A DNA stretch of 64,000 nt from the NCBI GenBank assembly GCA_000004695.1, contig CM000152.2, positions 4,928,001 to 4,992,000 on the forward strand, given 5' to 3'. The notes under the pieces were generated by a model. The model ran no database searches. It was not told where the DNA came from and worked only from the letters and a program-made list of their open reading frames with translations. Source of the DNA: Dictyostelium discoideum (Eukaryota). Position numbers and translations under genes: made by a program. Shown piece after piece: positions 1 to 64,000 of this stretch. How positions within the stretch are numbered: the stretch's first letter is position 1; each line of letters begins with the position of its first letter.

Positions 1-627
1 GAGAATTGTTTAAAAGTTTGATAAATCAATTCCTTTTCACCGAGTTTTGGTGCTTCAGTAATAATTTTATTTACAATCTCTTCAGTTTCGAAATCGGCTA
101 AAAATGATCCTTTGAATGATTTATCGGACTTCTTTCTTAATCTAACTGAAACTACCTTATAACCACCATTTGCATTGAAAAACTCTTGAACTTTTTCAAT
201 GGTTGTATCCTCTGGCCAACCTTTGCTATATAATGTTTTACCACAATCAATATTCTCTGGTAATGGATCTAATCTTCTAACCATTTTACCATCTTCACTA
301 ACTTGTAATCTTGTTGATTTCTTTAATGCTTCTGTAATTAATTGTAAATCTGTTGAAATTGTTTTCATTCTATTGAATGATGCAATAACATCAATTGAAA
401 TATCTAAAAATAATAATATTAAAAATAATAAAAAATCGATTAGAATAATATTCATATTTATTTTTTTAAAAAAAAAAAAAAAAAAAAAGGTTATTATTAT
501 AACATTACTTACAATTGTCAACATTTTTAGCAGCTTCAGATCTTAAAAATTTATCTCTTGGGAAATTTGAATCACTAAAATAATATTCAACTTGTTTTAA
601 GATTTGAGTTGATGTTTCTTCTGACAT
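1..627 (-). CDS. La (SSB-type) RNA-binding protein, 5' part of the gene. Exon 1 is 513..627 and exon 2 is 1..403. The CDS continues beyond the window start.
   Basis: The minus strand reads MSEETSTQILKQVEYYFSDSNFPRDKFLRSEAAKNVDN, which is the La motif (YYFSDSNFPRDKFL). A GTAAGT donor lies at 512..507 and a tttag acceptor at about 405..404. Exon 2 encodes an RRM-like region (KGSFLADFETEE...) and stays open to position 1. The plus-strand ORF 199..546 is its shadow. Confidence 0.75.
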
Positions 628-1166
628 TTTTTTATATATATAAGAATTTATTTATAAAAAAAATGAGATGAAAAAAAAAAAAAATTGTTTTCGTTTTTTT
701 TTTTTTCGTTAATTTTTTTTTTTTTTTTTTTGAAAATTTTTTTTATTTTTTTTATTTTTTTTTTTTTTTAAAAAATTTTGTTAAATTTCACAAACCAACG
801 TTAAACTAATACTTCAACCTTAAGTTCAAATATAATTTTATTTTTAATAATAAAAAAAAAAAAAAAAAAAAGAAAAAAAATTTTTTTTGCTGCTTTTTAT
901 TCTGTTTTTTTAATTATAAAATCTTAATTTAAAACTTTTGATAATAATATTGGAAATTTTTTGATTACTTTTTTTTTTTTTTTTTATTTTTTTTTAATTT
1001 TTTTTTTTTTTTTAAAAATTTCCTTTTAAAATTTTTTTTAAGATAACCCTTTAATTAATATTGTTTCTACTGTTGTAAATAATACAATTATAGGAAATTT
1101 TATTATAGGAAATTCCCCATAACAATAATATTAACAAATAATAATATTTATTAACATTTAACAGGA

Positions 1167-1888
1167 TTTTTTAAATTTGTCTTTACGCTGGGACCTAAGC
1201 AGTAGGGCGTGACCGATAAGGGATCCACTGTTATTGCTTTTTGCAAACTATTTCCACAACGCAGTACGATTTGTTTCGGCCTGCAATTTTTAATTCTATC
1301 CTAATTGGATAACCTTTTAATAATTAAAGAAAAAAAAAAAAAATAAAAAAAAAATAAATAAATAAAAAAAAAAAAATTAACAAAATAAAATAAAATAAAA
1401 TAAATAAATAAAATGAAATGAAATAAAATAAAAAAAAGATTTAAAATTTAAAATCACAGGGTGTACACTTTTTTTTTTTTTAATATTTTCATTTTTATAG
1501 TAATCAATTATCATTTTTTTTTTTTTTTCAATAAAATAAATAATCATATATATTAATTGATTTTTTATTTATTATTTTAATTAAACCAATTTGAAAATAT
1601 TTTTATTTTTATTTCTTTTTTTATGTTTTAAATTAAAATTCTTTTTTAAATTAATTTTCGTCATAATAATAATTAATTTTGAAATATTTTAAATTTATCA
1701 TGAAGAGTTTTTTTTTTTTCTTTAATTATTAAAAGTTTATCCAAGAATAGGATAGTGACAAAAATTGCAACCCGAAACAAGTCGTGTTGCGTTTGTGGAA
1801 ATAGTTTGCAAAAAGCAATAACAGTGGATCCCTTATCGGTCACGCCCTACTGCTTTAGTCCCAGCGTAAAGATAACTTTAAAAATTCA
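1167..1888. repeat. About 720-bp inverted-repeat (foldback) element. The two roughly 160-bp arms (about 1167..1330 and 1722..1888) are about 90% identical. They flank a roughly 390-bp AT-rich core.
   Basis: Arm A is TTTTTAAATTTGTCTTTACGCTGGGACCTAAGCAGTAGGGCGTGACCGATAAGGGATCCACTGTTATTGCTTTTTGCAAACTATTTCCACAA...CTTTTAATAATTAAAG. Arm B is its reverse complement. A roughly 90-nt block is near-identical between arms, followed by a more diverged roughly 55-nt block. The arms are the only GC-rich sequence (about 50% GC) in an otherwise AT-rich intergenic region. Confidence 0.8.
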
Positions 1889-2353
1889 TTCATCACTTTT
1901 TTAAATATTAAAGCATGTTCATTTTTTTTTATGGGTTAAAATTTTTAATTTTTTTGATGAAAATTTTGAAATTTTTTATTTTTTTTTTTATTTTTTTTTT
2001 TTTAACATTCTTTTTTAGTTCCTTTTTTATTTTTATTTTTTTTTAATTTGAACTTTGGTTGGCAATTTTAAATTTTTTAAAAAAATTATTATTTATTGAT
2101 ATTAATGAAAATAGTTAAATTATTTTTTGTTTGGGCACCAATTCAAATTATGATTTTCTTTGAATTGTTTTTTTTACATGATTCAAAGATTTTTTTTTTT
2201 TGATTTTTTTTTTTTTTTTAATTACAACACTACCCCTTTCATATTTAGAATTTTTTTCTTTTTTTTTTTTTTTATTATTTTTAATTTTCTTTTTTTTTTT
2301 TTTTTTTATATTTCTAACCAATTGGTTTTGTTTGTAATTAAAATAGAATAAAG

Positions 2354-3050
2354 ATGGAGTTCTTTTCAAATTTATATGGAAAATATTTATCAAAACAAAC
2401 AAATGTTAATAATCATTATTCAAACAATAATTCTATTTCATCAAATATCGATTTTGAATCAATGAATCTTGGTTCGATTAATAGGATTATTGGTTTTGAA
2501 TTTGATGAAGATTTTTTTAAAAAAATTGATAGTAATGGTGATACTGCTCTAACTTTTTTTATTTCTGAAATTATAAAATTTCAAAAATCTCAATCATTTA
2601 ATACCGATTTAAAATTATTTAATAATTCAAAATATAGATATTTATTAGACATACAAAATGATTTTGGTGAAGTTTGTATTTTTTTATAATAATAAATACC
2701 TAAAATTTTATAAATAAATTTTATAAATGTTTTTTTTTTTTTTTTTGAAAAATTAACATTTTTATTTACTATTTTTTTTTTAAAAAAAAAGACACCATTA
2801 CATGTTGCAGGTTATTACAAATAATAAAACATTGACAGAGGCTTTGTAAAAGCTAATGCAAATGCAGGAATTAAAGATTATAGAAATTTAACCCCATTAG
2901 ATATGGCAATTATGTTGGAATATAATGATATTATAAAAATATTGGAAACTTCTGAAACTTCAAAACAATCAAATGTTCAATCAAATATTTATAATTGGGG
3001 AGAAATTCTTACCTCAGATTTTTTATTAAAATCAGAATGGTGGGTACTAG

Positions 3051-3088
<38 letters not shown>

Positions 3089-5471
3089 ATTTCTAATATT
3101 TAGTAAACTATTTACTAATTATAAATCATTTTTTTTATTTTTTATTTTTTATTTTTTTTATGAAATCCAAAAAAAAAGTAAACCAATTAAAATTTTATTT
3201 AATGATGAATTATGTTCACCAATTTCAATTGAATATGGTCAAAATTTTAGTTTAATTTTAACAGATACTGGTGCAGTTTATAGTAGTGGTTTATGTTCAT
3301 ATGGTAAAACAGGTCATAAAATGAAGAGAGATATATCAATACCAACACAAATTAAGTCTTTAGAAAATAAACGTATAAAATCAATTTCATGTGGTTCACA
3401 TCATTCATTAGCATTGGACGATTTAGGTTTAGTTTATTCTTGGGGAAATGGATCAAATGGTAGATTAGGATTAGAATTACATATTTTAGGTGAAAAAAAA
3501 ATTGTATCAACACCAACTTTAATCTCAACAATTGCTTCAAATACTTTGGATCCTGTGGTTGTTCAAATTTCAGCGGGTTTTGATAATTCTTTTCTTATTA
3601 CATCAAATGGTAGTGTTTATAGTTTTGGCAGTGCAATATCGGAGAAATTGGGTTATGACGGCACGGTATTGGGTTACCAAGCATTGCCAAGAAAAATTGA
3701 ATCAATACCTCCAATGAAACAAGTATCAGCTAGTAATTTACATACAGTTCTACTTGATACATGTGGTAATGTATATGCATTTGGTTCACCAACAAATGGT
3801 AGATTAGGTAGACCATCAAATGGGCCTCGTAATGATTATAAACCAACAATGGTTAGTTTTGGTAGTGGTGGTGGTGATGGAACAGTTATAAAAAAAATTG
3901 CAACTGGTACAAATTTTACAATTGTTTTAAGTGACAGTGGTGAACTTTTTGGTTGGGGTGGGAATTCTAATGGTCAATTGGGGGTTGAACCAATATGTAA
4001 TGTTTCAGATTCATTTGATTCACCTACTTTAATTAAATGTTTATCCAATTTAAATTGTGGTAAAATTACAATTCATGATTTTGCAGTTGGTGATCAACAT
4101 GTTGTTATATTAAGTGATGTTGGGGAAGTTTTTTGTTTTGGTGAGGATAGAAAGGCACAATGTGGAATTGGTATATCATATCCAGGCTACAATGACATAT
4201 CATTAACACAAATTCAATCAAATAATTTCAATGGACGTAATATTTTTAAAGTTTATGCTGGTGCTAATAATACAATGGTATCATTATCACCTGATCATCA
4301 TATATTTGGTGAAGAATTATTAAAACTTTTAAATTCAAATTTATTCACTGATATAAAATTAAAAGTTACAGAATCAGATCAAATCATTAATGCTCATAAA
4401 ATTGTATTAGCAGCACGTTGTAAAAAATTTCATTCATTAATTTCATTACAATTAAATAATCCAACAAAACCTCAATCAATTAAATATAATGATTATGATA
4501 ATAATAGTACAACCAAATATATAACATCAGAAATTATAGATGGTATACTTTATATTACTTTTCCAATATCTTTTAAAGTTTTAAATTTATTTTTAAAATA
4601 TTTATATTCAGATCATGTAAATTTAGTAAGTTATTTTATTTTTATTTTATTTTTTAAAAAAATATCATTTTTTAATTATTGGTTTTTTTATTATTTTTTT
4701 TCATAAAGACTCAATCAATTACAGATGAATTAGGTGAATTATCACACTGTATGGGGGTGGGTAGATTATCATATCTTTGTAATTTTAAAAATAATTTATC
4801 ATTACAAAAATTACCAATCTCTACATTATTAGAAGATTTAAAGAAAATTCAAAATCAAGAATATATTGATATTTATTCAAATGTTCAATTTAATTGTGTA
4901 TCAAATGCTGATCCCTTAGAAAATGGAGTTATTAAATCATATAAATTATTTTCAAATTTAGGTTCATTTTATTTTAAAAAAATGTTGGGGGTAGGTTTTT
5001 AATTTTATTTTTATTGCCAAAAAAAAAAAAAAAAAAAAAAAACCAAAAAATAATAATAAAAAGTTATTTTAATTTTTTTTATAGGGATCATATATAGAAT
5101 CTGAACAAAATGAAATTCATTTAAATCAAACATCAATTCATGGTTTAAGATCATTATTAAAATATTGTTATTGTGAAGAAATCCCTGAAGATATAAATGA
5201 ATGTATAGAATTAATTATATTATCTGATATTCATTCAATGCATAGAGCAAAGGATATAACATCAGCTAAAATAAGATCACTAATGGATAATGATTCAATT
5301 TGTTATATTTACCATATTTCTAAATTATATAATGTTAAACCACTTTCAATTTGGTGTTTGGCAAAATTAAATTTAATTTCAACAACACAAGAAAATTTAA
5401 AAAAATTACCATATTTTGATCAATTACCAAATGAATTGAAAATTGAAATCTTAAATTCCTTAAAAAAATAA
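2354..5471 (+). CDS. Ankyrin-repeat / RCC1-repeat / BTB-BACK domain protein (RCBTB-like), multi-exon. The 3' exons are supported: ..4625, 4709..4990 and 5085..5471. The 5' structure (2354..3320) is uncertain.
   Basis: Ankyrin-like segments occur in 2354..2689 and 2840..3045 (TPLHVAG, NLTPLDMAIMLEYNDIIKILE). RCC1 repeats occur in 3180..4300 (GSHHSLALDDLGLVYSWGNGSNGRLG, TNGRLG, GNSNGQLG). The BTB domain is TDIKLKVTESDQIINAHKIVLAARCKKFHSL. A GTAAGT donor lies at 4626 with an acceptor at 4707-4708. A GTAGGT donor lies at 4991 with an acceptor at 5083-5084. The frame is maintained into the BACK-like C-terminus, which ends at TAA 5469..5471. Confidence 0.6.
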
Positions 5472-6293
5472 ACAATTACTAAAAATATACTCTTGGATAA
5501 GAAAAAAAATTAAATTTTCAACAATAATATATAAATGATACCATTGTTGTAATAATAATATATATAGTAATAATAAAAAAAATATGAATAATAATAAAAA
5601 TATTTAGCAACAGTAATTAAATTAATAATAGTAATATTATATATATATAGTAATAGTAATAGTAATAGTAATTTAATTTATAATTATAATAATAATGATA
5701 TTTTCTTAAATAAAATAAATGGTATCAGTTATTTTAAAAAGAAATAACCGCAATAATTTTTTAAATGAATGGGGGTATGAAACTATTAATAAAATTATTT
5801 GTTTTTATTTGATTTTTATTTTTTTTTTTTTTCAAAAAAATGGTTCATTAAAAAATCACCCACCATTAATATCCATAATTTTTCCATAGTTATTAATAGT
5901 TTAAAATCCCAGGGATTAGCACAAATATGGATATAAATCCTTTTACCAAATTTTTTTTATTAATTGAAGAGGATTTAGTATGGTCAGATTTTTTTTAAAA
6001 AATTTATTATTAATAAAAACAAATTAGATTTCATTTTAAAATTAAAATGTGTGTGGTTATGTTTAAGTATCATAAAGAAAGTTTGAAAATTTAGTTTAAT
6101 AATTAAAAGAGGAATAAGAAAGGTAATAATTTCTGCTACTACCTAGATGATAATAGATATGTTCCAAAAAAGAAAAAATAAAAAAAAAAAAAAAAAAAAA
6201 GAATTATTATTATAAATAGGATGTAGAAAAAAAAAAAAAAAACAAATTATACAATTAATTTAGAATACCATAAACTAAATAGTAAAATTTATA

Positions 6294-6543
6294 ATGACAC
6301 TTTTAGGTAAACTTCATTTTATATATTTTATTATATTTTAATTTAAAAAACTAATTTATTTTTTTATAACTTAGGTTCAATCACTTCAATTACAACAAAC
6401 AACAAAACAAAAGTAAATTCAATTAATGTTGATAAATCATTAAATATTTGTTCAAATTCCCCAGTTTATAATGAACAATGCAGATGGAACCCAAATATTT
6501 TATGGCGTCATGGTGGAGGTCGTAATAATTTTACTGCTGCTTA
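6294..6543 (+). CDS. Possible small 2-exon gene encoding about 62 aa. Exon 1 is ATGACACTTTTAG with a GTAAAC donor. Exon 2 runs about 6373..6543.
   Basis: An ATG at 6294 is followed by a GTAAAC donor, and an aacttag acceptor lies at about 6372. The joined frame stays open and reads MTLLGSITSITTNNKTKVNSINVDKSLNICSNSPVYNEQCRWNPNILWRHGGGRNNFTAA*. Its codon usage is less AT-extreme than the surrounding DNA. I found no recognisable domain. Confidence 0.25.
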
Positions 6544-6790
6544 ATTCATAACATTAATTTAACAAAAAAAAAAAAAAACACACTATTTGCTATTATTATT
6601 TTACAAAAAAATAAATACTAAAATTATTCAAAAATATATAGTTATAGTTTTTTAATTATTTAATTTTTTTTACAATTTATTTATTTTTAATTTTTTTTTT
6701 TTTATAATTATTCCACTAATTTTACTATATTTCTTTTTTTTTTTTTTATAATTATTATTATTAAAAAAAAAGTTGTTTTTTTTTTTTTTT

Positions 6791-9700
6791 TTACCAAAAT
6801 GGACACCAACCAACATAACTAAGACAAAGATTTTCATGAGAAGTTGCTTGATCAATTAATTTTTGAACTTGTTCAGGTACATCTAAAGTTTCATTTGAAC
6901 TAAAATCTCTACCAGTTAATTTCTTATTTACACGATTAATAACTGAAAGTGCTCTTTCATTTAATGCTTCAGGTACGATTTCAGCTTCAACTTGTTCAGC
7001 ATCAACACCAACTCTTTGGTTACGAGCGATTTGTCTACCATGAACTGGTGAGGATTTGAGGGAGCCAGCAACAGCTTCATGGTCTGGTGATTCTTTATTG
7101 ATTGGATTATCGATTGTATTGAGATCACCTTCAATCTTTGTGGTAGAATTTGAGGTACTATTATTACTTGCAATGTTTGTAGCTTTATGTTTGGTATTAT
7201 TTTCATTTGGAGTTAAAAGACGCCAGTTAATAAGTGGATCATGAACAAAGGCCTCTAAGACGGCCATAAGACTTTCCTTGTTATTTCTAAGTACATTCAT
7301 AACGGCTTCACAAGTTAATCTGAAATTACCTTCGATACCAGAGACTTCCATAGCATTAATAAGCATACGAGTTAAACGGAATGGAATTTTCTCTGGGTAT
7401 TTATCACGATGCATTGCGACTTCGAAGCAATCACCAAAATCAATGTGTAAAATATGACCGGTATGACGATCCAACATTAAATTGGAAGGATGACGATCAC
7501 CTAAACCTAAAATATAACCAACCATACTCATTACTGCCAAAGAACGTGTATAGTTTGTACGACGATCTAACCAAACTTCACTATTTCTTGATTTCAACCA
7601 TAAAACCTTATGAAGATCTAAACCATTTGAATTTTCCAAAGCATACTGGAATACTTCAACCTTTTGAAGTAATGTAAGATTATCATAATCTGAGCACATT
7701 TGTAACATTAAACGATGTTCAATTGACAATAGGATCTTATTACTATCACGGAAATCTTTAATTAAAGTATGAAGTGTATCGGAATGTGGAACCCAACCAA
7801 TTAGACCAGAGTTTGGTGATAATGGAATAACTGAGAATCTACGAATACTTAGATGAGATTTAGCGGTTTCATGATTGGCTGACAAAAGATTATTAACCAA
7901 ACTAAACAATTGCATAACACGTTCATCTTGTCTAAGATCTTCATGACCTTTCAAAAGGAAAGTATATTCAAGACCATCACTACCAATGATTGTTAATTTT
8001 CTTGGACGTTGTTTTGAAGGAATAACTGAGAGGGCTTGAGAGAATGATTGAATTCTAATGACGTTTTCACTGGCTTTATAGGTACCTGGTACAGCGAGTT
8101 CCATATTGTTTGAATTTAAAAGTTTTGGTGAAACATATTGAAGCTCCAATGATGACATTTGTGGTAATTGTTTATAGATACGTCTAAACACTTGATAATA
8201 GAGATCCCATGCTTGATTAAGATCACCTTCTTTACGTGTTTTTTCATATTTCTTACTCCATTCGAGAGCCTCTTGAAGATCTCTACCAAATGCTTGAAGG
8301 AAAGAGGTTTCACTTGTTGTCTCTGGACCTTTCTCAAGTATTTGATGAAGTGGTGCCAATGTTGCCAACATTGCCTCTGGATTATGATCACCAAAGTATT
8401 GACGAGAAGCTTCCTCCAAACCTTCATACCACATCTCTAACCAAAGAATTGCAGTACGTACCAACTCTTGACTTACTGGTAATGCTTGATCTACCAATGT
8501 AGCGGAATGTTTTCTCATTTTATCCATCAATGATTTTGCTGCGGCTAAACGTGCTGGTGAATGAGATTTAGTTGCTACAGTTAATGGATATACCAATGCT
8601 TGTGGATGTTCTTTACCAATGGTATCAATTAGCTCATGAAGTAAACGACGAACTGGTAGGACTGGAGCATGAATACGTGCAATAATTTGTGGAATAACAT
8701 GTAACCAAGTATCGATTGAAATGGTATTAAAACCTTGCATTAAAGCGGCTTCAACCTCTTTTTGAGCACCATGTTTAAACCAAAGTGTTAGTAGACGAAG
8801 TGTATCTTGTAATGAACGATCAGGACCCAATGAAATACTTTTAAAGAAACTATGAACTGCTGGCAATAAATGTGCACCAATTTGTTCTGGTGTACCACCA
8901 TTTTGTTCGTAATGTGATACAACTTCGAAATTAATTAATGCCCAACTATGCCATGCTTTATACCAATTTGGATCACATTCAGTTGCGGCTTTAAATGAAC
9001 TAATAATATGTGGAATGGAAGCTTCACTCAATGTATCACCCAATGCCAATTGCCATTCACCAAGTTTCAAATAGGCACGACCTTGTAATGGTAAATCATC
9101 GGTATCTCTTAGCGCTTGAACAAATGTACGTAACTTTTCAAATGCTGGTTGTTTAGCACCTGCACTCCAAAGTTGTTTAATATAGGCAAAGGTAATTCTT
9201 GGATGAGTATTTGGAAGTACACTACCGAATTGACTTGTTGTTGATGGATCTTTACCCATTAACATGGTTAGAGTTTTTTGAGCTAAACCTAATCTTGAAC
9301 CTTTTCTACAAAGTCCAACAAATTTCAACCACATATCCAACTCTTCATGAGGTGAAATCACTAAACTATGAACGGCAAGAATTGATTGCCAAATATCGAC
9401 ATTATGTTGACAACCTCTTAAACGAGTTTTCCAAGTATTCTTAATCATATTTCTACGTTCTGGTGAATCTACACATTTTTTATATTCAATGATTTCTTCG
9501 AGCTCTGATAATTGTTGAAGACGAACCACTACTTTATAGGCACGATTATAACTCTCACCTAATAATGCAGTTAGTTCAGTATCTACCAAAGTACGAGCAT
9601 GATCAATAAAGCCATGTGCCAATGTGAAATTGTCATGATGAACTTCGAGTATTGCACGATAGAATGAACCTTCAACGGTATCTTTATTCATTGCACACAC

Positions 9701-12700
9701 ATATTCATCCATTTTATCCCAATTTACAAGATTCCAAGCGGCAGCTGCAGCCAATGGTGCAATGGTTGCACGAGTATGATCATTGATATCTGATTTCCAA
9801 GTTTCTGATGAGAGTGCAGATAATCTTTCCCATTCACCCAATGCATGTAAACATCTTAAAATACCCATAGTATTTTCAATGGTACCACCATTTGGATCGT
9901 CTTTTTGTTTCTTTTCATAGGCAGCAAGTGCATCTTCCCATCTTCTTAATTTTTCATACCAACCTTCTTTCAATTCGACACTATGATTCTTTTGAGCGTA
10001 AATTAAAATACCAATGGCAGCTTCTGGTTGTTGAAGTTGATTGTTAATACTAATCAAAGCCTCAATGGTTGAAGATGGTGATTGAGAGAATTCAGACTCT
10101 TTATAATGTAAAGCTTTTGCATAGGCATGACATTTCTCTGCCAATGCACCCAATGTACGAATATCGATTGGTAATGGTTTCTCGTGAAGTTCCATAAACT
10201 CTGCAAGATTCAAAAGGGTTTGAAGGATTTCAGGTGGAATATTTGGAGAGAGTAAAGCGGTCTCTAAACTTCTAACCAATTCTTCTTGGAATTGTTCGTG
10301 TAATTCAGTCCAACAACTAACGAAACCAGCATTGAATAACTCTTTAACTAATGGATGATAATCTTGTGCCAATGATAAACAGGATCTAAGTGCAGGTGAT
10401 GGTGATTCACGAAGTAATTCCACAGAGAATCTACGAATCCATTCACCCCAATCTTCTTTGGTTGAACGTTGTGAAGTTTCCCAAGCATTCTTTAGGTGTT
10501 GTTCATTTGCCTTTAATTTCTTTACACCAATATCCAATGGAGTACTTGTGTTATTATGATCTTCACCCAAATGATGACCATTATGATCACCACCGAAACG
10601 ATTTGCACCCATACCACCATCATCACCCGAACCAGGGGTTAACATTAATTGTTGATTCTTTAACAATTTGCTAATGAGTAATTCATAATTTGTTGATTGA
10701 ATTTCACGACGTGCTAAAACCTTACCAACCATTGGAATGAAAATTGCATAATCTGAACCCAATTGATAAACTAAAGCACAGAGAGTATTTAAAGTTTCTT
10801 CACGTAATTCACTCTCGGTACTATCTAAAACTCTTGCCAATGGATGAATGATACGAGATGCATAATCAGAGAAATTCAATTTCTTACAAAGTCTACCAAT
10901 GGTTTGAATTGCCAAAGTTCTAACTTGAGTGGTTACATCTACTTGTTCGAATAATTTAACGATTGCAGGAATTACCAAATGTAGGTAATCATCTAAATTG
11001 GTACCAAATACTTCCAATGCTCTTAAAACTTTAGTGGTTGGTGATCTTTTTGGAGAACGGTCAGTATGAAGTACATTTAACATTTGTGGAATTAAATTTG
11101 GTAAATAAACTTTAAATTCATCATTTAAAGCTGATGAAATCTCTTCGACCAATTTAATGATTGGAATTAATAGATTCGAGTTCCAATATTTTTCAATTAA
11201 AGCGAAAACATTAACTAAATAGTCACGAATATGTTGTTTGACAATTGATACCAATGAACCCAATTGTTGGAAAAGGAATTCTCTAAATAATGGTTCACCA
11301 GTGTTCATAGCATGAAGGAATGGTGGCATAATTTGTGGTAAGAATGGAATTGATTTCAATGATAAACTCTTAAAGATATACATAACAGCTTGAATTACAC
11401 TTGTATGATGCGAGGATAATGATGGATCTCTAAGGATTTTCATTAAGGCCGTCAAAGCAACGGTTGGATAATAATCTTCATTCGATGGTGAAATTGTAAT
11501 CACTTCATTGGTCATATTGTTATTCTTATCATCGTTTGCTTTTGGATCTTCTCTACGTTTACCCAATTCATTCATTTTATGTTTATATGGATCCAATGAA
11601 CCTAAAATACCTAAAACCTTGATAACCTCTCTTCTAATTGAACCAATTCTTTCGGTTTTAATTGCATTCAATAGGGTATCCAATAGCATTGGATACTTTG
11701 AGAATGGTTTAATAACATAACCAGTTGATGAAGCTAATTGTGCCAATGTTTTCAATGCAACTTCTCTCTTTGAAGTTGAACTTTGATCTTGAAGTGTATC
11801 AATGATTAGAGGTAACAATGAATCTATATGTTGTACCATCTCTTCACCACCAACCACTGATAACTCACCCAATGCAGCCAATACACAAGATGCAACACGT
11901 GGATTACTATCACGTAATTTTGGTAACAATGCCTTAAGAATTGGTTCTACGTATGGTTTAATTAATTTCTCTGACGCTGAAATTAAATGACCTAATAATC
12001 TTGCACTCTCTTCCTTATTTCTACCATCACCACTAAATTCCAATTCTGTTAGTAGTTGAATTAATGTTTTACGAAGTGATGGCATAACATATGCTGGATT
12101 TCTAATTGTTAAACGACCAATTACAGTGATTGCCAATTCACGAATTTCAAATAACTCATCGTTCAATGCGATGAATAATGAACGTAAATTCTCTGCCTGT
12201 GCTAAATAATGATCGAAACGTGCCTCTAAACTTGATAATACAGTCTTACGAATTGATGGATCAGGATCAGCAATACCAACAACCAATAGTTTCTCCAATA
12301 CCTCACCTACGATAACAGCAGAATGACCACGAGTTGGTGTTGGTTCTTCAGTTCCTACCATAAGTTGAGCACAAGTAATGGCAGCCTCTCTACGAATTTC
12401 AATGTTGTCATCATCCAAATAGTTTACAACACACTCCCTAACGAATTCCAATAGATTATGTTTAGAGAAATCAAAGCTACCCAAAGTTTTCAAAGCCAAT
12501 GCAATCATTTGTGGATCAACATCTGAATTCTGACCCAATTGTGGTATTGAACCACCTTGGAAAGGTGTTGCACTCTTTCTGTAGGGCGATGGTGCACCAG
12601 GTTCAGAGAATGGTTTATTTGCCAAGACTTGACTAATTAAATTCAATAGTTTATACTGAATGTTTGGTATTAACGTTGGTAAATTAATTGTTAAATCTCT

Positions 12701-13071
12701 TAAAGCATCAGTTAAAACCACCGTCAATCCACTTGAAACTATCATTTGTGGTAATATAACTTGCATATGTGGATACATTGATTGGCCAACCGCTGATGCT
12801 AACATTGATATACATGTCAATACCTCTGGACAAAATTGTTTACCCTTTGTCATTAATCCTTGTTTTATCATTACAACAATTGAATCTAAATAAGGTTTAA
12901 TCGATCCACCAACCGCCATTGCTATCTCACCCAATGCTATAAATGCTGTTGGTCTTTCATTTTGATTTCTTAATGCTGCCAATAAATGATTCATACACGC
13001 ATTAAAATAATTTAATACAAAATCTCTTGAACAAAATACTGCTAATCTTGGGAATAATGCCAATACTTTAA

Positions 13072-13165
<94 letters not shown>

Positions 13166-14180
13166 TGTTAATATAAATAAAATTTAAAAATAAAATTTAT
13201 AAAAAATTTATATAAATTATTTACCAGTTTTTTTAACTAATTTATCACGATGATCTTTATATTTTAAAACGGTTTCACAAATATCTTTAAATTTTGAAAG
13301 CATAAAATCACCTGTATTTCTAAGTAATTCACTAACGGTGATTAATGAACCATGTATTGATTCTGGTGAACCATTTTGTTTGAATGATTTTTGAGCTTCA
13401 TCATAAATCTTTTGATACCATTGTAAACGAAGACGTGATTCTCTCTCAGAGATCAACTCTAGACATGCTCTTAGCGCCTCAACGGCACCTTCACGAATTG
13501 CAACTTTTGGATCTTTTAATGCCACCCAAATTAAATCGACAAATGATGATGCATGGACATAAAAGAGTGTTGGTGCATTTTGAGCCAACTCTTTCAATAC
13601 CAATACTGCAGCGTGTCTTCTTGCTTCGATACGATCACCACTTAACCATTCCAATGCTCTTGTAACTTCAAACTCTACAAATTCCGCTGTCAATGTACCA
13701 CTTGAACGTGCTAATCTACCCAATGCTTTTGATGCCATTAACATTACTGTAAAATCATTGAATCCTAAACCAATACGTAAATAATTGGCTAATCTTGTGA
13801 TCTTTGTTGCATTCTCATCATAATCTACATCTATTAATTCATCAATTGCCATAATACCTCCAATCTTTTCTGGTATAACTGAACTATTCACCAATTCAAA
13901 TATTAAATTATTATTTAATTCATTCATAAATTTTGTAAAATTTTCATTTGTCATTTCTCTACTTTGTGATATAACCTAAAAAAAATAAACAATAAATAAA
14001 TATATTAATATATATATATATAAAAGTATATAAGAAAAATGTTAAAATTATAATATTACTTACATATGATTTTAAATTTTTTGATGCTTTGACTCTATCT
14101 TCTTCTTTTTTACTCTTTAAATCATTTAAGAGTTTAGTTAAAGCGTCGGCCCATATTGAAGGTTGTTCATGTTGTGACAT
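6791..14180 (-). CDS. tor: Serine/threonine-protein kinase TOR (target of rapamycin). The complete CDS is join(14180..14064, 13975..13225, 13065..6791). It is 7143 nt long, giving 2380 aa.
   Basis: HEAT repeats, FAT, FRB ([20 protein letters not shown]...[12 protein letters not shown]), the PI3K-like kinase domain ([29 protein letters not shown]) and a FATC domain ending ...GWCPFW* are all present. Exon 1 reads [18 protein letters not shown]...KSY, with a GTAAGT donor at 14063. The intron 1 acceptor is ttttag at 13977-13976. Exon 2 runs ...LVKKT(G) with a GTAAAT donor at 13224. The intron 2 acceptor is tttaaag at 13067-13066. Phases are consistent across all junctions ([11 protein letters not shown]). 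Confidence 0.93.
13075..13165. repeat. (AAT)n microsatellite of about 30 units, inside tor intron 2.
   Basis: There is a perfect run of aat units between the intron 2 acceptor and the donor. Confidence 0.9.
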
Positions 14181-14989
14181 CTTTTATTTATATATATTGG
14201 GTGTGTATGTGTGTTGTGTGATGTTCTACTAATTTACAGTGTTTTGGTTGTATATTTGAATGTATATTTTACAATTGTTGTTGTTATTATTGTTATTGTT
14301 AATTTATGTGGTGTTTTTGTTTTTTTAGATTATAAAAAAAAAAAAAAAAAAAAAGTGTGTGTGGTTTTGTAAATATATATATGGGGAGGGTGTTATAAAA
14401 AAAAAAAAAAAAGAAAAGGACCTCCTTAAGTTCCTTCTATTTCTTGTAAAAAAAAAAAAAAAAAAAAAATTAGAGTGAATGATCACTAATTTTCTTTCTT
14501 TTCTTTTTTTTTTTTTATATTTTTTTTATTTTTGTAATTGTGTGTGTTTAGTTAAGGGGTTGTTTATCTTTTTTTTTTTATTATTATTTTATTTTTTTAT
14601 TTTTTAATTTTTATTTGAATCTTAAAGTATCTGTCTGAATCTATCTTGGAAATAAATAAATAAAATAAATAGAAAAAATATTCCACAAATAGAGATAGAC
14701 AATGTTGATAAATTTTTTAATTTGAAAAAAAAAAAAAAAATAAAAAAGAAAAAAAAAAAAAAATAGAAAAAAAAAATAAAAATAAAAAAAAAAAATCAAA
14801 AACTTTTTTTTTTTTTATTTTTATTTTTTTATTTTTTTTTTTATTTTATTTTTTCTATTTTACAAAAAAAAGTGAAAATACCATTTGATGTATTAAAAAA
14901 AATCTAATTAATTTGAAAATTGATTTTTAACTTGTCTAAAATTTAATTTATTTGTATTTTTTTTTTTTTATTTATTATTATTATTATTA

Positions 14990-15027
<38 letters not shown>

Positions 15028-15705
15028 TTTTTTTTTTTTTTTCATTGGTTTATTTGTTTTGTGTTTGTTAATAACAAAAATGATTAGTTAAAATAAAAAA
15101 AAAATTTTTTCTTAAAATATACTTGTTCATGGTTAGAATTTATTTTTTTCTGATATTTATTTATTTTTTTTATTTTTTTCGACTTTAACCCCATTTAGAT
15201 TCACTAATAATAATGGTAAATATTTGAAAAAGGAAATAATTAACCAGTAATATTTTCATTGATTTTATTGGTAAAAAAACCAAACTACCATACTTTTTTA
15301 ACGATTATAAAATATTTAAGAAAATTCATATGGTAATGAAGTTTTTATGATATATTTGATATAGCGATATATTATAAAAAAATAGATCTATCAATGTAAT
15401 TTTGTTTTTTTGTTTTTTTTTTTTAAAAGAAAAAAAAATGTGTAAGTTTTACCGAACCACAATTTCTTTGTAAAAATTTTTATTTTTATTTTTATTTTAA
15501 AATAATTATAAAATAAAAAAAATAAAATAAAAACATATAAAAAAGCAATAAAAAAAATTTTTATTTTTTAAAAAAATATTAAATAATTATTTTAATTTCC
15601 CTAAAAAATATAAAATAAAAAAAAAAAAAAAAAAAAAAAAAAATTAAAAAAATAATCCAACTTTTCCCTAAAAAAAAAAATAATTAAAAAAAAAAAAAAA
15701 AAAAA

Positions 15706-16176
15706 ATGAAATTATTAGTACTACGTTTAATTTTAATTATTTCAACAATTTTTGTTTTGTTAAATTTAAGTTGTATGGTGAATGGATTATCATTAAAAAG
15801 AAAATCAATTGTGTCAGATCATTGGGTAAATGTTGCAAATTCAATCGATGGTAAAACATTAACTTATAATACAATTGCAAATAAGGTGGATTTCCTTCAA
15901 TTTAGAGTTGACAGAGAAGATGAAAGTAGAATTTTAAATGATATGTATATAAATGTTACTTCAGTTAAAGCTGCAAGATTTGGTATATTCTTCAATAATT
16001 TCAATCCTGCAAATTCATCAAACGATAGTAGAGGTAGAGCTGGCTATTGTCCAATTTGGTTTGCTACTTGTGGTGCTGAAACTCCATACTTTTCATTAGG
16101 TTCAAATAATTCATATACTAGTGACTTAACATTTACTGTAACTGTCAGGGATGAAATTAAATTATGTGATTTCTAA
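15706..16176 (+). CDS. Small secreted protein of 156 aa with an N-terminal signal peptide. This is paralog A of a tandem pair.
   Basis: An ATG start is followed by the hydrophobic leader MKLLVLRLILIISTIFVLLNLSC. It carries several N-x-S/T sites and a Cys motif CPIWFATCGAE. It is a single exon and is homologous to ORF 17192..17686 (FxxDRxD, NDxYxN(V/I)T, CPxWFxxCGxE, TVRD). Confidence 0.7.
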   Translation: MKLLVLRLILIISTIFVLLNLSCMVNGLSLKRKSIVSDHWVNVANSIDGKTLTYNTIANKVDFLQFRVDREDESRILNDMYINVTSVKAARFGIFFNNFNPANSSNDSRGRAGYCPIWFATCGAETPYFSLGSNNSYTSDLTFTVTVRDEIKLCDF

Positions 16177-16195
16177 ACAATTTTTATTTTGTTTT

Positions 16196-16249
<54 letters not shown>

Positions 16250-16350
16250 AAAAAACAAAAAAAAACAAAAAAAAAAAAAAAAAATACAAATTCATATTTA
16301 TATTTATATTTATATTATATTTATATATTTAATTACATTCACCACAAATA

Positions 16351-16386
<36 letters not shown>

Positions 16387-16990
16387 ATAATGAATTTTTT
16401 TTTATTTTATTTATTTTTTGTTATTTTATGAAGTTTATTTAAAAAGATTTAAGTTTTCCGATTCTGAAATTATTTTCTAATTAAGTTCCAAATTTTATTT
16501 TAAAAAAATAAATAGAGACATTGTTTATAATTATTTTTTGACGGTGTTTTTTATTTTAGTAAAGTTTGACCACCTTTTTCGTTTAATTCGATGAAAATGC
16601 AAATTATGCCAAAAAGTCTCCCTTAAAATAATAATTTTAAAATTTTTAATTTTTTTATTGTAACAAACTTTTAAATAAAAATTTTTAAAATATTTTACCC
16701 ACAAAATATTTATGGAAAGATAAATTTTTAAAATAATAAAAAAAAAAAAAAAAGTAAAAAAGTATTGGATAAAATATATATATATAACCCACAAAATTCG
16801 ATTTCCAAAAAAAAAAAAAAATTACCAAAATAATATAAAAAATATATAAAAATAAATATTTTCACAAAACCCGGTTATTTTGATGGGTTCCATTAATATT
16901 ATAATAATCTCAACAGGTTTCTTAATTTTTCTATTTTATTTTATTATAATTAATTTCTATTTAATTTTATTTTATTATAATTTTAATTTA

Positions 16991-17029
<39 letters not shown>

Positions 17030-17065
17030 TTTTTAAATAATTAAAAAAATTAAAACTATAAAAAA

Positions 17066-17096
<31 letters not shown>

Positions 17097-17191
17097 AAAT
17101 AATAAACAAAAATATTTAAGAAGAAGAATATTTTTTTAAATAAAAAAAAAAATAAAATAAAGAAAATAAAAAAAAAAAAATAAAAAGAAAA

Positions 17192-17686
17192 TTGAAAATT
17201 TTAATTCTATTAACAATTTTAATTATTTCAAGTTTTTTAATTTCAAATTGTTGTATTGATGCATTAATATTAAGTAAAAGAATTGGAAACATAGGCTATG
17301 ATTGGAATATCGTTGCAAAATCAAATGATGCTGAAAGAATAGTTTATAATTTCACACTTTCTGGAACAAATTTATATCAATTTAAAATTGATAGAACTGA
17401 TGGAGATACAATTTTCAATGATTTATATTTAAATATTACAACTACAAATCCAAGACAATATACTTACATAAACAAATACTTTTCAACAAATGAAATTGCA
17501 GATGTCCATTCTGATCCAAATGGTAAGCCATCATTTTGTCCAGCATGGTTTGGAGGTTGTGGTTCTGAACAATCTTTCTTTTCAATTTCATTAAATAATA
17601 CTATAACTTTCAAAGGTATAAGAAATAGTCCATCTGTACCAATGACAATTTATGTTACTGTTCGTGATGTTGCAACTCTTTGTTAA
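17192..17686 (+). CDS. Paralog B of the tandem secreted pair (164 aa). The initiator position is TTG rather than ATG. It is a possible pseudogene or a mis-start.
   Basis: It aligns with paralog A from the first codon (TTG AAA ATT TTA ATT CTA against ATG AAA TTA TTA GTA CTA). There is no in-frame ATG upstream before a TAA at about 17153. The first internal Met is near the C-terminus. The rest of the ORF is intact, including the signal-like leader and CPAWFGGCGSE. Confidence 0.45.
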   Translation: MKILILLTILIISSFLISNCCIDALILSKRIGNIGYDWNIVAKSNDAERIVYNFTLSGTNLYQFKIDRTDGDTIFNDLYLNITTTNPRQYTYINKYFSTNEIADVHSDPNGKPSFCPAWFGGCGSEQSFFSISLNNTITFKGIRNSPSVPMTIYVTVRDVATLC

Positions 17687-17905
17687 ACTACAACAAAAAC
17701 AACAAAAACAAAAACAAGATTAAATTTGGATAAAAACCCAAATAAACTTATAAGTTTCTTACTATTATTTTAGTTTATTTATATATATATATATATATTT
17801 ATTATTATTAATATTAACATATTAATATTAATTTAATTTAAATTGAATAATTAATAATTTTAATTTGTTTTGTTGTTTTTGTTTTTTTTTTTTTTTTTTT
17901 TTTAT

Positions 17906-19427
17906 TTATTGAATTATAATTGAATTATCTTTTGTAATCCATTGAAGTAAAAAAGTAAAAGATTCAAAAACATTTTTTTTATTTTCTAATGGTGAAAAAG
18001 TTGCATAAAGTTCATGATGATTTGAGATAGCAACAATGATAGTTTCAGTGGCACTTGTATGATAATAGTATTTATGAGGTTTATTTGAACTATTGTTCAC
18101 ATGATTTATAATATGTTGGTAGAGTCTAAACAATCTCTTCTTCTCTTTTTTATGAATTGAATAAGGTGGTGAAAATACCGGATACGTTGAATAATTGCTA
18201 CTTCTATTCTTGTATAGAAAGTGTAACAAATTGGGAACCTCTGTAAATGCAGTTGTATAATCATGTAATGCCACCGCTCTATTTAATTCATCAACAAGTG
18301 ATTCTTGTTCCATATCTTTTGAAACCAATGTTTTAATCTCATTCATTTGATAGAATGATTCAGCCTGATTTGAAAATAGTAACAAACAAACATCACTATA
18401 TAAATAACAAATATATAAATGTAAAAATCCAGAATCATTATAATTTGGTAAACAAATTGGTATCCATGATTCACTCTCTCTAAATGATGATGTTGATAAT
18501 ACATAATTCATAACAATATGAATATCTTGACTCTTTAAACTTGGTGTTTTCTTATGTTTAACTGTACTAATTAATTTATTACCTGATATTAAATATGAAA
18601 ATCTTATAAAAAATCAATAATAAATTAGTATATATATATAAATATATATATACAATATAATTTAAATAAATATTTAAAAATACATACAATAATGAATCAC
18701 ATTTACGATTTGATAATATATTTGTTATTGAATTTCTGATATTATTATTTAAACGAAGGCAATTTACAGAATTTAAAAGTATTGAAAAGTCGGAATTTGT
18801 TTGATGAATAAAGTTATCTAAATATTTGTCAGTGCCACCCAAGAGGTCACGTAGATCATATTTTGCTTCAAATACAGCTTTGATATTCGACTGTGTTAAG
18901 ACACTAATGATTAGTGCATGAATGTACTCCAATTGTTGTTTGATCATTTGATAGGGTTCACCAGTATTTGCAATGCAAACCAAATTCAATGGATTCTTTT
19001 GAATGAATACAAATTGGTATTTGCCTGCAGTAATATAACGAAGTTCATCATTTGATGATTCTACAAATGAGCTCATTGCACTCAATGATGCCATAAATGT
19101 ATTCAATGCTACTTCGTCACCGTATCTTGAATAAATTGGTTTACCAGAGAATGATAGAATGAAAAAATGTTTCTTATGCTCAAACCATTCTGGTGTTGAT
19201 GTATCTTGTTCTGAATATTTTCTTGCAGGTCTACCTGTTGCTGTACTAGATTCATCAATCTTTGATAATATATAATTTGATAAATCCTCTATATCACCAC
19301 CTTCAACTGTTGGTTGTTCTAAATTATCTGTACTATTATCAATTTCTGAATTATTATTATTATAATTATCACTACTATTTGTTGTTGTTGTTGTTGTCGT
19401 CGTAGTTGTTTTAGTAGTTTCTGACAT
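17906..19427 (-). CDS. Mon1/SAND-family vacuolar fusion protein homolog. Two exons: join(19427..18688, 18602..17906).
   Basis: The Mon1 signature KKHFFILSFSGKPIYSRYGDEVALNTFMASLSAMSSFVE is present, with longin-type domains. A GTATGT donor lies at 18687 and a tataag acceptor at 18604-18603. The phase-2 junction gives ...CDSLL/FSYLISGNK. Confidence 0.75.
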
Positions 19428-19555
19428 CTTTTATTAATTGTTTAATTTATTTTATTTTTACATGTGTAAATTAAATAATGCAAATAAAAAATAAAAAAAT
19501 AAAAAAAATTGAAAAAAAAAAAAAAAAAAATTGAAAAAATCTTCTTTGTGAAATT

Positions 19556-19591
<36 letters not shown>

Positions 19592-19765
19592 TATAAAGTT
19601 ACTAAAATTAAAAATAGTACCTAATACTAAAAAAATTAAAGAAAAAAAAAAAAAAAAAAAAACTAATAAATTTCCCAAGAAGATTTTTTCAATTTTTGTC
19701 GTTTTTTATGATGACTAAACCTTTAAAAAAATAAAATGACTCACTTTATTTTTTTTAATTTTTCA

Positions 19766-19796
<31 letters not shown>

Positions 19797-20066
19797 TTCT
19801 TTTTTGTTTTTTTTTTTTAATTTTTTATTTTATTTTTTTTAAAATATTTTTTTTTATTTTTTTTTTATTACTTCTTCTTATAATAAATTCATAAACTTCT
19901 TATATATATATAAATATATTTATAATTATATAAAAACTCTTTTTTTATTTTTATTTTTATTTTTTTTTTAATTTATTATTATTATAATAAATTTTTAAAA
20001 AATATAAAAAAATAAAATTATTAAAAAAATAAAAAAATAAAAAAATAAAATTTATAAAAATAATCC

Positions 20067-21528
20067 ATGGAAAGTAATAAAGAAGAATCAATAAGATGTA
20101 TAGAGATTGCAATTGGAAAATATAATGATGGTAATTTAGAAGGTTGTATAAAGTTTTTAAATAAATCAATGTCATTATATCCCAGTGACAGAGCAAGAGA
20201 ATTATTAGCAACATATACATCAACCACTACAACCTCATCGACATCAACACAAACTTCAACCGATGGTCATGGTGGAACATCGACAAAAACTACCACCACC
20301 AAAACAACTACTTCAGAAACAATAAACGAATCAATTAAACCAAAATATACATCTGAACAAGTTGCAGCAGTTAAAAGAATTAAAGCATGCAAAAGTTTTT
20401 ATGAAGTTTTAGAAATTAAAAAAGATGCAAATGAAACTGATATTAAAAAAGCATATAGAAAAGTAATAATAATAATTATAATAATATAATGAAATTATTA
20501 TATATATATTTTGGATTTATAGATTATAAATATTAATATATATATATATAATATATATTAATATAATTATTATTTATTATTTATATTTAGATTGCATTAC
20601 AAATGCATCCAGATAAAAATCAAGCACCAGGAGCAGAGGATGCATTTAAAATTGTAACACAAGCATTCTCTTGTTTAAGTGATCAAAGAAAAAGACAAAC
20701 TTATGATTTACATGGAAGTGAAGAACCAACAAATAGATCACCATTTTCAAGAGGTGGAGGTGGCGGTGGCGGTGGAATGTACTATGAAGAAGATATATCA
20801 CCAGAAGATATTTTCAATATATTCTTTGGTATACCAACTAGTAAGTTTTTAAAAGAATTTTATTTTTTAATTCAAAATAATATATATATATATTTACATT
20901 TATTATTATTATTATTATTATTTTAGATGGAGCAAGAAATAGAAGAGGAGGTGGCGGTGGAAATCATTATTATGCATCTTCAATGGGTGGATCACCATTT
21001 GGAAATGGTGTACAATTTAGTTTTGGTGGTGCACCAATGCATAGACGTAGAAGTCAACATAATCATCAACATCAAGCACAACAAGAAACTCAAGAATCAG
21101 CATATAGCTTTTTAATTATTTTAATACCTTTAATTTTATTCTTTTTATCATTGTTTGGTAGTGGTAGTGGATCAAGTAGTGGTGTTAGTAGAAACTATAG
21201 AGGTCTCTATGAATTCACACAAAGTCAACAATTTCAAAACGAGCGTAATATCCCCATTGATTTACCATCAGGAGATAAAATTGATATTGAATATTTTGTG
21301 AAGGTGGATTTTGATAAAATCATAAAACAAAATGGATTCAATTTTAAACACTTTGAATCTGATGTAGCCGAAAAATGGGTATCATATAAAGAACCAATTT
21401 GTAAAAAGAAAAAACAATTGGATAATTCACTCAAAAAGGAACCATCGAATTCATCAATTAAAAAAGAATTATCTAAAAATCAATATAAATATTGTGATAT
21501 ACTTAATAAAAATGGAGTATTTAAATAA
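20067..21528 (+). CDS. DnaJ (Hsp40) homolog, DNAJB12/DNAJB14-like ER-membrane J-protein. Exons: join(20067..20462, 20591..20840, 20927..21528).
   Basis: An intron splits the J-domain: exon 1 ends ...KSFYEVLEIKKDANETDIKKAYRK and exon 2 begins IALQMHPDKNQAPGAEDAFK. Donors are GTAATA at 20463 and GTAAGT at 20841. Acceptors are tatttag and attttag. A C-terminal TM segment (FLIILIPLILFFLSLF) and a DUF1977-like tail (YRGLYEFTQSQQFQNERNIPIDLPSGDKIDIEYFVKVDFDK) follow. Confidence 0.8.
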
Positions 21529-21736
21529 TTTTATATAAATATTTATTTTTTTTTTAAAAAAAAAAAAGAAATCAATCTTAAATTTATATATATATATATA
21601 TATATCTATTCTTAAAGTTTTTGTTTTTCCTAAAATTTCATTTTTTATTATTTTATTTTATAATTTTTAATTTTTTTTTTTTTTTAATTTTTTTTTTTTT
21701 TGAAGTGCGGACAACAACCCTATTTATAAAATTTTT

Positions 21737-21769
<33 letters not shown>

Positions 21770-21806
21770 TTATTTTTTTTTTAAAATAAATAAATAAATA
21801 AATAAA

Positions 21807-22378
21807 ATGTCAGAAAAAGAAACAAATACAACATCAACAGAAAATAAAGAAAAAGAAAAACAAGAACAAACTAATACAAATTCAACAACAGAATCAACAA
21901 ATAATCAAGTTGATGAAGAATATGAAAGACCAGGAAGATCAGAAGGTTTAGATGAATTTGGAATTCAATTAGATATTCAACAATCTGATCCAAATTCACC
22001 ATTATATTCAGTGAAAACATTTGAAGAATTAGGATTAAAACCAGAGTTATTAAAGGGTGTTTATGCAATGGGTTATAATAAACCATCTAAAATTCAAGAA
22101 GCAGCATTACCAATTATTATTCAATCACCAAATAATTTAATTGCACAATCACAATCAGGTACTGGTAAAACTGCTGCATTCACATTGGGTATGTTAAATT
22201 GTGTTGATCCATCAATCAATGCACCACAAGCAATTTGTATTAGTCCAACCAAAGAATTAGCATTACAAACTTTTGAAGTTATCTCAAAGATTGGTCAATT
22301 TTCAAATATTAAACCATTATTATATATATCAGAGATTGAAGGTAAAATAAAAAATATATATATATATTATTTAATTAT

Positions 22379-22443
<65 letters not shown>

Positions 22444-23339
22444 GATTATTAATAAAAAAATAAATAAAAAAAAAAGTACCAAAAAATGTTACAAATCAAG
22501 TTATTATTGGTACACCAGGTAAAATTTTAGAAAATGTAATAAAAAAACAATTATCAGTTAAATTTTTAAAGATGGTAGTATTGGACGAAGCAGATTTTAT
22601 TGTAAAGATGAAGAATGTACCAAATCAAATTGCAATGATTAATAGATTATTACCAAGCAATGTAAAGGTTTGTTTATTCTCTGCAACATTTAGTATGGGA
22701 GTTGAGGAATTAATTAAAAAGATCGTTCAAGATCCATATACAAGTATAAGATTAAAAAGACAAGAGTTATCTGTTGAAAAGATTCATCAATATTTTATAG
22801 ATTGTGGTAGTGAAGATAATAAAGCATTGATTCTATCAGACATCTATGGTTTCATATCAGTTGGTCAGTCAATTGTATTCGTACATACAATTGCAACTGC
22901 AAAATCGGTACACCAAAAAATGGTTGATGAAGGTCATTCAGTTTCATTACTCTATGGTAAAGATTTAACAACAGAGGAACGTTTTAAACAAATTAAAGAT
23001 TTCAAAGATGGTAAATCAAAAGTATTGATAACAACAAATGTTTTAGCTAGAGGTATTGATATTCCACAAGTTTCATTGGTGATCAATTATGATGTACCAT
23101 TGGATGAAATGGGTAAACCTGACCCAGTTCATTATCTTCATCGTATTGGTAGAGTTGGTAGATTCGGTCGTTCTGGTGTTGCTCTTAGTTTTGTTTATGA
23201 TCAACAATCAACAAATAAATTAATGAATATTTCAACCCATCTTGGTGTACCTTTAAAAGAATTAAAATCTTCTGAAATTGAATCTTTAGATGGTATCTTA
23301 AAAGGTATTAGAAATCAATTAACACCATTAAATAATTAA
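21807..23339 (+). CDS. ATP-dependent RNA helicase DDX19/Dbp5 homolog (DEAD-box mRNA export helicase). Exons: join(21807..22341, 22477..23339).
   Basis: The Q motif and motif I are present (PSKIQEAALP, AQSQSGTGKTAAF). DEAD (VVLDEADFIV), SAT and HRIGRVGRFGRSG motifs are also present. The N-terminal LYSVKTFEELGLKPELLKGVYAMGYNKPSKIQ is typical of Dbp5. A GTAAAA donor follows GAAG at 22342 and the acceptor lies at 22475-22476. The phase-1 junction gives ...YISEIE-V-PKNVTNQVIIGTPGK. The intron contains a (TTA)n run of about 21 units. Confidence 0.85.
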
Positions 23340-23420
23340 AAAAAAACATAAATAAACATAAATAATAAATAAATAAATTATAAAATTGGAATTTAAAAAT
23401 AAATTATTATTATTATTATT

Positions 23421-24644
23421 TTATTTAACTTTTAATTTCTTTAAAAATCTTTCTTTTTCTTTATGACCATTATTACCACTACCACCACTACTACTATCAT
23501 CATCGGATTCTTTTTCTTTTTCATCTTCATCTTCATCTTCATCATCTTCATCTTCTTCTTCATCATCTTCTTCTTCGTCATCATCATCATCTTCTTCTTC
23601 CTCTTCATCAATCGCTTTTAGATGAATATAAAATGAACGACTTGTAGTTGAATGACTCCATTTTAGGTATTGTTGTTGACTAATTGTAAAGCTAACCAAT
23701 GGTAATGTATCACAAATATCCGCCCAAATTTGTGGTTTATCGTTGATTTTAATTTGTGAACTACTAGTGCCATAGACTCTGATTTGGTAGCGTTTTGGTG
23801 GTGGTGTAACAAAGAGGAATAGAAAACTTCTAAAAACACCCTCACCCGTTGAAATAAATAAAATGGTATGTTGTTCTTGTTTCAATAGGAGACATGATGT
23901 TTCGGTACCTTTGGGTAATGGTGACATCATTGTCATTCTAAAGAATTCGGTCTCTCTCTCTTGATCATGTAAATAAACGCTATCTAATCTATGATGATTT
24001 TCAAAATGTTTCTCCATATCCTCTGGTGATACGATGGTATTCATTTGACAACCTAATATCTTACCCAATGGACATGGTATCTTTCTGTAGGGGCATTGGT
24101 CTTGGTGAAGTGCTTTCTTGCCCATTTCATCCTTTAATTTGAATTTCTTTACACAACCATCTGAATAATTGTCACATGGTACCTGTGCCTCCTCAACCAA
24201 TCTCTCTATAGTGTAATTTCTTTTTGGTATCTTTGGCCATGCTCTCTTACATTTTGGACATTGTTTACTTAAATAACATGGTAAACATGATTCGCATGTC
24301 CAAAAATCACAATAATCGCAACTATAAGATTTACTAAATTGATTACTATAACAAATACCACATTCAACTATACTACTATCAACGATTATAACTTTCTTTG
24401 GTGTATTATTATTATTATTATTATTATTACTAATGCTATTATTATTGTTGTTGTTGTTACTATTATTAATACTATTACTATTGGGTATTAATGTGACACT
24501 ATTGCTATTATTACTTATATTACTTGGGTTGCTATTGTTAATACCACCACTAATTGTAAGACTATTGCCTGTGGTTGTAATATTATTGGTACCATTAATA
24601 CTACTATTACTAGCTGATGTTGTTGTTGTTGTAGAAGATGACAT
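23421..24644 (-). CDS. SINA/SIAH-like RING E3 ubiquitin ligase family protein. It is a single exon with a long acidic C-terminal tail.
   Basis: The RING-like segment is CGICYSNQFSKSYSCDYCDFWTCESCLPCYLSKQCPKC. The SIAH-type zinc finger is CPYRKIPCPLGKILGCQMNTIVSPEDMEKHFENHH. The N-terminus is poly-Ser/Thr/Asn and the C-terminus is rich in (E/D)n. Confidence 0.7.
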   Translation of the reverse strand: MSSSTTTTTSASNSSINGTNNITTTGNSLTISGGINNSNPSNISNNSNSVTLIPNSNSINNSNNNNNNNSISNNNNNNNNTPKKVIIVDSSIVECGICYSNQFSKSYSCDYCDFWTCESCLPCYLSKQCPKCKRAWPKIPKRNYTIERLVEEAQVPCDNYSDGCVKKFKLKDEMGKKALHQDQCPYRKIPCPLGKILGCQMNTIVSPEDMEKHFENHHRLDSVYLHDQERETEFFRMTMMSPLPKGTETSCLLLKQEQHTILFISTGEGVFRSFLFLFVTPPPKRYQIRVYGTSSSQIKINDKPQIWADICDTLPLVSFTISQQQYLKWSHSTTSRSFYIHLKAIDEEEEEDDDDDEEEDDEEEDEDDEDEDEDEKEKESDDDSSSGGSGNNGHKEKERFLKKLKVK

Positions 24645-24711
24645 TTTTAATTAATTAATTATTGTTTTATACTACACATAAAAATATTAAACTAAAATAT
24701 TGTTTAGTTTT

Positions 24712-24745
24712 TTTATTTTTATTTTTATTTTTATTTTTATTTTTA

Positions 24746-24776
<31 letters not shown>

Positions 24777-24800
24777 TTTATTTTTATTTTATTTTTTTTA
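24712..24800. repeat. (TTTTTA)n minisatellite in the sina-like/LSm2 intergenic region.
   Basis: The unit tttttatttttatttttat... is repeated about 14 times. Confidence 0.85.
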
Positions 24801-25045
24801 TTTAATATATTAATATAGTATAAAAAACAATAATATTAATAAATTATCATTATCAGGGTTTATTAATATTTATTTTATTCTTTTTTTGTCATACTTTTTT
24901 ATTTCTTTTTCTTTTTTTTATTTTTTTATTTCTTTTTTTACTTTTTTTACTTTTTTATTTACTATAAAATTTTATTCGTGTTATGTGTGAGTATTTGTGA
25001 ATTGGGTGGTTATATGAATATATGTTCGCAGTTTTATTATCGGTA

Positions 25046-25083
<38 letters not shown>

Positions 25084-25306
25084 GGATATTGAGAATAGAA
25101 CTACCAATATAATTTTTTTAAAAAAAAAAATAATCTTTTAAAGTGATTTATTTAAGATTTGTCCCATTCAATAAAATCTACTACACAAAACTGTTGAAAT
25201 TAACTATTATACTTTCGTCAGTTTTTATTATGAGATAATTTGAATCTCTTTAATAAGGGGAAAAAAAAAAAAAAAAAAAAGAAAATAAAGAAAAAAAAAT
25301 AAAAAT

Positions 25307-25348
<42 letters not shown>

Positions 25349-25576
25349 GAATTTTTGGCATTTTTTTTTGATTGTAACAAAAATGAATTTAAAAAATATT
25401 AAAATTTTTTTTTTTTTTTTTTTTTAATTTTCATTTATTTATAATATTACCAATAAAATCTATTTATTTTGAAAATGGTAATATAACCAAACAATAACAA
25501 TAACAATAACAGTACCAATAAAAATAAAAATAAAATCATTCTTTCAATCCAATTTGTGGTGTGTTTTATCCAGTTA

Positions 25577-25611
<35 letters not shown>

Positions 25612-25822
25612 AATCACGCAATAGATATTAGATATTATCTATTTATAGTGTTTCATACCTTCACTCACACACACTTTACCACAATAACATATTATCCAAT
25701 CCATTTTTTTTGAGATAGTAGACATAAAGGTTCATTTATGATTTCGCAGTTCGAAAAAAAAAATAAAAAAATAAAAAAAATAAAAACCAAAACAAACCAA
25801 TTTGGTGATAATCACGCACACA

Positions 25823-25854
<32 letters not shown>

Positions 25855-25930
25855 AACATATTTACACACGCGCACATACATTCACAATTACATATTTACT
25901 AATACAAATATTTATAAAATAAATACAACA

Positions 25931-26320
25931 ATGGAATTATTATTATTATTATTATTATTAATATTTTAGTTATTTTTTTCATTTTATAAATCACTTGTTG
26001 GTAAAGAGATTACAGTGGAATTAAAAAATGATCTTTCAATAACAGGATTATTACAATCAGTTGATCAATTTCTTAATATAAAATTAAAAGATATTAAAGT
26101 AAACGAAGAAGATAAATACCCATATATGATTTCAGTTAAAAATTGTTTTATTAGAGGTTCAGTTGTAAGATATGTACATTTACCAGCAGAGGATGTTGAT
26201 GTTGAAACTTTACAAGATCACTCAAGGTTAGAAGCAAGAGAACAAAAAAAACAAAATAAACAACACCAAGAACAAACTAATCAAAAATCTTCAAATACAA
26301 CAACAACAACAACTGTTTAA
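25931..26320 (+). CDS. lsm2: U6 snRNA-associated Sm-like protein LSm2. The main exon is 25970..26320. A putative 3-nt first exon (ATG at 25931..25933) is uncertain.
   Basis: The exon reads LFFSFYKSLVGKEITVELKNDLSITGLLQSVDQFLNIKLKDIKVNEEDKYPYMISVKNCFIRGSVVRYVHLPAEDVD. This matches LSm2 from the N-terminus (MLFFSFFKSL..ELKNDLSI.G.L.SVDQYLNIKL.D..V...EKYPHMLSVKNCFIRGSVVRYVQLP). The only upstream ATG (25931) is separated from this exon by 36 nt of (TTA)n ending in ttttag. Confidence 0.7.
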
Positions 26321-26713
26321 ATTAATTAAAAAAAAATAAAAAATAAAAAATAAAAAATAAAAAATAAAAAATAAGAAAAAACAAAACAAAAACTATAAAT
26401 ATAGAATTAAATATAAATATAAACTTAAAACAAGCCACACCACCAACATGAACCACAAAAACCACAAAAACCACAAAAACCACAAACTTTTTTTTTCTTT
26501 TGGCATAATGAAAAAAAAAAAAACACTGTTATTCCAATTTTAATTAATTTTAATTAATTTTAAAAGAAGAAAAAAAAAAAAAAAAAAAAAAAAGATATTT
26601 TTTTAAAAGATCTTGATGAGTGGCCCAAAACCAAATTTTTTTATTTATTTCTTACTTGGGTATACCCATCGTTGGATTTCTTTTTTTTTATTTTATTTTA
26701 AATTTATTCATTT

Positions 26714-26750
<37 letters not shown>

Positions 26751-27319
26751 ATAAGAATTAATTTATAAATTACAAACTACCAATTATTATATTTTAGAAA
26801 TAAAATTTTTTTTTTCTATTTTTTTTCTTTTTATTTTTAATTTATTTTTATATTATTAAAATATCAGGATCAAACCTCGATATATAAATTGAAAATATCT
26901 TTTAAATCACTTTTAAACCACATTTTATATAATTTACTATATTTTGTGGGGTTTAAGTGAAAAAAAAATAAAAAAAAAATAAAAATCCAGAAATTGTTTT
27001 TTAATAAAAAAAAACTTTCAAATTACACAATGTAATTTGGTGATTGGTTCCGTTGCACCTTTTTTTAGTTTACAAAAACTCTTCTTTTAAAGATTGGACA
27101 ACAATATAAAAAAAAAAAAAAGAAAAATTGCAACTATGTTCTCATTATTGAATTAATTTATCAGCCAATTTTCAAAGGTCTTAAAATAATTTTTTTTATT
27201 TTATATTATTTTTTTTTTTTTTTTTTGCTTTTAAAGAGTAATTATTCGCTGAATCAACTAATAATTATCTAATTGTTTTTTTTTTTTTTAAAAAAATTGT
27301 AAAAAAACCATGACAACCA

Positions 27320-27356
<37 letters not shown>

Positions 27357-28216
27357 TTTTTTTTTTTTATTTTTTTTAATTTTTTTTTTTTTTTTTCTTT
27401 CTTTTTTTACAAGTTTACAAAAATAGATTCAATACCATCACCTTAGAATCTCATCCACTTTACATTTCAAAAAAAAAAAAAAAAAATAATGATGGGTTAG
27501 AATTATATTTATTTTTAACTACACCAAAAAAAAAAAACCTCACTCACACATATCAACACACTCATAAAAAAAAATAAAAATTTCCAATCAAAATTTTTGT
27601 TTTCTTTCATCGACCACAACTAAATTCACAATTTTACATATTATTTTAAAAAAAAAAAAAAAAAAAAAAAAGAATTTATGGAAACAAATTTAATTTCGAG
27701 TCAATCTCTGAAAAGAGACTATATCTTTTTTATTATAAAGTTTTTCTTTAATGTGATTTTTGAATAAAAACAAAATAAAAATATATATGGTTCACTTTTC
27801 TGTGCTTATGTGTGTAGGAAAAAAATGGAGAAAATAAATTAAACTTGGTTGGGAGATATAAATATAACATAATACTCTGCCTTGAGGTTTTGTATTAAAA
27901 TGAAAATTAATTTAAAATAAATTTTTTTTTTTTTTTTTTTATTTTATTTTTTTTTTTTTTTATTTTAAAAAATAAAGGCATTGGTCAGAAATATTATCAT
28001 TTTTTATTTTTTTTTTTTTATTTTTAAAATAATTAACTTATCAATACAAATAATTAGAAAATAACTAAATAATTAAAGTTTTTTTTTTTGTTTTGTTTTT
28101 AGATACGAATTCTTGGATCTTTAAAAAATTAAATAACTAAAATATAAAAAAAAAAAAAATAATTAATAAAAAAATAAAATTAAAAAAGTAAGATAATAAA
28201 AATTAAATATTTTTTT

Positions 28217-28259
<43 letters not shown>

Positions 28260-28563
28260 CGTTAAATTTTATTTTTAGAATTTATTTGTTATTTTTTGTG
28301 TGTTGCCTAATAATTATTTGATACAATCGGTTGTTTTTATTGATTTTCAAACTTTTTTTTTTTAAAAAAATAATTGTTCAAATTATTTGTGCTAAATAAT
28401 AAACATAAAATAATTCGGTTACAATAATAAAAAAAAAAAAAAAAAAAAAGGTACAAAGTGTGAAATTGATATATATTATAATTTTTAATAATTTTGGATA
28501 CACAGTGCCATTGTCTTAGAAAATAAAAAACAAAAAAAAAAACAAAATAAAAAATAATAAAAA

Positions 28564-28599
<36 letters not shown>

Positions 28600-28668
28600 A
28601 TTCTAAAAATAACTTTAACCTCCAAATTATCATTCAAATATAATAATAGTAAAGTGCGTTATATATAA

Positions 28669-28710
<42 letters not shown>

Positions 28711-29063
28711 TATAATAATAATAATAATAATTGTTCAATTCAGAATTTTTTTTTTTATTATTTAAGAACCACATTTGTGTGAATTTGATTGTGATTGAAT
28801 TCAAATTTTTTTTATTATTTATTTTTTTTTTATTTTAATTATAATCAATCATTTAAAAGAAAAAAAAAAAAAAAAAAAAACAAAATCAAAATTCCAACCC
28901 CACTTTTTCATTTTCCAACTTTAAAAAGACACATTGTGCTATTTTACACACAAAAACATATGAAAAAAAAAATCAATCTCCCACTACAAAAAAAAAAAAA
29001 ATAAAAAAAAAAAAAAAAAAATGTGGGGGTTGTGTTTTTAGATCAAAATATCAAATTTAAATA

Positions 29064-29102
<39 letters not shown>

Positions 29103-29280
29103 ATTTTAAAACTTTGTTGTTATTTTTTTTTTATTTTTTTTTCTTTCTTTTTTTTTCTAATTGAATAACAAAATAAAAAAATTTATTTTTGTAAATACTG
29201 TCTTCAATATTCAATAAGTTGAAAATAGTCAATCAATTAATTGTTTGTTTAAAGTAGTATTTAGATTTAAAATAAAATAA

Positions 29281-29316
<36 letters not shown>

Positions 29317-29986
29317 ACCTCACTTCATAAATATATCTTTGTAAATTAATCTTTCTTACTTTTATTTTTTATCTCAATTCTGTTATGGTAATTATTATTA
29401 TTATTATTATTTTTTATTTTTTATTTTTTATTTTTTATTATTATTATTATTTTTTATTTTTATTTAAATTTATTTTTATTTTATTTTTTTATTTTATTTT
29501 ATATTTTATTATTATTATTATTTGTTATGGATAAAATGTAGCGGCGCCTGCAATGTTTGGATGTGTTGTTTGTTTTAATATTTGATAAATAATTATAATA
29601 ACAATAGCAACAAATGAATTTGTGTGATTTTTTGTGGTATTTTTAATATATTGTGGTTGAAAGTGGGTTGGATTTAATTAAAATTATGGTAAAATCAATT
29701 TTTTTTTTTCATCAAACAATAATTTTTTAAATAATAAATAATTCCAACACACACAAAAAAAAAAAAAAAATAAAAAAAAAAAATAAAAATTAAAAAAAAA
29801 ATAAAAAAAAAATTAATAATAAAAATAATAATGAAAATAATAATAATAATAATAATGATATTTGGTTAGGTTAAAATTTGAAACTGAATAGAATTGTGTG
29901 TGTGTTTGTGTGTGTGTGAGTTTGCATGCGTTTTTTAATTTTTTTTATTTTTTTTTTTATTTGTTTTTATACACACAGTTTTATTA

Positions 29987-30038
<52 letters not shown>

Positions 30039-30495
30039 TTTGTTAGTAATATTATTACTATTATATAAAATAAAATAAAAATAAAAATAAAAATAAAATA
30101 AAAACTATTATCTAAAACAACTATATAAAATAATTTATTTTACTAGTAAAATTAATTTGTTGTACCATTAAAAATTTGTAATAAATAAATAAAAAAATAT
30201 ATTTATAATATGATTATTTATTGTACGCTTCAATTATCTACCACAAAATAAAAATTTTATTTTTTTAATTTTAAATATTTTAATCACTATTATTATTTGT
30301 TTTTTTTTGTTTTTTTTTTTCTCTCCTCATCAAAATTCTTTACTAACACAACAACATCACTTTTATTTATTATTATTATTTTTTTTTTAAATTAATTTAA
30401 TTATAGTTAATTTTTTTTAAAAATATATTGTATTGATAGGAAAATAAAGTAGTAATAATAACAATAATAAATAATAAATAATAATAATAAAAAAA

Positions 30496-30529
<34 letters not shown>

Positions 30530-30601
30530 GTAATATTAAAATAGTAATAATAATAATAATCACAAAAAAAAAAAGTAATAATATTAAAAAATTATTAAAA
30601 A

Positions 30602-32414
30602 ATGGCATCTAGCTCACCAATGTTTAATGATCATGCAATTGCAAGATCAAAATATGCATTAAATAGTGTACTTCAACAAACAAATGAATTACATGATGGA
30701 AATGGTGGTGGTGGATACACACCATCCTCACCACATTTAGGAGGTGTATCATTAAATAAATCACAAAATCAGCCATATACTCAATATAATAATGGTGGTG
30801 GTGGCGGTGGTGGTGGTGGTGGTCATATTAATCCCATGCATTTAAATTTAAATTCAATTACAAATAATCATAATAATCATCATAATCATCATCCAAATAC
30901 ATTAAGTACACCACATAATAATAATCATAATAATAATAATCATAGTACATCACATCATCCACATAGTAATAGTGTTGCAAATGGTGGTCATTTATCACAA
31001 TCGATCACACAACAAAGGGGTGGATTGGCAGATTTAGCAAATGCTGTAATCAATAGAAAAAATAGATCAGATTCAGTACAAACCAAAATGAAACCAACCG
31101 ATTCAGCTAGTAATATAGAATCTTGGGCAAAAGTTGAAAAATTCTCAAGTTCAATCTTTGATTCTGAAAAAAGTAAAAAATCAAACATTTTCCAAAAATA
31201 TACTCTCAGATTAAAAAATTCTTATGAAAAAGGTTATTTACATCAACATTATAATTCACAAATTATGTTATTAAGAGTAAGTTTATATATAAATATATAT
31301 AAATTAATAAATTAATAAATATTAAAATTCTAATTATTATTTTTTTTTTTTTTTTGAAAAAAAGATTACAAATTTAATTGGTATAGTTGCAGTTTCATAT
31401 GGATTTACAAAAGAAGCGATTTTTATGTTAATTGCAATTAGAATATTATGTTTTAATTTATTTGCATTTTCAATATTTTTATCATTTTTAAGAAATCGTG
31501 AATTGTATAAAAAGTTATTTCATCCATTATTTTTATTTTCATTTACAACATTTTTCATTACAATTTTATTGGAATATAAAACCACAACAACAACATTAAT
31601 TTTATTTCTATATGTTGTAATATTTTGTTGTCTATATGCACTCGGTTGTTTATTATTCATTTGGATGGTAATGTGTAATTTAATGAATGCAATTTGTTTC
31701 ATTATTTTCATATTCTTAGAATCAACACTCGATAGAAATAATTTAATTTCTTTTGTAATTTATATTTTAACAATGTTTTTAGTTGGTGCAAGTCATTTAT
31801 ATGTTTTAGAAAAGTTTAGAAAAGAGGTAAGTAAAAAATATTATTTATATTATTTATATTTTATTATTATTTATACCAAAAATATAACTAATTATTATTA
31901 TTATTATTATTATTATTATTTATTTAATTATTTTTTTGATTCTCTCTATAGAGTTTTATTGCAGAAAAGAAATTAATTAAAGAATCAAATATTTTAAAGA
32001 ATGAAAAAGAGAAATCATCAAAATTATTAAATAATATTTTACCAGATTTTATTATTGAAAATATTGTATATGATTTTGAAAAGAGAGATATTGTAATTCC
32101 AGAGCCAGAAGAGTACAAATCATGTTCAATACTTTGTTTTGATATTGTTCAATTTACAAATATGAGTGCAAAATTAGATTCACCATCACGTTTGGTTGAT
32201 TTGTTAACCCAAGTATTTAGAGAATTCGATACAGTAGTCTTAAGAAATGGTTGTCAAAAAATTAAAACTGATGGTGATGCTTACATTTGTGCTTGTGGTT
32301 TAAAGAGTAAAAAGAAAGCAAAGAAACAAATGCCAAATAGTAAAAGTACTCCACTTTTACAATCAACTTCTTCAACAAGTGTAAATAATATAGATTTAGA
32401 TAAAGATAATAAAG

Positions 32415-32445
<31 letters not shown>

Positions 32446-35128
32446 TAGTAACAATAATTTTAAAAATAAAAATAATATTATTAATAATAATAATAATAGC
32501 AATAGCAACAACAACAATAACAATAACAGCAACAACAACAACATCAATAACAGCGGTAATGATGATGATGATGAAGAAATTGAAGATAGTGAATTAGAAC
32601 ATTTTGAAAAATTAATTGATGTTGCAATTGAAATTATGAATTTAGATGTTTTAAAAGAGACTGGTAATACTGAAGGTATTCAAGTACAATTTAGATGTGG
32701 TATTGCAGCTGGTTCAGTTTATGGTGGTGTTATTGGTTCTCAAAAGTATCAATTCGATATTTGGGGTGATACAATCGCCAGAAGTCATACCCTCGAACAA
32801 TTGGGTCAACCAGGTAAAGTTCATGTTGGCGAAACAATCATGACCCACAAAAATTGGTTGAAAAAGTGGCAATATAATTATAATATCGTTTCAAACTCTG
32901 AATGTAAAGATCAAGAACATGATTATGAATTTCATAAAGCTCATGGTGAATGTATAACAAGTTACTTTGTAGATTGGAAAGATGACTATAGAGAGAAAAA
33001 GAAAAAAGATTTATCTTGTGACTTTAGTATTAATAAAGTTTTAAATGCTGAAACAATTGAATCAAAATCAAATAATAATAATTATAATAATAATAATTAT
33101 AATAATAATAATTATAATAATAATTATAATAATAATAATTTAAATAATAATAGTAATAATAATAATAATGAATATGGATCATCGTCTTCATCTTCTTCAG
33201 TATTAGGAGAAGCTGTTACCGAACAAATTGATTGCAACAATACAAATCCACCATTACAACATAAGAAATCACAATCAATTTTAACAAATAATGAAAATGA
33301 TATTGTTTCACCATCACTAACAAGTAATAGTCCAATTTTAGATACAACTGTAAATAATAATAATAATAATAATAATACCAATAATAATAATAAAAATCAA
33401 AATAATATTTATGGAAATAATAATAATAATGAAGAAGATTTTAAAATTAAATCAAAATCAAATAGTTCATTTGAAATTGAAATGTCAAATATTAAGAAAC
33501 CAAAGAGTAGATTTATTGATAGAGTTATGGGAATTTTACATCATGTTAAAATTAGTAATGATAAAATTGATAAAGAGATTATACAAATCGATGAAGATTT
33601 TGTAAAGGTTACAAAATTAAGAAAGTACTTTTTATTTTTTGAGAATTTAACCACCGAGAAATTCTTTCACAAATATGTTATTATCAATAATGTTGTTGAA
33701 ACTAAATTCTTTTTAGTCATTGGTTTAATATTACATTTAATGTTTTATTTAGATGATCACATTATGGATTCTGCACCTTATTTCAATAGTAATGTAATCT
33801 ATTTGGTTATGGGTATTGCATTTTTGGTTTACATTGGTTTATCATTCACTAGAATCTTTAGAACTCCATTGGTTTATCAAATAGCTTTCTTTATTCTCTT
33901 ATGCGCATTTGGTGTTTGTACAGTTTTAGAATTAATTAGATTCCAAAATCCATTAGCAAGATCTTCTTTAACTCGTGTTTGTGCAACTTTATTTTATTTA
34001 AATGTTTTCCATTCTTTAAATTTCTTATCTGTTTTATTTTTAAATCTTTTTATTTTTTGTAAGTATTTATTATATTAAATATAAATATAGAATTTATTTA
34101 TTATTAAAAAAAAAAAGATATTAATATATTTTTTATTATTTTTTTTAGCATTTTTCATAATTTGTAGTATTTTAATTTCACCAACTTTAACAAATCATTT
34201 ATATGAAACCGATTACATTGGATTTGTTATTGTTTTACTTATTCAAATTTGTTCATCCTATGGTATGAAATTGGCAATGAGAAAAGCATGGGTTGTAAAT
34301 TGTAAAATCAATTTTAAGACAATTAGTGTAAATAAAGAGAAAGATAAATTCAATTTCTTATTGAAATCAATTTTCCCACAATCTGCATTAACCAAATTAA
34401 GAGATATGATAGATACTCCAAATATTGAAACCAAAGGTATAGTTTATGTTCAACCACATCAAGATGTTTCAATTATGTTCATTCAAATTGCAGGTTTCCA
34501 AGAATATGATGAACCAAAAGATTTAATTAAGAAATTGAATGATATCTTTTCTTTCTTTGATGGTTTACTTAATCAAAAGTATGGTGGAACCGTCGAAAAG
34601 ATTAAAACCATTGGTAACACTTATATGGCGGTTTCAGGTTTAGATGGTAGTCCATCATTCTTGGAGAAAATGTCTGATTTCGCTTTGGATGTTAAAGCAT
34701 ACACAAACTCTGTTGCAATTTCAAGAGTAGTTAGAATTGGTATTAGTCATGGTCCTTTGGTTGCTGGTTGTATCGGTATCAGTAGAGCAAAGTTTGATGT
34801 TTGGGGTGATACTGCCAATACCGCCTCTAGAATGCAATCCAATGCTCAAGATAATGAAATCATGGTAACTCATAGTGTTTATGAAAGATTGAATAAATTG
34901 TTTTACTTTGATGATGAAAAAGAAATCCTTGTAAAAGGTAAAGGTAAAATGGTAACTCATGTACTTAAAGGTAAAAAAGATCTTGAACAAACAAACAAAT
35001 GGTTCACTAAACCACCCGAAGTTTGGGAAGTTAATGCTACTCCTGCTGGTATTGCCTCACCATTATCTGGAACTCTCTTGGGTGAAATTGGCTCATTCAC
35101 TACTCCAAGATTCCATCTTTCAAGTTAA
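30602..35128 (+). CDS. acaA: Adenylyl cyclase A (aggregation-stage 12-TM class III adenylyl cyclase). CDS is join(30602..31276, 31365..31826, 31952..34058, 34149..35128), 4224 nt, giving 1407 aa.
   Basis: The topology is an N/H/G-rich N-terminus, 6 TM segments, a C1-like cyclase domain (ILCFDIVQFTNMSAKL...KIKTDGDAYICACGL, with the metal-binding Asp residues), 6 TM segments, and a C2-like domain (KIKTIGNTYMAVSGL ... KFDVWGDTANTASRM, with the ATP-specifying Lys and Asp). Three GTAAGT donors lie at 31277, 31827 and 34059, with ag acceptors. All phases are consistent. The computed length of 1407 aa equals the known length of ACA. Confidence 0.85.
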
Positions 35129-35445
35129 GAAGGCAAAACACAACAAATATATATTTATAAAAATTCAATTGTCAATAATAAAAATAATTTTGATGGAAAA
35201 GTTAATTCTTTTTTAATTGGGAAAAAAAAAAAAAAAAAACTAAAAAACTAAAACAAAAACTAAAAAAAAAAAAAAAAATTGTATTATTAAAAATAAATAA
35301 AAATAAATAAAAATAAATGTTAAAAATAAATACCCTTTTATAAAATAAATTATTATTTTTTAATTAAGTGAAAAAAAAAATAAAAATTATAATAATTTTT
35401 ATTTTTTAATTATTTATTTTTTATTTATTTGATTAAATTAAAAAA

Positions 35446-37153
35446 TTATGGTAATAGTTTTAAAGATTTATTAATTCTATTAAGTTTTTTCATTTTTCTA
35501 CAATTAAAAATCCAAGAAATTATGAAAGCAGTTAGAAAGATTAAAAACATAGAAAGTACCCCACAAAAGTAAGATAAAAGATTTTCCCTAAGTTCGTTCC
35601 ATTGTTTGGCAGTATCACTTGGAGTTTGACATGATTCGGCCAAATCAGTGAATGACGAATCACCATAGAAATTTGTATTTGCTTCATCACAAACAATTAG
35701 TTGGAAATCATTGGTACTTGATGGTGCAAATACAAATTGATTATTGTTGGCAATTACGTCTGATAAGAGAGAATTTATAATCGATGTACCATTTGAAAAA
35801 ATACGATTTGAAAATAAATAAATATTAGACATCTGAGGGCTGAAGAGTCCAACATTACCATGGAGGTTACCTTCTTTGGTGTTAAAATCACTAGAAACAT
35901 ATAAATCAATAGTACTATTTTCAAAGTATGCAAAGGTACTAATTAAGGTTATAACATCCATTATCACACCACTACTATAGTTAAGCTCAACATTGAATTG
36001 ATTTGCATTCAAAAGAGAATTAACAGAATAAATTAGTGATCTTGAACCATCAAATTCTCCAGAAATACTAACTTGGTTTAATGAAACACGACAATTGGAA
36101 AATCTAAGAAAAAAGGAATATATACTTCCATAATATTTTGTATTAATAATTGATACATTATTCATTGTAAAACTACCTGCAGTAATTGAGGCAATTGAAC
36201 TTCCACGATAAATTAAAAAAGAGTTGAAAATTGTATTTGAGATTGTTAAGTCAATTATAGGACCAAAATCATAATTAAGTACAAATGGGACATTATTATT
36301 GACATTGGTGATGTTATTTGAACCAAAATTGCAATTGTTTAAGATGAATGAAATATTGATATTATCATTTGGATATTGTTCACCAAAAAAGTATTGTGTT
36401 ACCATTTTCATTTCTAAATCTTGACTTGATTCATCATTTTTTAACAATTTAGAGGAATCCATTGATAATGGTTTTTTAATTCCATGATTTTTTAAATCAT
36501 TTGATTCACTACTAATTCTTGAATTACCTGAGAGTGAAAAATATGGAGAATAAAGAGATTCACATAAAAAATTTACATTTTCAATATCAACATTTAAAAA
36601 TGCATTTACACCTATATAACCTTGGAAAAAACAACCAGACTCTGAAACATTTAAAGAGTTACATCCAGAGATTGTTACATATCTAATCATAATGTTTGTA
36701 GGAACAATACTAGTTGCTTTATATGGATATTCGACAATGAATATTGGTGATACTGTACCATTTATATTTGGAACTAAAAATTGTACCAAATCATTTGAAT
36801 TTTGGGCACTAATAGAAATATTCAAACCATATAAATTTATTGGATTTTGAGAATAATAATTTCCTGAATCCAATAAAATTTCAATTGAATATTGATTATA
36901 TTCATAGGATTTGATTTGTTGAATTGAATAACCAATTGTTTTTCTAAAAAAAAAAAAAAAAAAAAAAATTAATTAATTATATATCATTACCAATAAATTA
37001 TTATCATTTTTTATTTATATATACTTACCATGGAGATGTAAAACTACCACAAGAGTTATTATCATTACCACTATTGGAAATGTATTTTGAGAATTGTATG
37101 TTACCAAAAGTTGAATTTATTAAAAGGAAAATTAAAAGTATTAAGTATTTCAT
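35446..37153 (-). CDS. Type I membrane glycoprotein with beta-helix-like N-x-S/T-rich repeats. This is paralog 1. Exons: join(37153..37029, 36943..35446). The junction codon reads TGA (see findings).
   Basis: Exon 1 reads MKYLILLIFLLINSTFGNIQFSKYISNSGNDNNSCGSFTSP plus TG, followed by a GTAAGT donor. Exon 2 reads (A)KTIGYSIQQIKSYEYNQYSIEILLDSGNYYSQNPINLYGLNISI... A C-terminal TM segment (LLSYFCGVLSMFLIFLTAFIISWIF) and a basic tail follow. It is homologous throughout to 37873..39936. Confidence 0.6.
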
Positions 37154-37872
37154 ATTTGTATTTATTGTTTATTTAAAAGAAAAATTGTATAATAATAAAA
37201 AAAAAAAAAAAAATTATTTTATGGTTGTTTTTTTAAACAAAAAAATCTGATTTCGATAAAAATTAATTGAATGGTGATGTGTTTGTTTTGATCTCAAAAA
37301 AAAAAGTAGTTCCAAAAAATTATTATTATTAAAATCTAAATTTTTTTTTTTTTTTTTATAAAATGATATAGTAAAAATCATAATTTGAATATAAAAAAAA
37401 AAAATAATCTTCAACTCAATTATTTATTAACTTTGGTTTTAAATTTTTAAACAAACTTGAATATTCATTTTTATTTATTTTTGTATTTTTTTTTTTATTT
37501 TTAGAATAATGATTTCATTTTTTTTTTTAAAAAATCTTTGTTTTCCAACAAAAATTATGGAAAATATCTGAAATCCAAAAATATAAAAAAAAAATAAAAA
37601 AATAGGTTTAAAAGAAACTGTTTAAATATTTTTTCACTTTTTAAACATTTTTTTTTTCTACTTTTTCAAGTTTTTGATTGTTTTTTAAATAATTTTATAT
37701 TGGTGTTAAAAAAATAAAATGTGCGTAAAAAAAAAAAAAAAAAAAAAATTAAAAATATATAAATAATATAATTTGAATGTACATTTAATTTTTTTTTTTT
37801 TTTTTTTAAAAAAAAAAACATTTATTTTAGTTTTAATTATTATAAATTACTGTACATTTTATTTTTTTTATT

Positions 37873-39936
37873 CTATGCAGAATCATTGATTGATAAAAGT
37901 GATTTTGCTGCTTCTGCAGCTTCTTCTTCTTTTTCCTTTTTTAATTTTTGAATTGCTTTTCTTTTTCTTCTACAACACTTTCCAATAGCTGAAATGGTGA
38001 ACATAGTAACGAAAACCAATACAATGGAGAGAACACCACTTAAATATGATATGATAATTTCAAGTAAGTTGGCGTTAGTATTCCAAAATGATAAAACATT
38101 AATTTTAGCTTGACAAGAATCAGAGTAAGAAGTGAATTGATAATCACCATAGAATCTTGATATTCCATAGTCACATTGGACCAATTGATAAGAGTTTACA
38201 CTGTAAGGTGCATATTGGAATTGATTATTATTTGCTGATACATCTGAAGATTGAGAGTAAACAATTGATGAACCATTGGAACTGATACGATTAGAGAAAA
38301 GGTAAAGCTCAGAATTTACTGGATTGAAAATAGCAATATTACTTGAGAAATAATTTTTAACATCAGATTTTACGGATAAAACGATAGTGCTATTTTCAAA
38401 GTAAGCAAATGATTCTGTTAAAGTGATAAGATGATATGAAATTTCATAGTTTTTCTCTGAAATTATATTGAATTGATTGGCAGTTACAATACAATTAACA
38501 GCTTTGATAAATGGACCACTTATGGAACCGGAAATACTAACTTTGTTAAAAGAGACACGAGCATTAACCAAATAAAAGAGAGAGTTTGTTCCATTTGACA
38601 CAAATGATAAAGAAACAATAGAAACATTATCCATGGTTAAACTACCTCCGTAAAGTTGTACAAGTGGAGCACTATTAAATATATAATTTGTGTTAAAGAT
38701 TGAATTTGTGATTTTTAAATCAATGGTAAAATCAAAATTGGCATTTAAAACAACTGGATATTGATTATTCATTTGATAATTAAATTGACAATTGTTAAAG
38801 GCGAAAGAAATGTTAATGTTGTCATATGGATAAGAGTTTACACCAAATACTTGGTCTACAACTTCCATATAGAGATCTTGATAATAATTGTTATTATCAT
38901 TTTCACTATTATATGAAGATTCTGATGAATATGATTCTGGTGAATATGATTCTGATGAATATGATTCTGATGAATATGATTCTGATGAATATGATCCTGA
39001 TGATTCTGATCCTGATGATTCTGATGAATATGATCCTGATGATTCTGATGAATATGATCCTGATGATTCTGAATTGAATTCAGATGAATATGATTCTGAA
39101 TTTGATTCTGAATTTGATTCAGATGAAGAGTAAGATTCTGAACCATATGGAAGTTGATTTTTTTTTTGAGCAAGTTGATCATAAGAGTTATAGTTGTTGG
39201 AAACTGAAAAATATGAAAAATCGCTATTTGCACATGAAAATATTACATTTTCTGTTTTTACATTTAAAAATAGATTTTGGTAGGAATTAATATTTGATTG
39301 TAAAAGTAAACCATTCCAAGTGTATGATAAATCACAAGTAACAGTAAGATCTCTAAAAACGATATTTGTTGGAATAATATCATAATAATTTGAATGGTCT
39401 ACAGTGAATTGTGCTGTACCTAATGATGATGATGCTAAAAGTTGAACCGATTCTCCTGGGTTGGCTGCTCCAATTGTAATATTTAAACCATATAAATTGG
39501 TTGGTGTTAAAGAATGATGTGTTCCACGACCCAATAAAATTTCAATTGAAAATTGCTCATAAGAATATGATTTGATTTGATTAATTACATATTCAATTGA
39601 TTTACTTTTGTTTTTTTTTTTTTTTTTTGATAAAAAAAATAAAAAAAATAAATAAATAAAAAATTAGTATAAAAAATAATTTTGGTAAAATAAATAAATA
39701 AAAATAAATAAAAAATAAAAAATAAAAATAAAAATAAATAAAAAAAAAAATAAAAAAAAAAATAAAAATAAAAAATAAAAAAATAAAAAAAAAAAATTAA
39801 CTTACCATGGTTCCGTTGATGCACCACAATTTGGTTGATTATAACCATTAAAATCAACATATTTTTGAAATGTGATTTGGCCAAGTGATATATTTACTAT
39901 TGAAAGTAATACTACTAAAAGATTAAATATTTTCAT
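37873..39936 (-). CDS. Type I membrane glycoprotein, paralog 2, with an internal Ser/Glu/Tyr-rich tandem repeat. Exons: join(39936..39806, 39604..37873).
   Basis: Exon 1 reads MKIFNLLVVLLSIVNISLGQITFQKYVDFNGYNQPNCGASTEP plus TG, followed by a GTAAGT donor. The acceptor is caaaag at 39606-39605. The junction codon TGT encodes Cys. Exon 2 reads CKSIEYVINQIKSYSYEQFSIEILLGRGTHHSLTPTNLYGLNITI..., then a (SESYSSE)-type repeat, a TM segment (LSGVLSIVLVFVTMFTISAI) and a KKEKEEEAAEAAK tail. Confidence 0.7.
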
Positions 39937-40326
39937 ATTTTTGTATAAAAAAAAAAAATTAAACTAAAAAAAAAAAATTTAACTAAAAAAAAAAGATTTA
40001 TAAGGAGGAAAAAAAAATATTAAAAAAATATTAAAAAAATAAATAAAAAAAAAAATTAAAACAATTCTCTCGAAAAAAAAAGTTGGAACTGTTTTTACTT
40101 TTTTCTGAATTTTTGCTATAATATTATTGATGATGATGTGTTTGTTTTGTTTTTTCAATAAAAAAAAAAAATAATTAGAAAAAAAAAAATTAATAATAAT
40201 AAAAAAAAAAATAATTTATTTTGGGATTGATTATTCAAAATGAGTTATTTTTTTATACAATATTAATTTTTTTTATATTCCATAGTTTTTTTAACACCTT
40301 TGCCAAAAATAATCTATATTTAGGGT

Positions 40327-40362
<36 letters not shown>

Positions 40363-40464
40363 CGTTTATTTATTCGATAAACTTTGAATAAAATAAATTT
40401 TATTTAATATTTTTAATATTTTCTCCTAAAATTAAATTGTTGTTGTTATTGTTATTAATTATTA

Positions 40465-42967
40465 TTAAACCTTTTGATATCCATCATGTAAAGATTCAGT
40501 TAAATTAATATCAATTTTAGCACCTTTGATTTGATCACAGTAAGGAGTGTCAGAAAAATAGATTTGATTTATATTCTTTGGTTCCAATTCTTTTTTAATT
40601 CTTTCAGCCAAACCTGGAATACAAGAGAAACCACCAGTGATGACCAATTTTGAGAGATCATCTAAATTATTTTTAAAAGCTGGACGATTTCCCATTTGAT
40701 TGACGAAATTGGTGAGTGTAACGATAATATTTTCAGAGGCTTTATTTTTTTCAGAGAGTTGTGGATTAAAGTAGATTTCTGGAATTTTCGTAATGAATTG
40801 TTTGGAGGTTGGAGTATTTCTTTGTTCATTTTCAAAATCTAGACTAACTCTGACCATTTGATACCATGTAGGTTTTAATGAAAGACCACCTTTAGTAGTA
40901 GAATAGGAGGAATCTTGATAAGAGTAACTTTTAGTATACAAATCTTTATGACATTCAGAATTTTCACCGGCCATTGCAGCTATGCTATTAGCTTCATCAA
41001 TGATATCTTGACCAATCATAGATAAATTGATTGCATCAATTTGTTGACCATCTTGAAAAGCGGCTAAAACAGTGGTTTGACTACCAAACATTAAAACCAA
41101 ACCACTCTTTAATCCATGGGATTGTAATGCTAATAAACCACCATTTTTATAGAGAACCAATTCATTTGGTAGGTATCTTCTAATCTTTGAAAGATAATTA
41201 CCACCATCAGAACCAGCATAATTCAAAGGATTTACAATTAAAACGATTGGGGCATTTATTCTTATTCTTTTGAGTACTCTTTGAACCGAATATTTAATCA
41301 ATTCTTTCAATGGTTCATTCTCGAGGAATCTACCATTTCTAACACCAAAATAAAGGTCAGAGGTGGTTGTATCAGGACCAACTACCCATTTGTATCTATC
41401 CATTGACGACATAACATAGTGAGGTTGATATTCTTGACGTTTACCAACTCTTTGAACAAAAGAAAAAGCATAATTTATAGGTTCTGAGGAACTACAAAGT
41501 TTAACTCTCTCTGAGCCTATATCTAGGATCACGATTTGATTCTTTTTATAAAAGGTGTGAATATTTTGATAGGTTAACATCCATCTCTTGACATCCATTT
41601 TGGTTGGTTTTGATTTACTAGATTTAACAATTGATTCGTGGATTGAATTAACTTTGAAATTCAATACGTAATTCTTTTCAAAATTGAATGCCTCCATTGA
41701 GAAATCACGAATATAAATTCTTCTCCAAAGTGAATCCTTTGCCACGATGGTTGCAAAGTACTTACTGGTGACCCTTAATCTACCCAAATCAATTGGTTTC
41801 AATAGCACTAAAATATCGAATAGTTGCACCTCTGGTATGGTTGATAGTGTCACCAATGGTTTCTTTCTCAATGGTGATGTCACTGAAATATTCATATTCT
41901 TTATCTTTTGAGTGATTGCATCAATTGATGGATAACCCGTCAATAACATTTGAGCCTTTACATATAACGAAATTGCAGACTCAAGATCTTTCTCATCCTT
42001 TTCCTTTGAATCGGCTTTAAAGAATGTTGTCTTTGCCAATTCCATCTCTGCCTTCTCTTGAGCTGAAATCTCTTCATCCAAATTCTTATCTATACGAAGG
42101 AACATCATATCGACACGAACAATATATTTGACACCCTCTAAAACTTCTCCACCATCATGGAGAGTATCATGATTGAAAATGATTGCACTACCACTCTCTG
42201 GAACTACTGTGTCCTCCAATACATGTTTATCCAATAACAATGGGTTCTCAGAGGTAAAGAAATTGGTATTACCACCTTTAAATCCATCGTTTAAATAAAT
42301 TTGAATGGTATAAATTGAACGTCTATCTGGGTTGTCTGCAAATACTGCATCATAATGTGCCTTGAATCTACTACCTGGTAAATATTTGCTAAATGTAAAA
42401 CAATTATCAATACCAATTGGAATCCAAACTCCCTTTTGATCGAAACCATAAGGTCTAACACCTTCCAAATCACTCTCTCTAAAAATTGCTTCTAATCTTT
42501 CCCATAAAATATCTGATAATTTATCACTCTTTCCTAAATATCTTAAATTATTACGATATCCAGTTGGAAATTCTTTTTCAATTGAAACATAACCTTTTCT
42601 TTCACTTTCTTCAATAAAATGTCTTTATTTATTTTATTTTTTTTAAAAAATATATATATACAAATAAAATAAAATAAAATAAAATAAAAAATAAAAAATT
42701 AATTGATTTTTTTTCTTTTTTAAAAAAAATTTTATAAAAAATAAAAATAAAAATAAAGAAATAAATTAGAATCACTTACAAACATTCTTCTTTTGTTAAA
42801 ACATTTGTAACTTTAAAACCATTTGAGGTTGATAATTTTAAATCTGTTCTTTTTAATAATTCAGGTTTAAAATTTTCATTAGTAATGTTTTCATTAAAGC
42901 TTAATAAATCACTACCTGTTATAACCCTATTTTCTGGACATGTTGTTGTTGCACCTTCTTCTGCCAT
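40465..42967 (-). CDS. Multidomain protein with a prolyl-4-hydroxylase-like 2OG-Fe(II) oxygenase domain, an F-box, and an actin-related (Arp-like) domain. Exons: join(42967..42780, 42622..40465), about 780 aa.
   Basis: Exon 1 reads MAEEGATTTCPENRVITGSDLLSF...TKEEC plus TT, with a GTAAGT donor at 42779. The acceptor is aaag at 42624-42623. The P4H-like core is FKAHYDAVF...IYTIQIYLNDGFKGGNTNFF...GSAIIFNHDTLHDGGEVLEGVKYIVRVDMMF. The F-box is LSTIPEVQLFDILVLLKPIDLGRLRVTSKYFATIVAKDSLWRRIY. Actin-fold motifs are IVILDIGSERVKLC...YAFSFVQRVGK and LVITGGFSCIPGLAERIKKELE. All three domains lie in one uninterrupted 667-codon ORF. Confidence 0.65.
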
Positions 42968-43131
42968 TGTTATATATAACAATTATAATAGTGTCTTTTT
43001 AAAAATAATAAGAAAGAAAAAAAAAAAAAAAACTTTCAAAAAAAAAAACTTTCAAAAAATAAATGAAAAAAAAATCATAAAAATTCCATGAAAATACTAG
43101 AAAATCTTGTTTTTTTTTTTTAAAAGTTTCT

Positions 43132-43174
<43 letters not shown>

Positions 43175-43504
43175 AAATAAAATAAAATAAAATAAAATTA
43201 AATAAAATTAAATAAATAATAATATTTAATACACAAAACTTTGTCTCACAGTATCATCACAACAATCATTATCACAATATATTTTATTTTTATATATTAT
43301 ATATGACTTTTTTCAAAATTATCAACTAAACAGATATTTTGAAAATTTTTAAAAAAATCGTCCACAAAATTTTTTTTTCACCCAATTCGGATTGGATCAA
43401 TACAATCATCTGTATTGTTCCACCCACCCAACATTGCATTTGGCATGTTTATATTCTTAGAAATTATTAAAACCAAAGTTTAAAAGTAATACTTTGTATT
43501 TAAT

Positions 43505-43572
<68 letters not shown>

Positions 43573-43938
43573 TCCAAGACACTAACACAGAAAGTGGTGA
43601 TTCAAAAAAATAAATTGTAATAAAATAAAGGATAAAAAAAAGGAAAAAATAAACAATTATTTTACAATTTTTTATTTGGACGGAGTTATTGTTAAAATTG
43701 ATTTTTTTTTTTTTTTTTTTTTTTGACAAGCTGGTATCGATTGTGGTTATATAATATAACTAAATCATCAGCATAACTTAAAAGTAAAATGGGTATATAC
43801 ACTGTTGTTGCTGCTGTAGTTGTTTTTTCTGTTGTGTTGTTGTTTACTGTTGTTTTTGTTGTTTGTTGCTGTTGTTCTATGTGTTGATGCTGTTGTTATT
43901 ATTATTATTATTATTATATTTATTTTTATTTTTATTTT

Positions 43939-45927
43939 TTATTTTACTTTTGTTGCCATTGGTACTATATCAATTGGTAAATTAAATCTAAAACCTTTTA
44001 AATTTATAAGTTTAACAGTTGGTGGTATTGAACCTTTAGTGAAAATTTGACAAATATCATAGATTGATATTTCTTGAACAGATTCAGGTATTATACCTTT
44101 TGTTATTGTATGAGAGAAACCATCGGTAAACATTAAATATTTAATAGTATTTGGTATTGAACCAACGGTTAGAGGATGACGTATATCACCCAAATACAAA
44201 GTATCAACCGAGGAAGGTATGATATCAGTATTGATATGATGAGTGAACCCATTTGCAAATATTAATTTCCTAACGACACTTTCATTGATTGAACCTTTTT
44301 GTAAGGGTTGAATGATATCGAAAAAGTATAATCTTTCCAAAGCAACAGGGAAATTGAAACCATTGTTAAATACATCGGGAGTGATAGTGAAATTGAAACC
44401 ATTATTAAACACCAACTCTTTTATTGTTGAGGGTATGGACCTACGAGTGAGTGGTTTCTTTATTGAACCTATATAAAGTGTTTGTACGGAACGTGGTATT
44501 TTACTAGCTTTGATAATATGTGAAAATCCATTATCAAAGTATAACTCTTGAATGGTATTTGGTATTGATTCTTTAGTCAATGGTTGTACTATATCGTTGA
44601 TGTATAATGATTGAACCGTTGGTGGTATAACATCACTACAAATTGGATGTTGATAACCTTGATCGAAAAACAACTCTTTTACACCTCTACCCACTGACCC
44701 CCTAATTAATGGTTCCTTTACATTATGTAACATCAATCTACTAATCGATGGTGGCATAATATCATTTGTAATTAAAAAACTATATCCATGTGATAAACTT
44801 AACATTGTCACCGTTGGAGGTATTGATTCCTCTGTCAATGGTTCAACAATATCACAAACATACATCTTTACAACTGATAATGGTATTATCTCTTTTTTAA
44901 TCTTTTGATTAAATCCACTACAAAATATAATTTCTTTTAATTTATTATTCTTAAATTCATTATTTGTGTTATTATTATTTTTATTATTATTATTATTATT
45001 ATTGTTGTTGTTATTATTGTTATTGGTATTAATTGATGATTTAATTAATAAAGATTGATTTGTTAAAGGTTGTTCTAATTTACCTAAAAATAATTTAACA
45101 ACAGTTGGTGGTATCATTGTTTCACCGATTATTTGATGAGAGAAACCATTGAAAATATACAAATTTAATAAATTACCATTATGTGGTAATGATAATTCAT
45201 CCAATGGCTCAACTATATTACCAATTGAAATGGATGTAATTGTTGATGGAATTGTATCGGCTCTAATAGTATGATTAAAATCATCATAAAATATAATCTC
45301 TTTAATTGTTGAAGGTATTGAATCTGATGTTAATGGTTTTTCAATTGAACCAATAAATAATTTTTCAACTGTACATGGTATAAATCCTTTACTAATTTCA
45401 ATATTAAATCCATCATATAAATATAAATTCTTTACACTTGATGATATTTTAATTAAATTATTATTATCTTCTTCCTCCTCTTCTTCTTTTTCTTTTTCTT
45501 TTTCAATATTTTCAATATTTTCAATATTATTATTATTATTATTATTATTATTCTTTTTATTTTTTTTATTTTTTGATAATTTTGTAATTGCTAAATTTAT
45601 AATACCATCTGGAATTGGTTCGCCGTGATTTAAATAAAATTCTTTATCTTTACAACATTCTAAAACTATTTTTTTATCAATCATTAAATGACTATTATTA
45701 TTACTTTTGAATGGTTGAGAATCAACAATGAAATTGGTTTTAATTAGTTCAAATGCTGTATCCAAAATATCTTGATTAATTATTAAATTACTTTCTTTAA
45801 AATGTTCATATCTTTTTAATTTCCTTTCAACTAATCTATTGGTTTTATCACTATCCTTTAATAATGTTATATATTTATTTTGTTGATCTTTTTGTTTATT
45901 AATTATTTCAACTGATGTTTGTTGAAT

Positions 45928-45986
<59 letters not shown>

Positions 45987-46761
45987 GCTGTTGTTCTGAA
46001 TTATTACTATTATTATTTATAGCACCAGATGAAGATGATAATGTAGTAGAGGGAGTAGATGTTGTTGTTGTTGTTGTTGTTGTTGCTGTTGCTGTTGTTG
46101 TTGTTAATGGTTTTAAAATATTATCTAAATCATATAAATTTATATTGTCATTATGTTTATTTATTAAATTTGTAATTAATTGATTATCTGTATCAATTTC
46201 AGATTTAATTTGTAGAAAGGTTTCTTCATTTTCTGATAGTTTAGTTTCTAAAGTTCTCTTTATATTGAGTTCTAAAATTGATAAAATGTTATGTAGTTGT
46301 TTGAATTTTGATGTTAATGTTGTTAGATTGACTTTATGTCTATCTTGAATTTGTTGAAAACAATCCTCCACTGCGTTCATTATCGCTTTATCACTCTCTC
46401 TATATCCTACCAATGATGGAAATTGTTCTTTAAATTTGTCCAATATCTTTTTAGATTTCTCTAGATTCAATTCACTGAATTTATGTCCATTATGCGTTGA
46501 TATTATACATTTAACACAAACTGGACTAATACATGAATCACATATATACACTATATCATTATCTCTATGATATGAACATTTTGAATCTTCAATCTCTTCT
46601 ATATAATTATCTTCTCCACCACTATCAACTCCCTCGCCACCATTTTCTTCATCTTTAAAATAATTATTAAATGTATTATTATTATTACTAATATTATTGT
46701 TATTATAACAATTATTATTATTATTATTATATATTGAGTTATTTATTCTTGAAGGAACCAT
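43939..46761 (-). CDS. B-box zinc finger / coiled-coil / FNIP-repeat protein. It is a single exon of 940 aa.
   Basis: The B-box is CSYHRDNDIVYICDSCISPVCVKCIISTHNGHKF. A coiled-coil region, poly-Thr and a (CAA)n poly-Gln tract follow. The C-terminal half consists of about 15 tandem FNIP-type repeats (DGFNIEISKGFIPCTVEKLFIGSIEKPLTSDSIPSTIKEIIFYDDFNHTI...). Confidence 0.75.
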
Positions 46762-46871
46762 TTATTTTTTTTTTTATTTTATTTATTTTATTTTTTTTAT
46801 TTTTATTTATTTTATTTTATTTTTTTATATAATTATTTTTTTTATTTTTTATTTTTTATTTTTTATTTTTT

Positions 46872-46903
<32 letters not shown>

Positions 46904-47136
46904 GTAGAAATTAATTTTTAAATTTCCAAATTTGAAAAAAAAAAAAATTTTTTTGTAACGCTACACCATAAATTTTCGAATTTTTAAAATAATGATAAAA
47001 AGAAAACTATAATTTTTTTTTTTTTTTGTGTGGTGGGTTTAAGAAGAAAAAAAAAAAAAAAATTTTTGATTTTTCGCATGACAACCTTTCCATTTATTTT
47101 ATTTTATTTTTTATTTTTTTTTTTATTTTTTTTGTT

Positions 47137-47176
<40 letters not shown>

Positions 47177-47774
47177 AAAAAACAAAACTTTGGGAGTGAT
47201 GTCATTTATTCAAAACCAATGAAAAGAAAAGTAAAAATTAAAAATAAAAATAAAATTATTATAAAATCCCAATAAAAAAAAAAATGAGAAAAAAATTAAT
47301 TAAAATAAAGCTCGGAAAGAGTTTCCGATTTTTTTTTTTTTTTTTTTCCAACCAGGCTATTATTTTTTTTTTTGTAATTATACTGAAAAAAAAGAAAAAA
47401 AGCATTTTTTGGAGAAATATATTTTTTAAAGATTGTAATAATAAATAAAAAGAAAGTTTTTCTTATAGTGAAAGGAAATTATGGGTTTGCTGTGAACAAG
47501 AGATTACTTTGCTCTTGACATCTTCATATATTAAAAAAGATATAAAATTGAAAAAATTAAAATAAAATTTTTTTTTTTTTTTCAGGAATTGAATCGGGTT
47601 ATAATTAAAAAAAAAAAAAAAAAAAATATGAATAGATGTTATTCAAAATCCATAGAGATAAAGGGCATATATATATAAATAATTTCGAACACTAAAAAAA
47701 TACTAATACAAATTATATTTCATATTGACTTAAAATTTTTTTTTTTTTTTTTTTCAATAACACTATTTTATTTT

Positions 47775-48524
47775 TTATTGAGGTGTTGTTGCTTTTGCTT
47801 TTTTAATTGCTTTCATTTTATCTAATAAATTTTTTTGATCTTTAAAAATGGTTGAAGTTATTTTTTTACATAATGACCCAAATTCAAAGTTTTCTTCTTT
47901 GCTATTAAATTTTTTATAAGATTGTTTGATTACTTCCTCAATACCTTCTTTGTATGAAACTAAAAATAAAAATAAAAAAAAAGTTAGAAAAGTTTTATTT
48001 ATTTTTTTTTTGATTAACTATTACTTACTATATTCAACATGTTTTTCAAAAAGTGGAATTAATTTTTTCAAATCAACAATAATTTGATCTCTTTTAGTTT
48101 GTTGATCTAAAATTTGTTTTTCAATTGCTTTTTTATCACTAGTTTGATCATCTGAATCAAGTATATATTGAAGTGTGTAAATTGTTTGAACTGGTTGACA
48201 AATTGATGTCTATAAATTGATTGATAAAAATTAGGAAATGAGGGGGTGGGGTGGCTAACCACTTTTGAATTATATTATTATTATTATTATTATTATTTTT
48301 TTTTTTTTTTTTTTTAATTAATTACTTACAACAACTTTTTTAACATTACCAAGTTCTTCTCTTAATTTTTCAGTTTCATTATATTCTTCACCATAATCTT
48401 CTTTAACTGGTGCTTCTGTTTGAATTGGATGATTCATCCAATCTGCATGTGATTCCATACCAGTTGGAATTTCTTTACCACCTAATGGTACAACTTTTTG
48501 TTCATGTTCTGAATGTGGATCCAT
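47775..48524 (-). CDS. Hypothetical small protein of about 187 aa. Three exons: join(48524..48330, 48209..48029, 47959..47775).
   Basis: Exon 1 reads MDPHSEHEQKVVPLGGKEIPTGMESHADWMNHPIQTEAPVKEDYGEEYNETEKLREELGNVKKVV, with GTAAGT at 48329. Exon 2 reads TSICQPVQTIYTLQYILDSDDQTSDKKAIEKQILDQQTKRDQIIVDLKKLIPLFEKHVEY, with GTAAGT at 48028. Exon 3 reads ISYKEGIEEVIKQSYKKFNSKEENFEFGSLCKKITSTIFKDQKNLLDKMKAIKKAKATTPQ*. Phases are consistent. I did not recognise a family. Confidence 0.55.
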
Positions 48525-48648
48525 TTTAATATATCTTTATTATTATTATTATTTTTAACCAAAAACTTTTAAACTTAAGGGTTTGTTATTTGAGTCTGAT
48601 TAGAAAAATTAAAAATAAAAATAAAAATAAAAAAATTTCATTGCCCAA

Positions 48649-48696
<48 letters not shown>

Positions 48697-49090
48697 CAAA
48701 AAGTTAAACACATAAAAATTCTCGCATTTTGAATTTTTGTGATATTTTAAGTCATTTTTTCAGCCAAAACAAATAAAATTTTTGGTTAAAAAAAAAAAAA
48801 AAAAAATTAAATAATGCAAAAAACAGAATGATTACATCCTTTTTTTTTTATATTTTAAAATGGTCATTTGGCTATTTTTGAGCTCTCTTTTTTTTTCTAA
48901 AATACTAAATCCATATTAAAAATAAATGAAAATAAATCATTGTTATAAAAAAAAAAAAAAAGAAAATAAAATTTTTTTTTTTCCAGATTCTAAATTTTTA
49001 TTTTTATTTTTATTTAATAAGAAAAAAAAAAAAAAAAAAAAAAAAAAATATTTATTGTTATTAATTTTTTAAAAAATTTGATTGAATTGA

Positions 49091-50539
49091 TTATTTTGGT
49101 AATTTTTTTAATTCATGTAATAACCAAATGGCAACACTTAATAAAGTTAAACTACCAGTTTGATGAGCAGCACCTAAAGAAACTGGAACAAAAGTTAAAA
49201 GGGTTGTAATACCTAAAGCGACTTGAGCGGTACCAACAGCTAAAAGACAATTTGTTGCTAAACGAGCTTTTGGTGACAAAGCAAGACGACCACGATAAGC
49301 GAAAGCGGATAAAGCTAAAATTGAACCATAAGTGATTGTAGCCAAAACTCTATGTTGGAACTGAACGGTAACATCATGTTCAAACATATTCTTGTAGGCT
49401 GGTTTAATCTTTGGATTAATGATATCATCTGGAATCCATTGATGACCCATTTTTGGAAAAGTATTATAAACCAAACCAGCGTCTAAACCAGCGACGAATG
49501 CACCACTCATTGCAGTTAAAAATATTAAACCACTTACTTGATGAGAGTATTTCTTCATTTTTTCAATTGTGAATGATGATTTTTGTTGAGCAAGTGTCGA
49601 CATTGCAGACTTCAATTTCTGCATCATTGCAGGTGACAAAGCTGATGGTCTGACCAAGCCCAAGCCAAACCAAAGCAATGCCATATAAATCACAAATGCA
49701 CTACCTAAATGGGCGGCTAAACGGTATTGACTGACTCTTGGTATGTCGCTACCACGATCTTGGATCAACTTTTCATCCAAACCGGATTTCACCATATACC
49801 AACCCAATGCACCTTGTGCACCACCCATTAAAAATACAACTGATAACTTTTTAGCTAGTGAACGATTGATATAACCTTTCTTTAAATACCACACAAATGG
49901 GAAAAAGAAAGCTACACCAATAACTCTACCCAATAAACGATGAGAATATTCCCAAAAGAAGATCTCTTTAAATTCACTCAATGTCATACCCATATTCAAT
50001 CTTTTATATTCTGGAAATTGTTTATACTTTTCAAATTCAGCTTCCCATTCCTCTTGAGTAATTGGTGGAATTGCACCAACAACTGGTTTCCAATCAACAA
50101 TTGATAATCCTGATTCTGTTAAACGTGTAATACCACCAATAACAATCATTGCACCAACTAATCCACATGAAAATAATAACCAATTACCAACTTTTTTATT
50201 ACCTTTACTTTGTTCTGGTTCTTTATAATCTTCTTCATTATTATTACTACTATTATCATTTGTTTTTTCTTCTTCTTTTACTTGTTCATTTGAATTTGTT
50301 TTATTTTCATTTGAATAAAATCTTTTATAATAATTATTATTATTATTATTTAATGAAATTATTGAATTTAATTTTGAATTTGATTGTAAAAAACCATTAT
50401 TAAAACTTTGATTAATATTATTATTTTTTGATAATCTAGATGATACTGATAAAATATTACTATTGTTTATAATAAGGTTTGATTTTGTTTGTTTAAAGAT
50501 AGATGGCTTTAAACATCTTAAACCAGCTCTATTCAACAT
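49091..50539 (-). CDS. cox15: Heme A synthase COX15 (cytochrome c oxidase assembly protein). It is a single exon. The true ATG is probably at 50539, because the ORF track starts 2 codons upstream at GTG 50545.
   Basis: A mitochondrial presequence (MLNRAGLRCLKPSIFKQTK) is followed by the CtaA/COX15 core (GGITRLTESGLSIVDWKPVVGAIPP...EFKEIFFWEYSHRLLGRVIGVAFFFP...). This includes conserved His-containing TM helices and multiple TM segments. Confidence 0.85.
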   Translation of the reverse strand: MLNRAGLRCLKPSIFKQTKSNLIINNSNILSVSSRLSKNNNINQSFNNGFLQSNSKLNSIISLNNNNNNYYKRFYSNENKTNSNEQVKEEEKTNDNSSNNNEEDYKEPEQSKGNKKVGNWLLFSCGLVGAMIVIGGITRLTESGLSIVDWKPVVGAIPPITQEEWEAEFEKYKQFPEYKRLNMGMTLSEFKEIFFWEYSHRLLGRVIGVAFFFPFVWYLKKGYINRSLAKKLSVVFLMGGAQGALGWYMVKSGLDEKLIQDRGSDIPRVSQYRLAAHLGSAFVIYMALLWFGLGLVRPSALSPAMMQKLKSAMSTLAQQKSSFTIEKMKKYSHQVSGLIFLTAMSGAFVAGLDAGLVYNTFPKMGHQWIPDDIINPKIKPAYKNMFEHDVTVQFQHRVLATITYGSILALSAFAYRGRLALSPKARLATNCLLAVGTAQVALGITTLLTFVPVSLGAAHQTGSLTLLSVAIWLLHELKKLPK

Positions 50540-50869
50540 TGTCACTTTTTTTTTTTTTTTGGTTTAAACAAAAAAAATAAAAAATAAAAAATGATAACAA
50601 AAAAAAAAAAAAAAAAAAAATGAAAAAAAATAAAAAAAAATGAAAAATTAACAACGCAATTTGTCAATCACCATAATTCGGGAATTTCAAGTAAAAAATA
50701 AAATAAAAGATATTTTTGAAATTTACATTAATTTTAGTTTTTTTTTAAAAAGAAAGAAAATAGTTTTTTTTTTTTCTTTTAAAAGAAAGAAGAGATTTAA
50801 AAAAAAAAGATCCAACATTTTATTAATATTTTTTTTTTTTTTTTGAATTTAAAAAAAAAAAAAAAAAGT

Positions 50870-53800
50870 TTAATCTTTTGGTTGGAAGAGAAAATCATCT
50901 AAACCATCAGATTGTTGATTTGAAGTTTTAAATTGATCAAGGTCAACATAACATAAATCTTCAAATTCTTCATCAAAGTCAACAGGGATTTGATTCTTTT
51001 TTGGAGGTTTATTTGGTGTAGTTTTAGGTGATGAAGTTGTTGTTGTTGTTGTTGTTGTGGTGGTTGCTTTTTTTTTGGTTACTTTTGATGGAGATGGTTT
51101 TGTTGGGTTAGTTGTATCTTTATCTTTTGTTTTTTTTACAGTTGTTGATTTTGAAGAAGCAACAGTAGAAGCAGCAGCTTTTGAAGATTTTAAAGCAGCT
51201 GGTTTCTTTGAGGTTTTGGGTTTATTTTTTGATGACATCATTTCATCTTCAAAATTTGATCCATCATAAATTGCATCTGAAATATCATCTTCATCAATAC
51301 CATCTTCGTCATCATTATCATATTCATCATCTTCATCGTCATCAGAATTATCTAAATCGCTATTATCATCTTCTTCTCCACCACCACCACCACTACCATT
51401 CTTTAATTGAAGTTTTAATAATTTCTCTTCTTTTCTTCTTTGTTTATCATCATATTTTTTTTTTCTAATTTGATCTTGTTCCTCTACTTTTTTAATTAAT
51501 GAATCTATGAAATCATCTACACTTTGTTCACCATGTTCTAATTGACCAGCATCTTCAGCATTTAAAGATTGACCGTCTTCATCATCTAAAACTCTGCCCA
51601 ATAGAGTTTTCTTTGATTCCACTAATGACCAAATCATTTCATCCACTGTACCTAATGCTATTAAATATTGAACTAAAACCGAAGAGGTTTGACCATAACG
51701 ATGAGCTCTATCCTCTGCTTGAAATAAAACACCAGGTGTCCATGATAACTCTGCAAATATTACACAAGTGGCAGCGGTTAATGTCAAACCAGTACCAGCG
51801 GCAGTAATACTTAATACAGCCACCCTACAATTTGGATCATTTTGAAAATCATTAACATAGTCATTACGATTTTGAGCGGGTGTTGAACCATCGATTTTAA
51901 TAAATTCTAATTTCTTTTTATCAACCTTGATCTTACCTAACATATGAACTATACCATTGATCACTTCTTTATGATGTGCAAATATTAAAAACTTTTGATC
52001 AATTGGTGCATCAACTAACTTCTCCTTTAGAAATTGAGTGACCGCTGTCAATTTATATAAACCTGTATCACGAAGTAATTTAAAGAATAGACCTTGTCTT
52101 GAGTTTTTATTTTTGAATGAAGTTTTCATATCGGTATTTGGATCAAGATATACTTTTCTATGTTGATTAATCTCTACCAATGTTTTTTGAACTTCTTTTA
52201 ACTTTGTCTTATCCAATTTTACCAAAATTCTTTCTCTTCTCTTTTCGGGTAACTCTGTCATTACATCATCTTTTAAACGTCTAATCATAAATGTATTCAA
52301 GTAAAGATTTAACTCTTTCATATTGGAACAACCTGAAGTATTGAAACAGAATTTCTCTTGAAAGGCAGCACAATATCTGAATGCATAGTCCCTCCATTGC
52401 ATAAAGTATGGATTGATACAAGATATCTGAATGAATAGCTCCATTGGTCTGGATAATGCAGGTGTACCAGATAGTAGTATACAACGTTTTGATCTTTTCA
52501 ATACTTCAGCTGTTGATTTTGAACGTTGTGAATTAAATTGTTTGATATAATGACATTCATCAGCTATGACAACTTTAAAATTCTTTTGTAAAATTTGATC
52601 CTTCTTTTTAGTGACTAAATCATAACTAATGATATTGATCATACCATTTAAACCACATTTACCATTCATTACTAAATTTATTTCTGATGATTGAATTTTA
52701 TTTGGAAAAAACTTTTCAATTTGGTCTGCCCAAACTAAACGAAGTGATGATGGTGCTATAATTAATAATGGCCATTCCTCTTTATAATGATATGCAATTG
52801 AAATACCTTGTATAGTTTTACCTAAACCCATATCATCTGCAATTAAACATCTACCTCCTTTTTCAATACCAAATTCAATACCTTTAATTTGAAATGGTAA
52901 TAATGTTGATGGTAATTCTGAAAAGTTTATATTTAAATTTTTATTATTATTATTAAATGATGTATTAGTTGTTGCAGTATTTATGGTTGTAGTTGTAGTA
53001 GTTGTTGTTTTTTTATTACAAAACTGATTTACAATATGATTTGGTAAACAAATTATATTTAATTGTGATTGACGTAATGCTCTAAGTTTTGAAACTAATA
53101 ATGCGTGATGCTCAACATTAAATATCCACCAATTACCAATATCATATTCATCACAATAAGCATCTGGTATACTACTAAAGATATCTCTAAGTACTGTATT
53201 TTGTGGGTCCGCACATGAAAATTGCTCTGGTGTAATTAATTGAAATAATAATTCTTTTTTAATATTAAATTGAGTTTGCATAATTGCTAAAATATTTGAT
53301 TGTGTTGGTAAATTATTATTATTATTTTGGTTTTGATTTAAAAATGATTGTTGTTGTTGTTGTAATGGTTGTGGTTTTGCTAAAATTGATGGTATTGGTC
53401 GTTGTTGTTGTTGTTGATGTTGTTGTGCATTCTGTGATGGAACTAAATTATTTTGTGGTTTTTGAGGTAATGATGGCTGTAATGATGTTGATCTTTGAGG
53501 TATTGATGGTTGTAATGGTTTTTGAGGTAATGAAGGTCTCAATGGTGCTAAATGATTATTGCTCAGTATTGGTTTATTGGTATTAGTATTTATTGTTGAC
53601 TGTACAGATGGAGAGGGAATAGATGATGATGATGAAGGTGGTGGCGCTGTTGATATTGAACCACCATTAACAGTGGGTGAAGAAGAGGCAGCTGCCTTCA
53701 CTGGAAGTGATGGTCTCAATGTAAGACCACTATTCATATGTGTCGACACATTTTTTGGTGGTGATATATTTGTTAGAGGTAATGCTGTATTTTTATTATT

Positions 53801-53935
53801 TATATTATTATTTATATTATTATTTATATTATTATTGTTATTGTTATTGTTATTGTTGCTATTTATTATTTCTGTTGAAAAGTCTATATCAAAATCGAAA
53901 TCTTCAATGATAGTACTATTATTATTTGTTTCCAT
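50870..53935 (-). CDS. SMARCAL1-like SNF2-family annealing helicase (HARP domain plus ATPase). It is a single exon of 1021 aa.
   Basis: A HARP-like region lies upstream of the LLPFQIKGIEFGIEKGGRCLIADDMGLGKTIQGISIAYHYKEEWPLLIIAPSSLRLVWADQIEKFFP motif, followed by VIADECHYIKQFNSQRSK and ILLSGTPALSRPMELF motifs. The helicase C-domain has FAHHKEVINGI...KIDGSTPAQNRNDYVNDFQ...AVLSITAAGTGLTLTAATCVIFAELSWTPGVLFQAEDRAHRYGQTSSV. An acidic/basic tail follows. Confidence 0.85.
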   Translation of the reverse strand: METNNNSTIIEDFDFDIDFSTEIINSNNNNNNNNNNINNNINNNINNKNTALPLTNISPPKNVSTHMNSGLTLRPSLPVKAAASSSPTVNGGSISTAPPPSSSSSIPSPSVQSTINTNTNKPILSNNHLAPLRPSLPQKPLQPSIPQRSTSLQPSLPQKPQNNLVPSQNAQQHQQQQQRPIPSILAKPQPLQQQQQSFLNQNQNNNNNLPTQSNILAIMQTQFNIKKELLFQLITPEQFSCADPQNTVLRDIFSSIPDAYCDEYDIGNWWIFNVEHHALLVSKLRALRQSQLNIICLPNHIVNQFCNKKTTTTTTTTINTATTNTSFNNNNKNLNINFSELPSTLLPFQIKGIEFGIEKGGRCLIADDMGLGKTIQGISIAYHYKEEWPLLIIAPSSLRLVWADQIEKFFPNKIQSSEINLVMNGKCGLNGMINIISYDLVTKKKDQILQKNFKVVIADECHYIKQFNSQRSKSTAEVLKRSKRCILLSGTPALSRPMELFIQISCINPYFMQWRDYAFRYCAAFQEKFCFNTSGCSNMKELNLYLNTFMIRRLKDDVMTELPEKRRERILVKLDKTKLKEVQKTLVEINQHRKVYLDPNTDMKTSFKNKNSRQGLFFKLLRDTGLYKLTAVTQFLKEKLVDAPIDQKFLIFAHHKEVINGIVHMLGKIKVDKKKLEFIKIDGSTPAQNRNDYVNDFQNDPNCRVAVLSITAAGTGLTLTAATCVIFAELSWTPGVLFQAEDRAHRYGQTSSVLVQYLIALGTVDEMIWSLVESKKTLLGRVLDDEDGQSLNAEDAGQLEHGEQSVDDFIDSLIKKVEEQDQIRKKKYDDKQRRKEEKLLKLQLKNGSGGGGGEEDDNSDLDNSDDDEDDEYDNDDEDGIDEDDISDAIYDGSNFEDEMMSSKNKPKTSKKPAALKSSKAAASTVASSKSTTVKKTKDKDTTNPTKPSPSKVTKKKATTTTTTTTTTSSPKTTPNKPPKKNQIPVDFDEEFEDLCYVDLDQFKTSNQQSDGLDDFLFQPKD

Positions 53936-54224
53936 TTCATTTATTTGTAAAAAAAAGAATTCCTAAAAATTAAAAAAAAAGAACAAAAATAAAAATAAAA
54001 AATAAAAATAAAAAACTAAAAAAAAAAAAAATAAAATAAAATAAAAAGGATTATGTTTCTAAGAAAGGGGAAAAATAAAAAAAAAAAATAAAAAAAAAAA
54101 AAAATAAAAAATTCAATTATTTTTTATTTTTTTGGGAAGTTGAAAAAAAAAAAAAATTCAATTCAATTCATTTAGAGTTGTGTCTACAAACAAGCATTTA
54201 TATACATATATATATATAACAACA

Positions 54225-55345
54225 ATGGGTTTTGGTCAAGTAGTAATTGGACCACCAGGTTCAGGTATTATATACACATTTTTATTCATTATTAAAAGGG
54301 AAGCAAGAAATAATAATAATATTAATAATATTAATACAATTATTATATTCAAATACATATTTATATAGGTAAAACAGTTTATTGTAATGGTATGTCACAA
54401 TTTTTACAATCTATTGGTAGAAAAGTATCAATTATAAATTTAGATCCATCAAATGAGAATATACCATATGAACCAGCAGTAAATATACAAGAATTAATTG
54501 ATTTTCAAACAGTAGTGAATGAAACCGACCTAGGACCAAATGGTGGGTTAATTTTTTGTATGGAATATTTAGAAAAGAATTTAGATTGGTTAAAAGAAAA
54601 ATTATTACCACTAAAAGATCATTATATAATATTTGATTGTCCTGGTCAAGTTGAATTATATACACATTATAAAATTATATCAAACATTTTAGATAATATT
54701 ATGAAATGGTCATTTAGAGTAAGTTAAAAACAATAAATAAATAAATAAATAAATAAAAAGCATATTAATATTTTAATATTTTAATAGTTAACAGTTATTC
54801 AAGTTTTTGATTCATTTTATTGTAAAAATCCAAGTAATTTTATATCAATTTTATTAGTGTCATTATCTGGTATGGTTAGAATTGAATTACCACATATTAA
54901 TGTATTATCAAAGATGGATTTAATTGAACAAAATGGACCATTAGATTTTAATTTAGATTTTTATACAGATGTATTGGATTTGAAATATTTAGATGCATTC
55001 CTTGATAAAGATCCACGTTTAAAAAAGTATAGTAAATTGAATAAAGCGATTGCAGGTGTTATAGAAGATTTTAGTTTGGTTAGTTTCATACCATTGAATA
55101 TAATGGACAAGAAATCTGTTGCAAACCTAATTGCATCAATTGATAAAAGTAATGGTTATATATATGGTTCACTCGATACAAATACTGCCATTTTAGAGAT
55201 TCAAGAAAGAGAAACTCAATGGAATTTCGATAAATATCAAGAAACTCAAGAGAAATATTATAAATCATACGAAGATGATGATGTTATCTTTGAAAATGAT
55301 CAAGATGAAGATTATGATGAATTTAGTAAATATTTAAATAGATAA
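54225..55345 (+). CDS. gpn2: GPN-loop GTPase 2 (GPN2/XAB1 family). Three exons: join(54225..54261, 54368..54718, 54787..55345). There is an apparent +1 frame inconsistency inside exon 3 near 54837..54841.
   Basis: Exon 1 reads MGFGQVVIGPPGS(G), with a GTATTA donor. Exon 2 reads GKTVYCNGMSQFLQSIGRKVSIINLDPSNE...GPNGGLIFCMEYLEKNLDWL...FDCPGQVELYTHY...MKWSFR, with GTAAGT at 54719. Exon 3 reads LTVIQVFDSFYCKNPSNF in one frame and then ISILLVSLSGMVRIELPHINVLSKMDLIE...SLVSFIPLNIMDK in the +1 frame. Both pieces match GPN2 ([50 protein letters not shown]). Confidence 0.75.
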
Positions 55346-55429
55346 ATAAATAATAATAAAATAATAATAATAATAAAAACTGGTTGTTGTTGTTGTTGTT
55401 GTTGTTATTTATATATATTTTATTTTATT

Positions 55430-56948
55430 TTATTTACGTTTTGATTCAATTTCTTGAATGAATTTTGTTGCAATATCAGTTGCTTCTTTAACGGATTTTG
55501 CTTCAGCAATTACACGAATGATATGTTCAGTATTTGATTTACGTAAATGAACCCACCAATCTTGAGAATCAATTTTAAGACCATCCTCTTGATTGATGAC
55601 AACACCTGGTTTATTGATGAATTGAGAGGTGTATTCAGCCAAGATTGAATCTGGATCTAAACCTTCAATGCCTGCTTTTAATTTAACAATTTCATAAGTT
55701 GGTAAGGTTTCTTTTAATTTACTAATACTTGGTGCTTGAGAATAACGATTTGCCATCAATTGTAATGCTAATGTTGCGGCGACAGGTGCATCTCTACCAA
55801 TGTGAATATCTGGTAGCATTACACCACCATTGCCTTCACCACCGATAACAGCATTCACTTGCTGCATCTTTTTAGCTACTTGAATCTCACCAACTGGTGC
55901 ACAAATTACTTGACTTTCATATTTCTTACAAATATCATCGATTGCACGAGAGGAGGAAAGGTTCTTACAAACGTTGCCCCTACGACCACAGTCGCCCAAT
56001 ACCAACTCGACAGCCATGGCGAGGGTGTACTCCTCGCCCAACGGCTTGCCGTGCTCGTCGATGAATACGCAACGGTCGACGTCGGGGTCTACGGCAATGC
56101 CAAAATCAGCTTTATACTTTACAACCATTTCACAGAGTTGGCCCAAATTGGATGGCACAGGTTCTGGTGTGTGGGCGAATAAACCAGTGGTTTCTAAATT
56201 GATGCCAATCACTTCACAATTTAATTGAGTTAACAAGTATGACATTATTGGACCACCTGCACCATTGACAGAATCTAAACAAACCTTAAATCTTCTCTCT
56301 CTAATCTTTGAAATATCCAAGAATGCTAATGAAAGAATTGCACCAACATGTTGTTGATTTGCATCTACACATTTCTCTATTTTACCCAGCTGATCATATC
56401 CACTAAATTTAAATTCCTCTGGTTTATCTGCCATTGAAAATAAAATTTCACATTCTTTTGGTGCTATAAATAATCCATCTGGTCCAATAAATTTCAACCC
56501 ATTCCATTCAATTGGATTATGACTACTAGTTATAACAATACCACCTGATGATTTTGTTTTTTCAACCATATATTGCACCTATATTTTCATATTAAAAAAA
56601 AAATAAAAAAAAAACAATTAATTTATTAATTATTATTATTATTATTATTTTATTTTTATTTTTTATTATTATCATTTTTATAAATACAGTTGGAGTTGAA
56701 GCAATATCAATATGAATAACTTGATAACCTCTTGAAATTAATGAACCATTTGTAATCATTTCAAACCAAGGTCCTGAAACTCTTGAATCACGTCCAACTA
56801 CAATTTTTTTTTGATTTTGATTATAATGACTTGATTCTAATAATTGAGTGAATGCTATGATATGATTTGCAACCAATGTTGGAGTCCATGATTGATCGGC
56901 TCCAACTACACCTCTAACTCCTGAAATACTACGAATCATATGACTCAT
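55430..56948 (-). CDS. Alpha-D-phosphohexomutase (phosphoglucomutase/phosphomannomutase/GlmM-type, bacterial-like). Two exons: join(56948..about 56682, about 56579..55430).
   Basis: The N-terminus is MSHMIRSISGVRGVVGAD. The active-site Ser loop is GGIVITSSHNP. The metal loop is GIAVDPDVDRCVFIDEHG, and the sugar-binding GGEGNGG is present. Exon 1 ends ...IDIASTPT with a GTATTT donor. The acceptor atatag precedes GTGCAATATATGGTT (VQYMVEKTK...). Confidence 0.7.
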
Positions 56949-57124
56949 TTGGTTTTATATATATATATATATTTAATTAATTATAGTTGTTATTATAAAA
57001 AATAAAATAATAAAATAAAAATAAAAAAAAATAAAAAAATGAAAAAAAAAAAAAAAAAAAATAATGTGTGAACTAAATTTAATTTAATTTTGGATTAAAA
57101 AAATAAAATTAAAAAAAAAAAATA

Positions 57125-57340
57125 AAAAAAAAATGAAAATCAGCATCATCAGCATCATCACCATCATTCATGTTATATTTTCGTGTTGTTTATACTATTT
57201 TTAGATATAATAAAAAAATAGAATATAAAAAAAAAAAAAAATGAAAATAATCATCATCATTCTCCGCCCCAAAAAATTCATATTATTTTTTCATATTGTT
57301 TATACTATTTTTAAGATATAATAAAAAATAAAAAATCTAA
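57125..57340. repeat. Duplicated promoter-region motif. Two imperfect copies of about 100 bp lie in the divergent promoter between the phosphohexomutase gene (-) and the 2H phosphoesterase gene (+).
   Basis: Copy 1 reads ATGAAAATCAGCATCATCAGCATCATCACCATCATTCATGTTATATTTTCGTGTTGTTTATACTATTTTTAGATATAATAAAAAAATAGAATATAAAAAAAAAAAAAA. Copy 2 reads ATGAAAATAATCATCATCATTCTCCGCCCCAAAAAATTCATATTATTTTTTCATATTGTTTATACTATTTTTAAGATATAATAAAAAATAAAAAATCTAA. Confidence 0.7.
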
Positions 57341-57413
57341 ATGAAAAAAAAAATAAAAATGTAAAAAATAAAAAAAAAAATCTAGTTTGAATAAAAGAAA
57401 AAATCAATCCTTA

Positions 57414-57450
<37 letters not shown>

Positions 57451-57477
57451 GATAATTACAAAATTTTGTTAATTTTA

Positions 57478-57512
<35 letters not shown>

Positions 57513-57633
57513 ATTCCACCCAACAACCACTTACATTTACATTATAAAAAGCAATTTTTATTTTTTTTTATAATATTTTCAATCAAAAATAAATATTTAT
57601 TCTATTTTTAAATAACCTAAAAAATAAAAAAAA

Positions 57634-58451
57634 TGCAAAACCAAGAACCTTTAAGTAAAGATTTTAAAAGCGCAATTGTTATTTCCCCACCAATTGAGCT
57701 TTCAATTCAAATTCAAGAATTTAGAAAAAAATATGATAAAGCATTCGTAAGATGGATGCCACATATAAATTTGTAAATATAATTTAGTATAATACTAAAT
57801 ATATTTTAATTATTTACAACTTGGGGAAAAAAATAAAATATATTAATATACTTTTTTTTTTTTATTATTTATTTTTTATATACTTTTTATGGGTGTGTTG
57901 GTGTGTGATAAATGAAAATTAGAATTTTTCCATTTGTAAAAATATATGATTTTAATTCAGTATATGAATTATTAAGAAAAGAATTGGCAGATTTCCCAGC
58001 ATTTAAATTAGTTTTTAAAGAAGTTTCATTCTTTCAACATGGTAGTAATTATGTTGTTTGGTTAAAACCAGAAACACCCGAAGATCCAACAATAATTAAT
58101 CGTCTCCAAGCTAAATTAGAGTCATTACTCCCTGGATTTAATGAATTAAGTAATAAATCACCTAGCGGATTTCAACCTCATTTAACTCTTGGTCAATTTA
58201 ATGGAGTAGGTTTCATATACATAAAAATATATTTTTAATTTTTATTATAAAAAACAAAAAAGATTTAAATTTTAACCTGATTATTAATTATAATAATAAA
58301 ATTAGAAAAGAGAAGCAGAACAAAAGATAGCTAGTATACAAGCAGAGTTACAACCAATAGAATTTGAAGTTTCAGAGATATATATGATTAATAGGAATGG
58401 GGAAGTTCCATTTTCCATTGAAAATACAATAAAGTTATCAAGAAAAATTTA
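57634..58451 (+). CDS. 2H phosphoesterase superfamily protein (LigT / cyclic-phosphodiesterase-like, with two H-x-T/S-x motifs). Three exons: join(57634..about 57774, about 57928..about 58217, about 58305..58451).
   Basis: Exon 1 reads MQNQEPLSKDFKSAIVISPPIELSIQIQEFRKKYDKAFVRWMPHINL and carries the first H-x-(T/N)-L motif, with a GTAAAT donor. Exon 2 reads IFPFVKIYDF...GFQPHLTLGQFNG and carries the second motif (HLTL), with a GTAGGT donor. Exon 3 reads KREAEQKIASIQAELQPIEFEVSEIYMINRNGEVPFSIENTIKLSRKI*. Phases are consistent. Confidence 0.5.
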
Positions 58452-60847
58452 ATTAATTTAATTAATTCTTAAAAAAAAAAAAAAAAAAAAAAAAAACATA
58501 TGAAATAATAATAAATAAATAATAAATATATAAAATAAAATAAAATAAAATAAAAATAAAAATGGATGTAATAAGAAAAAAAAAAAAAAAAAAAAATATT
58601 TAATTACTTTTTTTAATTAGATCGGTCATTATGATAAAAAAAACAGTAAAAATTTTTTAAATTTATAGGATATTTGTAGTTTAAATATTGGGGTAAATTG
58701 TGATCAAAAATTAGATACAAAATATCAAAAAAAATCTTCTTTTGTGATATAACAAAATGAAGGACAAGAAATAAAGAAGAAACAATATTTCCATTTTCCA
58801 AAAAAAAAAAAGAAAAAATAATCAATAATAATAATAATAATAAAACTGTAATTAATATGACAATACTTGTAAAACTTTTAAAAAAATAATAGGGTTAATC
58901 TTTAATAAATCTATTAATTTTTTGTCCCAATATCAAAGATTTTATCAAAAATAATTATTAAGATTGTTGGTGATTAAAAAAAAAAAGCAAACAAACCTTT
59001 TATGTATAAAAAGTAATTATAAACCCCATGATTCTAGAGGGTAATTAAAAATAGTGTAAACTCTTTAAAAAAAATAAGAAGAATTTGGCTATTTATTACT
59101 GTAAATAGATTTTGTCAAAAATTAAAATCATTTTAGAAATTTTAAAAGATTAAAAAAAACCAATCACCATTCTCCAGATTTGGGGAAAATATAATATTTA
59201 CACTGTAGATCAATTTAAGATTATTATTAAATTAAATTGTGTTGTTAAGTATATTTTATCACCAATATATACATGTATGTGTCACTCTCTTTATTTTTCA
59301 ATCTAACATACACACACTTAAAAATAATAATAAAATATTAATTATGTACATTCACCACACACAAAGACACTCAAAATCTATCCACACACACACGGTTATA
59401 AGTTATAAAGATTAAAAAAATTTTATATCTACATAATAATTGAATTATATTATAATTTTTATTGTTAATTACTTTTTGTTATTTTTTATTAATATCATTA
59501 ACAAACAACACTTTAAAAAAACTTTAATTATCTTTTGTTGATGCCGTTGTTGTTTTTATTTTTTCAATGTGGTGAGTGGGGGTTTTTTAATGTAGTAAAA
59601 TTAATTTTTTTATTAACTGGTGGTAATTATAGTAGTAGTGTAATATGATAACATAGTTTCGATAGATTAAAAAAAAATAATATAATTTTTTATAAATAGT
59701 TTATAATAAAAAAAATAAAATAACACACAACAACAACCACAACAACAACAACAAAAACAACAAAACAATAACAAAAACAACAATATCAAAACAATAATAA
59801 TAATATTATTATTAAAATAATTTTAAAATAACAATATACCCAATAATTATATTAATAATAACAACAAAACAAAACAATAACAACTACAATATTAATAACA
59901 ACTAAAATGAATGTATAATTATGATAATAATAAAAAATAAAAGAGATTCATTATCAAACACCCCCGCACATACACACACACACACTACAATAAAATAATA
60001 AAACCAACACACAAAGTGATAAAATTGATGAAAATAAATGTGGTTACTTGTGTGAGAATAAAAAAAATATTTTTAGTGAGCTTGTGGGCGTTGGTTTACA
60101 ATGTGTTTACTTAATATTATTATTATTATTATTATTTGGAGCTAAAATTTCCTTTTCTTTTTTATTATTATTATTATTATTTATTTTTTTTGAGAAGAAC
60201 AATTTTGAAAATCTAACAAATTAAATTGAACTTTAAAATTAAACATATTAAAATATCATTCTCGATTTTATTTTTTTTTTAATTTTTTTTTTTTTTTAAA
60301 TATTCATTATTTTATTTATTTTTTTTATTTTTTGTTGTTTTAAATTATTAATTTTAAAAATAAATAAATAAGAAACAATAGGTTTATTAATACTTAATTA
60401 TTTATCTTCAATTAGTAGTAACTAGTAACACACTCAAATAAACACATTCATCAATAAAATAATTACGCAAATATAATTATTTTAATCTGGAAAAAAAATA
60501 AAAAAAAATAATAGAAATTCCTGATGTGTGAGTACCTTTAATTATTTACATTTAAAAAATGTAAATAATTAATAAAAGATTAAAACAATTAAATTGGTTT
60601 TTTTATTTTTATTTTTTTTTTTTTTTTTAATATTTATTATTTTTAAAATATTTTTTTTTTTTTTTTTTTTTCCATCATTATAATTATAAATCATTAAATA
60701 TATTTGTGCCTTTAAAAAAAAAATTGATCAATTTTAATAGATAAATTTAACTATTTCTTTTGATGAAATTACAAAAATAATAATAATTTAAAAAAAATTA
60801 AATAACATTGTTGATTGGTATATTCGAATTTATAATATTTTTGAAAA

Positions 60848-60878
<31 letters not shown>

Positions 60879-61067
60879 TTATTTTCTTGATTTTTAAAAA
60901 AAATAAAATTAAGAAATTATAATTTCTATAAATTTTTTTTAATTTTTTATTTAATAATTTATAAAGAATATATCTTTTTTATAGTTTCTATAATTTTTTT
61001 TAAATTTTTTAATTTTTTTTTATATAATAATTTATAAAGAGTATATCTTTTTTTTTTTTTAAGTCTG

Positions 61068-61099
<32 letters not shown>

Positions 61100-61457
61100 A
61101 AATTTTTTAATTCCAAAATTAGGCCAAAGGGAATATTTAGTTAAAGTTTAATTCAATTGTTTGTATTCAAAAAAAATGTTTTTATTCATTTTTCACAATT
61201 TTTTTATTTATTTTTAATATTATTATAATTATCATTAAAAATATTTTTATAATTGTTGTGTAATTTTTTATTTATAAAATATAACAAATAATATAAATAT
61301 TTTCTAACAAATAAAATAAAAAACGTTTTTAAAGTAACACAACTTTTTGTTTGTTATATTTAAAATGTGTGCAAATACATAAAAACAAATTTTGTATGAT
61401 ATTATTAAATTCAAAGAAAATCCCGTTGGCTTTTCTCTCTTTTTCATTTCATTTTTT

Positions 61458-61496
<39 letters not shown>

Positions 61497-61625
61497 GCAT
61501 CAATATATATTGTTTTCAAAATCAACCAACTTTTTTTTTAAAAAAAAGAGAACTATTGATTCACCTTTTCATTTTCTGACAAAGAGTCATCATTCCAATC
61601 AAACATTTTTTTTATTAGATATCTA

Positions 61626-61662
<37 letters not shown>

Positions 61663-62078
61663 TATTTGTTTTTTTAACCACACAATTTTGAAAATAATTT
61701 ATTCTTTCCACCACATCATCTTAACACTATACTTAATAATAACCCATTAAATAAATTTCATTATCAATAAATTTCTTCAGTTGGCCTTTTTTTATTATTT
61801 ATTTTTTAAATTAAAAAAAAAATAATAAAAATAATAATAATAATAATAATAATAATTAAAATTAGAAAATAAAAATAAAAATAAAAAAATATTACATTAC
61901 TTCTAAATATATACTTTTTCAAGAGTATGTCAGTTAAGATGTATGTATATGATAGGTATGGTTATGTATAATTTTTTTATTGATGGAACCAATCAAAAAA
62001 AACTAATAATATAATTTGCTCCCTTTATATTTTAAAGAGAGATCATTACCTTTTGAAAAAAGTAAGAGTTTTAAAATT

Positions 62079-62111
<33 letters not shown>

Positions 62112-62422
62112 GGAAAATAAAATTAATAAAAATAATAAAAATAGTTTTAAAAACGAATGAATTTTATATAAATAACTCTTAATTATTTTTTTATTAAAAA
62201 AAAAAAAAAAAAAAGTAAAAATTTAATTTAGAAACCATTTTTTTTTTATTTTTTATTTTTTTTTTGTTTTAAAAAACATACATACATTTTGTGATATTTT
62301 TGCAACAAAAATTAATTTTAAATTTTAAATTCTCAAAAATTTCAATAAAATTATTTGGGTTCCTAAATTTAAATAATTAAACAAAAAATTTTTTATTAAA
62401 CTTGCATCTCATATTGGTTTTN

Positions 62423-62521
62423 NNNNNNNNNNNNNNNNNNNNNNNNNNNNNNNNNNNNNNNNNNNNNNNNNNNNNNNNNNNNNNNNNNNNNNNNNNNNNN
62501 NNNNNNNNNNNNNNNNNNNNN
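62423..62521. other. Assembly gap of 99 N.
   Basis: A run of n characters is present. Confidence 1.
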
Positions 62522-62728
62522 TTTTTCAAAAAAAAAAAAAAATACTATCTCACTTACAGATTTAAAAAAAAAAAAAATTATTTTGTTTTTTTATTTTTTT
62601 CTTTTTTTCTTTTTTTATTTTTTTATTTTTATTTTTGTTTTTTATTTTGATTTTTTATTTTTTTTTTTTTTTTATTTTTTATTTAAATTAATTAATTTTC
62701 AACATAAAAAAAATATCCCCTCCTCAAA

Positions 62729-62766
<38 letters not shown>

Positions 62767-62914
62767 ATAAAAAAAAAATTAAAGTTCTCGAGCGCTAAAA
62801 AAAAAAAAACCACTTATCGATAGTGTTAACAATTATATAAATATTTTTTTAATAATAAATAAAAATAAAAAATAAAAATAAAATAAAATAAAAAAAAACA
62901 AAACCTAATAAAAT

Positions 62915-62953
<39 letters not shown>

Positions 62954-62976
62954 CTCGATGTGTTGGTACTCAAAGA

Positions 62977-64000
<1,024 letters not shown>

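Follow-up and report, generated by a model that had tools for sequence, protein, structure and literature searches.

What are the two inverted arms that lie between a La-domain gene and an RCC1-repeat gene of Dictyostelium discoideum? The original prediction gave a two-way answer, namely a MITE/foldback transposon, or a convergent pair of ncRNA genes derived from a duplicated small-RNA gene. We analysed the arms, their flanks and their counterparts in other genomes, starting from a 64-kb stretch of DNA (the window). We are nearly certain that the element is a tail-to-tail pair of U4 spliceosomal snRNA genes, each of them an independent transcription unit. The gene-pair half of the prediction stands, as both arms are full-length matches to RF00015 with their own promoters, and the transposon half is abandoned.

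Inverted Arms in an AT-Rich Intergenic Region

The inverted-repeat search placed the arms at 1124-1259 and 1793-1928, each 136 nt long, with 83% complementarity in the ungapped comparison. The gapped MAFFT alignment of 1090-1340 (+) with 1715-1965 (-) showed a mean column identity of 87% over ~250 nt. When one arm was compared with the 64-kb window by BLASTN, the sole match was the other arm (88.9% over 135 nt, E = 2.9e-45). The inverted repeat is present at the predicted place, with ~170-bp arms of 89% identity around an AT-rich spacer.

The intergenic region is 1.7 kb long (629-2353). In 100-nt windows across it, the GC content is 0.41-0.43 in the arms and 0.04-0.24 around them. This profile agrees with the earlier description of the arms as the only non-AT-rich DNA in the region, although their GC content is 42% and not ~50% as had been given. 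The arms differ from each other at 16 positions in all; 74 of 77 positions are identical in the 5' part and 46 of 59 in the 3' part. These counts correspond to the predicted near-invariant block of 90 nt followed by a diverged block of 55 nt.

The outer ends of the arms are near-identical, and their sequence is as quoted in the prediction, where they were described as TIR termini at 1167 and 1888. The near-identity was confirmed, but the boundary was not, as promoter motifs recur farther outward. Beyond 1167 and 1888, the outward likeness consists only of conserved motifs: CCCATAA at 1116-1122 and 1935-1929, and TAATATTTA at 1142-1150 and 1910-1902. Inward, the likeness of the arms runs ~30 nt beyond the RNA 3' ends.

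No conserved element was found in the spacer (1344-1707). In other genomes, the spacer from RNA end to RNA end is 325-1080 nt long and alignable only in patches. The predicted palindrome CACAGGGTGTACAC (1455-1468) is self-complementary only in GTGTACAC (1461-1468), and the remainder is not. None of the six other genomes, among them another D. discoideum strain, has the AX4 palindrome in its spacer. It was rejected as a functional element, being specific to AX4.

The Arms Are Complete U4 snRNA Genes

The Rfam scan of the whole window returned exactly two matches above the gathering score, both to RF00015 (U4), whose gathering score is 46. The distal arm (1873-1738, - strand) shows 64.2 bits and the La-proximal arm (1179-1311, + strand) shows 52.6 bits. 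Both matches cover model positions 1-138 of 138 and are untruncated. With our own clade-specific covariance model (R1), the scores are 170.9 bits for the distal copy and 155.9 bits for the proximal copy. A permissive E-value Rfam scan of the 64-kb window found nothing beyond these two matches, and a tRNA scan of the window found no tRNA. The two genes are convergent, and 426 nt separate their RNA 3' ends. The features of the locus are listed in Table 1.

Table 1. Features of the convergent U4 gene pair. Positions are those of the window; features of the distal gene are on the minus strand.
Feature	Position	Strand	Remarks
DUSE-like element CCCCATAA, proximal gene	1115..1122	+	starts at -64
TATA-like box TAATATTTA, proximal gene	1142..1150	+	at -37
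U4 snRNA gene, La-proximal copy, 133 nt	1179..1311	+	RF00015, R1, orthologues in 6 other genomes
Proximal 5' strand for U6 stem II (predicted)	1179-1194	+	
Proximal kink-turn 5' stem-loop (predicted)	1199-1231	+	
Proximal stem I strand UUGCUUUUUG (predicted)	1234-1243	+	
Proximal 3' stem-loop	1261-1284	+	
Proximal Sm-like site AAUUUUUAA	1285-1293	+	
Proximal terminal hairpin	1297-1311	+	
Proximal 3'-flank block ACCTTTTAATAATTAAAG, then A run	1312..1343	+	candidate 3'-end signal
AT-rich spacer between the 3' blocks	1344..1707	.	~9% GC; holds GTGTACAC at 1461-1468
Distal 3'-flank block AACTTTTAATAATTAAAG, then A12	1708..1737	-	
U4 snRNA gene, distal copy, 136 nt	1738..1873	-	RF00015, R1, orthologues in 6 genomes
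Distal stem II strand (predicted)	1873-1858	-	
Distal kink-turn 5' stem-loop (predicted)	1853-1821	-	
Distal stem I strand (predicted)	1818-1809	-	
Distal 3' stem-loop	1790-1767	-	
Distal canonical Sm site AAUUUUUGU	1766-1758	-	
Distal terminal hairpin	1754-1738	-	
TATA-like box TAATATTTA, distal gene	1902..1910	-	at -37
DUSE ACCCATAA, distal gene	1929..1936	-	starts at -63; exact [AT]CCCA[AT]AA

Each gene has its own promoter elements. The DUSE, [AT]CCCA[AT]AA, is located ~63 bp upstream of Dictyostelium snRNA genes and Class I/II RNA genes (PMC3188802; PMC7919456). The strict pattern has only 11 matches in the 64-kb window, and the distal element fits it exactly. In the proximal element the first base is C, not A/T, and the sequence fits only the relaxed DUSE pattern (PMC3188802 supplement). 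We compared 15 U4 copies, two each from 7 genomes plus the single U4 of D. purpureum. CCCATAA is present at -63 to -66 in all 15. A TATA-like match is observed at -35 to -39 in 13 of the 15 copies, with the exact TAATATTTA in 10, and the bases adjoining the box diverge among the copies. The likeness of the arms beyond the supposed termini is made of promoter motifs, and is therefore not a terminal inverted repeat.

The U4 genes of D. discoideum, in the rnu family, were reportedly catalogued by Hinas et al. in 2006 (Eukaryot Cell 5:924). Both loci are almost certainly among these catalogued snRNA genes. The catalogued U4 genes and the pair described here have in common the organism, the RNA family and the DUSE ~63 bp upstream, and no difference between them is expected. 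Because the U4 genes are already catalogued, their presence here is an ordinary finding. The U4 of D. discoideum corresponds to GenBank AY918063, as listed in PMC4237228, and 17-18 snRNA genes are on record for this species (PMC11193728, Table 2; PMC3188802 supplement).

Secondary Structure of the U4 RNAs

The sequences contain the regions by which U4 pairs with U6. The 5' strand AUCUUUACGCUGGGAC, a hallmark of U4, is the predicted stem II partner of U6. The strand UUAUUGCUUUUUG carries GCU, predicted to lie opposite the AGC triad of U6, and UUGCU is present. Both the stem II and the stem I regions match the Rfam U4 consensus.

The 5' stem-loop is GGG-CGU-GA-CC-GAUAA-GG-GA-UCC in both copies, and it is the same in 14 of 14 copies of the D. 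discoideum clade. In human U4, the 5' stem-loop is GCC-AAU-GA-GG-UUUAU-CC-GA-GGC. Both are laid out as a stem of 3 bp, a bulge of 3 nt whose last base is U, tandem G.A pairs, a second stem of 2 bp, and a pentaloop. With its bulge, tandem sheared G.A pairs, short stem and pentaloop, the stem-loop is a predicted kink-turn. The helix pairs of this kink-turn are kept in 99-100% of cases, with 3 double-sided changes, which come from D. purpureum.

On the alignment of the 15 sequences, 96.6% of the cells of the U4 structure are paired, compared with 26-46% in slid controls. Five pairs are changed on both sides against 1.3 in shuffles, and none of 500 shuffles reaches the observed value. Much of the covariation in the 5' stem-loop derives from D. 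purpureum. In the 3' stem-loop, a switch from G-C to A-U separates the proximal-type copies from the distal-type copies. RNAalifold recovers both the 5' and the 3' stem-loops unaided. The single-sequence folding z-scores of the arms are only -1.0 and -1.2; this weak fold is uninformative, as is to be expected of an RNA whose normal partner is U6. Judged from the alignment, the covariation shows that selection acts on the RNA structure.

The Sm sites of the two copies are different. The distal site fits RAU(4-6)GR and is located between the 3' stem-loop and the terminal hairpin. The proximal Sm-like site deviates in having A, not G, after the U-run, and it is the same in the single U4 of D. purpureum.

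From these features, the working of each unit can be proposed. In each U4 unit, transcription would be directed by the unit's own DUSE at -63/-64 and TATA-like box at -37. Both copies would be transcribed by Pol II, and the expected product of each is an RNA of ~135 nt. The 5' end and the UUGCU region of this RNA are predicted to pair with U6 to form stems II and I. The kink-turn 5' stem-loop may act as the platform for Snu13/15.5K and nucleate the U4/U6 snRNP, and the Sm site between the two hairpins would assemble the Sm ring. Transcription or processing probably stops at the conserved block ~10-13 nt past the RNA. A Pol III terminator at the CTTTT run that follows the gene was also considered and rejected, as this run lacks conservation, other species having CATTT, CTCTT and CTTAT in its place.

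Synteny and Distribution of the U4 Pair

Three ORFs of the window match AX4 proteins exactly, namely DDB_G0281777 and parts of a DEAD-box helicase and a MON1 homologue. DDB_G0281777 is located at chromosome 3:4,951,421 (PMC3188802 supplement), and the U4 pair is therefore at ~chr3:4,929,179-4,929,873. In a newer assembly, the pair is flanked by an Ank/RCC1/BTB gene (window 2351-5452, +) and by the La-domain gene (window up to 628, -), and TOR lies farther on.

With the La protein as the synteny anchor, a convergent U4 pair was observed at the same RCC1-La site in eight assemblies from five species. These are the AX4 window, a newer AX4-lineage assembly, a second D. discoideum strain, D. cf. 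discoideum, D. dimigraforme, two strains of D. citrinum, and D. firmibasis. In the six other genomes, the RF00015 scores are 57.6-61.8 bits for the distal copy and 46.8-55.4 bits for the proximal copy. Between the window and the newer AX4-lineage assembly, 1100-1345 and 1700-1945, which include the arms and promoters, are reproduced exactly, and the differences are confined to the spacer (1345-1700).

D. purpureum has a single U4 (48.5 bits) ~500 bp upstream of La. With the clade-specific covariance model, a second U4 was not found at the La locus of this species, and U4 was not found at the La loci of P. violaceum and T. lacteum. Downstream of TOR in D. purpureum and T. lacteum, synteny is broken and U4 was not found. 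When the RCC1-repeat ORF was used as a protein query, all matches were generic RCC1 proteins, and a dictyostelid orthologue was not among them.

History of the Pair and Status of the Proximal Copy

Comparison of the two D. discoideum strains gives an identity of 97-98% for the U4 copies, whereas that of the spacer is 81-85%. This indicates that both U4 copies are under purifying selection. The site patterns are mosaic, with 65 cells of the concerted pattern and 104 cells of the orthology pattern. Sites of the orthology type include A1 versus G1, GCAAC...GUUGC versus GCAGU...CCUGC, and AAUUUUUGUCAC versus AAUUUUUAAUUC. For examples of the concerted type, U56 is found in both AX4 copies and G56 in both copies of other strains, and AUCCAUUCGC is found in both copies of D. 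dimigraforme. The loop and hairpin states are species-specific, which is also of the concerted type. The two D. citrinum strains differ in the 3' half of their proximal copy, which equals the distal copy in strain 1 (59/59) and is still of the proximal type in strain 2 (49/59).

The orthology-type sites show that the duplication is older than these species. By these site patterns, the inverted duplication is placed before the split of D. discoideum and D. firmibasis, and the copies, as the concerted-type sites show, have since been partly homogenised by patchy gene conversion. Gene conversion, together with strong constraint on the U6- and protein-binding 5' half, accounts for the near-invariant 90-nt block beside the diverged 3' part.

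Although the proximal copy is complete, it may be asked whether it is still a working gene. The alternative is that only the distal copy (1873-1738) is functional and that the proximal copy (1179-1311) is decaying or non-functional and is refreshed by gene conversion, which is evident between the two. The Rfam score of the proximal copy is lower in every genome, at 46.8-55.4 bits against 57.6-64.2 bits, and is little above the gathering score (46). In place of RAU(n)GR it has AAUUUUUAA or AAUUUUUAU as an Sm-like site, and its 3' stem-loop contains U.C and A.G mismatches, which form a two-mismatch internal loop. Five cells are unpaired at pair 99/114, mostly from proximal copies, and the first base of the proximal DUSE is C or G, not A/T, in most species.

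Decay does not agree well with what is kept in the proximal copy. In 7 of 7 genomes, both its DUSE and its TATA-like box are kept, correctly spaced from the gene. The proximal-type states G1, GCAGUACGA...CGGCCUGC and AAUUUUUAAUUC persist in D. discoideum and D. cf. discoideum and, to some extent, in D. dimigraforme and D. citrinum, so that they have been passed on and maintained and do not reflect decay. Between the two D. discoideum strains, identity is 97% for the proximal copy, against the 81-85% of the spacer. The variant AAUUUUUAA is also found in the single syntenic U4 of D. purpureum, so this Sm variant is compatible with a sole local U4. We consider a non-functional proximal copy improbable, and retain the interpretation of two U4 transcription units. 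The full functionality of the proximal copy is not certain, because of the A-for-G change in the Sm site, the C at the first base of the DUSE and the internal loop in the 3' stem-loop.

The Pair Is Neither a Transposon Nor an Assembly Artefact

A non-autonomous foldback/MITE DNA transposon, whose TIRs carry or derive from snRNA sequence, would share with this locus the inverted arms, the AT-rich core and the near-identical outer ends. The likeness is superficial. Target-site duplications were looked for at the ends, and none was found outside 1167 and 1888 (...TAACAGGA versus TTCATCAC...). A dedicated covariance model, run on 94 kb of other dictyostelid loci as well as on the 64-kb window, found no further copies except for the known U4 of D. 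purpureum. Dispersed copies or insertion polymorphism, as of MITEs and foldback transposons, were not seen in the window or in the compared loci and assemblies. Across the eight assemblies from five species, the arrangement is fixed at a single syntenic position and is conserved in the manner of a functional RNA, while the spacers, 325-1080 nt long, evolve freely. The arms are complete genes under purifying selection, their promoters lie outside the supposed termini, and the covariation, which reflects selection on RNA structure, also argues against a transposon. The chance that the pair is a transposon is negligible. The 'TIR termini' correspond to transcription start regions and RNA 5' ends and were rejected as transposon ends.

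It is equally far-fetched that a single U4 gene was mis-assembled as a palindrome, even in such extremely AT-rich, hard-to-sequence DNA and with a spacer (1345-1700) that differs from the newer assembly: the arms differ at 16 positions, the flanks differ, the arms and promoters are exact in an independent assembly, and six more genomes, each assembled independently, also have the pair. The two arms are best explained as two real U4 genes.

A Conserved Block Downstream of the U4 Genes

Directly 3' of each U4 RNA, there is A(A/C)CTTTTAATAATTAAAG followed by an A run.

In 13 of the 15 U4 copies, including that of D. purpureum, TTAAAGA(n) begins between +10 and +13, and a 14th has TTAAAAA at +13; these distances are counted from the RNA ends as annotated here. 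Outside this block, the spacer diverges among the copies. The 11-mer TTAAAGAAAAA is exact at the 3' ends of 13 of the 15 copies. In 237 kb searched on both strands (474 kb of strand), it occurs 22 times. Fourteen of these are at 3' ends, 13 of U4 and one of a U1 candidate, and 8 are elsewhere. The U1 candidate, from T. lacteum (L014:10927-11075), has a sub-threshold score of 45.3 bits and a two-C DUSE at -62. Downstream of it is AATTAAAGAAAAA, with TTAAAG starting at +13. A search of the accessible literature for the motif of the block returned nothing relevant. We regard the block as a candidate signal for 3'-end formation.

For a wider comparison, a metagenome scan was aimed at dictyostelid U2, with only CCATAA and the U2 core as the query. 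It yielded many U2 loci that are AT-rich and have [AT]CCCATAA at -54 to -59. In these loci, AAAG(G)AAA is found just 3' of U2 in 9 of 18 cases, against 0 of 36 control windows (p = 9e-6). The only metagenome locus with the element at -62 (L037) has TTTAAACAAACGAAA in place of the 3' motif. With the element mostly at -54 to -57, the metagenome U2 loci fit ciliates better, and they serve only as a loosely related comparison.

In ciliates such as Tetrahymena and Paramecium, the USE is AAACCCATAA, and a 'distinct downstream element' is described for snRNA and U3 genes (PMC3273799). This USE is nearly identical to the distal AACCCATAA of AX4. AT-rich flanks and a positional 3' element are common to the ciliate snRNA, snoRNA and U3 genes and to the genes described here, the downstream element being compared by description only. 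The upstream element is closer to the RNA at the ciliate-like U2 loci (~-54 to -57) than in Dictyostelia (-63), and the two lineages, Alveolata and Amoebozoa, are unrelated.

Metazoan Pol II snRNA genes are likewise compact units of promoter, RNA and 3' signal, with paralogues homogenised by gene conversion. The metazoan 3' box is located 9-19 nt past the RNA. Its sequence, GTTTN0-3AAARNNAGA, is only loosely like AATTAAAGAAAAA. The metazoan promoter consists of PSE and DSE, in contrast to the DUSE here, and multicopy U1 and U2 genes form tandem arrays that evolve in concert, whereas the U4 genes here are two inverted copies. The 3' box and Integrator of metazoan snRNA genes are treated in PMC5079582.

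A broader interpretation can be offered only tentatively, and we consider it somewhat doubtful. The ~20-nt block with the core AATTAAAGAAAAA could be the dictyostelid snRNA 3'-end signal and, together with the DUSE, represent an architecture common to Amoebozoa and ciliates. The block also follows the U1 candidate of a Group 3 dictyostelid, and a close relative of the block follows U2 in AT-rich protists with ACCCATAA upstream. In a lesser variant of this interpretation, the La-proximal copy may be not a redundant duplicate but a U4 isoform that is conserved and has a changed Sm site and 3' domain.

Implications

As annotation, the result has little weight: a false transposon candidate is removed, and two snRNA genes of a known type are labelled. 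The locus offers a clean natural case of two inverted snRNA genes that have been maintained throughout the D. discoideum clade, and its mosaic gene conversion is datable between strains. The 3' block provides a concrete and mutable candidate for the undefined 3'-end signal of Dictyostelium Pol II snRNA genes, and it could sharpen ncRNA gene finders, which now rely on the DUSE alone. If the shared architecture is true, the design of an upstream element plus a 3' box would be much older than metazoan and plant models suggest.

Sequences 3' of the snRNA Genes

Directly 3' of the U4 copies, in the window and at the equivalent position in the dictyostelid La/U4 loci L006-L012, there is a block of ~20 nt, AACTTTTAATAATTAAAG, followed immediately by a run of A that is encoded in the genome. 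The block is kept in both paralogues and across all species, D. purpureum included, and the remaining spacer is divergent. The block is a candidate signal for snRNA 3'-end formation.

Features at the U4 locus and at related loci
Feature	Position	Strand	Species or copy	Remark
Conserved 3' block	window 1312-1343	+	proximal U4 copy	directly 3' of RNA
Conserved 3' block	window 1737-1708	-	distal U4 copy	directly 3' of RNA
U1 snRNA candidate	L014:10927-11075 (region L014:10865-11100)		T. lacteum	Rfam 45.3 bits
U2 examples	L045, L093, L101, L108, L109		metagenome contigs	[AT]CCCATAA upstream, AAAG(G)AAA-type motif downstream
La-domain protein gene	window 1-628	-	D. discoideum	adjoins U4 gene
La-domain protein gene	L012:5356-7145		D. 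purpureum	adjoins U4 gene

The motif AATTAAAGAAAAA, as observed after U4, is also found 3' of a U1 candidate in T. lacteum, where TTAAAG begins 13 nt past the 3' end. [quoted passage not shown] Its score is below the Rfam gathering score of 69.5, and it is probably a true U1 gene overlooked at that threshold.

In numerous AT-rich U2 snRNA loci on the environmental contigs L015-L134, [AT]CCCATAA lies between -54 and -59, and the U2 3' end is closely followed by a motif of the AAAG(G)AAA type. The 3' flank of U2 on contig L108, TTTTGATAATTAAAGGAAA, is nearly the same as the Dictyostelium U4 3' block. The upstream sequence element (USE) of ciliates is AAACCCATAA (PMC3273799), and by this element the sequences of the metagenome U2 loci are consistent with ciliates.

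Genomic Context of the U4 Pair

Compared with the newer D. discoideum assembly GCA_054883475.1, the U4 arms and promoters are identical and the AT-rich spacer (window 1345-1700) is not; the differences are probably in homopolymer lengths. U4 is immediately beside the La-domain gene in all Group 4 species examined, D. purpureum included. This linkage is absent in P. violaceum and T. lacteum, and it is probably coincidental synteny. The protein search with the neighboring RCC1-repeat ORF (window 3321-4706, + strand) returned neither the D. discoideum protein itself nor a dictyostelid orthologue, although this gene (893 aa) is called in assemblies. The missing matches look like a limitation of word-index search with repeat proteins.

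Sequence Evolution of the U4 Copies

U4 nucleotide 56 (window 1234 and 1818) is U in both AX4 copies (UUAUUGCU), whereas it is G in both copies of the other D. discoideum strain and of most sister species (UUAGUGCU; L006-L011). Because this strain-level difference is common to both paralogues, the sequences point to recent gene conversion at this position, adjoining the strand for U6 stem I. Of the two D. citrinum strains (L008:5298-5433 versus L009:5301-5434), one carries a proximal U4 whose 3' half is exactly that of the distal copy, and the other has retained the proximal-type sequence there. This is a conversion tract, polymorphic within the species.

Both U4 copies of D. dimigraforme (L007:4449-4584 and L007:5235-5369) open with AUCCAUUCGC instead of AUCUUUACGC. 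The altered start falls in the strand pairing with U6 stem II, which predicts either compensating changes in the U6 of this species or tolerance of the mismatches.

Follow-up and report, generated by a model that had tools for sequence, protein, structure and literature searches.

A TTG at the start of a conserved Dictyostelium gene: one extra T in the AX4 reference and its probable origin

Two neighboring open reading frames of Dictyostelium discoideum raise the question of why one of them, in all other respects intact, begins with TTG. The sequence analyzed is a stretch of 64,000 nucleotides, referred to here as the window, from chromosome 3 of strain AX4, as given in the Sanger reference of 2005. 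The original prediction, made from the letters of this stretch alone, described a tandem pair of small secreted paralogs and proposed that the TTG of the second copy reflects a very recent start loss, a non-AUG initiation or a base-call error. We set the locus beside its counterparts in eight other assemblies, three of D. discoideum, two of 'cf. discoideum', and those of D. citrinum, D. dimigraforme and D. firmibasis.

Holland et al., PNAS 2025 (PMC12745789, PRJNA1300491) are the source of the new assemblies; the strains of their project comprise AX2-214, its only laboratory strain, two tropical D. discoideum isolates, two cryptic sister species, D. citrinum and D. dimigraforme. The assembly designated ACTFIT is 99.5% identical to the window across 10.5 kb and, on the basis of this identity and the project strain table, is most probably AX2-214; we refer to it as the AX2-like assembly. 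AX2-214 and AX4 derive from one wild parent. In the two further D. discoideum assemblies, 3–5% of the sites in the copy A and copy B genes are not as in the window.

The gene pair and its protein family

The two frames have the predicted lengths of 156 and 164 aa at the coordinates given in Table 1, and BLASTP supports their paralogy, with 32% identity across 145 aa (E=3e-25), a similarity far above chance level. The copy A protein is an exact 156-aa match to DDB_G0281771 (XP_640630.1, UniProt Q54TG1) of D. discoideum AX4, and a search of a literature library found no papers mentioning DDB_G0281771. The paralog pair is real and already deposited as hypothetical proteins. Its surroundings have a GC content of about 16–17% and long poly(A)/poly(T) spacers of the kind usual in Dictyostelium. 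All nine loci share one gene order (TOR kinase, copy A, copy B, a Fuz/Mon1-type longin-domain gene and a DnaJ gene), and a DEAD-box helicase gene comes next in those loci whose DNA extends far enough. Between the two copies lies a microsatellite, (ATT)n with about 11 units (16997–17030), whose length is equal in the AX2-like assembly.

Table 1 Coordinates of the gene pair and associated features in the window
Feature	Position	Strand	Description or basis
Copy A	15706–16176	+	ATG start, 156 aa, single-exon, DDB_G0281771; hydrophobic leader and predicted β-sandwich
Codon 39 of copy A	15822	+	T gives CAT (His39); private to the window
Conserved block, 260–500 bp 5' of copy B	16690–16935	+	83–87% identity to divergent isolates
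In-frame stop TAA 5' of the TTG	17153–17155	+	Direct sequence reading
ATTG, ancestral ATG split by one extra T (17192 or 17193)	17191–17194	+	Pairwise and nine-way DNA alignments
Copy B	17192–17686	+	Open frame, 164 codons, begins with TTG
Sole in-frame ATG of copy B, codon 151	17642–17644	+	ATG scan of 16177–17700

The original prediction gave the two proteins a common signal-peptide leader, common glycosylation sites and a common CPxWFxxCGxE...TVRD core. Their N-termini are hydrophobic, with a mean Kyte-Doolittle value of 2.5 at residues 3–22 versus −0.3 for the remainder. In both copies the leader consists of MK, a hydrophobic stretch of about 20 residues and then VNG or IDA, and neither protein has a hydrophobic C-terminal tail. 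In the AlphaFold2 model, which was made for copy A only, residues 2–22 form a helix. Two N-x-S/T sequons are kept in both copies (N83-x-T85 and N134-N-S/T, copy A numbering). The copies also have CPxW(F/Y)xxCG in common, as well as the C-terminal motif T(V/I)R(D/N/E)xxxLC, and across the D. discoideum species group both CPxW(F/Y)xxCG and T(V/I)R(D/N/E) are retained.

The predicted fold is a generic jelly-roll β-sandwich of eight to nine strands. A Pfam scan of both proteins returned sub-threshold noise only; its hits, Neurensin and CSL4_N, were rejected as family assignments on that ground. A search of the family profile against PDB sequences gave no match, and no significant sequence or profile match was found to the GOLD, YPM or PirA-like jelly-roll families. 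When a profile of 16 family members was searched against 1.84 billion representative proteins, the matches were the family itself and two proteins of D. purpureum. A 1,913-aa tandem-repeat protein, hit over eight short stretches (E=4e-9) in the same search, was treated as spurious. Judging from these matches, D. discoideum and close Dictyostelium relatives as far out as D. purpureum are the only carriers of the family.

The two D. purpureum proteins, XP_003288785.1 and XP_003290631.1, lie on separate contigs, and one is an ortholog of copy A, the other of copy B. Because D. purpureum has one ortholog per copy, the duplication is older than the split between D. discoideum and D. purpureum, and the notion of a recent duplication was not borne out. 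The first cysteine of CPxW is replaced in both orthologs (YAPLW and YTPLW) and is therefore not essential to the fold, while C122 and C154 (copy A numbering) are also kept in D. purpureum. As a working model, these proteins would be soluble, N-glycosylated extracellular β-sandwiches that bind a ligand or a surface, with a putative C122–C154 disulfide stabilizing the sandwich.

Each of the eight other assemblies carries both copies intact. Pairwise dN/dS of copy A lies between 0.10 and 0.30, with one exception of 0.53 that stems from three differences between two close isolates. For copy B the values span 0.11–0.73, mostly 0.3–0.65, and remain below 1 in each of the 35 comparisons that contain differences. 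Since dN/dS is below 1 for both and higher for copy B, both copies are maintained by selection, copy B more loosely, and these ratios indicate that copy B is under purifying selection in the other assemblies.

The spacer upstream of copy B is AT-rich and poorly alignable apart from one conserved block, a 22-nt core of which (around GATGGGTTCCATTAATAT) recurs in D. dimigraforme. The block contains two ACCCACA motifs, at 16697 and 16787, which resemble G-box binding factor half-sites. Its conservation suggests that it is probably a promoter element.

One inserted T at the start of copy B

Direct reading of the frames agreed with the prediction that copy A starts with ATG and copy B with TTG at the matching position, and that copy B is otherwise uninterrupted, its frame remaining open to 17686. 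The TTG thus stood as described, but to call it a substitution within a conserved initiator is not quite accurate. The alignments show that ATG became ATTG through a one-base T insertion in copy B (AAAATGAAA to AAAATTGAAA), which rules out an A-to-T substitution as the origin of the TTG. At this position the window reads GAAAATTGAAA / AAAATTGA, while AAAATGA is found in every one of the other assemblies; in direct comparison, ACTFIT locus L001 reads ...AAAAAGAAAATGAAAATTTTA... and the window ...AAAAAGAAAATTGAAAATTTTA.... In the nine-way alignment, 8/8 other assemblies have AAAATGA(A/G)AATT, and no sequence but the window has the extra T. Because ATG is found in all eight, the TTG state is derived and private to the window.

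Apart from the extra T, ACTFIT has the same copy B coding sequence as the window (0 differences in 489 nt), and over 1,051 aligned bp just one further base differs, at a poly-T boundary (17097). With its TTG read as Met, copy B is an exact match to KAM9950324.1 (ACTFIT_011574), 164 aa. No AX4 member was found in the protein cluster of copy B or among its homologs, and we conclude from this that AX4 has no protein model for copy B. Its close homologs occur only in recently deposited assemblies. Re-sequencing of position 17192 had been proposed as a check, which the other assemblies in effect supply for the probable sister strain and for wild isolates, all of which show ATG.

In D. citrinum, a 303-aa model (KAN0009512.1, ACTFIU_006807) joins copy A and copy B by an 'intron' that skips the C-terminus of copy A and the leader of copy B. 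This fusion is almost certainly an annotation artefact.

As had also been predicted, the upstream stop closes the frame before any in-frame ATG is reached, and the single internal ATG is unusable, since initiation there would yield a 14-residue peptide. In the window, therefore, the ancestral ATG of copy B is destroyed and no usable alternative in-frame ATG is available.

A spliced upstream exon could supply a start codon in frame if an ATG at 16883 were joined, through a donor at 16887 or 16917, to an acceptor AG at 17161–17162. That ATG is in frame 0, both candidate introns are multiples of 3, and AG dinucleotides occur in the interval from the stop (17153) to the TTG. However, Dictyostelium introns generally begin with GTAA or GTAT, and the two donors (GTTCCA and GTTTCT) lack this start, which the inspected nearby intron (GTAATA) has. 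Furthermore, all orthologs were called as single-exon genes that start at the very ATG disrupted by the extra T, and the AX2-like upstream DNA, the same but for the base at 17097, needs no such exon. We regard splicing as the least probable of the explanations considered here.

Alternatively, copy B might be functional through an evolved near-cognate UUG initiation in a favorable context. The surroundings of the TTG (AAAA-UUG-A) provide an A at both −3 and +4, and the fully open frame would permit translation from it. In eukaryotes, a near-cognate UUG can sustain initiation at a few percent of the AUG level. Against this proposal, TTG occurs in none of the eight orthologous loci and ATG in all of them, including the nearly identical sister assembly. 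Because the non-AUG codon is not conserved in orthologs, UUG cannot be an evolved feature, and this part of the original prediction is contradicted; we consider it very improbable. That AX4 truly carries ATTG and still makes copy B at a low level from the UUG is improbable as well, if slightly less so.

Mutation or reference error

The inserted T may be a mutation of the strain or a fault of its reference sequence. In the former case a T duplication would have removed the start codon in the AX3/AX4 lineage after its split from the AX2 lineage, leaving copy B in AX4 as a null or severe hypomorph, a nascent pseudogene without further decay. The insertion is indeed derived and private to the AX4 reference, and the coding sequence is otherwise untouched, as expected of a decades-old event; with no difference from the AX2-like coding sequence in 489 nt, such a loss, if real, would be very recent. 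Selection on copy B is also weaker (dN/dS mostly 0.3–0.65, versus mostly 0.1–0.3 for copy A), and for this reason its loss may be tolerated in axenic culture.

The sequence around the gene pair argues against this account. We compared ACTFIT locus L001 with the window over positions 12156–22694 and polarized the differences at this locus with three more distant assemblies. The 19 differences comprise nine in homopolymer length, nine substitutions and the T insertion. ACTFIT has the shorter run in all nine homopolymer cases. All eight polarizable substitutions are derived in the window, as is the T insertion, the outgroups siding with ACTFIT. Besides the T insertion, the only coding difference in this interval is His39 of copy A; the codon is CAA (Gln) in all other D. 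discoideum assemblies examined and specifies Asp or Glu in more distant relatives, and residue 39 of the deposited AX4 protein Q54TG1 may be erroneous.

AX3, the parent of AX4, was chemically mutagenized with nitrosoguanidine, for which a spectrum of G:C to A:T transitions is expected. The window-private substitutions are mostly transversions, and since a G:C to A:T transition accounts for only one of the eight, nitrosoguanidine was judged an unlikely source of them. Identity of the window allele with the neighboring base was considered as an error signature and dropped, as the ancestral allele, too, equals its neighbor in 7/9 cases, which is expected in sequence so AT-rich.

A second ACTFIT locus, L009, was compared with the window over 23 kb (40802–63682). 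It revealed 55 substitution blocks and 22 indel blocks, all but one of which lie, by position, outside called gene spans, in non-coding AT-rich sequence. The remaining block, a 32-base difference at 43506, falls within a gene span and outside the main ORF of that gene. The differences form tight clusters, at 46918–46974 (8 substitutions in 57 bp), 59275–59291 (4 in 17 bp), 61098–61424 and 62275–62412, and 8.4 kb of the comparison contains no substitution at all. The first two clusters are situated in intergenic spacers whose flanking genes are identical in the AX2-like assembly. The last two jointly hold roughly 50 substitutions in the 1.3 kb before a gap, and cluster 62275–62412 abuts this 100-N assembly gap (62422–62521), which the AX2-like assembly spans with about 300 bases of real sequence. 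This pattern resembles the low-coverage read ends of a Sanger assembly, not the divergence of two strains.

The same interval contains a single-exon gene of 1,021 aa (50870–53935, minus strand) that is identical in the AX2-like assembly and whose homologs are SNF2-family helicases, named SMARCAL1 or ZRANB3-like (annealing helicases) in their sources. A homolog search with this SNF2-like neighbor for outgroup loci returned distant homologs only.

Among the pure homopolymer-length differences in the two compared intervals, the run is longer in the window in nearly all cases, with an excess of as many as 18 bases (16200–16217). As this comparison sets a Sanger window against a Nanopore/Illumina assembly, the strikingly one-sided lengths mean either that the long-read assembly collapses runs or that the Sanger assembly inflates them.

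The known mutation rate bears on the same choice. Lines of AX4 descent used for mutation accumulation had 1,916 candidate differences from the reference in common, which the authors put down to reference errors or clone differences (Saxer et al., PMC3466296). The rate measured in that study is extremely low, at 2.9e-11 per site per generation (PMC3466296), and a true divergence of AX2 from AX4 by about one difference per kb is for this reason not credible. About one private difference per kb, mostly transversions, is thus implausible for two strains from the same parent, and the clusters of private differences beside an assembly gap point to sequence quality and not to biology. A real start loss is consequently the less likely account of the T, yet a serious rival in light of the derived insertion and the weaker constraint.

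We infer that the extra T is probably an erroneous base call in the consensus of the AX4 Sanger reference of 2005, and among the three causes originally named this one is the best supported. Only one assembly carries the variant, which an independent assembly of a near-identical strain lacks, and the neighboring differences also arose on the reference branch, in numbers too high for real divergence. Several observations weigh against an error. The insertion site is outside any long homopolymer, and reads entering it from the coding side should have good quality at this point. A distance of 95 bp separates the extra T from the next private difference, which places the site outside obvious error clusters. 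Moreover, real private mutations exist in the AX3/AX4 lineage, AX3 having been mutagenized. Taken together, the TTG anomaly is most probably not biological.

On this reading, the locus holds two single-exon genes from an old tandem duplication, whose small products are predicted to be secreted and N-glycosylated, each with a cleavable hydrophobic leader followed by a jelly-roll β-sandwich of eight to nine strands. In the organism, copy B most likely starts at an ordinary ATG by normal scanning and enters the secretory pathway, as predicted for its orthologs. The extra T is most likely a miscalled base in a region of 16–17% GC rich in long homopolymers, and apparently kept gene finders from calling copy B in AX4.

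Consequences and comparison with known systems

As a conserved gene, copy B is found intact in all the sequenced relatives examined, D. purpureum among them, and is missing from the annotation of AX4, the reference for most work on Dictyostelium. It lacks an AX4 protein model apparently because of one extra T, and is therefore invisible to transcriptome, proteome and knockout resources based on AX4. The value of the finding lies mainly in curation. It also calls for caution beyond this gene, as the AX4 reference holds patches of private differences in AT-rich spacers, where promoter or start-codon anomalies should be read with care. If, on the other hand, the T is real, AX2 and AX4, the two most used laboratory strains, differ in making the predicted secreted copy B, which would be a concrete, if small, distinction between them. 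Were the UUG in addition used, AX4 would be a natural hypomorph and an in vivo reporter of near-cognate initiation in Dictyostelium, with AX2 as the isogenic AUG control.

The closest comparisons are within the family itself. DDB_G0281771, which is copy A and an uncharacterized protein in AX4, belongs to the same family as copy B and has the same predicted fold and leader; the two are 32% identical, and DDB_G0281771 is the more tightly constrained. ACTFIT_011574 has ATG where the window has ATTG and is an annotated gene, whereas AX4 has no protein model at that place. Among proteins of known structure, the small jelly-roll domains set beside the family were the YPM superantigen (1pm4), the GOLD domains of p24/TMED proteins (7rrm, 5gu5), the PirA toxin (7fcn), and the PPC and collagen-binding domains of collagenases.

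With regard to initiation, the nearest known systems are the yeast genes GRS1 (UUG) and ALA1 (ACG), which use near-cognate starts whose non-AUG codon is conserved among orthologs. Copy B is like them in presenting a UUG in good context before an AUG-less frame. It differs from them in that its TTG is unique to one assembly.

What the first reader, a model, noticed from the sequence alone, without database searches (positions are those of the whole stretch)
36943..37030. In-frame TGA created at the exon 1/exon 2 junction of glycoprotein paralog 1, where paralog 2 has TGT (Cys)
Both paralogs end exon 1 with ...CCA TG followed by a GTAAGT donor. Paralog 2 resumes with T (TGT, Cys, then KSIEYVINQIKSY...). 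Paralog 1 resumes with A (TGA, then KTIGYSIQQIKSY...), and there is no alternative acceptor in its 85-nt intron. The rest of paralog 1 (475 codons) is intact, including the TM segment. The options are a very recent nonsense pseudogene, a sequencing error, stop-codon read-through, or, far less likely, selenocysteine at a Cys-homologous position.
Basis: seen in the sequence. Interest (0 to 1): 0.5.

Follow-up and report, generated by a model that had tools for sequence, protein, structure and literature searches.

The report
Stop codon private to AX4 reference
The in-frame TGA is really in this sequence, but a near-identical second assembly and every relative read TGT or TGC (cysteine) there, so it is most likely a reference base error or a lab-age null mutation, not selenocysteine or read-through.

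Summary
The window is Dictyostelium discoideum AX4. Paralog 1 is DDB_G0281817 and paralog 2 is DDB_G0281781. In detail: exon 1 ends ...CCA TG, an 85-nt GTAAGT...TAG intron follows, and exon 2 starts with A at 36943, giving TGA. Paralog 2 has TGT.

The A is private to the AX4 reference. A second D. discoideum assembly (GCA_054883475.1), inferred to be lab strain AX2-214, reads T there. It is otherwise base-for-base identical over 12.6 kb, including the rest of this gene and its 3' UTR. Three wild relatives read TGT, TGT and TGC. Cys42 is invariant in all seven homologues.

There is no SECIS. Rfam finds nothing at E<=10, the 317-nt 3' region has no AUGA, and its fold z-score is -0.24. No GT-AG pair rescues the frame without deleting at least 26 conserved residues. 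The official AX4 protein (502 aa, MFKK...) avoids the stop with an 11-nt upstream mini-exon and loses the signal peptide.

Verdict: a single T-to-A difference. It is most likely a reference base-call error (about 0.68). Otherwise it is a nonsense mutation that arose in the Ax3/Ax4 lineage after about 1967 (about 0.27). Recoding is effectively excluded. Interest is low, but the AX4 gene model needs correcting.

The parts
36943..36943 (-). The discrepant base. It is the first base of exon 2 and the third base of split codon 42 (TG at 37030..37029 plus this base). The AX4 reference reads A (TGA). The second D. discoideum assembly and the orthologues read T or C (TGT/TGC, Cys).
37029..37153 (-). 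True exon 1 of DDB_G0281817. It encodes the signal peptide and the first part of the conserved CG-x5-PC motif (MKYLILLIFLLINSTFG...SCGSFTSP + TG).
   Evidence: The same exon is used in the gene models of four other assemblies.
36944..37028 (-). 85-nt intron, GTAAGT...T23-AG. It has no internal alternative acceptor.
35446..36943 (-). Exon 2: 498 sense codons plus TAA. It encodes a predicted right-handed beta-helix ectodomain with 12 N-glycosylation sequons, a C-terminal transmembrane helix and a short basic tail. Apart from base 36943 it is identical to the second assembly.
35129..35445 (-). 3' UTR/intergenic spacer up to the stop of the convergent cyclase gene. About 90% A+T, no AUGA, no SECIS-like fold.
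37638..37648 (-). 11-nt mini-exon (ATGTTTAAAAA|GT) used by the official AX4 model (XP_640637.1, MFKK-KTIGY...). It bypasses the TGA and drops the signal peptide, so it is an annotation artefact.
37873..39936 (-). Paralog 2, DDB_G0281781. Exon 1 is 39936..39806, the intron is 39805..39605, and exon 2 is 39604..37873. The same split codon reads TGT (Cys).

Best explanation
The TGA is not a recoding signal. It is a single T-to-A difference (minus strand) at the first base of exon 2 of DDB_G0281817, and it exists only in the 2005 AX4 reference sequence. It most likely comes from a base-call or consensus error. The base sits two positions after the intron's T23 run and turns TAAAA into AAAAA. The real gene then encodes a 540-aa type I membrane glycoprotein with Cys42 in a conserved CG-x5-PC-x-[TS]-I motif at the N-terminal cap of a predicted parallel beta-helix. 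Gene prediction on the faulty base then produced the artificial MFKK... model. Shown: the A is private and derived, there is no SECIS, and no splice rescue exists. Inferred: that the cause is a reference error rather than a true AX4 mutation, and that the second assembly is strain AX2-214.
For: (1) Assembly GCA_054883475.1 encodes P0007 (540 aa), which equals the AX4 conceptual protein with C at position 42. Its DNA reads ...TTTTAG|TAAAACA. (2) Between window 43121 and 30527 (12.6 kb, four genes) this is the only difference between the two assemblies. No other coding difference was seen across the roughly 38 kb compared. (3) L001 and L002 read TGT and L003 (D. citrinum) reads TGC. C35 and C42 are invariant in seven homologues down to 27-30% identity. 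(4) Ax2 and Ax3/4 descend independently from clone DdB, selected by 1967 (PMC2643946). The nuclear mutation rate is 2.9e-11 per site per generation (PMC3466296). My arithmetic from these, assuming at most about 7e4 generations summed over the two lineages, gives well under 0.1 real single-base differences in the region compared. Yet more than 80 substitution discrepancies are seen, so almost all AX4/AX2 discrepancies must be sequence errors in one assembly or the other. At 36943 the T is corroborated by three further genomes. (5) Published AX4 resequencing work treats recurrent differences from the reference as reference errors or stock differences (PMC3466296, PMC5052037).
Against: No AX4 reads or cDNA could be examined, so a true nonsense mutation in the sequenced Ax4 stock is not excluded. 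The other AX4/AX2 discrepancies are clustered in AT-rich intergenic DNA, and I could not tell which assembly is wrong there. The reference error rate inside coding sequence is therefore not measured: 0 other discrepancies in roughly 25 kb of coding DNA. That the second assembly is AX2-214 is inferred from the paper and from sequence identity, not from an accession-to-strain table.
Confidence: 0.68

Rival explanations
1. The A is a real nonsense mutation that arose in the Ax3/Ax4 laboratory lineage after its separation from Ax2 (since about 1967). DDB_G0281817 is then a decades-old null allele in AX4. Translation stops after 41 residues, essentially the signal peptide plus 24 residues, and the next in-frame ATG (codon 127) would give a protein without a signal peptide.
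For: The A is derived and absent from the near-isogenic assembly and all relatives. The rest of the gene shows no further lesions and is identical to the second assembly, as expected for a very young lesion. The gene belongs to a tiny, fast-evolving, probably dispensable family: 5 hits in 1.8 billion representatives, and dN/dS of 0.68 against the nearest wild isolate. Strain-specific pseudogenes of surface-protein genes are described in AX4 (bioRxiv 10.1101/2025.10.22.684067).
Against: Given the measured mutation rate and the strain history, a real difference in this 1.6-kb gene has an expectation of about 0.003 by my arithmetic from PMC3466296 and PMC2643946. From my own knowledge, Ax3 was isolated after nitrosoguanidine treatment, which mainly gives G:C to A:T transitions, not a T:A to A:T transversion. 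Discrepancies caused by sequence error are far more frequent in this comparison.
Confidence: 0.27
2. The UGA is real and is decoded as selenocysteine at a Cys-homologous position.
For: D. discoideum has the Sec machinery and five selenoproteins (PMC2375036). The UGA aligns with an invariant Cys.
Against: No SECIS was found. Rfam gives nothing at gathering score in the window and nothing at E<=10 in 34000..38000. The 317-nt 3' region has no AUGA, and its fold z-score is -0.24. The Dictyostelium-type UGUA-AUGA signature is absent on this strand until 31562, inside another gene. The 3' UTR is identical in the assembly that encodes Cys, so AX4 has gained no SECIS. All relatives use Cys. Relaxed genome-wide SECIS searches and 75Se labelling found no further selenoproteins (PMC2375036).
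Confidence: 0.01
3. The UGA is real, but full-length or near full-length protein is still made, either by stop-codon read-through or by a cryptic acceptor. One example is the natural donor joined to tatttctattag|T at 36808, which recreates TGT.
For: One GT-AG combination with the natural donor restores TGT and the frame. Basal near-cognate read-through of UGA occurs in eukaryotes (general knowledge).
Against: The context is UGA-A-AA, not the leaky UGA-C/CUAG type (sequence, plus general knowledge). The stop is not conserved in any relative. Every frame-restoring splice deletes 26 to 75 conserved residues and uses exonic cryptic sites; the 36808 acceptor deletes 45 residues.
Confidence: 0.03
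4. The AX4 reference is right for the whole NC4 lineage, and the T in the second assembly is that assembly's own error or a reversion.
For: The second assembly is Nanopore-based and systematically shortens long homopolymers.
Against: An error would have to recreate exactly the ancestral, codon-conserving base found in three other genomes. The assemblies were Illumina-polished (PMC12745789). The intron's T run has the same length in both assemblies.
Confidence: 0.01

Closest known systems
Eukaryotic selenoprotein genes with Cys-containing homologues (in D. discoideum: SPS2, SelK, Sep15, MSP, deiodinase-like; PMC2375036)
   Same: An in-frame UGA aligned with a conserved Cys, in an organism that has Sec-tRNA and the insertion machinery.
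   Different: There is no SECIS in the 3' UTR. The UGA is absent from a near-isogenic strain and from all orthologues. The Cys lies in a structural CG-x5-PC cap motif of an extracellular beta-helix, not in a redox motif.
Reference-genome base errors that create spurious in-frame stops, followed by compensating gene-model artefacts
   Same: A single-base discrepancy next to a homopolymer, contradicted by an independent assembly of the same lineage. The automated model invents an 11-nt first exon and a 694-nt intron to keep an ORF.
   Different: Not yet proven with AX4 reads.
Strain-specific nonsense alleles or young pseudogenes of surface-protein genes in AX4 (e.g. tgr pseudogenes; bioRxiv 10.1101/2025.10.22.684067, PMC12745789)
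   Same: A fast-evolving, tandemly duplicated cell-surface glycoprotein gene with a premature stop in the reference strain and an intact ORF in other strains.
   Different: Here the sister lab strain is intact and identical everywhere else. A real lesion would therefore be only decades old, not a natural polymorphism.
Right-handed parallel beta-helix (pectin-lyase-like) proteins: polygalacturonases, AlgE4, phage tailspikes, PfbA adhesin
   Same: The AlphaFold model (pLDDT 69.9, pTM 0.70) matches only this fold class. From my own recollection of such proteins, the N-terminal G-x-D...P-C-x-T-I motif resembles their usual cap.
   Different: No Pfam family matches. TM-scores are only 0.2-0.5 and sequence identity is about 10%. 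It is anchored by a C-terminal transmembrane helix. No catalytic residues were assessed.

Membership tests
Eukaryotic selenoprotein gene (UGA = Sec) | In-frame UGA at a position occupied by Cys in homologues | tested here: met
   TGA at codon 42; C42 invariant in 7 homologues
Eukaryotic selenoprotein gene (UGA = Sec) | SECIS element (AUGA...AA...GA kink-turn hairpin) in the 3' UTR | tested here: not met
   Rfam: no SECIS even at E<=10; no AUGA in 35129..35445; z = -0.24; no UGUA-AUGA type motif. No positive control on a known Dictyostelium SECIS was run.
Eukaryotic selenoprotein gene (UGA = Sec) | UGA (or Cys/Sec alternation together with a SECIS) conserved in close relatives | tested here: not met
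   TGT in the near-isogenic assembly and two wild relatives, TGC in D. citrinum. The 3' UTR is identical in the Cys-encoding assembly.
Eukaryotic selenoprotein gene (UGA = Sec) | Host has Sec-tRNA, SBP2 and eEFSec | not tested
   Taken from the literature only: PMC2375036 reports Sec-tRNA and five selenoproteins in D. discoideum.
Eukaryotic selenoprotein gene (UGA = Sec) | Selenium incorporation shown by 75Se labelling or mass spectrometry | not testable with these tools
   PMC2375036 saw only bands attributable to known selenoproteins.
Programmed stop-codon read-through | Leaky stop context (UGA followed by C or CUAG) and/or a stimulatory downstream structure | tested here: not met
   the context is UGA AAA ACA. 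Downstream structure was not examined.
Programmed stop-codon read-through | Stop codon conserved across relatives, with a conserved coding sequence downstream | tested here: not met
   the relatives have a sense codon.
Reference sequencing or consensus error | Contradicted by an independent assembly of the same lineage while the flanks are identical | tested here: met
   the only difference in 12.6 kb and the only coding difference in about 38 kb
Reference sequencing or consensus error | Raw reads of the reference strain disagree with the reference base | not testable with these tools
   Logan look-ups for five ORF or protein variants found no read-based contig over the site.
Strain-specific nonsense pseudogene | Derived premature stop relative to orthologues | tested here: met
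   TGT to TGA polarised by two outgroups
Strain-specific nonsense pseudogene | Stop confirmed in independent sequence of the same strain | not testable with these tools
   Only one AX4 sequence is available here.
Strain-specific nonsense pseudogene | Relaxed constraint or further lesions downstream of the stop | tested here: not met
   downstream sequence identical to the intact allele; the N:S ratio on the AX4/AX2 branch (27:11) is no higher than on the wild-isolate branch (40:14).

The most novel reading that the evidence does not exclude
AX4 truly carries UGA at codon 42, and the codon is decoded, either as Sec without a recognisable SECIS or by efficient near-cognate read-through. The cell would still make the full-length glycoprotein.
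Probability: 0.01. Interest if true: 0.6.

Novelty: not a real feature. Interest (0 to 1): 0.07.

Why it matters
There is little biological significance here: no recoding, no new selenoprotein. The practical value is curation. The AX4 reference base at window 36943 and the DDB_G0281817 / XP_640637.1 / Q54TF4 model should be rechecked. That model is 502 aa, has an artificial MFKK start and lacks the signal peptide. The likely true product is the 540-aa secreted, membrane-anchored protein annotated in the newer assembly (KAM9950343.1). If the A proves real, AX4 and AX2 differ by a null allele of a surface glycoprotein, which is a minor caveat when comparing the two strains.

Tried and rejected
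(1) Selenocysteine. I ran Rfam at gathering and at E<=10, regex scans for generic and Dictyostelium-type SECIS cores, and a fold of the 3' region. All were negative. The only AUGA within 700 nt downstream (35096) lies antisense inside the convergent cyclase exon. By eye it lacks a 3' GA partner.

(2) Alternative splicing. I enumerated all GT/AG pairs. Twenty-five combinations keep the frame, and all delete 26 to 75 conserved residues.

(3) Pseudogene decay test. Pairwise dN/dS and parsimony branch counts show no AX4-specific relaxation. This became moot once the second assembly proved identical.

(4) Independent read-based evidence. Logan look-ups of the 475-, 459-, 414- and 42-aa ORFs found nothing, and the look-up of the 540-aa protein returned only the NCBI contig.

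(5) Family assignment. Pfam gave no hit. Single-sequence AlphaFold gave pLDDT 39.7 and was unusable. An exhaustive HMMER search found only 5 relatives.

(6) Literature. No paper mentions DDB_G0281817. The supplement of PMC12745789 is not held, so the accession-to-strain link was not verified. The 2005 genome paper is not held.

(7) A positive control of the Rfam SECIS models on a known Dictyostelium selenoprotein locus was not run.

Full report
IDENTITY OF THE REGION. The window is 14-37% G+C. Its proteins match Dictyostelium discoideum AX4 at 100% identity. Paralog 1 is DDB_G0281817 and paralog 2 is DDB_G0281781. They lie in tandem on the minus strand. A convergent cyclase gene (Pfam Guanylate_cyc) ends at 35128.

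THE OBSERVATION. On the minus strand, paralog 1 starts at ATG 37153 and exon 1 ends ...TCT CCA TG at 37029. The intron, 37028..36944, is 85 nt: GTAAGT...T23-AG. Exon 2 starts at 36943 with A AAA ACA ATT GGT. The spliced frame is 1623 nt and reads ...SCGSFTSP*KTIGYSIQQIKSY.... It stays open for 498 further codons to TAA at 35446. Paralog 2 ends exon 1 ...CCA TG|GTAAGT at 39806 and resumes at 39604 with T AAA TCA ATT GAA, giving TGT = Cys. The intron holds no internal acceptor.

HOW THE DATABASES HANDLE IT. The official AX4 protein is XP_640637.1 / Q54TF4, 502 aa, and begins MFKK-KTIGY. That N-terminus comes from an 11-nt mini-exon, ATGTTTAAAAA|GT at 37648..37638. It is spliced over the real exon 1 to the same acceptor. 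The model sidesteps the TGA and discards the signal peptide, so it is an annotation artefact.

RELATIVES. Three newer assemblies carry full-length orthologues of 537-538 aa. These are D. discoideum ACTFIW (89% identity), D. cf. discoideum (83%) and D. citrinum (68%). All have the same exon 1 and Cys at the junction. Their DNA reads TG|...AG|T, TG|...AG|T and TG|...AG|C. A 27-30%-identical homologue, P0008, also keeps ...SPCQTI.... C35 and C42 are invariant. Parsimony with two outgroups polarises the change as TGT to TGA on the AX4 side.

THE DECISIVE COMPARISON. The 90% cluster of the AX4 protein has a second member, KAM9950343.1 (P0007, 540 aa). It comes from D. discoideum assembly GCA_054883475.1, chromosome CM142509.1. 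It equals the AX4 conceptual translation with Cys at position 42. Its DNA reads ...TTTTTAG|TAAAACAATTGG.

I aligned 21.7 kb plus 23 kb of that chromosome to the window. The two assemblies are 99.5-99.7% identical. Their differences are of two kinds. The first is homopolymer length, with the new assembly shorter. The second is clusters of substitutions in AT-rich intergenic DNA, at 61098-61424, 62275-62417, 59275-59291, 46918-46974, 29022-29056 and 25403-25752.

Between 43121 and 30527 (12.6 kb, four genes) the single difference is 36943. It is also the only coding difference in the roughly 38 kb compared. The 3' UTR of paralog 1 is identical in both assemblies.

WHICH STRAIN IS THE SECOND ASSEMBLY? 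Holland et al. 2025 (PMC12745789) deposited Nanopore plus Illumina assemblies under PRJNA1300491. These cover the lab strain AX2-214 and nine diverged wild isolates, including D. citrinum and cryptic discoideum-like species. They report 99.5% AX4/AX2 identity at the tgrBC locus. The contiguous locus-tag series (ACTFIT...ACTFIZ), the species names and the near-identity to AX4 all point the same way. I therefore infer, without accession-level proof, that this assembly is AX2-214. Ax2 and Ax3/Ax4 were derived independently from clone DdB of NC4, selected by 1967 (PMC2643946).

ERROR OR REAL MUTATION? The nuclear mutation rate is 2.9e-11 per site per generation (PMC3466296). Even tens of thousands of generations in each lineage give about 2e-6 differences per site. 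That is under 0.1 expected in the region compared and about 0.003 in this gene (my arithmetic). Yet more than 80 substitution discrepancies are observed. Nearly all AX4/AX2 discrepancies must therefore be sequence errors in one assembly or the other.

At 36943 the T is backed by three further genomes and by codon conservation, so if there is an error it lies in the AX4 reference. The base sits two positions after the T23 run and extends an A4 run to A5. Resequencing studies of AX4 routinely discard recurrent differences as reference errors or stock differences.

Against this, I could not determine which assembly is wrong in the intergenic clusters. Coding DNA is otherwise discrepancy-free, so the coding error rate is not measured. 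No AX4 reads could be reached. I put reference error at about 0.68 and a true lab-age Ax3/Ax4 nonsense mutation at about 0.27.

RECODING IS EXCLUDED FOR PRACTICAL PURPOSES. D. discoideum does have Sec machinery and five selenoproteins. Their SECIS elements share a UGUA-AUGA signature, and relaxed searches and 75Se labelling found no further selenoproteins (PMC2375036). At this locus:
- Rfam finds no SECIS at gathering score in the window, nor at E<=10 in 34000..38000.
- The 317-nt 3' region has no AUGA and folds no better than shuffles, z = -0.24.
- The Dictyostelium-type signature is absent on this strand until 31562, inside another gene.
- The identical 3' UTR serves a Cys-encoding allele in the sister strain.

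Read-through lacks a leaky context (UGA-A) and the stop is not conserved. Of 25 frame-keeping GT-AG combinations, all remove 26 to 75 conserved residues. One of them, the natural donor joined to the acceptor at 36808, would recreate TGT but delete 45 residues.

NO DECAY. Pairwise dN/dS is 0.68 for AX4 against the nearest wild isolate and 0.27-0.37 for deeper pairs. Substitutions split N27:S11 on the AX4/AX2 side and N40:S14 on the wild-isolate side. There is thus no AX4-specific relaxation, and all those changes are shared with the intact allele of the second assembly.

WHAT THE GENE ENCODES. The product has a signal peptide, an ectodomain with 12 N-x-S/T sequons and 11 Cys, a C-terminal transmembrane helix and a basic tail. 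No Pfam family matches. An exhaustive HMMER search of 1.8 billion representatives found only 5 relatives. An AlphaFold model built from a 7-sequence alignment (pLDDT 69.9, pTM 0.70) matches only right-handed parallel beta-helix proteins. These include polygalacturonases, AlgE4, phage tailspikes, chondroitinase B and the PfbA adhesin, at E down to 9e-5 and TM-scores of 0.2-0.5. Cys42 lies in the CG-x5-PC-x-[TS]-I segment that precedes the model's first helix. A structural role, probably a disulfide with C35, is an inference.

VERDICT. The finding is real in the sequence and ordinary in biology. It is a single-base state private to the AX4 reference, most likely an error and otherwise a decades-old null allele. 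Its useful consequence is a correction to the AX4 base and gene model.

Noticed in passing
window 1179..1311 (+) and 1738..1873 (-): Two divergently oriented U4 spliceosomal snRNA genes (Rfam RF00015, 52.6 and 64.2 bits), about 430 bp apart.
   Followed up: no
window 61098..61424, 62275..62417, 59275..59291, 46918..46974, 47216/47269, 29022..29056, 25403..25752: Dense clusters of substitutions between the AX4 reference and the second D. discoideum assembly, up to about 40 in 330 bp. All are in AT-rich non-coding DNA next to long homopolymers. They are far too many to be real AX2/AX4 mutations, so one assembly is locally wrong. Which one was not determined.
   Followed up: partly
window 35863..35868 (-): An in-frame 6-nt insertion (AAC CTC; Asn401-Leu402) in paralog 1. 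It is shared by AX4 and the second assembly but absent from the two wild discoideum-clade isolates and D. citrinum.
   Followed up: no
window 35446..37153 versus L001 6001..7715: Paralog 1 evolves fast within the discoideum clade. dN/dS is 0.68 against the nearest wild isolate and 0.27-0.37 in deeper comparisons, on both branches. This could reflect relaxed or diversifying selection on a surface protein, or it could be noise from small counts.
   Followed up: partly
window about 38600..39000 (-), paralog 2: Paralog 2 carries a long Ser/Glu/Tyr-rich repeat (SESYSSE...) that paralog 1 lacks. Its length differs between AX4 and the wild isolate. The wild isolate's model (P0006) also lacks part of the transmembrane/tail segment, probably a gene-model problem.
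   Followed up: no
window 39605..39805 (-): The 201-nt intron of paralog 2 ends with an A-rich tract (about A20 then CAAAAG) instead of the usual T-rich tract before the acceptor.
   Followed up: no
window 18861 and 19480; L006-L008: Three read-based Logan contigs (SRR26869267, SRR28564543, SRR26869268) share the same two single-base differences from the AX4 reference within 1.5 kb. One is synonymous, in a Fuz_longin-domain ORF. This is either another strain or further reference errors.
   Followed up: partly
L004 20783..21618 (window 25475..26320): In the second assembly, the gene model for the LSM-domain protein starts with a dubious exon that reaches 4 nt (ATGG) before the first GT, far upstream. 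The conserved LSM coding part is identical in both assemblies.
   Followed up: no
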